Part shown: positions 1 through 64,000 of the stretch, one piece after another
Position numbering within the stretch: the stretch's first letter is position 1
How the letters are laid out: each line of letters starts with the position of its first letter
Assembly (NCBI GenBank): GCA_907165135.1
Contig: OU015567.1
Coordinates: 7,502,001-7,566,000, forward strand
From: Oikopleura dioica
Taxonomy: Eukaryota; Animalia; Chordata
Length of the DNA stretch: 64,000 nt
Direction: 5' to 3'
Notes under the pieces: generated by a model
What the model was told of the DNA's origin: nothing
Databases searched by the model: none
Seen by the model: the letters and a program-made list of their open reading frames with translations, nothing else
Position numbers and translations under genes: made by a program

Positions 1-926
1 GCAGGCAAATGAAGATAGATTTTACCTTTCGAATAAGTCTCAAATTATCGAGTTCATCAACAATCGCCCTCAAATACTTCTCCGCGCGGGGGTCTTCATA
101 TGAAACCGAGCCTTTCTTTCCATCTTGCGCTAGAACCATCTTTTGAAATTATTCCTCCTACATAAAACGTACTTTTCACTATTTCGAAATCAGTTGGCGT
201 GGGTAAAACTCGTAAGCAATGACCGAGGGAAGCTGATGAAACTGAAATGAATCGCGCAACATTTGCGATCTCAAACTTATCTTCTGCTTCTTCCATTTGT
301 TTCTTGTTCTTTCCCTGAGTAAAAATTGGCGATAAAAAAATTTGAAATTCCTTACGGATAAGTTTCTTCTGCGAACGGAATGAGGTGCTTTTGGCAAGGC
401 ACTGATGATTGGTTTTGGATCAGTTATGCTGAGGTATCCCTGGAGAAGCTTTTTAGATTCAGAAATTTGTTCTTCCCGTAATTCTGAATTTTCCGCGTGT
501 GTTTCTGATGCTGTTGATCGTTCGCTTTCCAGGTTGTTTGAGCCTTCGATGATTTTCAGCCCTAGGTCCGATATATTGTCCAGCTTTCTTTTTCTTTCCG
601 CCCTAAAACTGACTTGACAAAATATCAAATTTCGCTCCATACTTTAACAGTTCGATAGTAGCCTGTTCAAAGCGGTTCTTTTGCTCGTTCTCCTCGAGTT
701 TTTCTTGGATAAATTTCATTCGCCTCTTCACTCGCGCTGATTCTTCGTACAACTTTGCAAGTTTCTGAAGCCGTAGGACCATTTGTGATTGAGGAGAGTT
801 GCGCAGTTTTTGAACCCGAATCGAAAGCTCGTTTATGTCTGGATCGGTTTTCGCATTTCTCTTTTGGAAGTCATCCATGTCATCGATGAAAGCCATCTCT
901 TCATTTACCACTTGAACCGGTGGCAT
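1..926 (-). CDS. Uncharacterised coiled-coil protein, multi-exon, runs off the window start
   Basis: ATG at 926 follows a tttttctAG acceptor. ORFs 603-926, 179-640 and 96-296 look like successive exons. The last visible exon reads EDPRAEKYLRAIVDELDNLRLIRK before a GT donor near 26. No family recognised. Confidence 0.55.
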
Positions 927-1041
927 TCGAGGTCTAGAAAAAAAAAGGGATGAGAAAGAGGGAGGATTGAAAAGACATAGAATTTATCCGATAATGCATG
1001 AGAAAAGAAGGTGTGAGAAAAAAAGAAAAGGCATTTCAGAT

Positions 1042-1904
1042 TCAATGCTTCTTTTTGGCGCCAAATGAAGCAAAGCCCATTACTGAAGCTGATAGTGGAT
1101 CTTCGAGACTTTCACAAGCTGCGGCGATCTTTCTCTTTTTCGCCTTTTTGCATTCTTTCTTATATTGCTTGTGCCACTCTTCGTCGGCTTCGGCTTGAGC
1201 TTTTCGCTCGGCTTGTTGCTTTTCGAAGGTCATGCCTCCGGTCTTTTTCAGTTCTTCCATCTTTTTTATTCGATCAGCGAAGACTTGTCTCACACCGACG
1301 ACGCTTGATTCTAAATGGTTCAACTAGGTTAACTTTGGCCAGAGAAGGCACGAAACCTGGCAGTTTGTAAGGGTTGAAGCCCATATTCCTCTGATGTCTT
1401 CTTCCATTCATGTGGTTCAAGTACGCTCTTGAATCTTTGACATTGACATCACAAACTGAGCAGTAGTATCCGCCAGAGCCCTTGCCGTTATTCCCGTTTT
1501 CGAAACTGATCGCGACCTAGAGCTTCTTCAGACTAGAATGAGAGATGCTAATTTACCGTTTTCCCGATTCCACTTTCCATGTCAAGCTTTTTCTTTCGAG
1601 CTTGAACGGGATCTCGCATTGAGCTGGGCAAGTCTCGCTTTTCAAGGTTCGCGTCTGGGCCGTATTTTGTAGCTTTTTCCATGTCGCTTTAATAAAAAAT
1701 GAGTGCCACGGCGATAATTTTAGTTTCCTACACTTTGAGACGATGTTGAGCAATCTTCTGGTACTCGCCTCGATCCCAAAGTCGCCGACCTCGATCATCC
1801 TCTGTCACCAATTCTTTCTCCTTTTCAGGAGGTGTGAGAGCGTTTTTATTCCCGGACATATTCTTCCGGATCTTCGCCTTGATGTCCTCCGCAAAAGTGG
1901 ACAT
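1042..1904 (-). CDS. ZMAT2: Zinc finger matrin-type protein 2 (Snu23 spliceosomal protein)
   Basis: Joined exons give RRLWDRGEYQKIA...KLDMESGIGKT...GGYYCSVCDVNVKDSRAYLNHMNGRRHQRNMG...VMGFASFGAKKKH, the hallmark ZMAT2 motifs. ATG at 1904 directly follows tttAG. Confidence 0.88.
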
Positions 1905-2005
1905 TCTAAAACAATCATATGAGACTTCGGCCGTTTAAAAATTTCCCGTGTGTATTTGTATCTGTAAATGGAGTGGTGAAGCGGCGCAGGCTGTGAAAAG
2001 TACGA

Positions 2006-2994
2006 TTACTCGTCGATTATTTCATGAACTTTTGCAATGTGAGTGTCAACTCGAATCTGGAGATTTTCAAGAAAGTCTGTTTGAATATTGTATGCGCCAA
2101 GGGAAGAGAGCTCTTCTGTGATTGCCAGCAGCTTTTGCTTCAACTCGAGATTTTGACTTTCGAGTTCGTCGATGCGGCCCTCGAGCATCATCTGATTTGT
2201 GGGTCTATAATATGGCGATAAGAGAGGCTTCTGGTTTGTAGAAATGTACCTGATATTATCAAGCAAGTTCGAGAGACGGTTGGTTACGTCTTCAAGTTTG
2301 CCTGATCTCGGAGCAGGGGATTGAGGGATGTAATTCGGCGTGTAGTATTCCGTAGCGGATCCAAATCGACTATCCTTTAATTTTTCGGCAGGTGTGAAGT
2401 ACATCGGTTTTTCTTTCTTCATCAAATTTATCGTCACATTTTCAGAGGGAGTCATGTAGATCGACTTTTCGAGGGCAAGTTTCGAAGCTTGCTTCTGCTC
2501 ATTTGGCGTTTCAAACTTCGTCAAGTTTTCATTCAAATCTTTTGCGAAGGATTGCTCGTTGTCATTTGTTATTTCATGGAAGATGCGCCCTTTGGAGTCT
2601 TTAATTTCAGACTGATCGTCGCTAAATTCTTCCACGCAGCTGTGAAATGCGTCCGAGTCCATGTCAGAGAAGATGTTTTTTGCTGGACTGTTCACTGAAA
2701 GAAAAACGGTTCAAGATAGTAGGAAGAGTCATTCTTACCTCTTGGCAGTGGAAGTTTATTTTCCTTCTGGATACTCTTTCTCTGTGGTGTTTCACTGTTG
2801 ATGACGGATATGTCTGGAATATGGAAGGTGACTTCTTTCGGCGATCGTTTGTTGAAAGGAGTTGAGGTCTGCTTGTTCTTGTTCGTCAAAATTCCTGGAG
2901 AAGGGAAGTTGCAGCTCTCATCTGCTTGAATTCTTGCGAGAAAGGGAGATTGGAGCTTCTTTCGAGGAGTCGAAAACATTTCAGGCTTTTCCAT
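2006..2994 (-). CDS. Uncharacterised disordered S/T-P-rich protein with C-terminal coiled coil (2 exons)
   Basis: ORFs 2692-2994 and 2006-2695 are joined by a short GT-AG intron near 2700-2737. It lies 73-102 bp from its neighbours in the operon-like array. Confidence 0.6.
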
Positions 2995-3066
2995 TTTTCA
3001 GTCCTACTTTTCAATTTCCAAGGTCTGAAATAAGGATTGTCATTATTTTTACATTTCGAAAGAGAT

Positions 3067-4960
3067 TTAGTCGGATAAAGTATCATTTTCTTCAAGAAAC
3101 AGATCCACAGATTCCTCATCGAGAAAGTCTTTCAATCTATCCACTCTTCTATCTGGCAGGCAGAAATCTACAGTATTTGTCATTTCTCTGCTCTCGCTAG
3201 TTATAAAGTCATCGTAGCCATCAGAATAATCGAAAATATATGGCCAGTCGCTTTCTTGAAGATAAGTTTTTGTATCACGGTTGTATTTGAGGCCGAATTT
3301 TCCGATTTCTCCATGTCGACATTTGTGAATCTAAAAAACTCTTAACAAAGATTAAAGTTGATTTCGAAGATACCTGTATCCAATCTTTCCGGACCCCGGT
3401 TTCGATATCCTGTGATGTTTGAAGTATGATTACATTATCGGCTTCCTGGACTGATCTCGCTCTCCCAGAGAGGTCATATTCCGTCAAAAATGAGTACCCA
3501 TCTTTCTTGCTGACATTGCTTGTTTTTCGCGGGTGACAGATTACTGTTACGTGAACATCGGTAAATGTAGCTAATTCACGCAGCATTCTTATCGTGTTAT
3601 CTAAGAAATGGTAATTAATAATTATTCAGTTTTAAATTGGTAGGTTATTTACCTTGGCTCATGTAAGCATCGTCCGAGCTCGTTCCAAATATCAGAAACT
3701 GCATATTATCGATAATTATATGATCGATTCTATGATTCTCTATCAGTTCTTTCAGCTTATCAACAAGCTCATTAGGATCCATCGAGCCTGGCTCGGAATT
3801 CAACGCTAGAATTCCAAGATTTCCAAGTTTTTCCTGAACGAATTCGTATTCAATTTGGCAGTCTTCGGAAGATTTCTGGCAGAGTTGCATAGCCTGCATA
3901 TTTTGCAGCGCCTCTAGTTTCATTTCAAACGAGCACCAAAGCGTTTTTGCTCCATTGAGAGCCAAGTCTATCGAATATTCTGAGAGAAATGTTGTTTTTC
4001 CCTTTCCTGTGTGACCCGAGAAGAGTGTCAATTCTCCTTTCCGCAGGCCACCGAGATTTTCGTTGAGCATCGAGAACCGGGTAAATTTTATCGATTCCGC
4101 TGCAGTTTGACTTTGAACAAAAGATCGGGCCATATTCGCTCCAAGGTTGACTACATCGCCAGTTTCTCTGATCAGAACATTTAAAAGAGTAAGCGTGGAT
4201 CGATGATGCTTTGGTCGTGGAATTGACGAGCTAACGGTCGTTATTTTTGAGTCATCAAGATCCTCAAAGATATCTGGGTATTTAGCAACAAGCTGGCCTG
4301 GCCAGATTATAATTTCCTTTTTCATCTCCAGAATTGTTCTTTTGAAGAGTGAAGAGTTTTCCGCGCCAGAAATGGGCAGCACGCCTTTTTGAATTCTCGC
4401 AGCAGTAGGTTCCAAACAAAGGGCATCCCACTCGTCTTCAACAACGATCACACGGTCAAACTCGCGCCATGAAAATAAACCGGCATAATTGTGATTTCCC
4501 GTGCTCGGTACATATGAAAAGTTGTCAGGAGAGTCGTATATTTTGACAGCGTGGACATTTTCGTCGCGTAGAAAATTTTCATCCTCGTGAAAAGGAATAT
4601 CAACAAAGAGAACTCCATTTGATTTCAGGAATTTTAACCGCTCAACATTCTTATAATGAATCTGACTCATTGGGAGGGGAAATTTAACTTCATGCTCGTC
4701 AAGAATCGTTTGAAATCTCGCCTCGTAATCCCTTGATGAAAATTTTAATCGAGAAAATTGACGGAGTAGAAAAATTACCCTTCCAGAATCTTCGAGCTTT
4801 CGAGCAAGTTTTTAGCTTCGCAAAAATGATATAAGGCCCCGAGCTTCTGACAAAAATATGTTTTTCTGTTCCCATACAACTTGAATGAATCCTCAGATAA
4901 ATGCGATGACCTTCGCTTTAGCACGATTGTTCTGACGTAGTTCTGCGTACACGTGCGCAT
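3067..4960 (-). CDS. TWNK: Twinkle mitochondrial replicative DNA helicase (SF4)
   Basis: GGLRKGELTLFSGHTGKGKTTFLSEYSIDL (Walker A), WCSFEM, HIIIDNMQF (Walker B), VICHPRK, QEADNVIIL. The last exon 3330-3067 reads IHKCRHGEIGKFGLKYN...DTLSD*. Confidence 0.92.
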
Positions 4961-5141
4961 TCTTTAATCAATCTAAGTTACTACTGCTTCGTTAAAATGC
5001 GGCTTCTCTTGCTCACTACACTCTACGACCGAAAGAGAAAAACAACAAGTGTAAATATTACATCTTCATCATGTTTATTGGCAGAAAGATGGTTCAACAC
5101 CAGCAAAAGAACATGAGAAGGGCTTCACCGTAATCGGCCAT

Positions 5142-6021
<880 letters not shown>

Positions 6022-6115
6022 CTACCTGTCTAAACTCAAAACAATGAATAGTTATCTTACACAACCACAAGTCCAGAAATCGACAGAATCCGTACGCAAA
6101 TGGCCGGAGCCGGAT

Positions 6116-6814
6116 TTATTTGGCGGCAGCAAGGGCAGCGAGAACGGAGGCCTTCTTTTCGTCCTAAAAAGGGATTGAGAAAAGTGTTCAAAAATGATGG
6201 TGAAATCAAGGAAGAGAAATCACGAACCTGCTTGGCAGCTCGCTTCTCTCGCTTGAGCTTGTTCTTCTCTCGCTGGACGTGAGCCTGGGCTCGGAACATA
6301 GCGGCTCGGCTTCGTCGGGCCTTCTCCTTGTGGATGTGCTCCATCAAGACTCGCTTGTTCTTGAAGACATTACCCTTCGCCTTGAGGTAAAGCTCGTGGT
6401 ACATGTGCTTGTCGACCTTCTCCTGCTTTCGGTACTTGGCCAAAAGTCGTCGGAGAACTCGCTGACGTCGCATCCAGAGGAGCTTGACGGGCATACGAGC
6501 GTTGGCAGTACCGAGTCGCTTACCGGGGCCAGTGTGTCGACCCTTTCGTCGGGCTTCGGTGTTGGCTCGTGCTCGGGCCCGAGAGTGGACAACGGTGGGC
6601 TTCTTGATGATCAGACCATCCTTGATGAGTCGTCGCACCTGATGCCTGGTAAATTGTTAGCGACTTACTAAACACGGCAAACGCACGAAACGTCAACTTA
6701 CCTCGAGTTGGCGTTGGAGATGTTCTGGTTTTCATTGGGGTCCAACCAGACCTTGTTTTTACCGCACTTCATGACAGCGGCGGCGAGCCGCTTCTGAAGG
6801 AGGAGAGCCGACAT
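6116..6814 (-). CDS. RPL19: 60S ribosomal protein L19 (eL19)
   Basis: [28 protein letters not shown]...NANSR | ...[13 protein letters not shown]...[14 protein letters not shown]; last exon [15 protein letters not shown]. Confidence 0.97.
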
Positions 6815-6950
6815 GGTTGTCTAAAAAGGGCGGAGGTTAGAGACTTGCTTTTTGAATATTTTCGGCAGTAGATTTAGTGGCGGCCTTTGGTGGCAGGCGC
6901 GTCGGAGAAGAAAAGGACACGTGAAAAGTGACAATAGTTTAGAAATTTGA

Positions 6951-10924
<3,974 letters not shown>

Positions 10925-11059
10925 CCAGGAGTCCGTTTCAAATCTCTTAAATTTGAATTTTGCATTTTATGTCTCTCGGAAAACGGAAACATTCGAAAGA
11001 AAACGAAATTGTGAACAGTGGTGTGGGCAAGGGGCAGTCAGTTTATCAAATGACGCCGT

Positions 11060-11125
11060 TTGATTGGCCCATTCGTTTTTAAGCCAGAATCGGGCGGCCA
11101 ATCGAAGCGCGCGCCCGCTCTGAGG
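11060..11125. promoter_or_regulatory. Probable promoter elements upstream of POLR2B (two CCAAT boxes and a GC-rich box)
   Basis: gATTGG at ~11062, CCAAT at ~11098, gcgcgcgcccgc at ~11107, within the ~690-bp MCM2-RPB2 gap. Motif-level evidence only. Confidence 0.3.
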
Positions 11126-11273
11126 AACGACACGTAACCACATGAGCCCGATACTACGATTCTGGAATTTTGCTAGAAAATTATTTTTCGTAAGACGACT
11201 GTTTTCGGTCACCAGAAGGTGACTCATCCCGAATTTGATTAAATATCGACTAGTTCTGACGAGTGACTATAGA

Positions 11274-11357
11274 CTGGACCCGGCACCCTGAGTCAGGGTC
11301 TCAAAGATTTAACCGAAAAGCCGCGTAGCGGCTTGGGAAAATTACCTGAGTCAGGTG
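11274..11357. repeat. Terminal fragment of the MITE family also present at 57884-58078
   Basis: ctggacccggcaccctgagtcagggtctcaaagatttaaccgaaaagccgcgtagcggctt aligns with the reverse complement of the 58078 end (ctgggctcggcaacctgagtcagggtctgaaggatcaaaaatgaaaagccgcgtagcggctt). Confidence 0.7.
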
Positions 11358-11609
11358 TTTGAGCTCAGTCCATAGAACGACTAGTAAACTGACATGCTTC
11401 ATCCCAAAAGTGTCATTTATCACTGTTCAATTTCATGTAAAGGAGAAACGAGAGTTGTGTAAGTTCAAAAGATATCTCTATTTTATCTTGAGTGTGTTTT
11501 GGTATGGTGGGACAAGAACTGTCAGGATAATTGTGCGAATATATGGCAGTGTGATAACTGGATGAAAGTTTTAATTGGATTCTAGTTGATTCTGTGTCGA
11601 ATTGACGGT

Positions 11610-14600
11610 TTATTCCTTGACTCGTCGGATGACCTTCCTTTGCTTGTCGAACTCGAACTTGTGGCTGCGGAAAATCGCCGAATTGTACAAGCCCTTGAAG
11701 CGAGAATGTAAAAAGGGGCGAAACAAGAAAAGTCTTTACCTTGCAAGATGTAATGTTCATCTGTCTAGCCTTGTCGAGCAGATCCTTCTCTGAGATCTCT
11801 ACGTTGTTCGCCTTGTCCAAATCGTGCTGGAATCTGTTTCGGAGGTAGAATGTCTGCTCCTTGATCAGCTGCTTGAGCAAGAACATCAACAATTCGTTGT
11901 TGTCTCGTTTGTAGCTAAAAATAAAACCCGTGTGAAGAAAATTCGAGAGGTGATAAATTTTCGCTCACCTGAGATATTTTGAAAAGGTCTTTCGCATCTG
12001 TCTGGCGACAGTGAATTTCTGCGTCTCAATGAATGACTCAAGAACGACTCGGATGCCGATGTTGACGTCTTCTTCCAGCACCATGTTTCGGAGATGCATC
12101 TTCGCATTCGCCTCGGCCAGACGGATGACGGATTCAATATGACGAACAGTGATTGGAATCGAACCTGTCGCCATCGATTCTCGTCGCAACTCGGCGTACA
12201 TTCGCGCCACTTTGTCTTGCTCCATGTCGAGCTTTGGATGCACCTAGAATTTTCTTTTTCAAGCAAAATCATTGATAACCCCCTTACCTTCATTCGCGCG
12301 TACTGAATGTATTTCTTCAACAAATCGGTTGGGATGTTATCCAAATCGGATTGAATCATCACTTCTTCTTGCTCCCTTTCTTCCTCTATGAAAAAAGTTT
12401 TGACTGATCAAAAAAGGTTGATTTACCATCGGCAAGAGGGTGGTTTCGCGAGTGCGATCGCAGAACAAAACGGGCAAGCTGCTCATCTAAAATTAGCGAA
12501 ATTTAAAATCATTGTTGTCTTCAAGTTTTTACCTTGAACAGGGTCAATTGTATCCCGCACAACACAAAGCACATCGAAACGAGAGAGGATAGGCTCAGTG
12601 AGATCGACATTGTCGGAGAAAGTAATAGAAGGATCGTACCGACCGCTGATAGGATTGGACGCGGCAATGACTGAGCAACGAGCCTAAAATAGAGTTCGCC
12701 GATAGAGTTGCTTGAAAACCTGGTTAAGCTACCTGCAGCTGAGTGTTGATACCGGCTTTTGAGATGGAAATAGTCTGTTGTTCCATAGCTTCGTGAATTG
12801 ATGTTCGATCTGAGTCATTCATTTTGTCGAACTCGTCAATCAGACATGTTCCCTCATCGGCCAGTACAAGCGCACCAGCTTCAAGAGTCCACTCTCCGCT
12901 AACTGGATGTCGTTGAACGTAAGCAGTCAAACCTACAGCCGAGGCACCCTGTCCAGTAGCATAGACGCTTCTTGGAGCGATCTTCTGCGTCGATTTCAAG
13001 AACTGAGACTTGGCAGTTCCGGGATCACCGCAAAGGAGGACGTTGATGTCGCCTCTCAGTCTGTGCTTCCCGTCGATGTTTTTGCGAACACCGCCAAAGA
13101 GTGATAAAGCAATGGCTCGCTTGATATTGTCATGGCCGTAGATGGATGGAGCGATGGATTGGCAAATTCGCTCGCCAATGCGCTCATCTTTCGACAACGC
13201 GCGGATCATTTTGATATCTTCTTCTGTGATAGCGCAGCTGGTGGTGCGGGCCTGTGAGTTGATTACGTGGTTGGCAAGGAGGACAGTGGAGAAGACAGGA
13301 AAGCCGTTTTTCGTGTTGAGCGAGCCATCGTATGAGTGGGAATAGATACCAGTGATGCTGACTTCATCACCGGGTCGACAGGAATCGACTAAGTCCGCGA
13401 GCAGGATCACATCCTTCGATCGAGGAAGACGGCCGGCTTGAACTGTAGCTGGCGACTCTTGAAGAGAGACTCGCTGATAATTCTGATAAATGGTTTCTTC
13501 CATGTTGACCTCGAAGGGTCCATATGATTGGCACTGAGGGCATGTTCCTGGCTTGACTTCCTGATTCTGTCCCTGCGCAAATGGGCCAACGATTTCGCCA
13601 CATTTGAGGCAGGAAAATTTGACCATTCTCATCTGGGGCAAAACACCAGTTGTGGAAGCAATGACACCGTGAGTCTTGATAAGCTGCTCCAAGTGAAGCT
13701 GTCGCAGAGCGTTGATTTCTTCGACGAGTGGTAGCTTTGTGATGCGCACGAAAATTTCGGAATGTATGTTGGTGTAGCGGGGGAAGGAGTTGGTCACCAA
13801 CTCGGTGGCAGCTTTGTTCATGATTTGCAGCATGACTTCAGGCACTTCTGGCAAGAAGTAAGCGAGCGAGTTGGCTTCGGAAGCGAGATTCGTGAACTCC
13901 ACTTCCAGCGACTGTCGGTTGTCCATCACCATATCGTAGATGGCCTTTTTGAAGATGGGGTGGCCGTTTTCGTCCTTGGCTGTGCGCATGTATTGCTGGA
14001 AACGAAGGTAGAGTTCTTTGTTGATTTGGGGTTTTTGGACCCATTCAAGAAGCGAGTGTCCTTTTGTGTCTTCGATGTTTTCAATTTTTTCGTACTCTTC
14101 TGCGCCATCTTCGTAACGATCGAGGCGTCTTCGTCGACGAGAGTGATCCACCTAGAAAAAAGATTATATAACTCTATTCGTCATTATTAACGATATAAAG
14201 TCGTGTATATATAATTACATAATGATCCTACATCGTCATCTTCGTCATCGTATATCAAGTGATCCATTCCTCGACCTTCGCGTCGATCTCGTCGGTTCAG
14301 GTCTTGCTCTGCTCGCGCTCGTGCATCTTCGTCATCATCGACTTCGGCGTCGTCCAGCATTTCTTCGCCGTCTAATCACTTATGGAACGAATTCGGACTC
14401 TATTTCACTCACCGAGGTCGCCTCTATAATCGTCCAGCTCCGGAATCGCTCGATAATCATTCTCCATTCCATCGCCGAAGAGTTCATCGCCCTCTCCTTC
14501 ATCAGCGTCTCCTTGGGCGTCGAGAAGGTGTTCCATTCCTTCGTCGATTTCATCGACTTCATCTCCGGCATCTTCCTCGAAGGGACGATTTGGAGAAGCT

Positions 14601-14668
14601 GGACGATGTGGATCTGGTGATGGCGGGTTGATTTCGGACGTTCCCAATTCACTACTGTTTGGATCCAT
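11610..14668 (-). CDS. MCM2: DNA replication licensing factor MCM2
   Basis: [17 protein letters not shown] (histone-binding domain), CLKC..CPQC zinc finger, [43 protein letters not shown]; ATG directly after ttttcAG. Confidence 0.98.
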
Positions 14669-14749
14669 TCTGAAAAGTACAAGTTCCGCGGAGTGAAAAC
14701 AACGAGGAAAGCACGAGGCAGAGATATATATTTATCAAGTTGTGATGTT

Positions 14750-17700
14750 TCAATTGACAACCATCTCTTCGCTAGCAGTGACCATCTGTTCATCTTCTGA
14801 TTCCGACTGTTCCTCGATCTCGACCTTTCCTCTTCCAACTTTGATGCGCTTCTGCATCTGATCTGCCTTCTTCTTTTCCTTGAACTGGTTCAGCTTCTCC
14901 TTCACAACAGCCTTAAGGGTAAAACATGAAATCGGCGCGGCGCGCCCGCCCGATCGGCGCCCCGCGGTGACCTACTTTTCAAAGACAGGGCAAATCTGAA
15001 CGGATAAAGCTTTTTACAAAATTTTTTTTGATTTAGGATCGTCAAAGCTTTTTCTGAAATTATAGCAATTTTGAAAAGAAATGATAGCAAGGAAGAGTTC
15101 TTAAATGGCGTGAGTTGGTCAAAGTCTATCTCCTCCCACAATTTTCGTCCGATTTTTACCAAAAGATGAGCCTGTAGAGCTTCGTCTAATCTACAATTTC
15201 GTAGTTTCAGATTTTGAATTCTAGTTTCATAAATTTTTAAAAGAATTTTTTAAATGAGCGCTCTCTCGCCGCTGCTCGCTTTTTTCCCGCGCTCCTCGCT
15301 TCAACTACCTGCGCTAAATTCTGAGCAAATACTCTATGTGGGTCAGCGTATGCTGAATTTCCGACTGAAATGGTTTGAACTGGTGGTGATAATCATGCTT
15401 CTAAGGATGTTGATAATCCTTTTTCTTCAGCATTTTCTTGAGTTTGGTGGAATGCGTTCATTTACTATGCCAAAAAGATCTAAAAAATACGACAGAAGTG
15501 ATAATTTCAAAAAAGCAAAAAATGAAGAAAGAGAGATGGAAAAAGATCAAGAGAAAGATTCAAAGGAAGTCGGCGTCCAAACAGAGGAGCCAGAAGAAGA
15601 TGACGATGATGAAGAAGACTCTGAAGACGGAGAAATCGAAGAAGAGCAAGCTGAAGATGATGACGATGATGAAATCGAAGAAGAGCAAGCTGAGGAAGTC
15701 GAGCCAGAAGATGAATACGCTGAAATACACGATGATGAGAACATTATTGTCACGCTCAAAATAATCAGGAACATTCTACGAATCGTTGCGTGTCCTGGTT
15801 GCCTCAAGATTGGGGGACTGTGGCTGGCAGCTTTGAGTTTTGAGTATGTACGTCTTCATTTCGAGCTTGGATGTAACAACTGCAACAAATTCAAGTACAA
15901 GTGCTGGATGACAGAAGAAGCGTTCAACAAAATCTTCACATTTGCTCAAATTTTGAGCGGAATAAAGGACAGCCAGATGAAAAGATTCTTAGCAACAATA
16001 AGTTACGCTGCAAAAACTCGTAATGGACGTGAAATTTCTCCTGTTTACAACAACGACATCAACTCAAAAGCTTCAAAATGCAAAGAAACCGTCAATCAAG
16101 CAGTCATCCAAGAGTGTGAGGCTTCTATGAACTCAAAAATTCAAGAGTTCATCGAATTTCATCATGCCCATCCTGGCGAGCGCGTTGCAGTAAGTCTGGA
16201 CGGCAACTACAACGACCGCGGCCTTTTGCGTAATCAAGCCCAGGCCTGTTTTGTATCGCTTATCGGAATAATGCAAGGCAAACCATCAGTACTTGGAAGT
16301 GTCATTCTCAAAAGAGCACAAGAAGCAAAAGAAGAAACCATCATTAAAAATTCGAAAGGAAGAATTGCTCCTCGTGGAACTCCTCCAAATGCATTGGAAG
16401 TCATGGGTGTGAACATTCTGTTTGAAGAAGTACTACAAAAAATTCAAGTCGCTATTCCAGAAAAGAAAATTTACATTTGCGCCGATAAAGATGCAAAAGT
16501 TCGAAGCGCAGAAACAAACAAATATAAAAATGGGCCGAAGAAAGGGATGGAAATTTTGCCGAAAGATTCTTTTCAATGGACTTACGATTCCGCGCATCTT
16601 CTGAAAAATATAGTCTACCACGCTGAGAAAAATTTGCCCATCGGAAGTTCAAAAGACAGATTCACAAAAAAACAAGTAACACAAGTTGGAACAAGGGTTC
16701 AAGATGCCTCAAAACATATAATGAATAACGATCTCTCTCTCGAAGAAGCGAAATTGAAAATGGATAAAACACGGAGACACTCTTATGGAAAACATGAGCT
16801 TTGCGATGAAAATTGTCAACAACTTCCTGCGATTCTTCAGCCTCATGGAAATCTAACGCAAGAAAAAATAGAAGAACTAATCGACGAACTTTACAGAAAA
16901 AAATTTGGAGAAGAGTTTATTTTATGTCTTCTAAATAACGGTTCAACATCATATAACGAGTATCTTCACAGCCTTATTTATAATCGACACTTATTTGCGA
17001 AAGGAGATCCCGCTGGTCCCTTTACTCAGCGATTTGATGTTGCTTGCAATCTTGGAATTCTCATTTACAATTATTCTCAAAATGAAGCTATCAAAAAAGT
17101 ATTCAATCGACTTGACATTGGAACTGGTGAAATCGGCCTCAAAAGAATGGAGAAAATTGAAATTAGACGAAAAGAAACAAATAAGAAGCATGTCACTCCT
17201 CATAAAAATTCAGTCAGACAGAAACGTCGGATGTCGCAGAAACAAAATCGTCAATTTGGAACATATGGGAATAGAGTGCAGCGAGAGATCGACGAAAAAC
17301 GGGCTGCGGCACTTGCAAAACTTGAAGAGGAAAAGAAACTTGTGAATGTGAAGAAAATTGAAGGAGAAAAGAATATTGGAGAAGAAAAGAAGATTGAAGA
17401 AGAAAAGAAGATCGAAGAAGAAAAGGAGAATCTGGAAAACTTTTTGTAAACTTACTTTTTTTTCTTTCAAAACATCCGTCTCTTTATCAAAATACAACTA
17501 TGAATTCTGAACTGAAAGTTGTTATGAATTTGTTGCAAAAAGAAAAACACGATCTAGAAGTGAAAAGGGCATTCGCAGGAGCGCAGCGTGAGAAAAAGGC
17601 GGCCGCGGCGTGAGAGCAGTTGTTTTGAGAGGTCATTAAAAATTCTAGAAAAATCAAATTTGAAAGTTACTCTACGAAATTAAAGAGCAGACGGAGCTCT

Positions 17701-18640
17701 ACAAGAATATCTAAGTTTGACGAAAATCGGACAAAAATTGTGGGAGGAGATAGAGTTTGACCAACTTATATCGTTTTTTAATATTTCCCAATTTTCAATT
17801 CTATTCAAAATTTTCATGAAAAGAGAGTAGGCTTTGACGATCATAAATCAAAAAAAATTTTGAAAAAAGCTTTATCCGTTCAGATTTGCCGTGACTTTGA
17901 AAAGTAGGTCACCGCGGGGCGCTGATCGGGCGGGCGCGCCGCGCCGATTTCATGTTTTACCCTTAAGCGAAAATTGTTTATCAAAAACTAGGCTGATTCG
18001 ATTTACCTTGAGTCGCTCATCCTGAACCGCGGGCGCCTGCACGATTTTGAGGTTTGTGTCCACTTCCCATAAATCTGCTCGTTTTTGAACCTCCTAAAAA
18101 TAATTGAAGGAAGAAGGGTTGGGTGGACTCGCCTTTGAAACAGCCAATCTGCTGAGAATATGATGTGCTTCTCGTTTTTGTCTGATCGCGCTGATTTTCT
18201 TGACCGCTTTGACGGTATCCTGCATGAGTTTTCGATCGTATTTGACGGGCTCGTTTCGTCTCTGGAAAAAGGGGTTGGAAAACGAAGAAGAGGAGGTGAT
18301 GTTACCTTTTCGAATTCAAGGGAGGCGTCGCAGGTAAGTTCCTTTCCGTGAGCCTTTCTGTACGCCTTGGTCCAGCGGATCTTTCTTGGGTTCTTCTTCT
18401 TTTTGAACATTTTGTTGCACTTAGCCGTGCAAAATCGAAACTGTTTTGAATCGTTTCTGAACATTTTTTTGTGAAAAAAATTTTTGGGTCCCTTCTTTAA
18501 CGGGTCAATTTAGAAATTTCTAGCAAAAAAAAACTAATTTTTAATTGTGAAAAAAATTATATGAAATTTTACCTGACGAAAACTGTTCCATGACCTGGAT
18601 AGACCGGGGCCGAGCAGAAGTAGCATTTCTCGACTCTCAT
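14750..18640 (-). CDS. RSL24D1: Ribosome biogenesis protein RLP24; last intron expanded by a Kolobok insertion
   Basis: [23 protein letters not shown]|[40 protein letters not shown]...EFEK|[10 protein letters not shown]...|[21 protein letters not shown]...LK|EKLNQFKE...VVN*. One GC-AG intron at 18094-18132. The last exon 14750-14899 lies beyond the transposon. Confidence 0.92.
14917..17962 (+). mobile_element. Full-length Kolobok-type DNA transposon (3046 bp), TTAA target-site duplication
   Basis: TTAA at 14913-14916 and 17963-17966. Termini GGGTAAAACATG...CATGTTTTACCC (RR...YY, opposite to the CCC...GGG of piggyBac). The outer ~130 bp of the TIRs differ at about 5 positions, and degenerate inverted similarity continues for ~350 bp. 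Confidence 0.9.
15467..17449 (+). CDS. Kolobok DDE transposase (likely start MPKRSKK at 15467)
   Basis: Uninterrupted ORF with a CPGC..CNNC zinc site, [10 protein letters not shown] (D1), ADKDAK (D2), [23 protein letters not shown] and [10 protein letters not shown] (E). This is the motif order of Kolobok/'Mutator-like' transposases. Confidence 0.85.
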   Translation: MPKRSKKYDRSDNFKKAKNEEREMEKDQEKDSKEVGVQTEEPEEDDDDEEDSEDGEIEEEQAEDDDDDEIEEEQAEEVEPEDEYAEIHDDENIIVTLKIIRNILRIVACPGCLKIGGLWLAALSFEYVRLHFELGCNNCNKFKYKCWMTEEAFNKIFTFAQILSGIKDSQMKRFLATISYAAKTRNGREISPVYNNDINSKASKCKETVNQAVIQECEASMNSKIQEFIEFHHAHPGERVAVSLDGNYNDRGLLRNQAQACFVSLIGIMQGKPSVLGSVILKRAQEAKEETIIKNSKGRIAPRGTPPNALEVMGVNILFEEVLQKIQVAIPEKKIYICADKDAKVRSAETNKYKNGPKKGMEILPKDSFQWTYDSAHLLKNIVYHAEKNLPIGSSKDRFTKKQVTQVGTRVQDASKHIMNNDLSLEEAKLKMDKTRRHSYGKHELCDENCQQLPAILQPHGNLTQEKIEELIDELYRKKFGEEFILCLLNNGSTSYNEYLHSLIYNRHLFAKGDPAGPFTQRFDVACNLGILIYNYSQNEAIKKVFNRLDIGTGEIGLKRMEKIEIRRKETNKKHVTPHKNSVRQKRRMSQKQNRQFGTYGNRVQREIDEKRAAALAKLEEEKKLVNVKKIEGEKNIGEEKKIEEEKKIEEEKENLENFL

Positions 18641-18719
18641 CCTCTATTCTTTCTTTTGAAAAAAGAGGAGAAACGCACGGAAAAGGGAAAATGAGTGACG
18701 AGTAGCTGGAGCAAACGCG

Positions 18720-19260
18720 CACTGAGGGGACCCACGGTGCGCTGATTGGCCGATTTCCTTTTTGAAGCGCGAATTGGGGAATTTGAATTTCTAGTGTAGC
18801 CAGATTCTAGAAATAAATAGGGTTGAAAACGTGAGCAAGGGGGTTTTGTGAAAGAAAAAACGAGCTAGCTTTTCGTATAAAAAAATCAAGGAATAAAAAC
18901 AGTAACGATGATTTTTTTAACCACGAACTATATTTTATGAAATCTAGTACTTTCTATTGAAAAGTATTTTTATCCTACCATAACAATTGTCGATTTCCTA
19001 AACTATTTTTACAGTCTTACGGGACTTATTTTTACGCAGCACAAAACTAAGATTTATAGTGAATCAATGTACCAATGACTGGAAGTGACGAATGATTCAT
19101 TCATGACGCCATTCAAAATTCAAAGGGCCCCATATTGGTGCGCACGAGACTTTGCGCGCCAATCAGTGGCTCCAGGGCGGGCTCTTTCCCAACCCACGCC
19201 ACTTGAGCGCGAAAATCGACGACGAGCAGTGAAAAAGGAGAAGCGCGTAGTAAAAATTGA
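18720..19260. promoter_or_regulatory. Probable bidirectional promoter with E2F-like and CCAAT sites
   Basis: gcgcgaaaa at 19207 (TTTTCGCGC on the minus strand), tttgcgcgcCAAT at ~19151, gATTGG at ~18743, between the divergent RSL24D1 and thioredoxin starts. Confidence 0.4.
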
Positions 19261-19261
19261 G

Positions 19262-19836
19262 ATGACGCGATTTCCCCTTCGACTCCCCCTTCGTCACTTC
19301 AGCTTCCGCCAGTTTTCAATCAGCAGCAGCAGTTTTGGAAGAATTCGAGAATTGAACGATTTCGACGAGTTTTTCGAATGGACGAGCGAGGAGAAGATTT
19401 TGGTTTATTTCTATGCTGAGTGGTGTAATTTACGCGGATTTCAAATTGAAGAGGTAGAACAGAAAACGTAGAAGACAAGTACTGTATTGAAATCACGAAA
19501 AGCCCTGCAAGGAATCGACAAGAGCGCTAGAAAAATGCGTCAAAAGTTCAAAAGGTGAGAAATTCCATCAATTTTCCTTCGAAAAATCCTTTTTCTTTTT
19601 GTAAATTTTGAACCTAATTCCTAGCTGAGCTGATAAAAGTCGATTTTGACGAGTACGATGACATTTCAGCGCATTATACAGTCGATTATCTTCCTCAAAC
19701 CCTCCTTATTGCGAAAAATAAAGGTTTGGAAATCTAAAAATTACAAATTCTCAATTTGAAACTAGAACTCGATCGTTTTATTGGAAACAAAGATGAAGAA
19801 TTCATCAAAGAATTTCTGAAGAAAAACGATTTGTGA
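19262..19836 (+). CDS. Mitochondrial-type thioredoxin-like protein (paralog A), active-site junction ambiguous
   Basis: Arg/Ser/Phe-rich presequence; ILVYFYAEWC...PCKE; ELIKVDFDEYDDISAHYTVDYLPQTLLI; RFIGNKDEEFIKEFLKK. Confidence 0.75.
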
Positions 19837-19901
19837 TGACCTCTTGAAATTTTTCAATCAGAAGAGAATTTTCTAAACTCGGGATTTTTAGATAATTTTC
19901 G

Positions 19902-20735
19902 ATGAATTTCGTTGCTCGAGCCATTTCCAGACGAACTTTCGCTTCGACTCGCCCTGTTCTTGGAAAAGTCTTCGATCTTGGCGACAAATCTGAAATTTCT
20001 GGCATTTTGCAAGGTAACAGCCTGCACAACAGACCGTAAATCGAAGAAAAAAGTGAGCCCGGTTATCAAGGAAATTTTTTATCGGTGAGAGATCTGAACG
20101 TCGAAGTTTGAAGGTACCTGCGGGAAATTCAAATTTCCAGCTTGCCTTAGGAGCGCGATTTGCAATCGGCGGCTGGGCGTTTTGCATCTGGCCTCGGGCG
20201 GGTGACACCTGCTCAATGCTTATAAAAATCAGACCATTCTAGATTTTACCCTCTTTCGATATATTTTTTCTAGAAAGGAAGCTTGAATTTATTCCCTTTT
20301 TACAAGCCTCAAATTAAATTATATCATTTTTGATAAAATGAATCTACTGCTTCTTTTTCATATTTATGTTTAATACGATCAAGAGAAATTTAGAATCGCC
20401 AAATCTTTTGGTCGACTTCCACGCTTCCTGGTGCGGCCCTTGCAAAATGATGGATCCTTGGTTGAAAAACGTCATCGCCCAAGAAGATGGTTCGTGATCC
20501 AGCCAGGCTGCCGGCTCGAGCCGCTACTGGCCCCAGTTCAAACTAACAAGTTCGTTCAGACGTAAATCTTTTGAAAATCGACGTCGACGAGTTTGAAGAT
20601 ATCTCCCTCGACTTTCAAGTGCGGGCAATGCCGACTGTTGTCTTTTTGAAAAACGGCGACGAAGTGAATAGATTTGTCGGAGCTAGAGACGAGTCTGGAA
20701 TCAAAGAATTTATTGTCAACTCTATGGAGCGCTAA
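19902..20735 (+). CDS. TXN2: Mitochondrial thioredoxin 2
   Basis: MNFVARAISRRTFAST presequence; LLVDFHASWCGPCK; LLKIDVDEFEDISLDFQVRAMPTVVFLKNGDEVNRFVG. Confidence 0.85.
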
Positions 20736-20859
20736 TTTATCAGTTCCTTTCCTCAAATATTATTCAGTTTAACTGAATCAGTTCTTGATCGATATTCTAA
20801 ATTTATCTCGTTATTTCATCGTGATCCGTTTAGACAGCAAAATCGGTTATTGAAAATAT

Positions 20860-23800
20860 ATGGTGAGCGAGTACAAGGAGTGTCCACTCTGTAAAGAAGA
20901 ACTCGTCTCCAAATCACATGTCAGAGAACACATCATAAGCCACCAAGTTGACAAAGGTAAGTTTCTCTCTTCCTTGCTATCAATAACGCTCGATTCTTAG
21001 CTTACAGTTGCGCTAAATGTGACGACTTCTTTGCAAACTGGGGCGATCTGATGGAACACCTCGGCGTTCAACACAACGAGTCGTCTTACTCGGAGCGTAT
21101 TCACTGGAACAACGTCACCACCGGCGAGCTAATAAAAAACATCTGTGAAGACATTTCCTCCGATGTTTCGAACTCTGAGAGTTGCCGGTCGTCCGATATT
21201 TCGTGCCCCTCGCCTGACTCTGCTATTCAAGGATTTCTCGATCAAAAAGCTACACCACTGGAGGACATATCTGAAGACATAGAAGAGGCTGATGTTCCCG
21301 AACGATCGCCCGATTCTGGCTTCATCATGACTTCTGGTACAGAAGCAGATGCAATCGACGCTGGTTCCTCTGGTTCCCCGTTTACCAGCAGAATCAATTT
21401 GAAGAGAACGAAACCGATGTATGTAAACATCACCCGGCTGGATCCATCAAAAGACTACGTCGATGGTGCAAGCAAAAAAGGAGCGGTGAGACGTGTGTCT
21501 ACGCAGGAAAAGAACAGGATTGACGAGGAAGTACTCGATATTTTCAACGAGTCGCAAGGTTCGCCAGAAGCTCTTTCTCGTCCTGACACTCCGATCGAAA
21601 CGGTCATCGCTGAAGAGAGTGAAAAAGAAAACATCGAGCCATCACTGGGAGAAAAAGAAAAGCCTGTATCACAGCCCGAGCCAGTCCAATCTGCTGATAG
21701 TCCTCTACCTGCTCTAGAACCAGTTGAGGATCAACTGGAAAATGCTCCTCAAGCAGAAGTAAAAGAAGAACCAGTGGATGAGAATGAGCAACATTCTGAG
21801 TCACCAGAGCCAGAAATCGAAGTCAACTACAGCGAAGGAGATATCGTCTGGGTCTGGATGAAAAAATTCCCCATTTGGCCAGCCCTTATTTCTAGATCGC
21901 CAGTAGAAGAAGGAGGGGACTTTGTGCGCTTGGTGAAGGGACTGAAAAAGGGAACGGATGAAATGGTGAAGAACTACCACTGCCAATTCTTCGGCGATCG
22001 AACTGAGCGAGCATGGATGACTGGAAATGCGATTGTGAATTGGGAAGAGAACATGGAGCCGCTGGATCAATTCACGAAAATCACAGAAGCTATCATCAAC
22101 AAGATCCACAAGGCCTACAAGAAAAAGGAGCGCTCAAAGCAGCTGTTGACCGTGAAAAGAAAGTTGACAAAAACACAAGAAGGCAGTTTTGAAAAGGCAA
22201 TCGAAGAGGTCAAAGATGCACTGGCAATCGAAAACATAGATGATAGAATTGAAAAATGGGGCATCCAATACATCGATGAAGAGGACATCAGAGAGTTCAA
22301 GCGAGTGAGGGATGCGGAGAGGCGAAAGAGCGAACCGAAAAAGACCGTCACGAAGAAAAAAAGCATCTTGCCAAAGACGGTCATCACGCGTTTCGATGAG
22401 CTTGATTGGGCAGAAAGCGCGGAAGAGCGAAATCCAACTCTACTCGTTGACGAGAGAAGAATGAACGATCACAGAAGAGTCGAGGCTGTACCTGTTCTTA
22501 TGTCTCACCCAGAGAGGAAGGAGTACAAGCCCGTGATGCATGAGACACGAACGATTACAAAGGAACTCGCTGAGCGGGCAATTTCGACACTGTTCCGAAA
22601 AACCAAGCGATCTCAGCAGAAGGAATCGCCCGTGAAGCCTTTGAAAAAGAAACCAGCTGAAAAAGAAGACGTCGTCGGTTCCAAAGGCGATCACAAAAAC
22701 GTGTGCGTCGACTGCGAAGAGCCGAGTACCGAAGAGATGGGAGGACATTTCTGCCGCGTTTGCAAGCAATTCTTCCACGAATTGTGTCAGAGCAATGAGA
22801 AAGAAAGTGTTGTCTTTATTTGTCGCAAGTGCAAGGATGGGAAGTACAGTTGCTTTGAGTGTAATATGGAGATATCGGATGAGGACGCCGTGCAAGATCC
22901 AAGTCTAGCCATAGCATGGGTAAGTTTATCGATGACAATTTTGAAGAATCGCGAAATTAACGGCTTATCTTAGTGTCCAGTCGAAGATTGCGGCAAGGTC
23001 TATCACAGGCACTGCCTTGAAGATAACAAATATTCGACACCATTTTCCTCCAAAGAGTCATCCGAGCAAAGTTACAAATGCCCACATCACAACTGTAAAA
23101 CCTGCGTCCTGAAGAAAGACGACAAAAAAAGATTCGCTGAAGCTAACCTCAAGTTCAAAAGCAAGTTCCTTCATTCTATGCCCATTTTCTTAATCTTTTC
23201 TTCAGGGAAAAATGTTCAAATGCATTCGATGCCCAACTGCCTATCATTTTAACGCTGAGAACAAAAAAGACAAAGATGATGAATGTGTTCCTGCTGGTAG
23301 CGTGCTCATTGCTGGGACGAGCATTATTTGTCCAAAGCACTTCAATGTAATGAAAAACGTTGCTTAGATTCCTCATCAATGTTTCTAGCGACGGAAGGAT
23401 AAGAAGAGCCATCGACAGATCCACGTCAATAATTGCTTCCACTGCTTTGAAGGAGGTAATCTGATCATTTGCGACCGATGTCCGGCTGCCTATCACGAGG
23501 CTTGTCTCGAGAGCCCTCCTAACTCCGATGGGGCCTGGTTCTGTCCGGATTGCGAGAAGGGATCGACAATTCATTACAACGATATTGTCTGGGCAAAGGT
23601 ACTAAACTTTAGTAACTAAAGTTTCCGTTATTTATCAAACTAACAATAAACACCAGATCGGTAACTATCGCTGGTGGCCGTCCGAAGTCTGCCATCCAAA
23701 AAACATTCCAGACAACATCGCCAACATAAATCACGAAGCGGGCGAATTTGCAGTCAAATTCCTTGGTACCAATGACTACTACTGGCTCAACCAGCATCGG

Positions 23801-25184
23801 TGCTTTCTTTACAAGGTACTTTCGAGGACTGATATCAATTCTTTCGTTTGAAATATTGCTTTAATGCTTGAAAATCGGCTTCCCAATTTTTAATGCTTCT
23901 GAATCATAGGGACTTGTGGATAATCCGGTTGCGTTATTATACCATAATAATCAAGCTTTATACAAAATAAACGAAGATGGCAAGGTTTGATAATCTCACT
24001 TAAAAATATTTTTTGCATGATCACAATTTATCACTCATTGCATGGTTCTATTCAATGCTTGCTCACTTTTTTCACGTGTTATTTTCATGAATTAATTTTG
24101 TTTTAGGACATTGACCGTTTAACCTATCTCGGAGCTTTGTCTGGAAAGGGTGGCCTCAGAGACCATTTCCGTGAGGCTCTTATTGTGGCGGAGAACTTGT
24201 TCGACGAAAGAAGAGGCATCAAATCCTCTGGTGGATCTCTTCCTTTCCAAAAGATCATTAAGAATGTCGTAAGTATCCTGTTTTCTTCTTAGATTTCAGT
24301 CGACTCACCATCTTTTTAGGTTCACCAGAGTTTCCCCGACAATCTGAAGCAAGCAATCAAAAAGAGAATAGAGTACAACCTATCAGAGACCGAAATCTGT
24401 GAGTGTCACAAGCGCGGGAACATGTGCGACGAAGACTGCCAAAATCGCCAGCTCCAAAACGAGTGCTCCTCGAAGTGTCCCAACGGAGACAAGTGCCAGA
24501 ACCGTCGATTCACCAAGCGCCAGTACCCGCCTCTTCAGAAGTTCACTACCACTTGGGGCGGGAATGGACTCAAGGCGAAGAAACTCATCTCGAAGGGTAC
24601 TTTTATCATCGAGTACGTCGGCGAAATCATTTCGCACGAGGAGTCGAGGATCCGTCTCGCAAATTCGGCAAAGATCGGCGTCACTAATTATTATATTCTC
24701 GAGCTCGATAATGTAAGTTTCTTTGTTGGAGAGTGGCAAAGTTTGAACTCTTTTCTAGTTGCGGATGATCGACGCTGGTCCAAGGGGAAACATAGCCAGG
24801 TTTATCAACCACTCTTGCGACCCGAACTGCTGCATTGACCCTTGGATTGTTCAAGGAGACACTAGAATTGGTAAGAAGCATTCTTATTAACTCTTTTAAC
24901 GTGCGTTTTCAGGAATCTTCGCAACGCGAGACATCCAAGAAGGCGAAGAACTGACCTTCAACTACCAACTCCAGCAGTCGTCCGAGGAAGGCAAGACAAA
25001 ATGCCTCTGCAACAGCAAAAACTGCGCCGGCTACATTGGCGACAAGGTCAAAAACGAGAAGCCAGAGTCATCGCAGAACTCGAAGAAGTCGAAGTCCTCG
25101 AAAAAGCGCAAGCAAGCTTCGAGGAACTCGACCGCCGCCGATACGAGCATTTCACAAGTCACAAAGAAGAGGAAACTTGCGTAA
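20860..25184 (+). CDS. NSD-family H3K36 methyltransferase (2 C2H2 fingers - PWWP - PHD cluster - PWWP - AWS - SET - postSET)
   Basis: [16 protein letters not shown], several PHD fingers, [71 protein letters not shown]. Confidence 0.9.
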
Positions 25185-25736
25185 ACTCTTGACTTCACCA
25201 GGCACTCACAGATCTTTACAAAAAAAGAAAAACAGTTCACTCTCTCACTCAGCTTATTTTTCCTTTATTATCAATTACAACTGCCACTCACATTTTTATT
25301 CTGAATTCTTCTGTGACAAACATGACGCTGCCGGCCAGATTCACTTTTTGAAACAACTGAAGTTGATACTGAGCCTTTTTTACTGTAAATACACGTCTAA
25401 AAATAAACTATATTTAATTCACTTTGGCTTATTATCTGCAAAACTTTCGCTAAAACTAATCGAAGCTTGAATGCATCATATTTTGTCTAAGAGACTTTGC
25501 AAATATGTTCAAATTTCTCTAGACCCCATTTTTGCATCTTCAGTTTCTTTGCTTTGCTTCTCATTCTGCATTTTCTAGGCCTCAAGGTACGCAGATTGAG
25601 GACAGATTTAGCGAAGGATTAAATGAAAATAATCCAAAATGAATTGAATTGTTATTGAAGAGATCATCTCAGAAGTTTCTTCTTCTCATTTTTATTCTTT
25701 AGATCTTGATCTGGGCCTCAAAGAAATCGGACAACC

Positions 25737-26361
25737 ATGGACGCTGGTTTCGAATCATTCGAAGTTGAAGAAATTCGTGATAAGCGGGTTACTAAAAGAG
25801 GTGAGTCCTTGCAAAAGGATATGGTCTAATTAATATGATCTTCAGGAAGCACGGAGTACCTAATCAAATGGAAAGGATACCCAGAACATGAAAAGACCTG
25901 GGAGCCGCCAGAGAATCTACAGTGCTACTCAATGATTTCTGAATTCGAAGAGGCTCATTCGAAGAAGGAGATCCGCAGATTCAAGCGGCCTAAAAACCCC
26001 GAGGTAGATTCTTATTGCTTATTTTTGGTTGAAACTTTTAAATAAGGACAAGGACGGTTTTGATTTCAAATACACGGCGAAGCGAATCATGGGAGTATCA
26101 CATGATGACGATGGAAGAATTCTCTTTCTCATTCGATGGTAAGAGAATCGGCTCTCTTTTTATCAGCATTGTTTCAGGATAACAGATAAAGGCGAGAAAG
26201 ACGTTTCTTTTGTCTACGCAAGCAGAGCAAACGATCATATTCCCAGCGTAAGTTTGATTCTATCATTAGGGATTAGAGATATTTTTCAGCTCGTGATTGA
26301 TTTTTACGAATCGAAGCTGACCTGGCACAAGCAGTACCGCGTAAGCAAGAAGAAGACGTAA
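25737..26361 (+). CDS. HP1/chromobox protein (chromo and chromoshadow domains)
   Basis: [32 protein letters not shown] and AKRIMGV...ILFLIRW...[19 protein letters not shown]. Confidence 0.88.
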
Positions 26362-27044
26362 GAAAATCGAAGAAAAAAATGTCTACCAACTGCCAAACAC
26401 AAAACAAAATAAACTGTTCTTGGTAGACCCCAGTCACTGACAGTGGCTCACTCACTCTATCACGTAAAATGTTTGCTCCAATGGGTTAAAACTTAAAGCA
26501 AGTTGCCTTTCTTTTTTTTCGTTTTTCAAGCTCACTTCATAATTCGACAAACAGTCAGTATTTTACCAATCAAAGTAAATTCACTTCTCTCTTTCTCTCA
26601 TACTCAGGAACCACACTTCAGTTATTTTCTCTGCTTGGTAAAAATACTCCAACCGAATAAGTCCACGAAATCATCTTTGAAAGATCCTATCCTAACCAGC
26701 TTTTCTCTCCTTTCTTCCTTCAATCTAATACTATTCTATTTATAGCTTGCTTCTCCCTTAAAGTTTTAAGGGAGTCGGCGAGCTATACCAAGGTGAAGTT
26801 CCTCTGCGTTCATTCTAACCTTACTTACTTTACTAACAATAACTGTAAATTAAAAATTTAAGAAGCTCTTAAATTTCAAGAAAAAAATGCTCCAATTTAA
26901 ATCTTTAAGCGGCTATAACTCTTAAATCTTGAAGCAGTTGCATAAACTGTTCCTATTTCTTTCACTTCAAAAACGAATTGGGTGTCATTAAAATTCGCTG
27001 TAAATAAATGATTTCCGACAAAAATACCTGTTTCTTTCTCAAGA

Positions 27045-28101
27045 ATGAAGTTGTGTCCTTTGTCAGATGATGGCGATGAAATTGTCTTTCCGAAATTTTT
27101 GAAGAAATGCAGAATTGGCAGGGCAGAAATAAAACAAGCCTTGCATGGAAACGAAAGTAAGGAGAAAGCTGAAAAAGTGTCGAAATCATCTGTTGATTTT
27201 CAACTTCGCGATGATTCTATAACTGTGACTAACATTGGAAAGAACTCGGTGTTTACCGGAGATTTCGGGATGCCTTTGGAAAAACTGGGGCCGGATCAAG
27301 AACGAGTTTTGAAATTCGGAGATGTCGTCGGTTTTCGGCAAGACGCGCTGATCTTTCGGATTGAAAGTGGCTCTACTAGAAAAACGTCGAAATCCGATGA
27401 GATCAACGAGGAGAATACTGAGGCTATTTCTGAAGAAATACAAAATAAGGAAGAGTCTCAAATAGGGTCAGACAATGCTGAATGGACAAGTGGCTCCATT
27501 TCAAACCACGAAGAGTGAGAAAATAAATTCAATCGTTACTTTTTCAATGAAAAGTTTTCAGCGAAAACAAATCTTCAAAAAGCGAAGCTGGCCCCAGTCA
27601 TATTAACACAGCTGCCCCAGCTCGGACGCGGCCTCCCTGCGAGTACGGGGGACAATGTTACCGTCGAAATCCAAACCATAAAATCGAATTTTGCCACCCT
27701 GGTGATGACGATTGGTGGGATCCTCTTGTTGAAAATGATGATCCTGATTTTCAAGATCCACGACCTGGTAATTCAAGGCATTTTTGTAAAAGGCTCTTGA
27801 TGAATTTTTAGAATGCCAATATGGCATCCTCTGCTACCAAAAAAGCGAAGCTCATCGGCGAAAATTTCAACATAATACAGCCGGAAGCGCACCAAAGAGA
27901 AGAGCAGCCAGAAAAGCAGAAGAGAAGAACAAAGAAATCTCTTCTGATAGCGACGATCTCTTGAGAGAATCTGAAAGCGAGGTTGAATACGACATTTCTA
28001 GCGGAGAGGAGGAAAGACCAGCAAAAATGCAAAAAATTACAGCTGAAGCAAAGGAGCTCATAAACGAAACAAAAAAGATGCTTCGCGATCGAAATTTCTG
28101 A
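27045..28101 (+). CDS. APLF: Aprataxin and PNK-like factor (FHA, 2 PBZ fingers, acidic tail)
   Basis: PNK-type FHA (IGR..VSK..GKN); PBZ1 RPPCEYGGQCYRRNPNHKIEFCH; PBZ2 ECQYGILCYQKSEAHRRKFQH; acidic DSDDLLRESESEVEYDISSGEEE. Confidence 0.85.
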
Positions 28102-28204
28102 TGATCCCTTTTATGAATTTTTTGTACTACAGTTAATTCCAGTGATTCTTTTAAAACATTATTTTCAATTTGATTTTTGTCAAATGAATGGTCCCTTGTT
28201 TAGA

Positions 28205-29035
28205 ATGTCTTTTATAAAAGGAGTGGAGCAAATTGCCAACAAGAAAGTTTTCTATGAAAATGCATTGAAATATTGGGACAGGGTTCCACCGACGCTTGAT
28301 GGTGTCATGGGTGGATTGCCCATGCTTTCAGGTTTGAAGTCTTTTCGTTGGTACTTTTGTTAATATGATGGTTTAGATCTGGATCTTCAAGAATCAAAGC
28401 CTTTTCTAAAGAAACTCGGGATGAAACACGGGATGAAGACAGAGAGAGCGTGCGACTTTGGCGCTGGGATAGGCCGTGTTGCTGATAAACTTTTACTCCC
28501 AGTCTTCAAAGAAGTGGAAATGGTCGAGTTTTCCGCCAAGCTTTGTGAGCAAGCAAATAAAGATTTCACGGAAAAGGGGCTGATTGAAAGATTGAAGATC
28601 ACTTGTCTTCCGATGCAAGGTAGGGTTTTAATTTATTGCGGACTTTCTGCTAACTGTGTATTCTCAGATTATGATACATCAATAAAATTCGACTTGTTTT
28701 GGTTTCAATGGTGCGTCGGCCATCTGACCGATGAGGATTTTATCGCTCTCTTTACGAGACTGAGAGGAAAATTATCGGAAAATGGAGTCATTGTCATCAA
28801 AGACAATTGTGCCTCTACTGAGGAGACAGGTTACTTTCCGAAATATGGAATCAAAAATATAGCTTAGTTTTCAGAGTTTGATACAGCTGATTCGAGTGTT
28901 TCTCGACCAGTGACTGAATTGGAGAGACTTGTAAAAGAAGCGGGGTTGAAGGTGATTGAGAAAGAACAGCAAAAGAATTTCCCTGAGATAGGTCTTTATC
29001 CTGTTTATACTCTTGCCCTCCGCCCGATGGAATAA
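28205..29035 (+). CDS. NTMT1: N-terminal Xaa-Pro-Lys N-methyltransferase
   Basis: YW..VPPTLDGVMGG, ACDFGAGIGRV, WFQWCVGHLTD, IVIKDN, DSSVSR, LYPVYTLALR. Confidence 0.9.
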
Positions 29036-29149
29036 ACAACCAGAAAATTAATCAGATGAATAAAAAAGGAGCCCGAAATCGTCACTTTTATTTCAGATGA
29101 TCGAAAGGATACGTGATTTAAATCGTGTCGCTATAATTTTATAGCAACA

Positions 29150-32100
29150 ATGACGAACTGGCTCCAGCTAACTAGACTTTTCGCCAACAAGAAGGCTATA
29201 ATTGTTCTCCAAGGTATGGGTTCATATTCTTGAGAAGAAGGATTCTTTAGTGAGTAAAAGTATGAACCCTCGTTGTTGTTTTTATAATTTTATTTTTGTT
29301 ACTTCAATTTCGTCTTCCCGATATCAGTTCTCCGGCCAAGGTAAAAACATCTTTGACTATTTTAGCGAAGATTTTAGCTTTTTGAAACTAATGTCATTTT
29401 TAGCACCAATCCGAATCTGAGCTAGAAAGAATTAAAAACTCAGTGAAAATCGAACTGCGAGAACTTGAAAGGTACTTTCTCTCATTCCATGATACTGTAA
29501 TTATTTTGTTTCCGGTAGGACACGTGACACAGAGCAAAAAAAAGTAGAAAGCGTGCGTAAAAATGTCCTTGCTGAAGAACAGCGTCTCAAGCAACTGAAA
29601 TCAGATGTGGCTGACTATCGTGGTCAAATTCAAGCTCTTGAGCGCGAATTACGCCAAAAAGCTGCGATTCAGAATCCGCCCGTGATGCCTCCGGAGCGTA
29701 TCTTTCCACCGCATGAGATTCCGACGATCCCCTTCAGGGCCAATATTGACTGTTCCCGCGGCGACTGTTTTGATTACACCCGATGTCCGTTGACGGGTGG
29801 ATTTCCGGTTTATCTTTATCCCATCGATCATATTCTCGACGATGTTACACACCGTCGCGCTGAGAATATCCAAGCCGGGCTACGTAAAATGCTGCAGATT
29901 GTCGAAGACGCAAATACCGCCTGTATTTGGTTTTTCATAACTGATAGTGTCGGTGATTTCGACCCAGAAACGCTTGAACATTGGCATGGTGATGGGAGAA
30001 ATCATGTGATTATGGACCTGTCAGGCAGCTCAAGCTGGGGCGATATTGGCAGAGCTTCGAAAATGGGAACAGGCTTTGCGAATGTTTTGCCTTTTGATCT
30101 CCTTTTGCCAGAACCGATCGAGCTTCATCAACCAATTTGGGAGATCGCACCGCTTATGACTCCAATAAAACGCGCTCATCGACTCGTTTTTCAATTCTCT
30201 CCGCCACAAGGTGCCAGCAAAATCGTCGAGCAGCTGGCCTTGTTGAAGAAGCAACCGGATAATGTGGTAGAACCTGTTTCCTGCGGCGCGAAGCCTTGGG
30301 CGAATTGTGGGACGCTGGAAGAAAGGCTTGAGATCTTGTCGACGTCGACATTTTCCCTTGTTCTCGTTGAGAATAGTTTTGCTGATGTTTCTGATCGGCT
30401 TCTCGAAAGTTTGCTTTCCGGCGCCGTGCCGGTGGTGCTATCGTACTCTGGTGTATTGCCACTGCCCCTTAACGCTGTTATCGACTGGTCGAAAGCGTCC
30501 TTGCAACTTCCACTTTCGCGTCTTCCCGAGTTGTCGTTTTTGCTCAGTTCCATGACCTCGGATGATATCTTCGACTTGAGAAGACAAGGACGGTTTCTTC
30601 TCGAAGAATACTTCTCCTCCGAAGTCAAATCAGTCTACAGCGGTCTTCAAGCGCTCAGACACAAGATCGGATTGACCCCTCCTCCGATGGAACAAGCTGT
30701 CGGCGAAACGACGGACATTGAAAAGTTCTACCCGCCAACTTTACCCGCCGAACCAAACTTTCTCGATGAGGAAGCAAAGGACGAATTCGTATCAATCCAG
30801 GTAAACATGATTTTTTGTCGACTCACTTGGCTATCAATTCTGTTTCAGTCATTATCGCCGCTTCCATCGCCTGTTTTTCCTCAAAATTACACATATTTGA
30901 TCAAGGATTATTTCAACTCTGTTGGTCCCTTTGCACACAAAATGATCGATGTCAATATTTTGGCAACGCCGCTACCATCAGAAGAAAAGTTCCACGACAA
31001 ACAACTCCCGTTTGACCCCATTTGTGGGGGAGCAGGGGGCGATGGGACGCAATACCAGGTAACATTATGCCTTCTTCCTTGATTTCATACAATTTTCAGA
31101 GCGCACTTGGTGGTAACTTTCCACGAGAAGAGTTCACTGTAGTTATTTTGACCTACAAGCGCGATGATGTCCTTATCGGTACCCTTTCTCGTCTCGTGAA
31201 TCAGCCACACTTGAACAAAGTCGTTGTTGTTTGGAACTCTCCCTATCCGATTCCAGACAATCTTCAATGGCCAGCTATTGGAGCCCCAGTAGAAGTTGTC
31301 ATTCCTGAGCAAAACTCGTTGAATAATCGATTTCTTCCTTACAAAAACATCGAAACGGAAGCAATTCTTTCTCTCGATGATGATACGCATCTGAGAAGGG
31401 ATGAGATCGAGTTTGCTTTTCGGACATGGAGAGAAGTAAGATTTATTAACGATAATTGAGTCAAAAACTGATAAACTTCAGAATCGCGACAGAATCGTTG
31501 GCTTTCCGGGAAGACACCACTCATGGGAGAATGGAGGGTGGTTTTATAACTCTAACCACACTTGCGAGCTGTCAATGGTCCTCACAGGCGCAGCATTTTT
31601 TCACAAGCAGTACTCGTATCTGTACTCAAACTGGCAGCCTCCCGAAGTCAAGGCCCTTGTCGACGAGCTGATGAATTGTGAGGACATTGCCCTCAACTTT
31701 CTCGTTTCTCATCTTACCCGAAAAGTGAGAAAGACTAGAAGTTAAAAACTAAAAAATTGATTTACTAGCCTCCTGTAAAAGTAACTTCCCGCTGGACTTT
31801 CCGATGCTTAGGCTGCCCAGAAGCTCTGAGTTCCACAGATGGTCATTTCAATGAGCGCCACTACTGTATAAAGGTGACTAAAAATGACTGCGAATGATCG
31901 AAGCCAGCGTTGATCATCAGTTATCGATACCGTCTTTTCTTGATATTTCGCCCCGCGCTTTATAAACTTGTCCGGTTCTGGATATATTTCATTCCTTTTT
32001 CATCTAAACTTGGAATAAATAGACTTTTTACTTCTTGGAAAAATGAGCAAAAATGCTAAGAAAATCTACTCAAAACATAAAATGCGCAGATTGAATTACA

Positions 32101-32360
32101 ATACTGGGCCGATTACTAGCTACAATAACGCAAGCTTTCATTCTCTTCAAGCCAAACCCCAAAAGCCGATAAAAAGAATAACAGTGTGGCGAAGACTTGA
32201 TTTCTCTTCCATCGAAGTAAAGGTAATAATTTCTTATTTCTAGCGCTTGACGAAGATCTGGGGCTACAATCCGCTGCTGTACACTGGTTACAGAGTTGAC
32301 TCTGTATTATTCAAAACTAGACTGCCCCACGATAAACAGAAATGCTTCAAATTTATCTAA
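29150..32360 (+). CDS. EXTL3: Exostosin-like 3 glycosyltransferase (5' end uncertain)
   Basis: TM helix and coiled coil, [20 protein letters not shown]64 domain [40 protein letters not shown], and C-terminal [22 protein letters not shown]. Confidence 0.92.
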
Positions 32361-32644
32361 CCAATTCTTTAACGACTTTATCAAGCTCCAATTTTGCCTT
32401 GCCATGTAAAAAAGATATTATCAAAGATTTAAAAAAGAGTTCTTATTTATTATAATTTATAAATTATATTTGCTTTGCCTCTATGATACAATTTCGCAAT
32501 ACCATATGTTTCCAACCAACTTTCTTCATAATTAAAAAAGGGATTCTTTACCAACAAAATCGTAATTTTTCAATTTAGAAAGAAAGTAAGGACTCATCGC
32601 CAAGCTTGACCGAAGTCGACTTTTTGGCTCTTCCCGATCAAAAA

Positions 32645-34528
32645 ATGACGGTGAATTTAATGCCAAGTCGCAAGTCCCGTGGCCAAAGAAGAAGTGTTGA
32701 GGGCGAAAATGATCAGATCAAAAGGTATGAAGATAATCAAACTGCATGCTTTCCTCTAGAACACTCTTGTTTATCGAAAACTACAAGATGCTATTTTCCT
32801 AAATTCACAAATTTGCGAGTGACAAAATGAAGAAGAGTCCCATTTTTAGAGAACGTTTTCCCGCTTTTAAAGGCAATTTGTGGAAGTATGTCTTTTTTCA
32901 AGAGAGTCTTTAAGAGAGAAAATATTTTAATCAAACATTAAGCGAGCCAGAGCCGGCAGAAACGCAACGTCGACCGAATTACGACGATCTGCCTTCAGAG
33001 TTCGCTATTTGCGACCCGAATAGCACCACTCCAATGGCCCCAAAACCACCACTACCTGCGACTCCGAAAACTCCGCAAAACGTTCAGAAGAAGCCAGAAG
33101 CCTCAAAGAAAACAGAAAATAAGCCGAAAAACGATCGCGCACAGCAAGAAAGAAAACCGCCAAAAGAAATGATGAAGAAGCCTGCAAAAGAAAACCGACA
33201 GAATGCGAAAAATCCCGCGAAAGAAGCCGTCAAAAAGCAAGATGATCGAGTCAAACGAGTGGAATCCCAAGAAAGAAGTGAGAGAATTTCTTGTAAAATT
33301 GTCCTTTATTTGCTATTTTCAGAATCGACAGAAGATTTGATCAAGGACTTGATCGCGCGCAACGAGGAAATCGGCTCTTTGATGAAGATCGTTCAGGGCA
33401 ATATTCCCAGCCAGAAATCAACCGAGAAGAAGCTCCTGAAGCAGGAGCTCAAGAATCTGTCTCACATGTAAGTTAAGCAAAAGAATATACACTCTAATTG
33501 AGTTTTAGGCAAGACATGTATGCAGGAAACTGCCTCTCCATCGCTCTTCGACTCTTCAATGCTGAATCTTCATCTGAAAAAACTGACAAGCATCGCATCG
33601 ATTTATATAGAAGCATCGGTCGTTACAAGCAAAAAAGTGAAGAAAAGACGGCGGAAATAAATGCTGCCATGAGCAAGCTTTCTGTAAATAACAAAGAAGC
33701 GGAAACGCAAAAGATGGAAAAACAGCCAAAGAAGATTAAAAAAGGTAACAGAACGATTAATTCAAAACCGATTAATTCAATCTTCTCGCAGAGTTTAACC
33801 AGGGATCTCCAAAAAACTCAAAAACTGCCGAAAAGAATCCAGATCCAGTCAAACTCAAGCCTGCTCATAAAATGGCCGTTCCAGAGCCAGCCCGAAAAGA
33901 AGGATCGGGAATCTCTTCCAATTCCGGCCCGACGTCAGAATCAGAAGTCACTGAAGAGCAAATAGAAGCGATGGAAAGTGATCCATGTAAGTACAGTTGT
34001 GGCAAATATTTTCTCAATAACAGCTGCGCGGGATTAATTCTTTGTCAACTAGGAACAAACTTTGAAACAATCTAGACGAGTTTTGACGTATCTTCAAATT
34101 TGCCTCCTCTTCATTTTTGTCAAATGCTGATCATTGTGAAGTTACTGTAATTTTCTTACTCTCCTATTCTTTTCGATTTCAAGCCTCTCGTTCATTTCAT
34201 CGAGATTGATGGAAACTGCTTTTTCAAAATAACGATTTCAGATCTCGTCTATGACGAAGTCGATGCGCTCGCCGGTCAACTGTCTGATTGCGACATTGTT
34301 CATGCAAAACAATATGTTGAGCCTGAGCCTTATTATTCTGCGCGAGAAGTTTCCCAAGAGATGGCAAAGCTGAAACTCGAAGAAAACGCTGTTTCTGTGA
34401 TTCACGACTCCCATCTCGCCCGAGAAATGGAGCCATCTGAATTCACTGAAATCAACGACGACTACTGCAAGGCTTGCGAGGACCTTGGACAACCCTGCGA
34501 GGACTGCGACGAACTTTCCGGCTGGTGA
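32645..34528 (+). CDS. Uncharacterised Lys/Pro-rich protein with C-terminal CxxC-x6-CxxC
   Basis: Chain of ORFs 32606, 33034, 33498 and 33872, plus an unlisted last exon ~34242-34528 reading DLVYDEVDALAGQL...DDYCKACEDLGQPCEDCDELSGW*. Confidence 0.5.
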
Positions 34529-34804
34529 ATCTCGCCTTCTATCTCAATTTATAACTTTATTTGTGGTGCGTTTTATTTTCAAGCCAACTGCCTCCACTTT
34601 TTCTTTTATATACTCGTCGAATTTTAATTTTGAATACACGGAAAATAGAAAAAATTACCACAGAAAAGTTTTCGGAGTTGTTTTCAGGCCAAAAAATGTC
34701 TTCGAAGTTCCAGTTGAGTATTTTTGCCAGTGCGGCACTTTCTTCGTTCCCATGCCTTTTACTCAGGGTCGAAATTTGTCACTTCTACTTGCGACTGTTC
34801 TGAT

Positions 34805-35714
34805 TTACGGCCCGATTCCTAACGGCTCGTCGTACCAGTATTTGAAGCCAGCACGTGCGCGCACTTGAGCAGCTAGAACGGGAAAATTTGAGATGCTTTG
34901 TTGTGAGGGTAAGTATTGTACCTGAGTTTGCTGAAGCGCGTGTTGCCGGGCGCTAGAAAGAGAACAGTCAGTGCGGCTATCATCATCTGACAATAGAGAG
35001 GGTCCCGATCATCTTTATTGTTTGACTAGTCTTTTGAAAGTAGTCTCATGCGGATATTATGAAATCGAGGAAGAATATAAAAAAAATATGAGTTGCTTTT
35101 GCATGGGAATTCTCCTTGACAACTCCTACGGGAAATCGAGCTTGACAATATCATAAAGATAAAGTCGAACTTGTTCTTTTTCGACTTGAATATGGGCCAA
35201 CTCATACCTTGAAAGACTCAGTATACTCAGTTTTACATCTGAGCATATTTGGGGCAGTTCTACATCTAACCATCGGGACTGGCCTCCGTTGATCCTCAAG
35301 CCCTTCCATATTATTTCTAAGCTTCGCATAATGATCAGTTCTTCTATTCTTCAGCTGTGCCCACTCCTCTCTCGTCCAAAAGGACATCAATCCGTTCGGA
35401 TAATTGTTCATTCTAGTAAAAACTCTCTCGTCTGACAAAAAGTGGAAACTCTTTTCTAACCCTAATCCGGAAATCTTGAAGCCACTCTTGTGCCGTAGCA
35501 GGTCGCTATTGACAATGGCGCTGGCGTGTGGTGGGGATATTTGCTTACCTTAGACTCTGATAAAAGCTGCAATCGTAAATGATACGTGTCAGGCACGGCT
35601 GTTGTTTGTAAAACTTTCAGCATTATTGCTTTATGCAGTGTATTTTGCTTGTCAAATACTGCTGTCTTTTGACATTTACTGTATTCTTTTTCTTCTGAGA
35701 TTTGCAGTTTCATA
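34805..35714 (-). CDS. Possible uncharacterised multi-exon gene, head-to-head with BRCA2
   Basis: Short minus-strand ORFs (35462-35737, 35202-35438, 35126-35329, 34805-34993) with GT/AG boundaries. Phases could not be fully reconciled. Confidence 0.3.
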
Positions 35715-35764
35715 TAGTCTTCTTTGATTTCCCTCAAAAAATCATCAATTTACAATTCTAGACA

Positions 35765-38700
35765 ATGGATGAATCGGACGACAGCTTTTTATACCCGAAG
35801 GGAGATGATTCTCTTGTGTACAGCCATCCCAACAATATCTTCGAACCGAATAACTCCGAGATCGCGTATATAAAAAGCGAGCTTCCCAAATGTGACGACT
35901 CAGCGAGCCAGATTAATACGTCTAGTCAACTTGCGCAGAAATTACTCGACGATGAAAGCTTTGTGATTCCAGAATTAAATTCAGAAAGTGTTTCTGAACC
36001 CGGCCCAGCGCCACAGGAAAGGGCTTGAATGAGTTCGAAAGAAAAGTAACGAGTTAGTGTCTTTGTATTGAACTCGACAAAAGCCCTTATTGAAGCTGCT
36101 GTTCACAACGGGAGATCTGCAAAGTAAACTTTCCACAAGAAGCCTCAAATTCAATAAGGACCTTTTTGCGGATCTCGATGGCCCTTTGGTATCAAAAGAA
36201 AACCAAAGAAACAAGCCGAGAGGCCTTCCGACGACCGGAAATAAACGAACAGTCACATATGGGAAGAAATACTGGAGTCAGAAATTAAAAGAAGACGATC
36301 CTGACGACGATTTCAGTCAAGAGCTGACATCGCAGTACTTCGTCAAGCTTCAAACTCAAAAATCAGTGCAAACAAATGCTATTCCAGCGAAAGAAAAAGT
36401 TCAAAACGGTGACGAAGACGATGAATTCGACTTCTCCGCGTACAAGCCACCACCAAAGAGCTCATTCAAACCTCCCTCGAAAAACACATCGAAGATCCAC
36501 AATTCAGTTGAGACGATTTTCAATAAGGATTTCTGAGTGAAATCCTTACCCCCCTCTTTTATTTGCTTGTTAGAAAGAGCGTAAAAAGTTACACTAGAAA
36601 CACTGAAAAAATCAAGAGATTTTCAAAATATTGACCTCGTGCCACGTGACTGAAGTTCCAAAAGTACCATTTCTTTCGGACATCGGCATTTCCAAGTCCT
36701 CTTAGCTGAGCAGGCATGCGATACATGAAAATGATCGTCTTGTCGAGCTCTACATCGGCATCTTGGTTTCAATCCTTGTAATTTAGTTTTCCATCCCTTT
36801 CTAAAATCAGCTGTTTGCTGAAAATATTGATTTCGAGAAAAAAGGGATGAAAAGGTTTGAGACTGACACGCCGATGTAGAGCTCGACGAGACGATCATTT
36901 TCATGTATCGCATGCCTGCGTACCTAAGAGTAGTCGGAAATGCCGATGTCCGGAAGAAAAGGTACTTTTGGAACTTCAATCACGTGCTATGACGTAATAA
37001 CTTCAAAAATTTCATCCTTTTTTGGTGGAATCTGGCATAACTTTTTACGCTCTTTTAAATGAGCTAATAAAAAAGGGGGGTAAGGATTTCACTCAGAATT
37101 CCTTATTGAAAATCGTCTGAGTTGCTGAAAAGATTTGATCAATCTGTCGCCACTTCACTTTTTACAACAGGAGCAGGCTCAACCATTGCTCTTCCTGGAG
37201 TTCCTTTACCAAACAATATCCAGTCTCCTTCTGTATTTGCCAGTCCTAAAAATCCTCTCAAGGAAGTCGGAAATGATAAGAAAGCGTTTGCAGCTGTCGA
37301 GGGAAGGAAACTACCGCTTTCTGAGGTTGATATGAATCAAATAGTTCCTAAGAGTCCGAGAGAAACGAGCTTGGATGTTTCGTTCGATCCATCGCAAGCC
37401 CTTTTCACCAATTCGCCTTATGGAGCGAGTCCGATTTACAAGTCTGAAGATACGGATAAACCAAAGAAATCATCCGAAAATTTGAGGAAGGATATCTTTC
37501 AAGGCTTGGACGATTCCTTCGAATTCAAAGGATTCCAAACTGGACTCGGAGTCCCTGCTAAAATTGATGAAGCAGCCTTGCAAGCAGTTCGGGCTGCTGG
37601 CCCTGAAAGCAAGAACACTGGCTTTGAGAACTGCTTGGGAGTCAAGGCGAAAATTGATGAATCGGCGATCAGTGCAAGTAAGCAGCTCTTGAATACATCT
37701 AACGAGCCCGCCGCTTCTGCCAAGACTGCCGACGTTGACGACGAGTTTAGTCAGGATTTGACATCGCAGTATTTTCTGAAGCTCCCAACTCAAACAGCGC
37801 CTCAACTAAAGAACACTGGCTTCCAAAATTGTCATGGAGTAGCGCCCAAAATAGATGAAAATGCACTCAAAGCTGTCCGAGCTGGGAATCCTCAAAAGTC
37901 ACCTGAAAGAAAGAACACTGGATTTCAGAACTGTTTCGGCGTAGAAGCAAAAATTTACGAAAAAGCTCTGAAAGCTGTTCGAGCTAACAACCCTCCCGGT
38001 TCTCCAGAAAAGAAGAATACCGGATTTCAGAATTGCTTTGGAGAAAAAGCGAAAATTGACGAAAACGCGCTGAAAGCTGTTCGTGCCGCGGACCCTTCAC
38101 GGTTGCTTGAAAGAAAGAATACTGGCTTTCAGAATTGTTTGGGTGTCAAAACGAAAATAGATGAATCAGCGCTCCAAGCTGTTCGTGGTGCAGATGCTCT
38201 TACGTCGCTTGAACGACAGAACACTGGATTTCAAAATTGTTTTGGCGTCAAAGCTAAAATTGATGAATCCGCTCTACAAGCTGTCCGAAGCTCTAACCCT
38301 CCGAAATCGTTTGAAATAAGGAATACAGGATTTCAAACTGCCCATGGCGTCCCAATGCAAGTGAATGAGGACGCACTGCGAGCGGTTAAAAATTCCACAA
38401 GCTTGAATCAGAATACCTCTAAGCCGGAGTTCAGAGGCTTTCAAACATGCCTTGGTACCCAAGTCAAACCTGATGAAGCTGAACTCAATTATGTCAGAGG
38501 AAAGGAAGAGAAATCCGTGTCGGTGGCAGACAACTCTCAGAATACCACAGCTGAAAATATGAATGCGAAGATGGACATGCTTATCTCTGAAATACCCAAG
38601 GAACCTTCAAAATCTGCTACATGTCCATCACAAGCGTTTTTCGCTGATGTCTGGGAAAAAGATCTGAAAAAAGAACGAGAAATGAATCCTTTCGCAAAGC

Positions 38701-41700
38701 CACCTCCGAATGCAGATCAGCCCAAGCCGACTATCCAAAAAGAAAATGTTGCAAAGCCAGATTTACCGAAGTCAACAATCCAATACAGAGAACTTCCAAA
38801 ACCAGATTTCGCGATCAAGCCATCTATCAAGCGAAAGTCTGACGAGAATGAATTTCCGGCGAAGAAGTTCAAGCCATCTCATTCGTCATCAGCAACTGAA
38901 TCGTTCATTCCTCCTTCTAAAGAACCAAAACCTCCAGAACATAAAGAAGCGAAGAGAAAGAGTCTCGATGAATTCATGGCAAAATTTGTTTCCGAAACTT
39001 GTCTAAATTCAATTCATTTGCCCACCAGTTTGCGTCATCCTCCTCTCGAATCGTTGTGGGAGGAGTATAGAGATCTGCCAGACGAACCAACCGCGGAGAC
39101 AAATATTGAATGTGAAGCGGATACAGATATTGAATGTGAAGCGGATACAGAGCTTATTAATAAACAAGAATCGGATTGTCAACCTTCTCAGCCGCCACGC
39201 AAGTACGTCTATGTTCAACGCTTACCAGAGCCAAAGCCAGAAGAAGTAAATGAACGAAGCTATCAGTTTTGTGCTAATTTCTTTCATCCGGAAACTGACT
39301 CCATTATGTACAAATACGCTCTTCTTGCGGATGAACTGCGTCTCAAAGAGTTGCAAGCAAAGTTGACCAGTGTCAAAAGATCTTCTTCATTCGCCATTCC
39401 AGTAAAATCGGCTGCTAAGAACAATTCGAAGCACAGTACTCCCATCCCTACTCGAAGTAACAAACCCGTCAAATCTCCAGATCTTGCTCTTAGTCCGATA
39501 AAAGAAGCGAAATCATCGGAGACAACCGGTATGATTAAATATATCGCGGAAGAAGATGAAGACTTCGATATGGACCTTGACGAAGAAACAGAAGATCGTG
39601 TCATGTCTGAAGAAGAAGTAAAGCAATTAAATGCATTGATCAGGAAGATCGACGAGGAGATCGATTGTCGGAAGAAAAGTCAAGAAAACCGCTACGGAGT
39701 GCTGTTCCAAAGCAAGAAATACTACACCGAAAGAGGCCAGACGATTCCATTGAGTCAGTTCAAGCCGCAAGTAAATACAGAGGATGAGCCTGCTGATCCA
39801 GAGCGCAATTTCAACTTGTTCGACTTTTGGCCAAAGGAAGATATTTTGGCTGGTAAGAAAACGTCCGATGATGGAACATTCAGCTGCGCAGCAGATGGAA
39901 CTTTCGGCTCGCGACATATCCAGCGCACTCTTCACAGCTCGACGATCAATAGCTCGTTCCACTCTAAATTGTCAATTAACTGGGTAGAAAATCACGCCAA
40001 ACTCGTCAAGCAAAAGCTCGCTGGATACAACAACTATCTCGATCACGAACTGCGCGAAAAGGTCTTCACCCCCGACGCGTTAGTCGACCAACTTCGACTC
40101 AGGGCTGACTTGGAATTTATCGACGGAAAGAGAAGTCTCATTGTGAAGATTTCCGAGCAGGATGTTGCTCCGGCTATGCCTGCTGTTCTTTTCATTTCCT
40201 CCAAGGAGCCTCTCAGGTATTTCGTTTCTATTAAGACGCTTTTAATTAATTCTGAATAGACTATCAGATGGCTGGTACGAAATCAAATGCGATGGCGATG
40301 CTTTGATAAAGCAGCGTCTTGAAAAACTCCCAATCGGTTCCAAAATCCTCATTTGTGGCGCAACCCTTGCCAAAGACGCTCAAGCTTCACACCCGTTGGA
40401 GAATATTTCCGAAATTCACATAACCGCGAATTCCACGAAGCGCGTAAAATGGTATACGAAACTTGGGCCGTTTTACAAAAACGTTACGCCTTCGACATTA
40501 TCTTCTATTTCCTCCTCTGGCAGGAGTATTTACAAGCTGAAGCTGAAAATAACAAGAAAGTACCCAGATATTTGGCTTCAAGACAACCCAGCAAAAGAGA
40601 GCAAAGATAGACGAGTAGTTTTTTCAAAAAGACAGCGAGATCGATGGCATGCTCAGAAAGACAAAGATCTGGACAAGCAAAGAGAATCGCTCGCAGCAAG
40701 TATCAGGTAAATATATAAAATGATAAAATGCAAGATTTTATTCAAATCTTTAAAGAAAGAAACATCGAGAAAACCTCGACGAAGATCTAGCCAACTTGAC
40801 AATCAAAGAAATCAGCGTGCTAGACGATCCAGAAGAAATTTACACTGCAGTCACGCTTTCAAAAGACCCAGAATATACAATTTCGAACTTGACTGAAGAA
40901 CAACGGCAGAAATACCAAAGTAAACACGCTTTTTGTCCGTCCAACAATTCACGCTCTTTTCAGAATTCGCCGAGAAGCAAAACTTCAAGATAAACGAGAC
41001 TTTCCAACGTGAGCAGCGACAATCCAGCGGAAAAACGACAAAGAAATTGAGATTTAAAGTCAAGGAGGGAAATAGAACCAATATTCTGCAAATTGATGAG
41101 AGCAAACTGCGCGACCAATCTCTGAAAGCAGGATCTATCGGTAATTCTAGCATTTGTAGTCCTCTGCTTCAAAGTGTCGCTTCTAGTGATCGTTGAAATG
41201 GCAAACATCGCATATCGAGGCCAAATCACAATCCCGAAAAACGGGATCGTGCGTGTCATTGAACAGGAATTCGTGAAACCTGAGTTGCCCGCAGAATACG
41301 CTAATATCCTTCCAGAACTCGCTGAGACCACAAAAGAGGTTGACATCGTTGGAATTGTCGTTCATCTTGCACCTACATCATGCGTACTTGCTGATAATAA
41401 GAAGCAGTTTGTAACTGTTCAGTTGGAGAAAAATACTTGGGACTTTGAAGCTCTCGACAAAATTGTTCTTGTCGGAGCTGTACTCGGTAATTAGCTTTCA
41501 AAGAAACACCCTCTTACCGTGCAAAATCTTAGCATTTAAAAACTTGGAAGTCGACCGCCAAAAAGCAGCGCAACTCAATTATACCCACGTCTCCGAAGTA
41601 CTTTCCCAGGTGTCCGACTTCCAGGGCTCTCGCGGCGCGCTTTTCAACCTCTTCAATGCTTACAACAAAGTGCTTGCTCGCTCCGGCCACGAGAAGTTCA

Positions 41701-41897
41701 TTTCTGCCTATCGATCTTCACCCAAATCTTCGTCCTTTTCTACACCGACGCGCCCCATACCGAATTCTTCAATAAACCCAACCACTCCCCTTAGTTCCAG
41801 AAAACCACCCGGAAATGCCGATCGAATGCACCAGCTGGAAATGGCAGAAGAGAAGTGGTCCCGCTCGAGCTTCTCTTTCAACCAAACCTCAAACTAA
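35765..41897 (+). CDS. BRCA2: BRCA2 (BRC-like repeats; helical, OB1, tower, OB2 and OB3 DNA-binding domain)
   Basis: WVENH..QLRLRADLEFIDGKRS..LSDGWYEI..GSKILICGATL..HPLE..ITANSTKRVKWYTKLG (OB1), tower YTAVTLSKDPEY, OB3 EVDIVGIV; nine BRC-like repeats. Confidence 0.92.
36513..37116. mobile_element. 604-bp fold-back MITE inside BRCA2 coding sequence, forming an intron
   Basis: The arms acgattttcaataagga(t/a)ttctgagtgaaatccttacccc... are inverted over ~290 bp each around an ~18-nt loop. Flanks are TTGAG (36508-12) and CTGAG (37117-21). Confidence 0.9.
37520..38510 (+). repeat. Nine BRC-like repeats; repeats 3-8 in exact 102-nt period
   Basis: The NTGFQNC.G..AKIDE.AL.AVR unit starts at ~37812, 37914, 38016, 38118, 38220 and 38322, with flanking copies at ~37524, 37613 and 38430. 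Confidence 0.85.
39103..39150 (+). repeat. 24-nt x2 coding tandem duplication in BRCA2 (IECEADTD/E)
   Basis: atattgaatgtgaagcggatacag is repeated twice. Confidence 0.85.
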
Positions 41898-42444
41898 TCA
41901 AGTTCAATCTAATTATCCCCTCCTCATCCCCTTCCTGTCCCATTTTTCTCACTACCATGAACATGTTCGATAAGTTTACAACTCACTAATTATAAAGAAA
42001 ACACCAACCATTTCACCCTCATTTTTACGATTCAGTCGATCAAAATCGGAATCGATAACAATCATCTCCTCCATTCCTCGATCCTCTATTCTCTTTTATG
42101 ATACCGCTTTTGCGTACTCTACCACTCTCTACTGACACTCGAGATAGGCTTTTTACGAAGCTTCGTTTTTTCTTTGTGATTCTACTATTTTCGCCAATGC
42201 GTGAGAAATTCGTTGACCAGTGCTTTAACTCAGCGCCCGCGGTCATGTGAAATTCTAGCTTTTTTTCAGAACCATTTTTTCACCACTACCCTTTTGTCTG
42301 ACAGAGAATTACCCAAAGAAATCAAGAGCGACTTGACATGTTAGTATACTTTTCACAAATAGATACAGTATTTTATCTCAGGAATATATTTTGATAACAC
42401 GACATTTAACATAAAGCAACATTTGTCAGTCCGACAAATTAAGA

Positions 42445-44721
42445 ATGTTGCGAGTACTTGTTGACCAAGCGTACAATCTATCGGAGCCAAGTCCGCCAAC
42501 CCTGTTCTGTCTCTTGGAATTCGACGGGATGCGACTGGCGACGAGCCACGTCCCGGTCAAAAATGGGAAGGTTAAGTTTAACGAAGAAGCCGAGTTTAAC
42601 ATCAAGAAGGCTGGCAATTTGAGGATTCAGCTTTGCTCAGTAGACTCCAAGCCTGGTCTTCTCAGTCTGGAGGTAAAACAACGCCCTAGAAACAGAACCA
42701 TCCTAGAATTACATGATTAATCATCCCATATCTCGTCTTAACCCGCCTTTTAGAAGGTCAAGTTCTTTATAAAGGTATCATTTACGATTTTCTGGTAACA
42801 ATTATTGTCAAAAACATGCATGATTAAAAGTTTGAACTCACGGAACTCAATTTATGTGGAATACTCACTTCATGATCTCATTTAAGGGATCCCCCCCTGA
42901 TTTCGCCAACTTTGACCTCTATCTACTTTTTTTTGAGCTTACATAGGAAGCTGATTTTGGGCGCATTAGAAAGCCCGCTTTGAAAGGAGCAAATTCTGGT
43001 AGAATCAGCTTGCCAGCATAACATTCGCTTATGCATTACAGGCCCCCAAAGTGATTAAAGTTGGCGAAAATGGCTATTTTTGACCATTTTCAAATCGTAT
43101 CTACTTTTTTGGGGCCTTTATATCACCAATATTTTTGCTTCTATAGATAGCTCAGAGCCTAAACTTAATATTCTGGTAGAACCAGCATAATTGGATGAGT
43201 GAAAAAAATTTTCCTAGTTGTAGAACTTTTTGGAGCCTTTTTTGGCATTTTTTTGGTGGTTAAATGCTCTCTAGCGCCAACAAATGGCCGAAGATTCTAG
43301 TGCGGATATCATATTCGTAATCAGCACATTCTAAGCTATCGATCAACCCCTTACTTGTCCTCTTTTGGTAACGATGAAAAATTGAAAAAAATTGCGATTT
43401 TCACGCTAAGTACAAATTTCATGCATTTTCCCAAACTTTGGAGGCCAAAATTTTTGGGATGCATTTATGTAGTGGGGTACTATAATATATCAAAATGATC
43501 CTCAGAACACGAGGAATCTAATGATAGGCGAAAATGAGCTGTGCCAAAGTTTTGAAAAATCGGGGGGTGATCCCTTAAAAACCAATTTCTTTGGACATTT
43601 TCTCACTACTTTTCAGGAGCATAAATTATTTGGCCGTACCAAAGTTCCCATCGCCTTTGACAAGGCAACAGAAACGGTTCAACCAGTGCGGGAGCTGGAA
43701 ATCAAGTCCAAATCTGGAAAGACACGCGCGGTGATGAACCTGCGGCTGACTATTCAAAAGAATCCGAACGCAGCAGTAGCCAAAGAAGAAGAAAGTAACA
43801 ACCCTTTTGTTTCAGCAGCTCCAGCAGAGAAATTCTCTAATCCACCAACGCCAACTGCGAGAAATCCTTTCAACAGGCCGAAGAGGGATGATTCGTTTAG
43901 GTCCTCGACGACTTCGGTCGATTCTCAGGAGCGTGGTTCACGATTATTTTTGTTGTTGAATTTGAAGTTGTTGTTCGAAGGCATTCAAACTGATTATCTC
44001 ATGGGGTCACCCCTAGGTCAGAAAGCAAACCTACGTTTTCGTTATTGCTTGTCTTTTCCAATCCTTTGTGTCATGGAACAGACACATTGGTTGATTTTAG
44101 ACAGCGTTAATGTCGATTAACAGTAATCTCCTCTTAATTCCACATGATATGTCATTGAAATATCTTATGGTGACCACAAGATCAGTCGACCTCTCAAAAT
44201 CCCTTCGAAACATCGGATAATTCAAGCACGAATCCATTCAAGGGCTCTAACCCAAACTTGGCTAGCTCAAAAAGATCCATGTTCGAAAAGCACAAGGACT
44301 TTTCCCAATCGCTCACATCTATCGACGGTATCCCCGAGCACTCGACGCCGAAGAAGCCGCCAGTAATCGAAGAAAAGCCAAAAGAAAGGACTCGCGATAA
44401 ACCGAGCAGAAACAAAAGCGTCCGGAACACGATTATTGGGAATATCGGCGACTGGGGATCAAGCTCAAAGAAGGAGGAAAAAACCGAAAAGAGGGAAGAT
44501 AGATCGAGCTCAAATAATCACCTAGTCGTGGAAAATGACAGACTCAAGTTTGAAAACAAAGAGTTAAAGTCCATCGTTAAGTCAAAGGTAATTTATTTGA
44601 CCTTGGAGCCCGAGGTTAATGAGACTGTTTTCAGGATAAAGAAATCGCCGAACTGAACGATTACATCGGCAAATTGTTAGTACGTGTAATGGAGCAAAGC
44701 CCCGACATCTTAAAAAGTTAA
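42445..44721 (+). CDS. Class I Rab11 family-interacting protein (C2 domain, four NPF motifs, FIP-RBD); RAB11FIP2-like
   Basis: N-terminal C2 domain; 21-nt microexon 42754-42774; NPF x4; C-terminal EIAELNDYIGKLLVRVMEQSPDILKS matches the Rab11-binding domain. Confidence 0.85.
42886..43574. mobile_element. 689-bp non-autonomous TTAA element with GGG...CCC ends (Kolobok-type) in a RAB11FIP intron
   Basis: TTAA at 42882-85 and 43575-78; termini GGGATCCCCCCCTGATTT / AAATCGGGGGGTGATCCC; internal repeated ttctggtagaa(t/c)cagc. Confidence 0.8.
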
Positions 44722-45227
44722 TCCACTGTATTCTTTCTTTTTTACTATTATTTGTTCATTCACCATTTCTTGCGCTCAATCCACTCAAAAATACTTTAAA
44801 CCCATGAATTCTCATAAATGAACATTCATTCAAAAAACTCATTTCGTTACAAATATTATTATCTTGAGATTTCTTTTTTTGCCTTTACAAAAAGCAGGAG
44901 ATAGATTAAAAATTTTGACAAGTCTGTTAAACAATTTATAAAAGTTTCCTCCGGTCTTGACAGAATTTGAAAATCAGAATCTTCTTTGAGCTTGTTAGAA
45001 ATCAATTTTGTAAATACTTCTGAATGGTAATATTCAATTCTCCCTTTATTCAAGTTTCAATCTACCGGACAGAATTCCGCCCCACCGTAAACTGACCGTT
45101 CTTCTTTACAACTTTCTTCTTCGAAAAAATAAACAAATGCTACATTTATTCGGAAAAAATCATTCTTGGCTGCGTATTTAAAAGATATCCTGATTCTTAT
45201 TCATCGCAGAGAAAAGGTTATTTTACT

Positions 45228-47108
45228 TTATTCATCGCCGTTGCATGTTAGCAGCTGCTCATTTTGCAATGCAGCTAGTTTTTCATTATGTGGATTGACT
45301 GGGCCAAGAATATGAGGATAATCTCGCATCAGTCTATCCCAGAATAGTTCTGCAAGAAGCACATGAGCTGTGTGACTCGGGTGGAAACCATCAGTCGTTT
45401 CAATTCCTTAATTTATCATCGCAAATGCACGAATAGAGCCTTTTTACCTTGCCATAGTTCTCCGCCATTTTTCTCGTGAATCTCAAAAGCCACGTCGAGA
45501 GGATAGTCCATGTAAATGAGTTCGAAATTGTTGAAATTATTTCGTTGGTCTTCAACCAAAATTTCAGCAGTAGCAGTTAGATTTTGGGCTCTCTCAGTTG
45601 TGAAATCTCGTCGAGACTGATCGGAAGACATCCAGCCGGTGCAGGGAGAAACTTCAAGGCATTCAATGTAGTTGTAGAAATCTTCGTAAGTTGCGTCTTG
45701 ATCGAGTTCCCCAAGAGGGTGCAGCCGATCAGCTTCAGATAGGTTTAACAATTGTTTTAACGAGTAAGAATAGTTTTTGGTTTAAACCCTTTGCTAGAAT
45801 TTCAAACAAAAGCTCTCCCTGAGCAAGGCCAGTCACCACAACTGCGCTTCCTTCGGGGAGAATCGTCTCCAAATAATTGAGGCTCTCCAACGTCTTCTCG
45901 TAAAATCTTTCCGGAGTGGTCATATATTCCTCCGTATTTATCTTCGTGTTGCAAACATCATTTCCGACAAGCGATAAGAACACTAGCATTGGTTTGTCCA
46001 GATGTTTTCTACCAAGACCAAAGATAGTCTTGTCCGCCATGCTCGACGATTTGCAGCCATTGTTGGCTTGATTAATGAAGTCGTTCAAATTGCAGCGATT
46101 TCGCTCAACAAGGCGAGAATAAATGGAATCAACGTACTTTCCGTCGACCCACGATTTGGGCCCCGTCTCCCAGCAATTTCCTTTGAATCCGGTTATCCAA
46201 GAAAGATGCGGCCAATCAAGCTCGTTCGCCAGCGCGATTTCAGCGTCTTTGAACGGCATCGATTCTTCGGTCCAAAGATGTGGCGTAAACCAAACTTCTG
46301 GGATCGAAAAATGGGCTCCAGCAGAGTCTCCAAGAACAGCGACGCCGATCGCTCCACTGTCAGCGCAATAAGTGTCTTCGATTGAGACATCGTTCTCCAT
46401 TCCAGATATTCCGTTGCAATTTGCATCGATGAATCTGTCACCTCTCACAGGAGGTTGCCCTGGGTAAATAGTGTCTTCTTGGTCGATGCAATCTTTTGCT
46501 CGCCACCAAAATCCTCTTGCACCGCCTGTTCGGAGGCCGAATAAATCGCCATCGTCGTCGATTGCCGGGACGTGTCTATCTAGTCTATCCACGATTTCTT
46601 CAAGCCAATCTTCAAAACCAAAAGAAGCAAATCCCTTGCAAATCGCAAAGTTTTCCGGTCCTTCCATGCAAAAATCATCCAGTCTCGACTTCATTTCCAT
46701 CAAGGATATTTTAATTTGATCAGTATTTGCTGGACAGCCATCGTTTTCTTTCTCAGGATAGAATGAGCAGTAACGGTGTCCCTCTGAAATGTAACACTCT
46801 CCCATACAGTAGCAAAGGCTATCAACAGTATTTCCGAGCTCGAATGCCTCCTGGAAGTACGCTCCTAAATCAGCAGAAAATTCCTGGCAAATAGGTTCCA
46901 ATCGCCCGAGTTTTTGGCAAAATTGAGACATGCCTACATCGTAGCGGATGTTGTTTGCCCGGGAGTACTTAGATTTTTTATAATGAATGTATCTTCATTG
47001 AAAAGATACCTGCTCTACCCACGTGCTAATGATCATGCAAGTATAGCAACCTGACCCTCCATTCTTGCTAGCGATCGCCGAAGCAAACAAAATCGGCAAC
47101 GCCTTCAT
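45228..47108 (-). CDS. AOAH: Acyloxyacyl hydrolase (saposin domain and GDSL lipase)
   Basis: Signal peptide, saposin-like CYTC...C, DANCNGISG, VLGDSAGAHFSIP, NELDWPHLSW, LVGNDVCN, CTGWM, EPVDGFHPS. Confidence 0.93.
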
Positions 47109-47290
47109 CTCTCTTATTGAGAAATTGAACTATTTTGCGCTTAAGAAGCTCAGTCAGAAAGAACAGCTGCATATTTCTCATGCAGTCATTCTATCTTCAA
47201 TATTTATTTTTAAAATGAACTGTGACAGACCTTAAATAGAAGTTTTAATTATCTTTCTTTCGTGAATCTCAAATCCGCAGTAACGGTTAA

Positions 47291-47537
47291 CGCCGGAACG
47301 CATATACGACCCATTTTTGGGTAATACGATTTAAAATCGTCGATTTTGCTCATTACAAAACCCATATTATATTTGATAAACGCATATAATATGACCACGG
47401 TCAAGTTATATTTTTGTAGCTTAGAGTCCGGTTATAATATATAAACCCGGATTTTTATTCTCTTTATGCCCAAATCGCGACAAAATCGGGTTAAAAAAAT
47501 TGTCAGAAATTGGCAAAAATGGCCATGCGTTCCGGGG
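47291..47537. mobile_element. 247-bp piggyBac-like MITE
   Basis: TTAA|CGCCGGAACGCAT ... ATGCGTTCCGGGG|TTAA: 13-bp TIR with one mismatch and C...G termini. Confidence 0.72.
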
Positions 47538-47861
47538 TTAAACTAACTCATTAACAGCATCTGTTTCAGTTTTATCTCTCCAGGAGAAAACTGATGAAAC
47601 CCCAAGCTATATGAAGCTATCTTCCTGTGATCATATAAAAGATTTTCTTAGGAATGCCTAATGGACGATTAATGATCGTGTTTACTTCTTCCTATGCGCT
47701 CCTATGGCAATGACTATGTCTTTTCCGAATAGTCGTAATCCTATCTTCGTCAAAGCAACTCTGACTTCATTTTGTCTCGAGTGAACTCTTCATGGTGGTG
47801 CTGTTGTATAAATTTCCGCTTTATAAAAGCAGCACACGAGGCAGCTAACTATCTAGTCGCG

Positions 47862-50800
47862 ATGAGAGAGCCGGAGATAACAACGTTGTTTTCGTTGTTG
47901 ATTTTCTGTATCAGGAAACTTTCAGAGACCTAGGAGATGCATTGAATTCCTATTTTTGTAATGAAAGATTTTCTTTTAATGTGTTAAAATCACATTATAA
48001 ATACCGTTAAGGCATTTACCGTATATACTTGGAATTAATTTGAGATCACAATTCAAACACTGCGCACATCCACTAATCCATTTATAGTTTGCCTGTGTTT
48101 CTAATTTCGATCACTTGAAAGGATATACAACTCAAATCATGAGATTAGGGTATTTCAGCAGCTTTCGTTCATGACCCGAAACGTTATTTTAATGATCACC
48201 ATTCAATGTCATCTTTCGCTCGAACTAACATTTATAGCTTTGATATCTTCGGTTACGACTTTCAATAGTCGCGAGCATTAGCTTAACCCCCGAGAATCCG
48301 AACTTAAATGTTGATGAAGGCAAAAAAGTTTCACCGCAATCGATTGTTCCTGTCAATACACAAGCTATCCAACCAACGGGTGTGGGCCCGACGGCCCGAC
48401 GATCTTTTCGCCGGTAAAATGCATGACCGACTGCAAAGGATTCACACGTGCGAAGAAGTTTGAAGCTGAAAAAATCTCGCAAATCGATGGAGTCACGACA
48501 TATGCTGTTTCATTCAAAGGGAAAACTCAGCCTCCACCTCAAAGCTCATACACTGGAATGCTTCGATTTCGAAGCGGATGCTCACAAAAAGCGCTCGAGT
48601 ATTTCTACTATTACAAAAAACTTGTGTTTATGAAACTCTCGGACCGGACACGAAATACCTACCAAATCGAGTTTGCGCTTCATCAAATTCCAAAGCAAGA
48701 AAAGCAAAAGGACAAAGAATCATATGTCGTTCAATTCTCAAGAAACTTTACTGAGGGAGAAAGTTTCAAAGCAAAAGGCGATGCTTTTATAATGATGGTA
48801 GGCCTTGATGACTGGATAATGCCGTATGTGAACGTAACTCACGATGAGATCGACGAATGCGTCGCAGGAGCGCAACTTTGGTATCTCCCTCAAGATATTG
48901 ACACCAGTGAAATTGACTACACAAAGTGCTTCCTGTCCAAACGCTACAACGAAAGAATTTTCTGGAAAGAATCGTGGGAACTTCCACCTAAGCGGATGCC
49001 TAAGACGAAATCATGCCCGAATCCAGTCCAACCAAGCAATGGTGAAGACAACGAAGAGGACTCTGAGACAACTAAAACTCGGCCGATGATTGCTGGTGGA
49101 CAAGAAAGTAAAAAAGGTCGATGGCCGTGGTTTGCATGGAGTCCTGGAGGAGAAGCTAACTATACTAACGATAACTTTGGACTCACGTAATCTGAGTATG
49201 TTTTTTACGCAACTAAGTGTTCCTTTTTAGAATCTTGACGAAGAACGAAGATGGGTCTGATGACTGGCTTCTAACAGATTATTATGCATGCCGTTACAAT
49301 CCTTCACAGCTTCTTATACATATCGGAGAGTGGAATCTTGAGGAAGAAGACGACTCAAAATTTCAGGTCTATTCAAAGCGAAAAGAATACATTGATTATG
49401 GCTGGTATGACCGATACTGCCTAGTCCGTGTTCCTAATTTAATTAATGCTGCGCCAAAAAGCTGTCTTGATAAAAATTGCTTCGAACCTGTTTGCCTGGG
49501 ATCAGAAGTTCCAAAAGAGTAAGTGCATTTTCAACTAATGTAATCAATAAAATTTTCCTAGTTACACAATCTGCTATTCTGCTGGCTTTGGTGCTGTTAA
49601 AAATATTGCTGAAGATGATGACTCATCTGACAGTTCTGACGATTCTTACAGCTACTACAGCTACTACAGCTGGTACTACGACAATTACTTCGAAGATTAC
49701 TATAATGCTCCTAAGCAAACATTCGTTCTGAAAGACTTTGCTGTTTACGTTGAAAATGGGTATTATCATGCGATTGACTTTGATAATGGAAAAGGGAACA
49801 GAGCTAGAAGAAGTCATACCGATAATGATATTGACGGCCCTGCTCATTGTGTCGGTGATGCGGGCTCTCCAATGATTTGTCTAGGTAATATAGGTTTTTT
49901 ATGCTTTATTAATACTAAATCTTCTAAGTTGATGATTACCCTGTTCTCACATCGATTGTTCGAGGAGACAGGTGGTGTCAGGAATTTCCAGAACGTATTC
50001 AAACGCTACCCGCTGACAAAATAATCGAATTTGTGAACAACCCACCAGAGATTTTTGTCTTTCCGAATGTAACATGGGAGGAACCGAAAGAAAATCTCAC
50101 TTCAGGACTTGTCTGTGACACTCCTCTCGACCCGATTCCAGCTGAGCCAGTTCGTCCACGAATCATTGATGGAAAACCAGCTCCGATCGAAGACTATCCT
50201 TTCATAGGTTGGGAAGATTTTTTTATCTATTTCTTACAATATATAATAGTTTGGCTTGGATTCTGTGGCGGTACCCTCATAACAATGAATGATGGTACTT
50301 CTAGTGACTACATTGTCTCAGCTGCTCATTGCTGCGAGGTCAGATATACCGTTTTTTCTTGTTCAAGAAATTTCTTAGCTCTATGAATATTATGATATTG
50401 ATATCCTCGAAAAAACCAACTCAACAACAGAGCGAACGACCACCACTACAAATAAACCATCCACTTCGAGCTGGACCACCACTACTGGCTGGGGATCAAC
50501 ATGGGGTCCGACAACAACAACAACTGGCTCTTCATCTTCTCCAAGACAAATTCTTCTTGGAACGAACGATATCTACGATCTTGGTGAATGCGGGATCAGT
50601 GTTGACGTGCAAGCGTACGCTATTCACCACGACTACGACTACAATTTCTACGACTACGACGAGTCGAAGTCAGAAGAGAAAGGAATACCAGCGGACATTT
50701 GTCTCATCAAAGTACCTAACATCAAAGCTGAAATCGCGAAGCAGCGTGGTAGTGATGCTTTGAATACATGCAAAAAAGCGATTTCTCCGGCTTGTCTTCC

Positions 50801-51272
50801 AGCAGAACATGTACCTGAAGGCTCTTACTGTAAACTTGCCGGTTGGGGAGACGTAAGCACAACTTTTTTCTTTACAAATAATTAAACCTTTAAAGGGAAA
50901 CTCGCCATCTTATCTTCTTCATGATATTGGGCTCTACACTTTTTCAAACGAATACTGCATGGGAACTCCCAATAATGATATCATACCAGTTGAAACCTTC
51001 GAAACACAGGTTCTAAAAATCTGTAGCACATGAAATTACTCCTCTAGTTTTGTGCGGGTCTTCCTGATTTTGACGGCGACGGTGACATCGATAAAGGCAA
51101 TAATGCATGCTACGGAGATTCTGGAGGCCCGTTGGTCTGCGAGGCTTATGGCAAACCGGTTCTTTACGGAGCCGTTTCATGGGGAGCTAGAGCCTGCAGC
51201 GACAAGAGTTACCCGGATGTCTATGCAAAGGTTTCTCATTTCACAGACTGGATTCTTGATCTTATTGAATAA
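47862..51272 (+). CDS. Secreted tandem S1 serine protease: dead protease-homology domain followed by an intact domain
   Basis: Domain 1: [21 protein letters not shown]. Domain 2: [43 protein letters not shown]. The putative signal exon at 47862 follows a TATA at ~47821; the 5' structure is less certain. Confidence 0.8.
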
Positions 51273-51411
51273 TAACCGTAGTCTCTGTCCAGATTTTACT
51301 ATTTAAAATTTCTTCCAATAAATTTCTTAAAAATAATCGAAAAAAAAAACTTTTATTTACATTGTAATTGCAGTGATAAGAAAAAGTGAAGCAGGAGTCG
51401 ATTATTTGAAG

Positions 51412-54319
51412 CTACCCCAAACTTCGGTCCCAGCCAGAGTTTTCCGTCGGCACAGGTTTGCCATCAACAGTTTTCTGTTCCAAACGAAGCTCATTCAAGC
51501 GTTTGCAATTTAGATCGCATTGAACTTCTCCGGGCTCGACTTTTATCTGATTAGGGATGAGAAAGGCACTCGAATACTCGAAACTCGAATAAATGATCAA
51601 AAACATTATTTCTCATCCCAAAAGCGGACCCGATATTCTCTGGTCTAAAACGGCATTCCAGTCGATTTCTTTGAACCATTTATGTTTTCGAATTCCGTCG
51701 ATTCCATTACTCTGGTACCCGAGACGACTTGTCGGAGATCTTTTACAGAGTGATTTTATCAACGATGTTCCTGCTTCGGAAATCTCGCGACGAATGCCCG
51801 TCTTAGAACATTGGAAAACGAAAGGTGCAAGGTCGATTCCGGAGACGATTCTGTCTTGAATTCCCTATAATCCCAGTTGAATATGTAGAGAGAAGGTACG
51901 TAGAGTACCTTGGCGGTAGAATCTCTGAAAGGAGTTGAGCAGCTCAACATCTCATAAATGACGACTCCAAGAGACCAATAATCAACAGCAATGTCATGAC
52001 CGTTGTTTAGAATGATTTCTGGGGCGATGTATTCAGGAGTGCCACAGAAGGTCCATGTTTTTTCTTCGACAATTTTGGCCATTCCGAAATCAACTAGAGA
52101 ATTAATCTATCATTTCCTCTTGATAAAGAATGATAATACCGAGGACTAAATGTCCATTTTCATGGTTGATCATCAAGTTTTCCGGCTTCAGATCTCTATG
52201 GCAAATATTTTTCAAATGAAGATATTCAAGAGCAAGCGTGATATCAGCAGCGTAGTATTTTCCGACGATTTCATCAAGAGGACCTCTTGCCACAAGGAGA
52301 TCGAAAAGCGAACCGCCCAGGTAAGCGTCTGTGAGAAAATATACAAAATGGAGATCTTTGAATGTGGTGTAAAGTTTGGAGATGAATTTGCAGTGGAGAG
52401 AGCTCAAAATGTCCTTAGAACACAGTTAGTTTTGAATGATCTGGTTGTCTTACTCTTTCTCGTAGAATGTATTTTTCTTGGTGATTCTTAACTATCGTAT
52501 ATTTTGGAATCATCTTCAGCGCTAAATGAATCGACTTGGTTTCAGGGGTCGATACAAGATGCACGGTTCCGTAACCTCCTTTGCCCAGGCGCTTTATGAC
52601 AACCATTTCTGCCAGCTTGAAGTGCGATGCAATTTGTTTGTTGTAAACATCGTTTACAATCGTCAACGAAAGAACTCGCTCACGAGCTGGTGAATTTGCT
52701 CGGTGGCGTTCGATTGAACCGATCAAATTCACAAAAAGAGCTTTTTAGTGGTTAAATACTGAAATCAACGAGGAGTACCCACACGAAATGAGGCACGATA
52801 AAACCATTTCCTTTGTTCAAAACATAACACGTGACGTCTGTTGCTGCCACAACGTCGGCGTTTCTGTTCGTGTTGGAGAGCAGTGAAATGTCTCCAAAGT
52901 ATTTGAACTGCTCCAGAGTCGCCAGATATTCGCCATTACTTTTAGAGGGCCTTTTCATTACTTTCTTCCCTTTCGAGTTAAATCCTCGCAGAGTGACTGT
53001 AAGATGCACCTGCAGTATCGAACCGGCATTTATGATGTGGCGGCGGATCAAACTGCCTTGTGGAGAGATGCCCTTTCCTGCTCACCTTGACGGAGCCAGA
53101 TTTGATCACATAAAAGGAGTGCCCGATGTCGCCCTGGCGGATGATCTGACTGCCTTCAGCGAAGAACTGCTCGCTTAGAATAATAAAACAGTGTTTGTTG
53201 ATCTTTCTTACCTCAAGCAAGCGGCCACTTTCTTCTGTTCCAACTTCGAAAACGTCTCAAAGTGGGTAATTTTGGAGACGTATTCGATCTTTTCTTGGAG
53301 ACTAGCTGTTCCTATCGTTGCCAGAACTCGCTTGAAGTCATGTCTCTAATATGGATTTTTATGAGCCTCCTGGACTTGAAGATTAAAGAAAGCAAAAACC
53401 ATAACTTGATGTACCAGACGGTCATTTTTGTCTTCGCTCTGACCGAAGCTGTTCTCGCGCAGTTGTAAAACACGGCAATTTCTCCAAAAAGATCTCCAGG
53501 TTTCAATACTTTTTCAGCTTGGCGGATTCCTCCTAGGCTTCCGAACATTTCCATCCCAATAGGCTTCAGAACAGCGGCGAGTCCCTCCTTGATGATGAAC
53601 ATTTCGTCCTTTTTCTTCGCGTTAGCATCGATAATCAGCGTATTCTCCTCGATCGTCTTTTCCTGGAATGCGTCGATCACAGCGTCCATCTGGGCCTTTG
53701 AGAGAGTTTCGTTAAATTTGAGAAGTTATAGAATCATATCCTGTTTGAGCACCTGATTCAGCTGAATTCGACCAACTCATAAATGTCATGGAACACTTGT
53801 TCCACGCAAATATGACAATATCGGCGTATATTTTGAAAGATCGGTTTGAACTTACTTTCGACAGTTTTTTCATGACAATGTCGTTTTTCAAGGCGAGACG
53901 TATTTGCACGATATCGCTTTCTGATTTATTGACAATATGGCGCGGAGATTCAATGGGACCTAAGATGTTAAATGTAAGTCATCGAAACCACCAGCTTCCG
54001 CCGCGCTACTGCAAAATCTGCGATATCAAGACGCAAACTACTGCGAGAATTTTTCACTAAAAAGTTTACCTGAGCCGCGTTCTCCGTAAATTGGGTTTCG
54101 GATTGTTTCATTTTGATCTCGATTCCCGGATTGAATAGCTTTCTTTATGGACAAGGCATTTCCATTCTTGAGTTCTTGGTTTTCGTCCTTTAGTTTTTTC
54201 ACACTCGACTCCAAGTTTTCGATTATTGTTTTGATGTTTTCCAGCGACGATTTTAGTTCTTTGCTTTTTTCAGGAAAGACCACCCCTAGTTTCTCTAAAA
54301 ACTCTTCCAGTACTTCCAT
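51412..54319 (-). CDS. cGMP-dependent protein kinase (PKG)
   Basis: N-terminal coiled coil, two cNMP domains ([16 protein letters not shown]; [16 protein letters not shown]), [33 protein letters not shown]-terminal NSGWD. Confidence 0.93.
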
Positions 54320-55617
54320 TCTGGACGCTGGAGATGGTTATCTTCCTTGATTTCAGCTCTGTTTTTCTTTTCTGTTATCTAAAAATTATAAAATTTTTAA
54401 CAGAAAGGACGATATTTTCCGGGCAGCACGCTATGCAAACAACGTTTGGATAGAGTTAGAATTTGCGAAGGCTAAATCAAATGTTGAACAAGGGGTCACG
54501 CACGAGTCACATTTTTCTTTCATTTCTCTTTTTTAAATTTCAATTTTGAACTTTCTCAACAAAATTTGCGCCTGATTTGACTATTTCTTTTCATTTATAC
54601 ACGGATCAATTGTTCTCTCGCCTTATGACAGTTCTCTCCGTCTCAGTTGATGATTCTCTGTTTAGTTCTCTTTTATTTTTATATTGTTAATTCTGAGACA
54701 CCGTTTTTGGGAATCTCTGGTTCAGATATAAAAGGAGATATTTTCGTACGATGACGTAGTTGAGCATCTGTGCATCAATTATGGAATAAATGACGAGGAT
54801 TTATTGCGTGCTTTTGCTCGTTACGACAAATTACTAATGTCATGATTTTTATTTTTTACAAAAAAAAAATATCAAAAAAGCCGTCAATTATCAAAAAGGT
54901 TCGTTTTTACCCAGATTCTCCCAGATTTTACCTCTATGTATATTTTCTTAATGATAGCTGAGTCCGAGTTCTCGTCATCTTAGTAATAATTTTTAATGAG
55001 ACGTCTCTCTTTTCAAGAAAGAGGATTAGAGACAGGTTGAAGGGAGGGGAATACTTTATGGACAGAATAATCTTGTTGCCCTGAGGTGAAACGAAACTAA
55101 ATGGCGGAGAGTCGGCAGATTCAATTCCGAAGACGTGAGATTTATTCAGACAGGGCATGATTTTAAATCACAAGGGTTTACAGTCAGGCTTGTAAATTGA
55201 GAGCTTGAAATTCGAGGAAAATTTCAAACTGGTCTTCAGAAGAGATGATAAACCTTTCGAGAAAGCCATTTTTTTATCATACTGCGGATATTTTATTTTT
55301 GTCCTTGAAAGTATTTCAACCACGTGTAAGTAAGTACCTGTAACTTAGAGCGGTAGGATTCACATCCGCCAAGACATTATAAATTGTCCAAAAATGCAAA
55401 AAAAAATCTTGCGCTGCCAAAGATTGACACGGAGATGGTTTAGCCAGTGTCAATTCTTGCAAGCATCAATCAAGACTGGCTCATTTGGCAGCTGATCTAT
55501 ACACGACAATTCAACTCTCAAGTCCTTTTTAAGACACTCGTTTAATTTACAATAGAAACGGCATTTTTTCTAAGAAGATTGTACAGTGCGTTATTTTGAC
55601 AGTAGATCCTTTCGTGT

Positions 55618-56002
55618 TTATAAGACGAATTCGCGGAAGGCGTCGAGGTGCTCTTTTAGGCTCTCGATATCTTCGTCTCCTTCTGGCCAGATGATTCGAA
55701 GAGGAGCACAAATTGGACATTCGGGCTTGGAGCAAGAAAGGCAATGTCTCAGGTACTTTCTTGAAGCGTCACATGCCGCGACTCCGAACTGAAAAAATGA
55801 TTATAGCTGAAATTTAAATCAAGGAAGAGAATTACTCTCAAATTGCATTTTTTCTCGAAGCACTCCTCTTGATGACAAAGCAGATCCTAAAAAGGGACGT
55901 TTGAGTCATGAAATGCAAAAGGAAAGAGCTCACTTGGAAATCCAGGCAGTATGGCATCAGAGCACACTCTTCGTCATCGCAATCAACACAGTGGATCATC
56001 AT
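55618..56002 (-). CDS. Stand-alone TAZ-type zinc-finger protein (~96 aa, 3 exons)
   Basis: Exons 55934-56002, 55836-55886 and 55618-55788, joined by two 47-nt GT-AG introns, give MMIHCVDCDDEECALMPYC..HQEECFEKKCNLRFGVAAC..RHCLSCSKPECPICAPL, three HCCC sites. Extra 5' exons are possible. Confidence 0.75.
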
Positions 56003-57883
56003 TGAAATTACCTGTCAACGGGTGAAATCAGAAAATTACGACCAAAAGCACAATTATCGCTCATCTCTCTTTATCATCTTTTTTAGAATATTTTCAGAGA
56101 AAAAGATGTTTTTTTTTTTCAAATTTTTTTTTGACTAAAATGGCTAATATTGAGAAAATTAACAAAAAAAAATTTCAATTATCTTCGGTTAAAAAGTCTA
56201 GTGAAAAATCTTTCTGTTCGTAATTAGTTTTTATAAAAAATATTTTTTTTCTTTTCGAATTAACCCGTTTCCTTTCTGATACCAGCGTACTTGTCAGCTT
56301 TTGCGTTTTTCATCTCTGTGACATTCATTTTTTTTAATGAAGTTAACTTTGTTTGTTTGCGCTCGTTTGATGAGTTTTGCGTTTGGAATTCAAGGCCTCG
56401 CCTTGATGAAAGAGGTATTTATTCATCAGTGCAAGGGCGGCCACTAGCGATTCTAGTAACAAGTGATAAAGACTGTCCAAAAGTGTCAAAGTGAGTCACG
56501 CTCGTCAAACAGTAACATCTGTACATTTCCCATCTGGTGTATAAATCTAAAACACGTCCTCTATCAACCACAGTGATTCATTTTCACTGCACGTACCGTG
56601 GTATATGAGAAAGTTACAAACCGCGACGTTCGATTTTTCCCATTTTTACCTTTTTTCGGCGATTTTTTTTCTTTAGTTTTTTTCGTAGAAACGTTGTTAA
56701 ACTCGCTCTAGAGCAACTTTAATACTTTGGCCTATTTACTATATTCAAGCCCTAATCTAGCCATAAGTCCTTCTAATTGCCGATCAACTATTCCTCAAAA
56801 ATGCGCTGCTCATACTCGTCTCACTTGCGCAACTCCGAAGACCGCGGAACAATCTTGGGCGACAGGCCATTTTTTCAAAGTTTAGCATGTTGATGAAATA
56901 ATCATAAAAATCATAAGACTCACGTTGTTGTGAGTCTCTTTGATTTACTCTTGATAATAACAACCGCATCAAAAAGCAACAGCAAATGTTGTTTGGTTTT
57001 CGAGCATGGTCGATTTCTTCTTACCCACCGGTCATAGAAATATTTTTCTAAGTACAACTCGTCTCAGTGACATTTCTATCATTCTATTTTATGCGGTAGA
57101 AAGATTTGAGCGAAAGCCCGATTCTCTCGCTAGAATTTTTTGATAAAAATCTGAACGAGTAATTATGGCTTGTAAGAATATGGAAAAACTACTGGTAGCA
57201 GTGATAAGAAAATGTGAATAATGTAGCGATTCGTGTAGTCGAAGAAATTGATAATTACTTTTCACGTGGAACTTTTTTCTTAACAGAAAAACAAGGAAGA
57301 ATACGCTAAAAGAAAAAGTTATGCTGAAATAAAAATCGCAATAGGTTAAGTCGTTCAAATTAAGCAGACGAGAAATGAGCTTTTCTCTTTTGCGTTTACG
57401 TTTTTCAAAGTTGATAAGTCGCTAACCTGCTTACACCGTGGAATGGGTTGAGCTGGGCAGCTGAATAAAATGCCGATCATTATCCTCGAAATTCGGAAGG
57501 CAAATAAACCCCCTCACGCGGTCCTTGCTTCCATCATTATTTTTTTTTCCTCCCCAAATTGAAATTTGCCATTTTTCATTCTTCCTCGACTTTATCGTAA
57601 AAAATACGGCGGTGACTTAACATGCCTCGAGTTGACTTTGAATCAGAAGGAAAGAATCAAAATCGAATCTCGGTGGCGAATTTTGTATCATTACATTTTG
57701 CGATCACATTACTACTTCGAGGACACCTGCGATGCCACACGTATCCTCATCACTTGCTTCTTCGAGTTTTAATCCCTATCCTTAAGGCCTTCACCTCATC
57801 TACTACTTCTTGTCTGTGTAATTCTAGCTTCAATATTCAGATTTTGGAATCAAAATATTTCGCTAGCAATATAGTCTTGTAAT

Positions 57884-58078
57884 CTGGGCCGGCAACCTGA
57901 GTAGAAAACCTGAGTCAGGGTCTGAAAGATCAAAACTGAAAAGCGGCTTCGTCAGAAGTATAAAATATGATTGAATCATAATCTTGGGAAGCCGCTTCGC
58001 GGCTTCGTTTTTTAAAAAGCCGCTACGCGGCTTTTCATTTTTGATCCTTCAGACCCTGACTCAGGTTGCCGAGCCCAG
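57884..58078. mobile_element. 195-bp MITE with ~50-bp TIRs and internal palindromes
   Basis: ctgggccggcaacctgagt...cagggtctgaaagatcaaaa versus ttttgatccttcagaccctgactcaggttgccgagcccag; flanks cttgtaat / tttgcaat may be a decayed 8-bp TSD. Confidence 0.75.
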
Positions 58079-59230
58079 TTTGCAATTGCAAAACAGCAAT
58101 TGAGAGACCTTGTCTTGCCTATGCGAATATTCGCTAATTCGCCGACTTCATAAAAAGTTGCATCACAAAAATTCCCCTTATTCCGGCGCTGTTATAAACG
58201 TGCGCGATGAGAGGTAAATCCCCCTCCGCCCAGGTCTATTTGTGATTTAAGAATTCAGCGCGATAGATCATCCTCGAGCTTCTCTTCATGATGCAAATTT
58301 GAAATTTCGCATCTTCAGCAAAGCCAGCGAAATGAGTCAAACAAGTTCTATCAAAATAGTATTAAAATATTATTAGCCAAAAATGATTTTAACTTACCTT
58401 GATCTAACGTTTATTTCGGGACAATTTAACCATGAAACGCAGTTTAACAAATTCAATTAAAAAAATCATTACAAATGCAGTAACGCAATAATCCATTTGT
58501 CAGCCAAAGCAGTTAGTAAGGTAAAGTGAGGAGATGATCTGAAAAATTCATATCTGGGAAATGCCGGTAATGAACGGAAAGAACGAGAAATCGTCCGGAT
58601 CAAGGGGATATTTACGCTCTCTTCAATAATTGCGAGTGAAAGAAAAATTTCTTGCGCAAATGTTCAAGGGCTCATTCAAGAGCAGAATAGTTCGAGTACC
58701 AACGCACAGACGATAAAGGCAGCCTTTTGTTGACATGTGAATGTTGACATGTGAATGTGTCATGTTCCTGTCATCATAAATCAACTCGTAAAATTTCCTT
58801 TTGGCTGCTCTTGGTTCAATAAATATTGTTAAATTTAAATTCTGAGAGGAAAAAAAGAAGCCTTCTGAAAGGCCATTTTGAGGCGTTTTTAGGTAAGTTT
58901 AGGTCGGTAGATCTGGCTGAATAATTGAGCACTTGGTTCGGCTCCCATACTCAAGATAAATATTTCTGAAATAATTATCCGCTCCACTTGTCACTGGCAC
59001 TAAAGTTATCAATCGCGCCAGGCGGCTTTCTGAAGCCTCGTGAACACATCGTAATATTTTGCCTCTTGCTATTTTTTTGCTTTTTGTCTGGATAAAGATT
59101 AAGAGTATCCCCACTTATAGTTGACTAGAGGGCACAACGTCACTATTTTGAGTGTTTGAACGAGGAAAAAAATCCACAGAAAACAGCTTTTTATTTTTAA
59201 CGAGCCGTTTTGCGTGTTTTTTATTCAATT

Positions 59231-60323
59231 ATGACTTCAAGAGAAGCTCCTGCTCAAACTCAATCCACAAAGAAAGGTAAATTACGCGATAAATTAGAAC
59301 GATGAGAAAGCGGAGGATACACCCTTAACGATCGTCAAAAATTTTAGCAAGAGATGATTTTTGAAGATTTTAACGATTTTCCTAGAAAAATATTAATTTG
59401 CGTCATGTTAAAAAAACGTCTCTTTTGTGATCTGAGCAGCTTAATTTTCGATTGTTTTACTCAAAAAGTGTCTGTTGTTATATCTAATAATTATATCTAT
59501 TGTGATAAGCAGCTGCTTGCCTCTCAATGAGGGCCTCCTCGAGACGTGAGAGACTTGAGTTCAACAATCATTATCTGAATTGAGAATTGAAAATTGAAAA
59601 TTTCCGACTTCGAAAAATTTCGAGCTGAAAATTAAAATTGTGTAATTGTGTAATTTTTGTAATTTCGCTAATTTGACGAACACACGACTAATCGATGCGT
59701 TGATCAAATTTTCGGAAAAATGAATACACTCGGCGAGGAGGTTCAATTGCTATAATTTAGAAAAATCCACCAAGCAAACGAGCACGGATCATATTCAACT
59801 CAACGGGAGAGCATCAGAATCCGAGAAAAATACTCAACAACTTCACGAAATGGATGCTACAGAGATGGAGCGAATGAAACGACTCAATCCGGACATTTTG
59901 AGAGACCAAGGTACTTTCAAGCTAGAATTCGGACAAGTCCATTTTCTGTAGAAAAAAGTTGAGAGAAATCAAAAAAGAGGCCGTTCTATGAATTGTCCAA
60001 GTGAGACTCTTTTAGATCAAAAGTTTCATCCAAATTTCGCCGCGCAGAATATTCTGACTGGCGCGGGAAAAGTAAGTTTTGATTGACACGAGTGCGCGCT
60101 AATGGCCTTTTGTAATTTTTCAGCCGATTTTGTCGCCACTTCAACAGAAGAGAATTCTGATTCACTTGAATCAACTTCAGAATATCAAGCTGGAGAGAAA
60201 CAGGAATTCGGTTGAAGTCACTTTTTTTGCAAAAACTATCAATGGGTGCTCAAATAGTAGCAAGACTTGCGCCTTCGTCTACCGACCAACCATGTGAGGG
60301 ACCAGAATGACATGGAAGGCTGA
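59231..60323 (+). CDS. Possible uncharacterised multi-exon gene
   Basis: In-frame GT-AG exon chain: MTSREAPAQTQSTKK|EKSTKQ...LRDQ|...TGAGK|PILSPLQQKRILIHLNQ...|QDLRLRLP...EG*. No homology recognised. Confidence 0.35.
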
Positions 60324-61785
60324 GTTTGGACTTGATAGAACCTTCAAAGGTGGTGAATCCTTCATCATCGATTTGCGGTTTTTTTCTAGTGGGTCAAGGG
60401 GACTCTGCTTTGTCACATCTCTCAGAATTTTGCGTTCCGGACCGCCTCTGGTTCCTGAAAGATGCCCCCGTGAAGAGAACAGACTGCCTCCCGAACAGAC
60501 ATCCTCATCCACTTGCATTTTGAACTGCGAAGCCAGATGAGCGTAACAGGAATCCTCACGAAGGAAGAGCAATTAAGCTCTTCGGGATTCGAACACACTT
60601 GACCATTTTCGCCTACTAACCCGCTACCCACACCACCGGGTAGCTTCCGATAATGGGGATGAAAAATCAACTTTATAAACCGAAAAAACCGACCTCGAAT
60701 TTGACAATTCTTACATTTTTACTTTTTATTACAACATTTCTTCGGAAGTAGCCGCACATCAGCTCTTCTCGATGTAATTTAACATTGTTTTCAACTTCCG
60801 ATTTTCAAAAACGAAGAATTCCGCGCCCGTTAGATCCAAGTAAATGAACAACTAATTTATTGCCGAATCAATATTTTTGATTCAAATAATAATTAATCTA
60901 ATATGAAGTGATCAAATAACTGCAACTGTGTTTGCGACATTGTCTTTTGAGGAGAACATCTTGAGAGATAAAAGTGTGAAGTTTTATTTGCACAATGTTG
61001 TAATTTGCAAAACATGAAAAGACTTCTACTCGCTTGTGAAAACAAGCAATTTCTTTGAAGCAAGTTTATTTCTATGTAAGTTACAAAATGTGGATTCAGC
61101 GTGTCAATTTTGACCGCTTTCTACCGCGCTGCTGGAGGAACTGCAAATATTTTTAAAATTCAATGAATTAGCCTTTCGCCGACTCAGCTTTTTTCGTGTT
61201 TATCTTCAACCGGAAATAAAGATACCAGCAACTGTGCTTTGACAACGAAGCCTTCATCGACACTGAGCCGACCGGCAAATCTTCAACTTCAAATTCCAAC
61301 ACCAACAGCCTCAATCTTTGATCATCCTCGCCGATTAATCTGCTTCTCATGCACAAAATTGAAATAAAAAAAAAAAGTTCACTTACATCATAAATATCAA
61401 AAATACATCATGTTATCTCTACTGGTTTCTTCTTGTTGCGTGAAGATTTGGTTGATAACTGGGAGGACCAGTGCTCTCAAAGTGGATTGCGGCTGTGGAT
61501 TTTGTGATCTACCTAAAAGTGTGAAATCTGATAACCGATTATATTTACTCAAGAGGTTCTATAAACTGCTTTCTATGTGAAAATATGCAGGTTTTTAAGT
61601 ATAATTTGATAGATTTTAGACAAGACTTGCTTCGAGAAACACCTTTTTTATGAGATTTCATGATAAGATACACCGATTTTTTTTATAAAAAAGGCATAAA
61701 TGTTTATTACTTTCTGTACAAAGAAATATCTTTACTTTCACAAAAGATATCTAAATAACCATCGGAGCTTTATTTCTCCAATCGT

Positions 61786-62927
61786 TTAGGCGCACATGCC
61801 ATAAGGCTGAATGGTATGGTCGTCGCAGCACTGTTTGTTGAGAGAGTTGAAGATCGTCAAGGGACCGGTTGGGGGACCGCAGCATTCTGGCTCACTTAAC
61901 AAATTTTGCGTGAGACTTTGTCGGGAAATTTCTCGTCGGTTTACGCCCGCCGCAAACGGGGGCTTATTTTGTAACTGTTCTGTAGCTTATTGTTTCCCGG
62001 AAACTCGGCGATTAGAAAAGCTCGTGCTAAGCAATTTTCAAGACATCTATTACAACGCCTGGATATATCATCAAGCCCTTATCCCAAGTGAATCTACTTT
62101 TCTTTACATAATCAAACTATTAATGTTAAATTACTCCCTCTCACTAAAATCTCGAGTACCTGACGCCGCTGGTTTTCAAACACGATGAGTTATCACCGCG
62201 CGGGTCCCATCCAGTGGTCGACCAGAAGAGATGATAGTCGGAATTGAAATGCACAAGTTGCTCGGGCATCTTTTTCGCGTAGTCGAGGTCGCACTCGCAT
62301 AGATTTCTCTGGCAAGTGCCCGGCTTGTCCACGCAGATTACACCGCCGTTGGTTTTGCGCCATTTGTACTTGACGAGTTCGCCGATGCATTGCTCGCCAA
62401 ACTCCATCTTTACGCATTTTTGGCAGTCTTTGTACTGCTTGCATACAACGTCTTTAGACTTGTTCAAGAATTGTTACATAAAGAATCGAATTGTCTATTT
62501 GACGAAGCTAGCGTGTCTCGTGTACGTAATTGTTGATAAAAATCTTGAACAACATTCCTAAAGGATCAACCGGTCGTCCATAGCCAGGATCGCTCATTGG
62601 GCGGTCGCCAAGGATCAAACAGTGGCATCCGTATGTCCAGTACTTAACACTTGATTGTCCAAAGAACAAAGAGAGTTTTTACCTTTCTTTCATCAAAAGA
62701 AGGGTTGTAAAACTGCACGATCTTCAGCAAGTCCGAGTACCTTCTTCCCATCACCGAGATTCCCCCTAAAAAGAATCTTGATATTCCTAAATCATTACTT
62801 TTTACCAACCTTGGGGTCGATTTCCATGTCGTCCTAGAATGCCCAACGAGTCGCTTTCATCCGCTTGCGCTTGTGTTCCGCTGAAAAAGGAAGCTCCGAA
62901 AAGGGCAAAATTGAAAAACGATTTCAT
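61786..62927 (-). CDS. Secreted PLA2-like protein (Oikopleura-type expanded family) with C-terminal CC..CC Cys module
   Basis: Signal MKSFFNFALFGASFFSGTQA; RRYSDLLKIVQFYNPSFDERK|YWTYGCHC..GYGRPVDPL|DVVCKQYKDCQKC..LCECD; last exon CCGPPTG..NKQCCDD; TATA-like site at ~63020. Confidence 0.85.
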
Positions 62928-63092
62928 GATGTTGAAGTTCGCTGGTTGATAATTGCTTATTGCAATTAACTGGAAGTGAAATTTGTTTGATGAAATTTCC
63001 GGGCTGATGAGATTTTTTATATTGCTCGAGTTATATCAAATGGCGCCGTCTAGTGCACCGGCTGGTAGATATGATTTACGCCACGTGAGCGG

Positions 63093-63359
63093 ATGGAACT
63101 GATTATCCCACAAGTTGGACAAACACGAAGCAGATTTTTAAAATATGAAATTCAGGATCCGGAAATTGCTGAAATCAGCTTCATGCGCTTTGATTTCCCA
63201 GATGGAAATTCTTCATGGGAACTCTCGATAACTACAGGAGGAACGAAGATGCACGTAACCGTAAAATCTCACCTCTACGGTGCCTATCTTGCCAAAATCC
63301 TAGACACGTTGCGAAGGCTAGAGAGGACATTTTCGAAAAAGTGTCCGTTGAAATTGTAA
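63093..63359 (+). CDS. Possible small single-exon orphan ORF (88 aa)
   Basis: Protein-like composition, divergent from the PLA2-like gene. No motif recognised. Confidence 0.3.
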   Translation: MELIIPQVGQTRSRFLKYEIQDPEIAEISFMRFDFPDGNSSWELSITTGGTKMHVTVKSHLYGAYLAKILDTLRRLERTFSKKCPLKL

Positions 63360-63641
63360 AAGCAAACATGCGATAATAATCATTATTCTCTTGATTTGAG
63401 GGTGAAACTATCAACCTAAAACTGAGAATCTTGCTGCTAAGACCTTTCGTTACATCATGCAGAAACTGGGTAAAATTGGTATACAATCTTTTGCTGTTTC
63501 ATAAGAATTTGGAGAGACGGAAAATCTTATCTTTCTGCAACTTTTAGACGCAAAACTCGTGCATAAACATGTTATCTTCTTTTTCGAAAATTTCCAGATT
63601 ACTCAGTCAGGAGTTTATTCAATCTTTTTCTTTTTCGACTT

Positions 63642-63820
63642 TCAAACATTCACAGTTTCAGTCTGTAGGCGTTTCTGAACAGCATCTTGGAAGAGGTTGA
63701 AAACCGGCTTCGCGGAATTGGCAGCTTTGTGGAGCGCGTCCATAAGATGACCCTGGAAATCGCCATCGGATTGAACCGCCAGCAGCTTTCCGGTTCGGGA
63801 GAATACTGCGTGAATTGAGC
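63642..63820 (-). CDS. Probable last exon of a gene entering from beyond the window end
   Basis: After an AG acceptor it reads GSIHAVFSRTGKLLAVQSDGDFQGHLMDALHKAANSAKPVFNLFQDAVQKRLQTETVNV*. Confidence 0.35.
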
Positions 63821-64000
63821 CTTTTATTGATGCTCAGAATTTAAATCGCCGACTCAGAATCGTTAATAGTTCGATTTTATAAGAAAAAGATCGAATATAT
63901 AATAATTTAGAGCACTTTCCTATCGAGTTATTAATATCTTCTAGCGTTGGGTTCCCTAAGATTTTAATGAGAAGACAAGTTCAAATTTGAATGTCATACC

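Follow-up and report, generated by a model that had tools for sequence, protein, structure and literature searches.

Introns derived from transposons

Transposons are a known source of introns in larvaceans and in many protists (PMC11282704, PMC9860276, PMC3443670). Introners, which are introns derived from DNA transposons, have been found in Micromonas, Aureococcus, Symbiodinium and others (Huff 2016; Gozashti 2022, PMC9860276); they are characterised by absence from the orthologous site of close relatives, where no earlier intron existed, by precise removal from the mRNA, by splice sites that come from the element and/or its target site duplication (TSD), and by numerous similar copies that form introns in many genes. 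The larvacean Fritillaria borealis has MITE-derived introns that are mostly AG-AC or AG-AT, fixed and supported by RNA, and a permissive U2 spliceosome has been proposed to neutralise insertions there (Henriet et al. 2019, cited through PMC11282704).

In the window analysed here, a stretch of 64 kb of Oikopleura dioica DNA, a coding exon of BRCA2 is interrupted by a fold-back transposon. Like introners, this is a short non-autonomous element with terminal inverted repeats (TIRs) and a short TSD, it lies in an exon that is unbroken in relatives, and it is missing from the orthologous site, where no intron had existed. Its possible AG would come from the TSD together with the flanking base, and its removal would change one or two codons. 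Unlike in introners, the candidate GT is an old host codon that belongs neither to the element nor to its TSD, a single genic copy was seen, and the candidate splicing is a prediction on paper. With the Fritillaria borealis introns it shares the animal class, the MITE origin and the permissive U2 spliceosome, whereas the options in BRCA2 are predicted GT-AG or GA-AG pairs at host bases. The insertion is not an established intron and it probably harms BRCA2. The reading that we favour, with moderate confidence, is that of a young, polymorphic insertion of 606 nt with a TGA duplication in a BRCA2 exon that would most likely produce an impaired allele. In maize, exonic insertions of Ds, dSpm and Mu are spliced out via cryptic sites, usually giving leaky alleles for which there is transcript evidence. 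The BRCA2 insertion resembles these alleles in being exonic and in that the harm depends on nearby cryptic donors and acceptors; it differs from them in that the maize cases are backed by transcripts and the removal here is predicted only.

Anatomy of the fold-back element

The element is non-autonomous, occupies 606 nt (36512-37117) and has the termini GACGATT...AATCGTC; it was delimited by its inverted repeat, its hairpin fold and its absence from the genome OKI2018_I69. The inverted repeat, at 36511-37118, has arms of 272 nt with a complementarity of 82% ungapped and 83% gapped. The flanking open reading frames (36090-36536 and 37122-40259) share one common frame and carry Pfam BRCA2 domains, in agreement with the original prediction that the BRCA2 frame runs into a hairpin. 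The description of this hairpin as near-perfect holds for the outer ~45 nt, in which the first 45 arm positions counted from 36511 pair with 1 mismatch, and does not hold for the remainder of the arms, which pair at about 80%. The best-conserved part of the left TIR is at 36512-36555 and the right TIR, its mirror, at 37074-37117. The RNA of the element folds as one hairpin (-379 kcal/mol, z = -26.8 compared to shuffles). Among the arm mismatches there are 15 G:U against 11 A:C; this absence of strand bias gives no indication that the fold of the sense-strand RNA is under selection.

The site has gained exactly 609 nt (element plus TSD), a number divisible by three. Both junctions read TGAG, which allows several splits between element and host, three of them with symmetric termini. 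A perfect 3-bp duplication of TGA, with the left copy at 36509-36511 and the right copy at 37118-37120, appears to be the best and simplest of them, because it gives symmetric termini without any mutation; it also fits the exact onset of the match at 36512 in four contigs of the DNA run X6 and in RNA reads from other copies. Both copies of TGA were placed by means of the empty site, ..CAGT TGA GTTGCTG.., in the OKI2018_I69 sequence (L001:3950-3963) and in X6 contigs. A 5-bp TSD (TTGAG/CTGAG) was rejected, as it includes one mismatch and needs an extra mutation, on the side opposite to the one originally assumed. That earlier proposal involved a C>T change in the left flank, but the empty alleles read TTGAG, i.e. 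the left flank is the original one. Termini AGACG...CGTCT with a 1-bp TSD would be symmetric too, but no cut-and-paste class of this kind is known to us. The duplications of hAT (8 bp) and of Mutator or Foldback elements (9-10 bp) are absent at the insertion.

The C at 37117 is read as the last base of the element, and what looks like CTGAG is then the C of the element, TGA and a host G. The right flank does therefore provide an AG, as had been expected, although the C is not part of the flank and the AG consists of the A of the TSD and a host G. The target of NuwaII transposons is C|TNA|G, a context in which a 3-bp TNA duplication is indistinguishable from a 5-bp CTNAG, the former being favoured (PMC4482050). 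The CTNAG target that the original prediction named for this group agrees with that paper, and the 5-bp reading follows from this ambiguity together with an element that ends in C. Like NuwaII of the PHIS group (PIF/Harbinger-ISL2EU-Spy), the BRCA2 element has a 3-bp TSD of the TNA form followed by G, and its site comes close to the NuwaII target. Unlike NuwaII, the 5' base of its target is T instead of C (T|TGA|G), and its shared terminus of ~40 nt starts with GACG and not with GG; NuwaII TIRs measure 13-46 bp and most start with GG, which is a tendency and not a rule (PMC4482050). Neither TNA nor CTNAG is present in the few foreign flanks seen for other copies of the family, which read ..ATT|G and C|TTT... 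No autonomous partner encoding a DDE transposase and a Myb/SANT protein between the termini of the element was found in the 64-kb window, and membership of NuwaII is unproven.

A protein word search with the 118-aa ORF of the element gave no relatives, and exact look-ups of this ORF and of a truncated upstream ORF gave no match. In Rfam the element had only sub-threshold matches to plant miRNA precursors, on both strands, which we attribute to a generic effect of long hairpins.

Empty sites and age of the insertion

The protein model of OKI2018_I69 (P0001) crosses the site as ..IQNSVELLKRFDQ.. and the corresponding DNA (L001:3950-3965) reads ..cagttgagttgctg... In the alignment L001 follows the left flank as far as its position 3956 and the right flank from its position 3953 onwards, with tca gtt gag ttg ctg uninterrupted. 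A second set of empty alleles was found in X6, a DNA run filed under another organism label. One X6 contig tracks the left flank to 36512 and then continues as TTGCTGAAA; in two others that match from 37118 the match is preceded by AAGATCCACAATTCAGT, so that AAGATCCACAATTCAGT is joined to TGAGTTGCTG... Over the 17 bases of its empty site X6 has the codon CAC, as in the window, versus CAA in OKI2018. The Bergen genome (L002:3812-3850, tca gtt gaa tcc gcg atc gtt) also has unbroken coding sequence at the site, and the same is true of a metagenome ORF from another lineage, P0003, the sole match in a word search with P0001:140-420 across the junction.

These empty sites in OKI2018_I69 and X6 and the continuous coding sequences in Bergen and P0003 indicate clearly that the element was inserted into a formerly continuous BRCA2 exon without an earlier intron, and that the insertion is young and polymorphic, with the empty site present in other animals of the same lineage. 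An old intron invaded later by a transposon is ruled out by the empty sites. Two parts of the original prediction, the presence of a non-autonomous fold-back transposon (MITE) in BRCA2 coding sequence and the lack of a previous intron, are borne out by the hairpin and by these alleles (including Bergen OdB3 and the metagenome ORF). The empty site itself is not the one predicted: instead of TCA GCT GAG TTG, the comparison of alleles gave TCA GTT GAG TTG CTG. A mismatch in the TSD did not create the GT donor either, as had been supposed, for the GT is the start of a GTT Val codon that precedes the element by 5 nt, was already there before the insertion and is shared by OKI2018_I69, X6 and Bergen.

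Other copies of the element

The depth of X6 words was about 100-200 on the gene, about 600 in the middle of the element and 2100-4900 in the bins containing its ends; such depth is not a copy number and is only a rough sign, which indicates termini common to many copies and an inner part common to few. The four X6 contigs in which the exact match begins at 36512 have foreign flanks, and other copies in this run diverge past 36553. In the RNA runs X17 and X18 the matches are confined to 36512-36543 and 37087-37118, with foreign sequence on either side. Going by these matches, the element evidently belongs to a multi-copy family with shared termini of ~40 nt. A 32-nt terminus found in oligo-dT RNA from a Bergen-like lineage shows that diverged members of the family are transcribed in another cryptic species. 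Its presence there implies that the terminus predates the split of the cryptic species and that the BRCA2 copy is recent. Within the window, blastn detected no second copy or matching termini elsewhere, and two TIR/arm patterns had no match in metagenome contigs.

The wide occurrence of the termini also bears on the chance that the hairpin is an assembly artefact, a fold-back chimera of long reads, of the kind in which long palindromes can form in long-read libraries. We consider this very improbable, given that the arms share only 83% identity and have no relation to the gene around them, that the insert is bounded by 3 bp of the empty site in clean duplicate, and that the same termini recur at many further locations in an independent DNA run as well as in RNA from another lineage.

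The interrupted BRCA2 gene

The coding exons of BRCA2 span approximately 35765-41897 on the forward strand, as determined from Pfam domains and from tblastn with P0001 (coverage 35765-41756). P0001, from Okinawa, was the top protein match of the locus and a Bergen OdB3 protein the second. The ORFs that flank the element contain the Pfam domains BRCA2 repeat, BRCA-2_helical and, further downstream, BRCA-2_OB1. The left half of the split exon (36096-36506, forward strand, frame 0) has 94.6% identity to OKI2018_I69 (L001:3645-3956). The right half (37122-40216, forward strand) is part of a 1045-aa ORF, identified by Pfam, that holds the BRC repeats and is followed by a native intron from 40217. 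The repeats include an array of 5 x 102 nt (5.2 copies of a unit of 102 nt, 34 aa) at 37808-38335.

If the message is not spliced, translation reaches an in-frame TGA stop at 36534-36536, 23-25 nt into the element, and the product ends ..NSVETIFNKDF*. This stop precedes all BRC repeats and the DNA-binding domain. All the exons of BRCA2 are intact on the haplotype that bears the insertion, as they would also be if the insertion is young.

A functional protein might be rescued without cis-splicing if the 1045-aa part were expressed alone, either by spliced leader (SL) trans-splicing at the AG that closes the element on the right or from a start within the element or beyond it. The product would be an N-terminally shortened BRCA2 with BRC repeats and DNA-binding domain preserved. 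SL trans-splicing is widespread in O. dioica, the AG at 37120-37121 immediately precedes the long ORF, and the first ATG of this ORF is codon 71. Such a rescue would cost about 290 N-terminal residues that are conserved between haplotypes, and we regard it as improbable.

Native introns and candidate splicing of the insertion

Six native BRCA2 introns were placed with P0001 as guide; they replaced an ab initio sample from ORF pairs of the window that was too noisy to be used (donor position +3 near-uniform). Five of them have GT donors (40217-40259, 40707-40755, 40920-40963, 41141-41186 and 41487-41532, all on the forward strand). Intron 1 (36017-36095, forward strand) is a GA-AG intron of 79 nt at a Q/L junction, shared with OKI2018_I69 and closed by a stem of AAGGGCTT and AAGCCCTT. 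All six measure 43-79 nt, the GT donors start with GTA in 5/5, and G was found at acceptor position -3 in 0/6. Intron 1 reads cag|GAAAGGGCTT ... AAGCCCTTATTGAAG|ctg, with further inner pairing of the type GAGTTCGA/TCGAACTC, and its paired ends make it look MITE-like. In both intron 1 and the element a terminal stem draws weak splice sites together. They differ in that intron 1 has 79 nt, is shared between haplotypes and has the AG|GAA context, versus 606 nt, a polymorphic presence and no such context in the element. About 11% of O. dioica introns are non-canonical (PMC8008620), and GA-AG introns are common in this species, normally with the context AG|GAA (PMC7072748).

Two candidate introns were considered for the element, both on the forward strand and on paper only. 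The GT-AG pair 36507-37121 (615 nt) would be removed in frame and free of stops with the loss of Val-Glu; translation confirmed the restored in-frame ..NSLLKR.. that the original prediction gave for it. The GA-AG pair 36510-37121 (612 nt) is also in frame and would lose Glu only. Some 26 further GN-AG pairs are in frame as well. The donor (tca|GTTGAG) and acceptor (..TCTGAG|) of 36507-37121 are both unlike those of the native introns, and its length is about ten times that of a native BRCA2 intron; 36510-37121 is without the AG|GAA donor context that intron 1 has. The final ~45 nt before the acceptor, in which the branch point would be located, are held in the 45-bp stem with its one mismatch. 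The element supplies no usable donor: the one nearer to the native form, GTGAAAT at 36537, lies directly behind the in-frame stop. The element therefore lacks the design of an introner. From the alleles compared, the candidate GT and AG are evidently host and junction bases that lie there by happenstance. A chance expectation was obtained by simulating an insertion of the element at each position along the 3.1-kb exon and scoring in-frame, stop-free pairs within 12 nt of its ends. GT-AG pairs of this kind were found at 11% of sites overall and at 16% of TNA sites, and GN-AG pairs at 41-46% of sites, which makes removability in frame weak evidence.

It is possible, though we doubt it, that the insertion is a newborn intron, removed in frame through either of the two pairs with the aid of the hairpin, which would place the two sites only a few bases apart, so that BRCA2 would remain functional and the insertion near-neutral. 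Both candidate removals are in frame and stop-free, the stem is separated by 2-5 nt from either donor and by 3 nt from the AG that follows it, and BRCA2 already holds a stem-closed GA-AG intron. Elsewhere, MITE-derived introns are reported for Fritillaria borealis (Henriet 2019, cited through PMC11282704), transposon insertion is named among the sources of Oikopleura introns (PMC3443670), and some known introners use splice sites of the TSD or the flanking sequence and add or drop codons (PMC9860276). All this has to be weighed against a donor and an acceptor unlike the native ones, the roughly tenfold length, a branch-point region buried in the terminal stem, the frequency with which such removability arises by chance, the lack of a donor in the element, and the absence of the insertion from both other data sets examined. 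That a permissive spliceosome excises the fresh hairpin by joining a weak host donor, GT or GA, to the AG of the junction, as the birth of an intron while still polymorphic, we consider rather unlikely.

An impaired allele remains our preferred explanation. An active transposon in a gene-dense genome would often land in exons, and such insertions may survive for some time as rare recessive alleles in heterozygotes. This one would at best be partly rescued by the inefficient use of weak cryptic sites, the GT at 36507 or GA at 36510 with the AG at 37121. Counted against an impaired allele are the permissive spliceosome, the stem-closed GA-AG intron 1, the intact exons and the 609 nt divisible by three.

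For RNA, three oligo-dT runs (X17-X19) were mapped over 35600-40800 and gave zero reads on BRCA2 exons at a likeness of at least 90%. The runs come from a Bergen-like lineage, an assignment based on the few reads at 35760-35791 that continue as TRDIEYNDSI, the N-terminus of the Bergen-type protein P0002.

If carriers do splice the element out, the locus would be a clean before-and-after case of the birth of an intron from a transposon in a chordate, with both alleles in one population and a BRCA2 loss-of-function phenotype that is easily scored. It would also connect the fast intron turnover of Oikopleura with the introns that arose from MITEs in Fritillaria. If carriers do not splice it out, it would be an ordinary young disruptive insertion, the fold-back family would still be active, and in a compact genome it would be expected to produce many exon insertions. 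The corrected anatomy (TGA duplication, ends G...C, GT from the host) matters for a genome-wide census of the family.

Divergence of BRCA2 haplotypes

Over BRCA2 (window 35765-41993 compared with L001) nucleotide identity is only 88-95% and protein identity about 82-87%. The genome-wide heterozygosity of the Okinawa animal is reportedly roughly 3.6%, and the divergence between the window and OKI2018_I69 in this gene is well above that level. Run X6 holds an OKI-like haplotype at 36342-36385. About 1.1 kb of the BRC-repeat array (window 37760-38897) is missing from the OKI2018_I69 sequence (L001:4577-4598), which could represent either copy-number variation or collapse in one assembly. An X6 contig omits 64 nt at 39100-39165, within a 24-nt tandem repeat (39093-39151) that encodes ..ECEADTDI... 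This length polymorphism in BRCA2 coding sequence is, as reported, not a multiple of three (one extra G).

What the first reader, a model, noticed from the sequence alone, without database searches (positions are those of the whole stretch)
55618..56011. Hidden stand-alone TAZ zinc-finger microprotein
Seen: three small exons separated by two 47-nt GT-AG introns encode H-x3-C-x4-C-x5-C, H-x3-C-x4-C-x8-C and H-x3-C-x4-C-x2-C, ending RHCLSCSKPECPICAPL. The CBP TAZ1 end is SHWKNCTRHDCPVCLPL. A 25-aa acidic/helical tail and a stop follow. Knowledge: in animals TAZ domains are known essentially as parts of CBP/p300, where they bind the activation domains of HIF-1a, p53 and CITED2. Inference: a free TAZ could act as a decoy or adaptor for transactivation domains, or be a piece of a fragmented CBP. 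The ORF track misses it completely.
Basis: partly seen in the sequence, partly recalled or inferred. Interest (0 to 1): 0.72.

Follow-up and report, generated by a model that had tools for sequence, protein, structure and literature searches.

The report
Small free-standing TAZ1 zinc-finger gene
This is a real, expressed and strongly conserved 118-residue Oikopleura gene that is little more than one CBP/p300-type TAZ1 zinc-finger domain plus an acidic tail; public genome annotations already list it, but nobody has studied what it does.

Summary
The three exons, the two 47-nt GT-AG introns, the three His-Cys3 motifs, the acidic tail and the stop are all at the stated coordinates.

- **Missing exon.** The model lacks one 5' coding exon (56328-56272, 19 codons). 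RNA reads of a sister lineage join it to the acceptor at 56013/56012. In the window this intron is 260 nt and GA-AG. The acceptor is therefore a cis-splice site, not a spliced-leader site.
- **Already annotated.** The true product has 118 residues and is identical to public Oikopleura dioica protein CAG5111799.1 (OKI2018_I69 chr2.g6072). It is 86% identical to E4WQ51, which UniProt labels "TAZ-type domain-containing protein". It is not hidden.
- **TAZ membership.** The full protein passes Pfam zf-TAZ (33.3 bits, cut-off 25, whole profile). All 12 zinc ligands are present. The predicted fold matches CBP/p300 TAZ1 (Z 8-10) better than TAZ2 (Z 4-7).
- **Selection and spread.** dN/dS is about 0.05. 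Orthologues occur in at least four further marine, probably appendicularian, taxa.
- **Differences from CBP TAZ1.** The core is acidic (net -2 against +3 to +13). A conserved 25-residue acidic tail is predicted to form a fifth helix.
- **Function.** Untested. The likeliest role is a free peptide-docking module linked to p300.

Small TAZ-only proteins also exist in other animals. Interest is moderate.

The parts
56272..56328 (-). Coding exon 0. ATG at 56328-56326, 19 codons (MNVTEMKNAKADKYAGIRK). It forms the first part of helix 1.
   Evidence: Conserved against L001/L003 with synonymous-type changes. RNA reads carry its orthologous sequence joined to the acceptor at 56013/12. P0006 residues 1-19 map here at 100%. 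The in-frame stop lies 31 codons upstream with no ATG between.
56012..56271 (-). Intron 0, 260 nt, phase 0. It is GA-AG in the window and GC-AG and shorter in L001/L003.
   Evidence: The junction is deduced from loose ends at 56013 in 13/31/50 reads and from the public 118-aa protein. The sequence diverges and changes length between lineages. GA-AG introns are frequent in O. dioica (PMC7072748).
55934..56011 (-). Exon 1, 26 codons (VISMM IHCVDCDDEECALMPYCLDFQ). It holds the end of helix 1 and zinc site 1 (H26, C30, C35, C41).
   Evidence: Reads show wobble changes at 56009 and 56003, so the VIS codons are coding.
55887..55933 (-). Intron 1, 47 nt, GT-AG, phase 0.
   Evidence: Loose ends at 55933 in 13/36/66 reads continue with exon-2 sequence. 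A minority retain the intron (0/7/13 reads in X5/X6/X7). It is 42 nt and 47% identical in L001/L003.
55836..55886 (-). Exon 2, 17 codons (DLLCHQEECFEKKCNLR). It holds the first three ligands of zinc site 2 (H50, C54, C59).
55789..55835 (-). Intron 2, 47 nt, GT-AG, phase 0. It is the only intron whose position is shared with the distant orthologue L006.
   Evidence: In L006 a 271-nt GT-AG intron sits at the same codon.
55621..55788 (-). Exon 3, 56 codons. It holds the last ligand of site 2 (C68), zinc site 3 (H77, C81, C86, C89), helix 4 and the conserved 25-residue acidic tail (residues 94-118, predicted helix 5).
55618..55620 (-). Stop codon TAA.
   Evidence: The stop is at the same place in L001, L003 and L006.
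55534..55617 (-). 3' UTR with a conserved block and an AAUUAAA poly(A)-signal-like site (about 55547-55541). The site reads AAUAAA in L001.
   Evidence: Alignment. An X1 transcript contig covers 55540-55763. The function of the conserved block is inferred only.

Best explanation
**Shown.** Window 56328..55618 (minus strand) is a four-exon gene of Oikopleura dioica. It encodes a 118-residue protein that is essentially one TAZ1-type zinc-finger domain. The protein has a long first helix, three His-Cys3 zinc sites and a fourth helix. A conserved 25-residue acidic tail follows and is predicted to form a fifth helix. No KIX, bromodomain or acetyltransferase part is attached. The orthologue in a sister lineage is transcribed and spliced, and the gene is under strong purifying selection.

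**Inferred.** Like the TAZ1 domain of CBP/p300, it most likely works as a zinc-stabilised helical docking module that clamps short disordered segments of other nuclear proteins. Because it has no enzyme part, it would act stoichiometrically. It would either compete with p300 for partners or bridge partners.

Its core is acidic rather than basic, so its partner set probably differs from the acidic activation domains that CBP TAZ1 binds. The conserved tail ends in a hydrophobic-x-x-hydrophobic-hydrophobic pattern (AF-x-E/D-F-I/V-L). It is most likely either an extra structural helix covering one face of the domain or a second interface.
For: **Gene model.**
- Exon translations were read exon by exon.
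- The public protein P0006 (CAG5111799.1) maps at 100% onto four exons.
- RNA reads join exon 0 to exon 1 and exon 1 to exon 2.

**TAZ identity.**
- Pfam PF02135 scores 33.3 bits against a cut-off of 25, over profile positions 2-72 of 72.
- By PDB sequence search, TAZ1 scores E 8e-6 and TAZ2 E 0.013.
- All 12 zinc ligands align with 20 other TAZ domains.
- AlphaFold2 mean pLDDT is 85.1 for this protein and 89.9 for a distant orthologue.
- VIA-align Z is 8.2-10.3 to six TAZ1 structures and 4.2-6.7 to TAZ2 structures.

**Selection.**
- dN/dS is 0.03-0.06, with dS of 1.4-1.9 between window and L001/L003. Introns are only 47-67% identical.
- Orthologues occur in further marine taxa and keep the tail.

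**Stand-alone status.**
- An in-frame stop lies upstream.
- Two annotations give 118 aa.
- The transcript-derived P0007 reads straight through the genomic 5' flank.

**Charge.** The core has net charge -2, the tail -6, and the pI is 5.0. Other TAZ cores have +3 to +13, apart from three non-CBP-type hits at 0 to +1.
Against: - No binding, localisation or zinc data exist.
- The acidic core departs from the electropositive surface that established structural work on CBP/p300 TAZ1 links to binding of acidic activation domains. A p300-like ligand set is therefore doubtful.
- The RNA reads come from a sister lineage (85-90% identity), not from the window's own strain. The GA-AG junction in this strain rests on the public annotation and on homology.
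- The position of the fifth helix is known only from predicted models and alignment ranges. Coordinates could not be inspected.
- Z scores of 8-10 for a small helical domain would not be decisive on their own.
Confidence: 0.5

Rival explanations
1. Repurposed scaffold. The TAZ1 fold is kept only as a zinc-stabilised helical frame. The protein has left the coactivator world. With its acidic surface and acidic tail it binds basic partners, such as histone tails, basic regions of DNA- or RNA-binding proteins, or nuclear-import factors.
For: The core has net charge -2 against +3 to +13 in other TAZ domains, apart from three at 0 to +1. The tail is -5 to -7 and the pI is 5.0 in all orthologues. The zinc-site loops are remodelled: site 1 is shortened to C-x4-C and site 2 is lengthened by four residues.
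Against: Residues that define the TAZ1 helical core and ligand-facing helices remain recognisable (LL-H, P-x-C, S-R/K, CP-x-C-x-PL-R/K). No positive evidence exists for any basic partner.
Confidence: 0.25
2. Split coactivator. O. dioica p300 has lost its own TAZ1, and this gene supplies the domain in trans, so that it is a piece of a fragmented CBP/p300.
For: It is closest to TAZ1 by sequence and by predicted fold. O. dioica genes are often rearranged.
Against: The gene lies about 5.4 Mb from the p300 locus reported in that note. Its charge and loop lengths differ strongly from CBP TAZ1. It has a tail of its own and nothing that would tether it to p300. The domain content of O. dioica p300 could not be examined here.
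Confidence: 0.08
3. Not a free gene. It would then be the last exons of a larger CBP-like gene, a decaying pseudogene copy of a CBP exon block, or a chance cysteine pattern.
Against: The acceptor is fed by a 19-codon exon that begins with a conserved ATG. An in-frame stop lies upstream. Public models give 118 aa. dN/dS is about 0.05. Pfam E is 7e-8. The orthologue is expressed.
Confidence: 0.02

Closest known systems
TAZ1 (CH1) domain of CBP/p300 (Pfam PF02135; PDB 1U2N, 1L8C, 1R8U, 7LVS, 7QGS)
   Same: It has three His-Cys3 zinc sites in the same order, including the diagnostic third site H-x3-C-x4-C-x2-C followed by PL(K/R). The four-helix topology is of the TAZ1 kind: Z 8.2-10.3 with rmsd 2.6-4.7 over 84-93 residues. 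Sequence identity is 24-33%.
   Different: It is free-standing at 118 aa, not part of a protein of about 2,400 aa with KIX, bromodomain and HAT parts. The core is acidic rather than strongly basic. The site-1 loop is shortened and the site-2 loop is lengthened by four residues. It has an extra conserved acidic tail with a predicted fifth helix.
TAZ2 (CH3) domain of CBP/p300
   Same: It belongs to the same Pfam family and has the same three-zinc helical architecture. In the structural alignments the TAZ2 matches run on into the tail helix of the model (model ranges reach 114-118 and 128-133). The extra helix may therefore lie where helix 4 of TAZ2 lies. This is inferred from alignment ranges only.
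   Different: Scores are weaker: sequence E 0.013 against 8e-6, and Z 4.2-6.7 against 8.2-10.3. The spacing of the third zinc site is of the TAZ1 type.
Small TAZ-only proteins of other animals (ESM Atlas clusters of 88-142 aa, commonest in Nematoda and Arthropoda).
   Same: They are short proteins that consist of little more than one TAZ domain.
   Different: No close sequence relation: only appendicularian-like sequences score above 60% identity, and everything else is at or below 40%. The acidic tail was seen only in the Oikopleura-type family. Some of those clusters may be gene fragments.
Plant BTB-TAZ (BT) proteins and protist multi-domain TAZ proteins
   Same: They show that the TAZ domain is used outside CBP/p300.
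   Different: There the TAZ domain is fused to BTB, Rep-A_N, bromodomain-PHD or KIX modules. Here it stands alone.

Membership tests
TAZ zinc finger (Pfam PF02135) | Profile match above the curated gathering score over the whole domain | tested here: met
   P0006, identical to the four exon translations, scores 33.3 bits against a cut-off of 25, E 6.8e-8, profile 2-72/72. Exon 3 alone scores 18.8 bits, below the cut-off.
TAZ zinc finger (Pfam PF02135) | Three His-Cys3 zinc sites (12 ligands) in register | tested here: met
   H26/C30/C35/C41, H50/C54/C59/C68 and H77/C81/C86/C89 align with the ligands of 20 other TAZ domains. They are kept in all orthologues.
TAZ zinc finger (Pfam PF02135) | Four-helix fold wrapped around the zinc sites | tested here: met
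   This is a prediction only. pLDDT is 85 and 90. The best PDB matches are all TAZ1 and then TAZ2 chains, and nothing else scores above Z 3.6.
TAZ zinc finger (Pfam PF02135) | Binds three zinc ions | not testable with these tools
   This needs recombinant protein and metal analysis.
TAZ1 subtype (as opposed to TAZ2) | Third site H-x3-C-x4-C-x2-C and TAZ1 orientation of helix 4 | tested here: met
   The spacing can be read directly. TAZ1 scores E 8e-6 and Z 8.2-10.3, against TAZ2 E 0.013 and Z 4.2-6.7.
TAZ1 as receptor of acidic activation domains (works-like test) | Strongly electropositive domain | tested here: not met
   The core has net charge -2 (orthologues -2 to -3). A CBP-type TAZ1 (P0036) has +9, and the other TAZ domains aligned mostly +3 to +13. 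The whole-protein pI is 5.0.
CBP/p300 coactivator | KIX, bromodomain, HAT_KAT11, ZZ and a second TAZ in one polypeptide | tested here: not met
   Only zf-TAZ is found in the 118-aa protein. No upstream coding region extends beyond a 19-codon exon.
   The loose ends at 56013 in 13/31/50 reads are exon-0 coding sequence (..KNDKYSGIRK), not a leader. The 5' end of exon 0 itself was not resolved.

The most novel reading that the evidence does not exclude
The family is a self-liganded TAZ1. The conserved acidic tail, with its hydrophobic-x-x-hydrophobic-hydrophobic end, behaves like a built-in activation-domain peptide. It would either fold back over a ligand groove of its own domain, giving a switchable, autoinhibited competitor, or dock onto the TAZ/KIX domains of p300. 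Under the second reading, a copy of the receptor domain has evolved into a CITED-like feedback regulator of p300. Together with the two other TAZ mini-genes reported beside p300 (unchecked note), this would be an appendicularian-specific layer of coactivator control by free docking domains.
Probability: 0.15. Interest if true: 0.6.

Novelty: new member of a known kind. Interest (0 to 1): 0.36.

Why it matters
TAZ1 of CBP/p300 is a textbook hub for disordered activation domains such as HIF-1alpha, CITED2, STAT2 and p53. A chordate that keeps a free, strongly selected copy of only this domain offers a natural experiment. The copy has reversed charge and an extra conserved helix. It shows how such a hub domain can be redeployed, whether as competitor, adaptor or something new. 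It is small enough for direct NMR and binding studies.

The gene is already in public annotations with the TAZ label, and small TAZ-only proteins exist in other animals.

The locus is also a clean example of a GA-AG intron and of intron gain or loss between appendicularian lineages.

Tried and rejected
1. **Pfam on exon 1 alone (23 aa).** No hit. The sequence is too short to say anything.
2. **Exon 3 alone.** zf-TAZ scored below the gathering score. This was superseded by the public full-length protein.
3. **First homologue search with exon 3.** It returned only prokaryote-style ORF calls on metagenome contigs, made of intron read-through plus exon 3. The length window hid the 118-aa protein. 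It was recovered by querying P0003 with a region.
4. **Spliced-leader 5' end at 56011.** Rejected by the reads.
5. **A GT donor at 56264/63 ("G|GTTAA") for intron 0.** Rejected, because it gives the wrong phase and the reads place the junction after AAG at 56272.
6. **Rfam on 54500-58500.** Only sub-threshold chance hits appeared, including C/D-box models lying over exon 1 at 18-21 bits against cut-offs of 40-45.
7. **RNA structure for the conserved upstream block 56740-56870.** One compensatory pair out of 33, so there is no support.
8. **Looking for O. dioica p300 among the distant hits.** The long hits are bromodomain-PHD-TAZ proteins of a diatom-like type. The TAZ-KIX hits could not be assigned to Oikopleura. 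This line was abandoned.
9. **Literature.** No paper mentions this protein or its accessions, nor TAZ domains in Oikopleura.
10. **Typed joined translation.** P0006 was used instead.

Full report
**Observation**

On the minus strand the window reads as follows.
- ATG at 56002 opens 23 codons that end at 55934.
- A 47-nt GT-AG intron spans 55933-55887.
- Seventeen codons follow (55886-55836).
- A second 47-nt GT-AG intron spans 55835-55789.
- Fifty-six codons follow (55788-55621), then TAA at 55620-55618.

The ORF list is not wholly blind to the gene. A 54-aa ORF (55838-56002) holds exon 1 plus intron read-through.

**Handling of the spliced model**

I never sent a typed, joined peptide to any tool.
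- Exon 1 alone gives nothing in Pfam.
- Exon 3 alone gives zf-TAZ at E 0.0023 (18.8 bits, below the cut-off of 25).
- Exon 3 alone also matches CBP/p300 TAZ1 chains in the PDB at E about 0.002. Twenty-nine residues align to the end of TAZ1.

**Orthologous loci and the missing exon**

A protein search with exon 3 found ORF calls on marine metagenome contigs, made of intron read-through plus exon 3. Their contigs L001-L003 are orthologous loci of a related lineage. A PKG-like gene lies downstream on the same strand, as it does in the window.

The alignment shows conserved exons. The introns are only 47-67% identical and change length, 42-47 nt. Upstream, a further block begins with a conserved ATG (window 56328) and shows synonymous-type changes.

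**RNA evidence**

RNA reads settle the model. Three bulk oligo-dT runs carrying the same species label were laid on 55000-57600. The reads are only 85-90% like the window, so they come from a sister lineage. Their sequence matches the Bergen-type protein P0005. They support the orthologue, not this strain directly.
- At 55933, 13/36/66 reads continue with exon-2 sequence (DLLCHQEECF). Intron 1 is therefore removed. In two of the three runs a minority retain the intron (0/7/13 reads in X5/X6/X7).
- At 56013, 13/31/50 reads continue with ..KNDKYSGIRK, which is the upstream block. In frame they then read VISMMIHC.
- Wobble changes at 56009 and 56003 show that the VIS codons are coding.

The gene has a fourth, 5' exon (56328-56272, 19 codons). 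The intron between them (56271-56012, 260 nt) begins with GA in the window and with GC in L001/L003. GA-AG introns are known to be frequent in O. dioica (PMC7072748).

In contiguous DNA an in-frame stop lies 31 codons upstream of ATG 56328, with no ATG between. A transcript-derived ORF (P0007) reads straight through the genomic 5' flank. This argues for a conventional 5' UTR rather than further coding exons.

**The gene is already public**

I re-queried with the stored ORF P0003, restricted to its exon-3 part, so that proteins of 63-200 aa became candidates. This found P0005.
- P0005 is CBY20844.1 / UniRef E4WQ51, "TAZ-type domain-containing protein", Oikopleura dioica, 118 aa.
- Its cluster mate P0006 is CAG5111799.1, Oidioi.mRNA.OKI2018_I69.chr2.g6072.t1, 118 aa.
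- P0006 maps at 100% onto the four window exons.

The window is therefore Okinawa-type O. dioica, and the public model is the four-exon model derived above. From here on I used P0006 in place of a joined translation. No paper mentions the protein or its accessions.

**Membership in the TAZ family**

- P0006 scores 33.3 bits on Pfam zf-TAZ (cut-off 25) over profile positions 2-72 of 72.
- By sequence, the PDB search gives TAZ1 chains at E 8e-6 and TAZ2 chains at E 0.013.
- In an alignment with 20 other TAZ domains all twelve zinc ligands are in register.
- The Oikopleura family has a shortened site-1 loop and a four-residue insertion in site 2.
- AlphaFold2 gives mean pLDDT 85.1 for P0006. It gives 89.9 for a distant orthologue, P0078 residues 14-146.
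- Both models show four helices around the zinc sites plus a fifth helix in the tail.
- Foldseek ranks only TAZ1 and TAZ2 chains at the top.
- VIA-align gives Z 8.2-10.3 for six TAZ1 structures and 4.2-6.7 for TAZ2 structures.
- TAZ1 alignments stop before the tail helix, whereas TAZ2 alignments run into it. The fifth helix may therefore lie where helix 4 of TAZ2 lies. This rests on alignment ranges alone, and I could not inspect coordinates.

**Selection and distribution**

Summed exon by exon, dN/dS is 0.046-0.057 between window and L001/L003, where dS is 1.4-1.9. It is 0.034 between L001 and L003.

An exhaustive profile-free search of 1.84 billion representatives found 65 hits.
- Those above 60% identity are all of this family.
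- They include at least four more distant groups from Tara and other marine samples.
- In these groups exons 0-2 are contiguous in DNA, and only the intron after codon 62 is kept. L006 has a 271-nt GT-AG intron there.
- Some of them carry a short Ser/Lys-rich N-terminal extension.
- That these are appendicularians is my inference. The samples are unlabelled.

The tail is as conserved as the core. W, P, E, G, E, S, E, H, A, F, F and L are invariant in five sequences.

**Difference from CBP TAZ1**

| Measure | This family | Other TAZ domains |
|---|---|---|
| Net charge of the 80-residue core | -2 to -3 | +9 for a CBP-type TAZ1 (P0036); +3 to +13 for most others; 0 to +1 for three non-CBP-type hits |
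| Net charge of the tail | -5 to -7 | no such tail seen |
| pI of the whole protein | 5.0 | 9.1 (P0036, 132-aa CBP-type TAZ1 fragment) and 10.3 (P0033, 101-aa TAZ-only protein) |

Established structural work links the basic surface of TAZ1 to its binding of acidic activation domains. A simple decoy for the same ligands is therefore not the most natural reading.

**How it most likely works**

What is shown is a free, zinc-finger TAZ1-fold protein that is expressed (in the orthologue) and selected.

What is inferred is that it acts as a stoichiometric docking module for disordered protein segments in the p300 orbit. It would be a competitor or an adaptor, with a partner set shifted by its charge. 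The tail would be either an extra structural helix or a second interface.

I put about 0.95 on the identity of the gene and about 0.35 on this mechanism. The rivals are these.
- A scaffold repurposed for basic partners (0.25).
- A TAZ1 split off from p300 (0.08, untested).
- A fragment, pseudogene or chance pattern (0.02, largely refuted).

**Comparison and novelty**

The claim that animal TAZ domains occur essentially only in CBP/p300 is too strong.
- The ESM Atlas holds clusters of 88-142-aa TAZ-only proteins, commonest in Nematoda and Arthropoda.
- A bryozoan protein has three TAZ domains.
I could not fetch them.
- O. dioica does have a p300 (PMC5240408). Whether it keeps both TAZ domains was not testable here.

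The finding is a new, unstudied member of a known domain family, and it is already annotated. The acidic core and the conserved fifth helix are the features worth following.

**Left out**

The public protein, identical exon by exon, took its place.

Noticed in passing
window 56754-56864, 56431-56581 and 57423-57509; also 57142-57212, which is inverted in L001/L003: These non-coding blocks upstream of the TAZ gene are 74-81% identical to the sister-lineage loci, although synonymous sites are near saturation (dS 1.4-1.9). There is no Rfam match and no covariation. A few X6 RNA reads lie at 56740-56826. They may be promoter, 5' UTR or conserved non-coding elements, and remain unexplained.
   Followed up: partly
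window 56012-56271: This intron has a GA donor in the window (GA-AG) and a GC donor in L001/L003. It is 260 nt here and roughly 100 nt there. It is a clean example of donor-dinucleotide turnover at one orthologous intron.
   Followed up: partly
L006:168-780, L004 and L005 compared with window 55621-56328: In more distant orthologues exons 0-2 are one continuous exon, and only the intron after codon 62 is shared (271 nt in L006). The two 47-nt introns and the GA-AG intron are therefore specific to the O. dioica group (gain), or were lost elsewhere.
   Followed up: partly
window about 53000-54531, minus strand: A cGMP-dependent-protein-kinase-like gene (cNMP_binding and Pkinase hits in the L001 counterpart) lies downstream on the same strand. 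The synteny with the TAZ gene is conserved in L001. Whether the two form an operon was not examined.
   Followed up: no
window 55534-55580: A conserved 3' UTR block sits just upstream of, and includes, an AAUUAAA/AAUAAA site. It is more conserved than the introns.
   Followed up: no
P0017 (Watersipora subatra XP_067942658.1): This 411-aa bryozoan protein has three TAZ domains and no other CBP part. It is another non-CBP use of the TAZ domain in animals.
   Followed up: no
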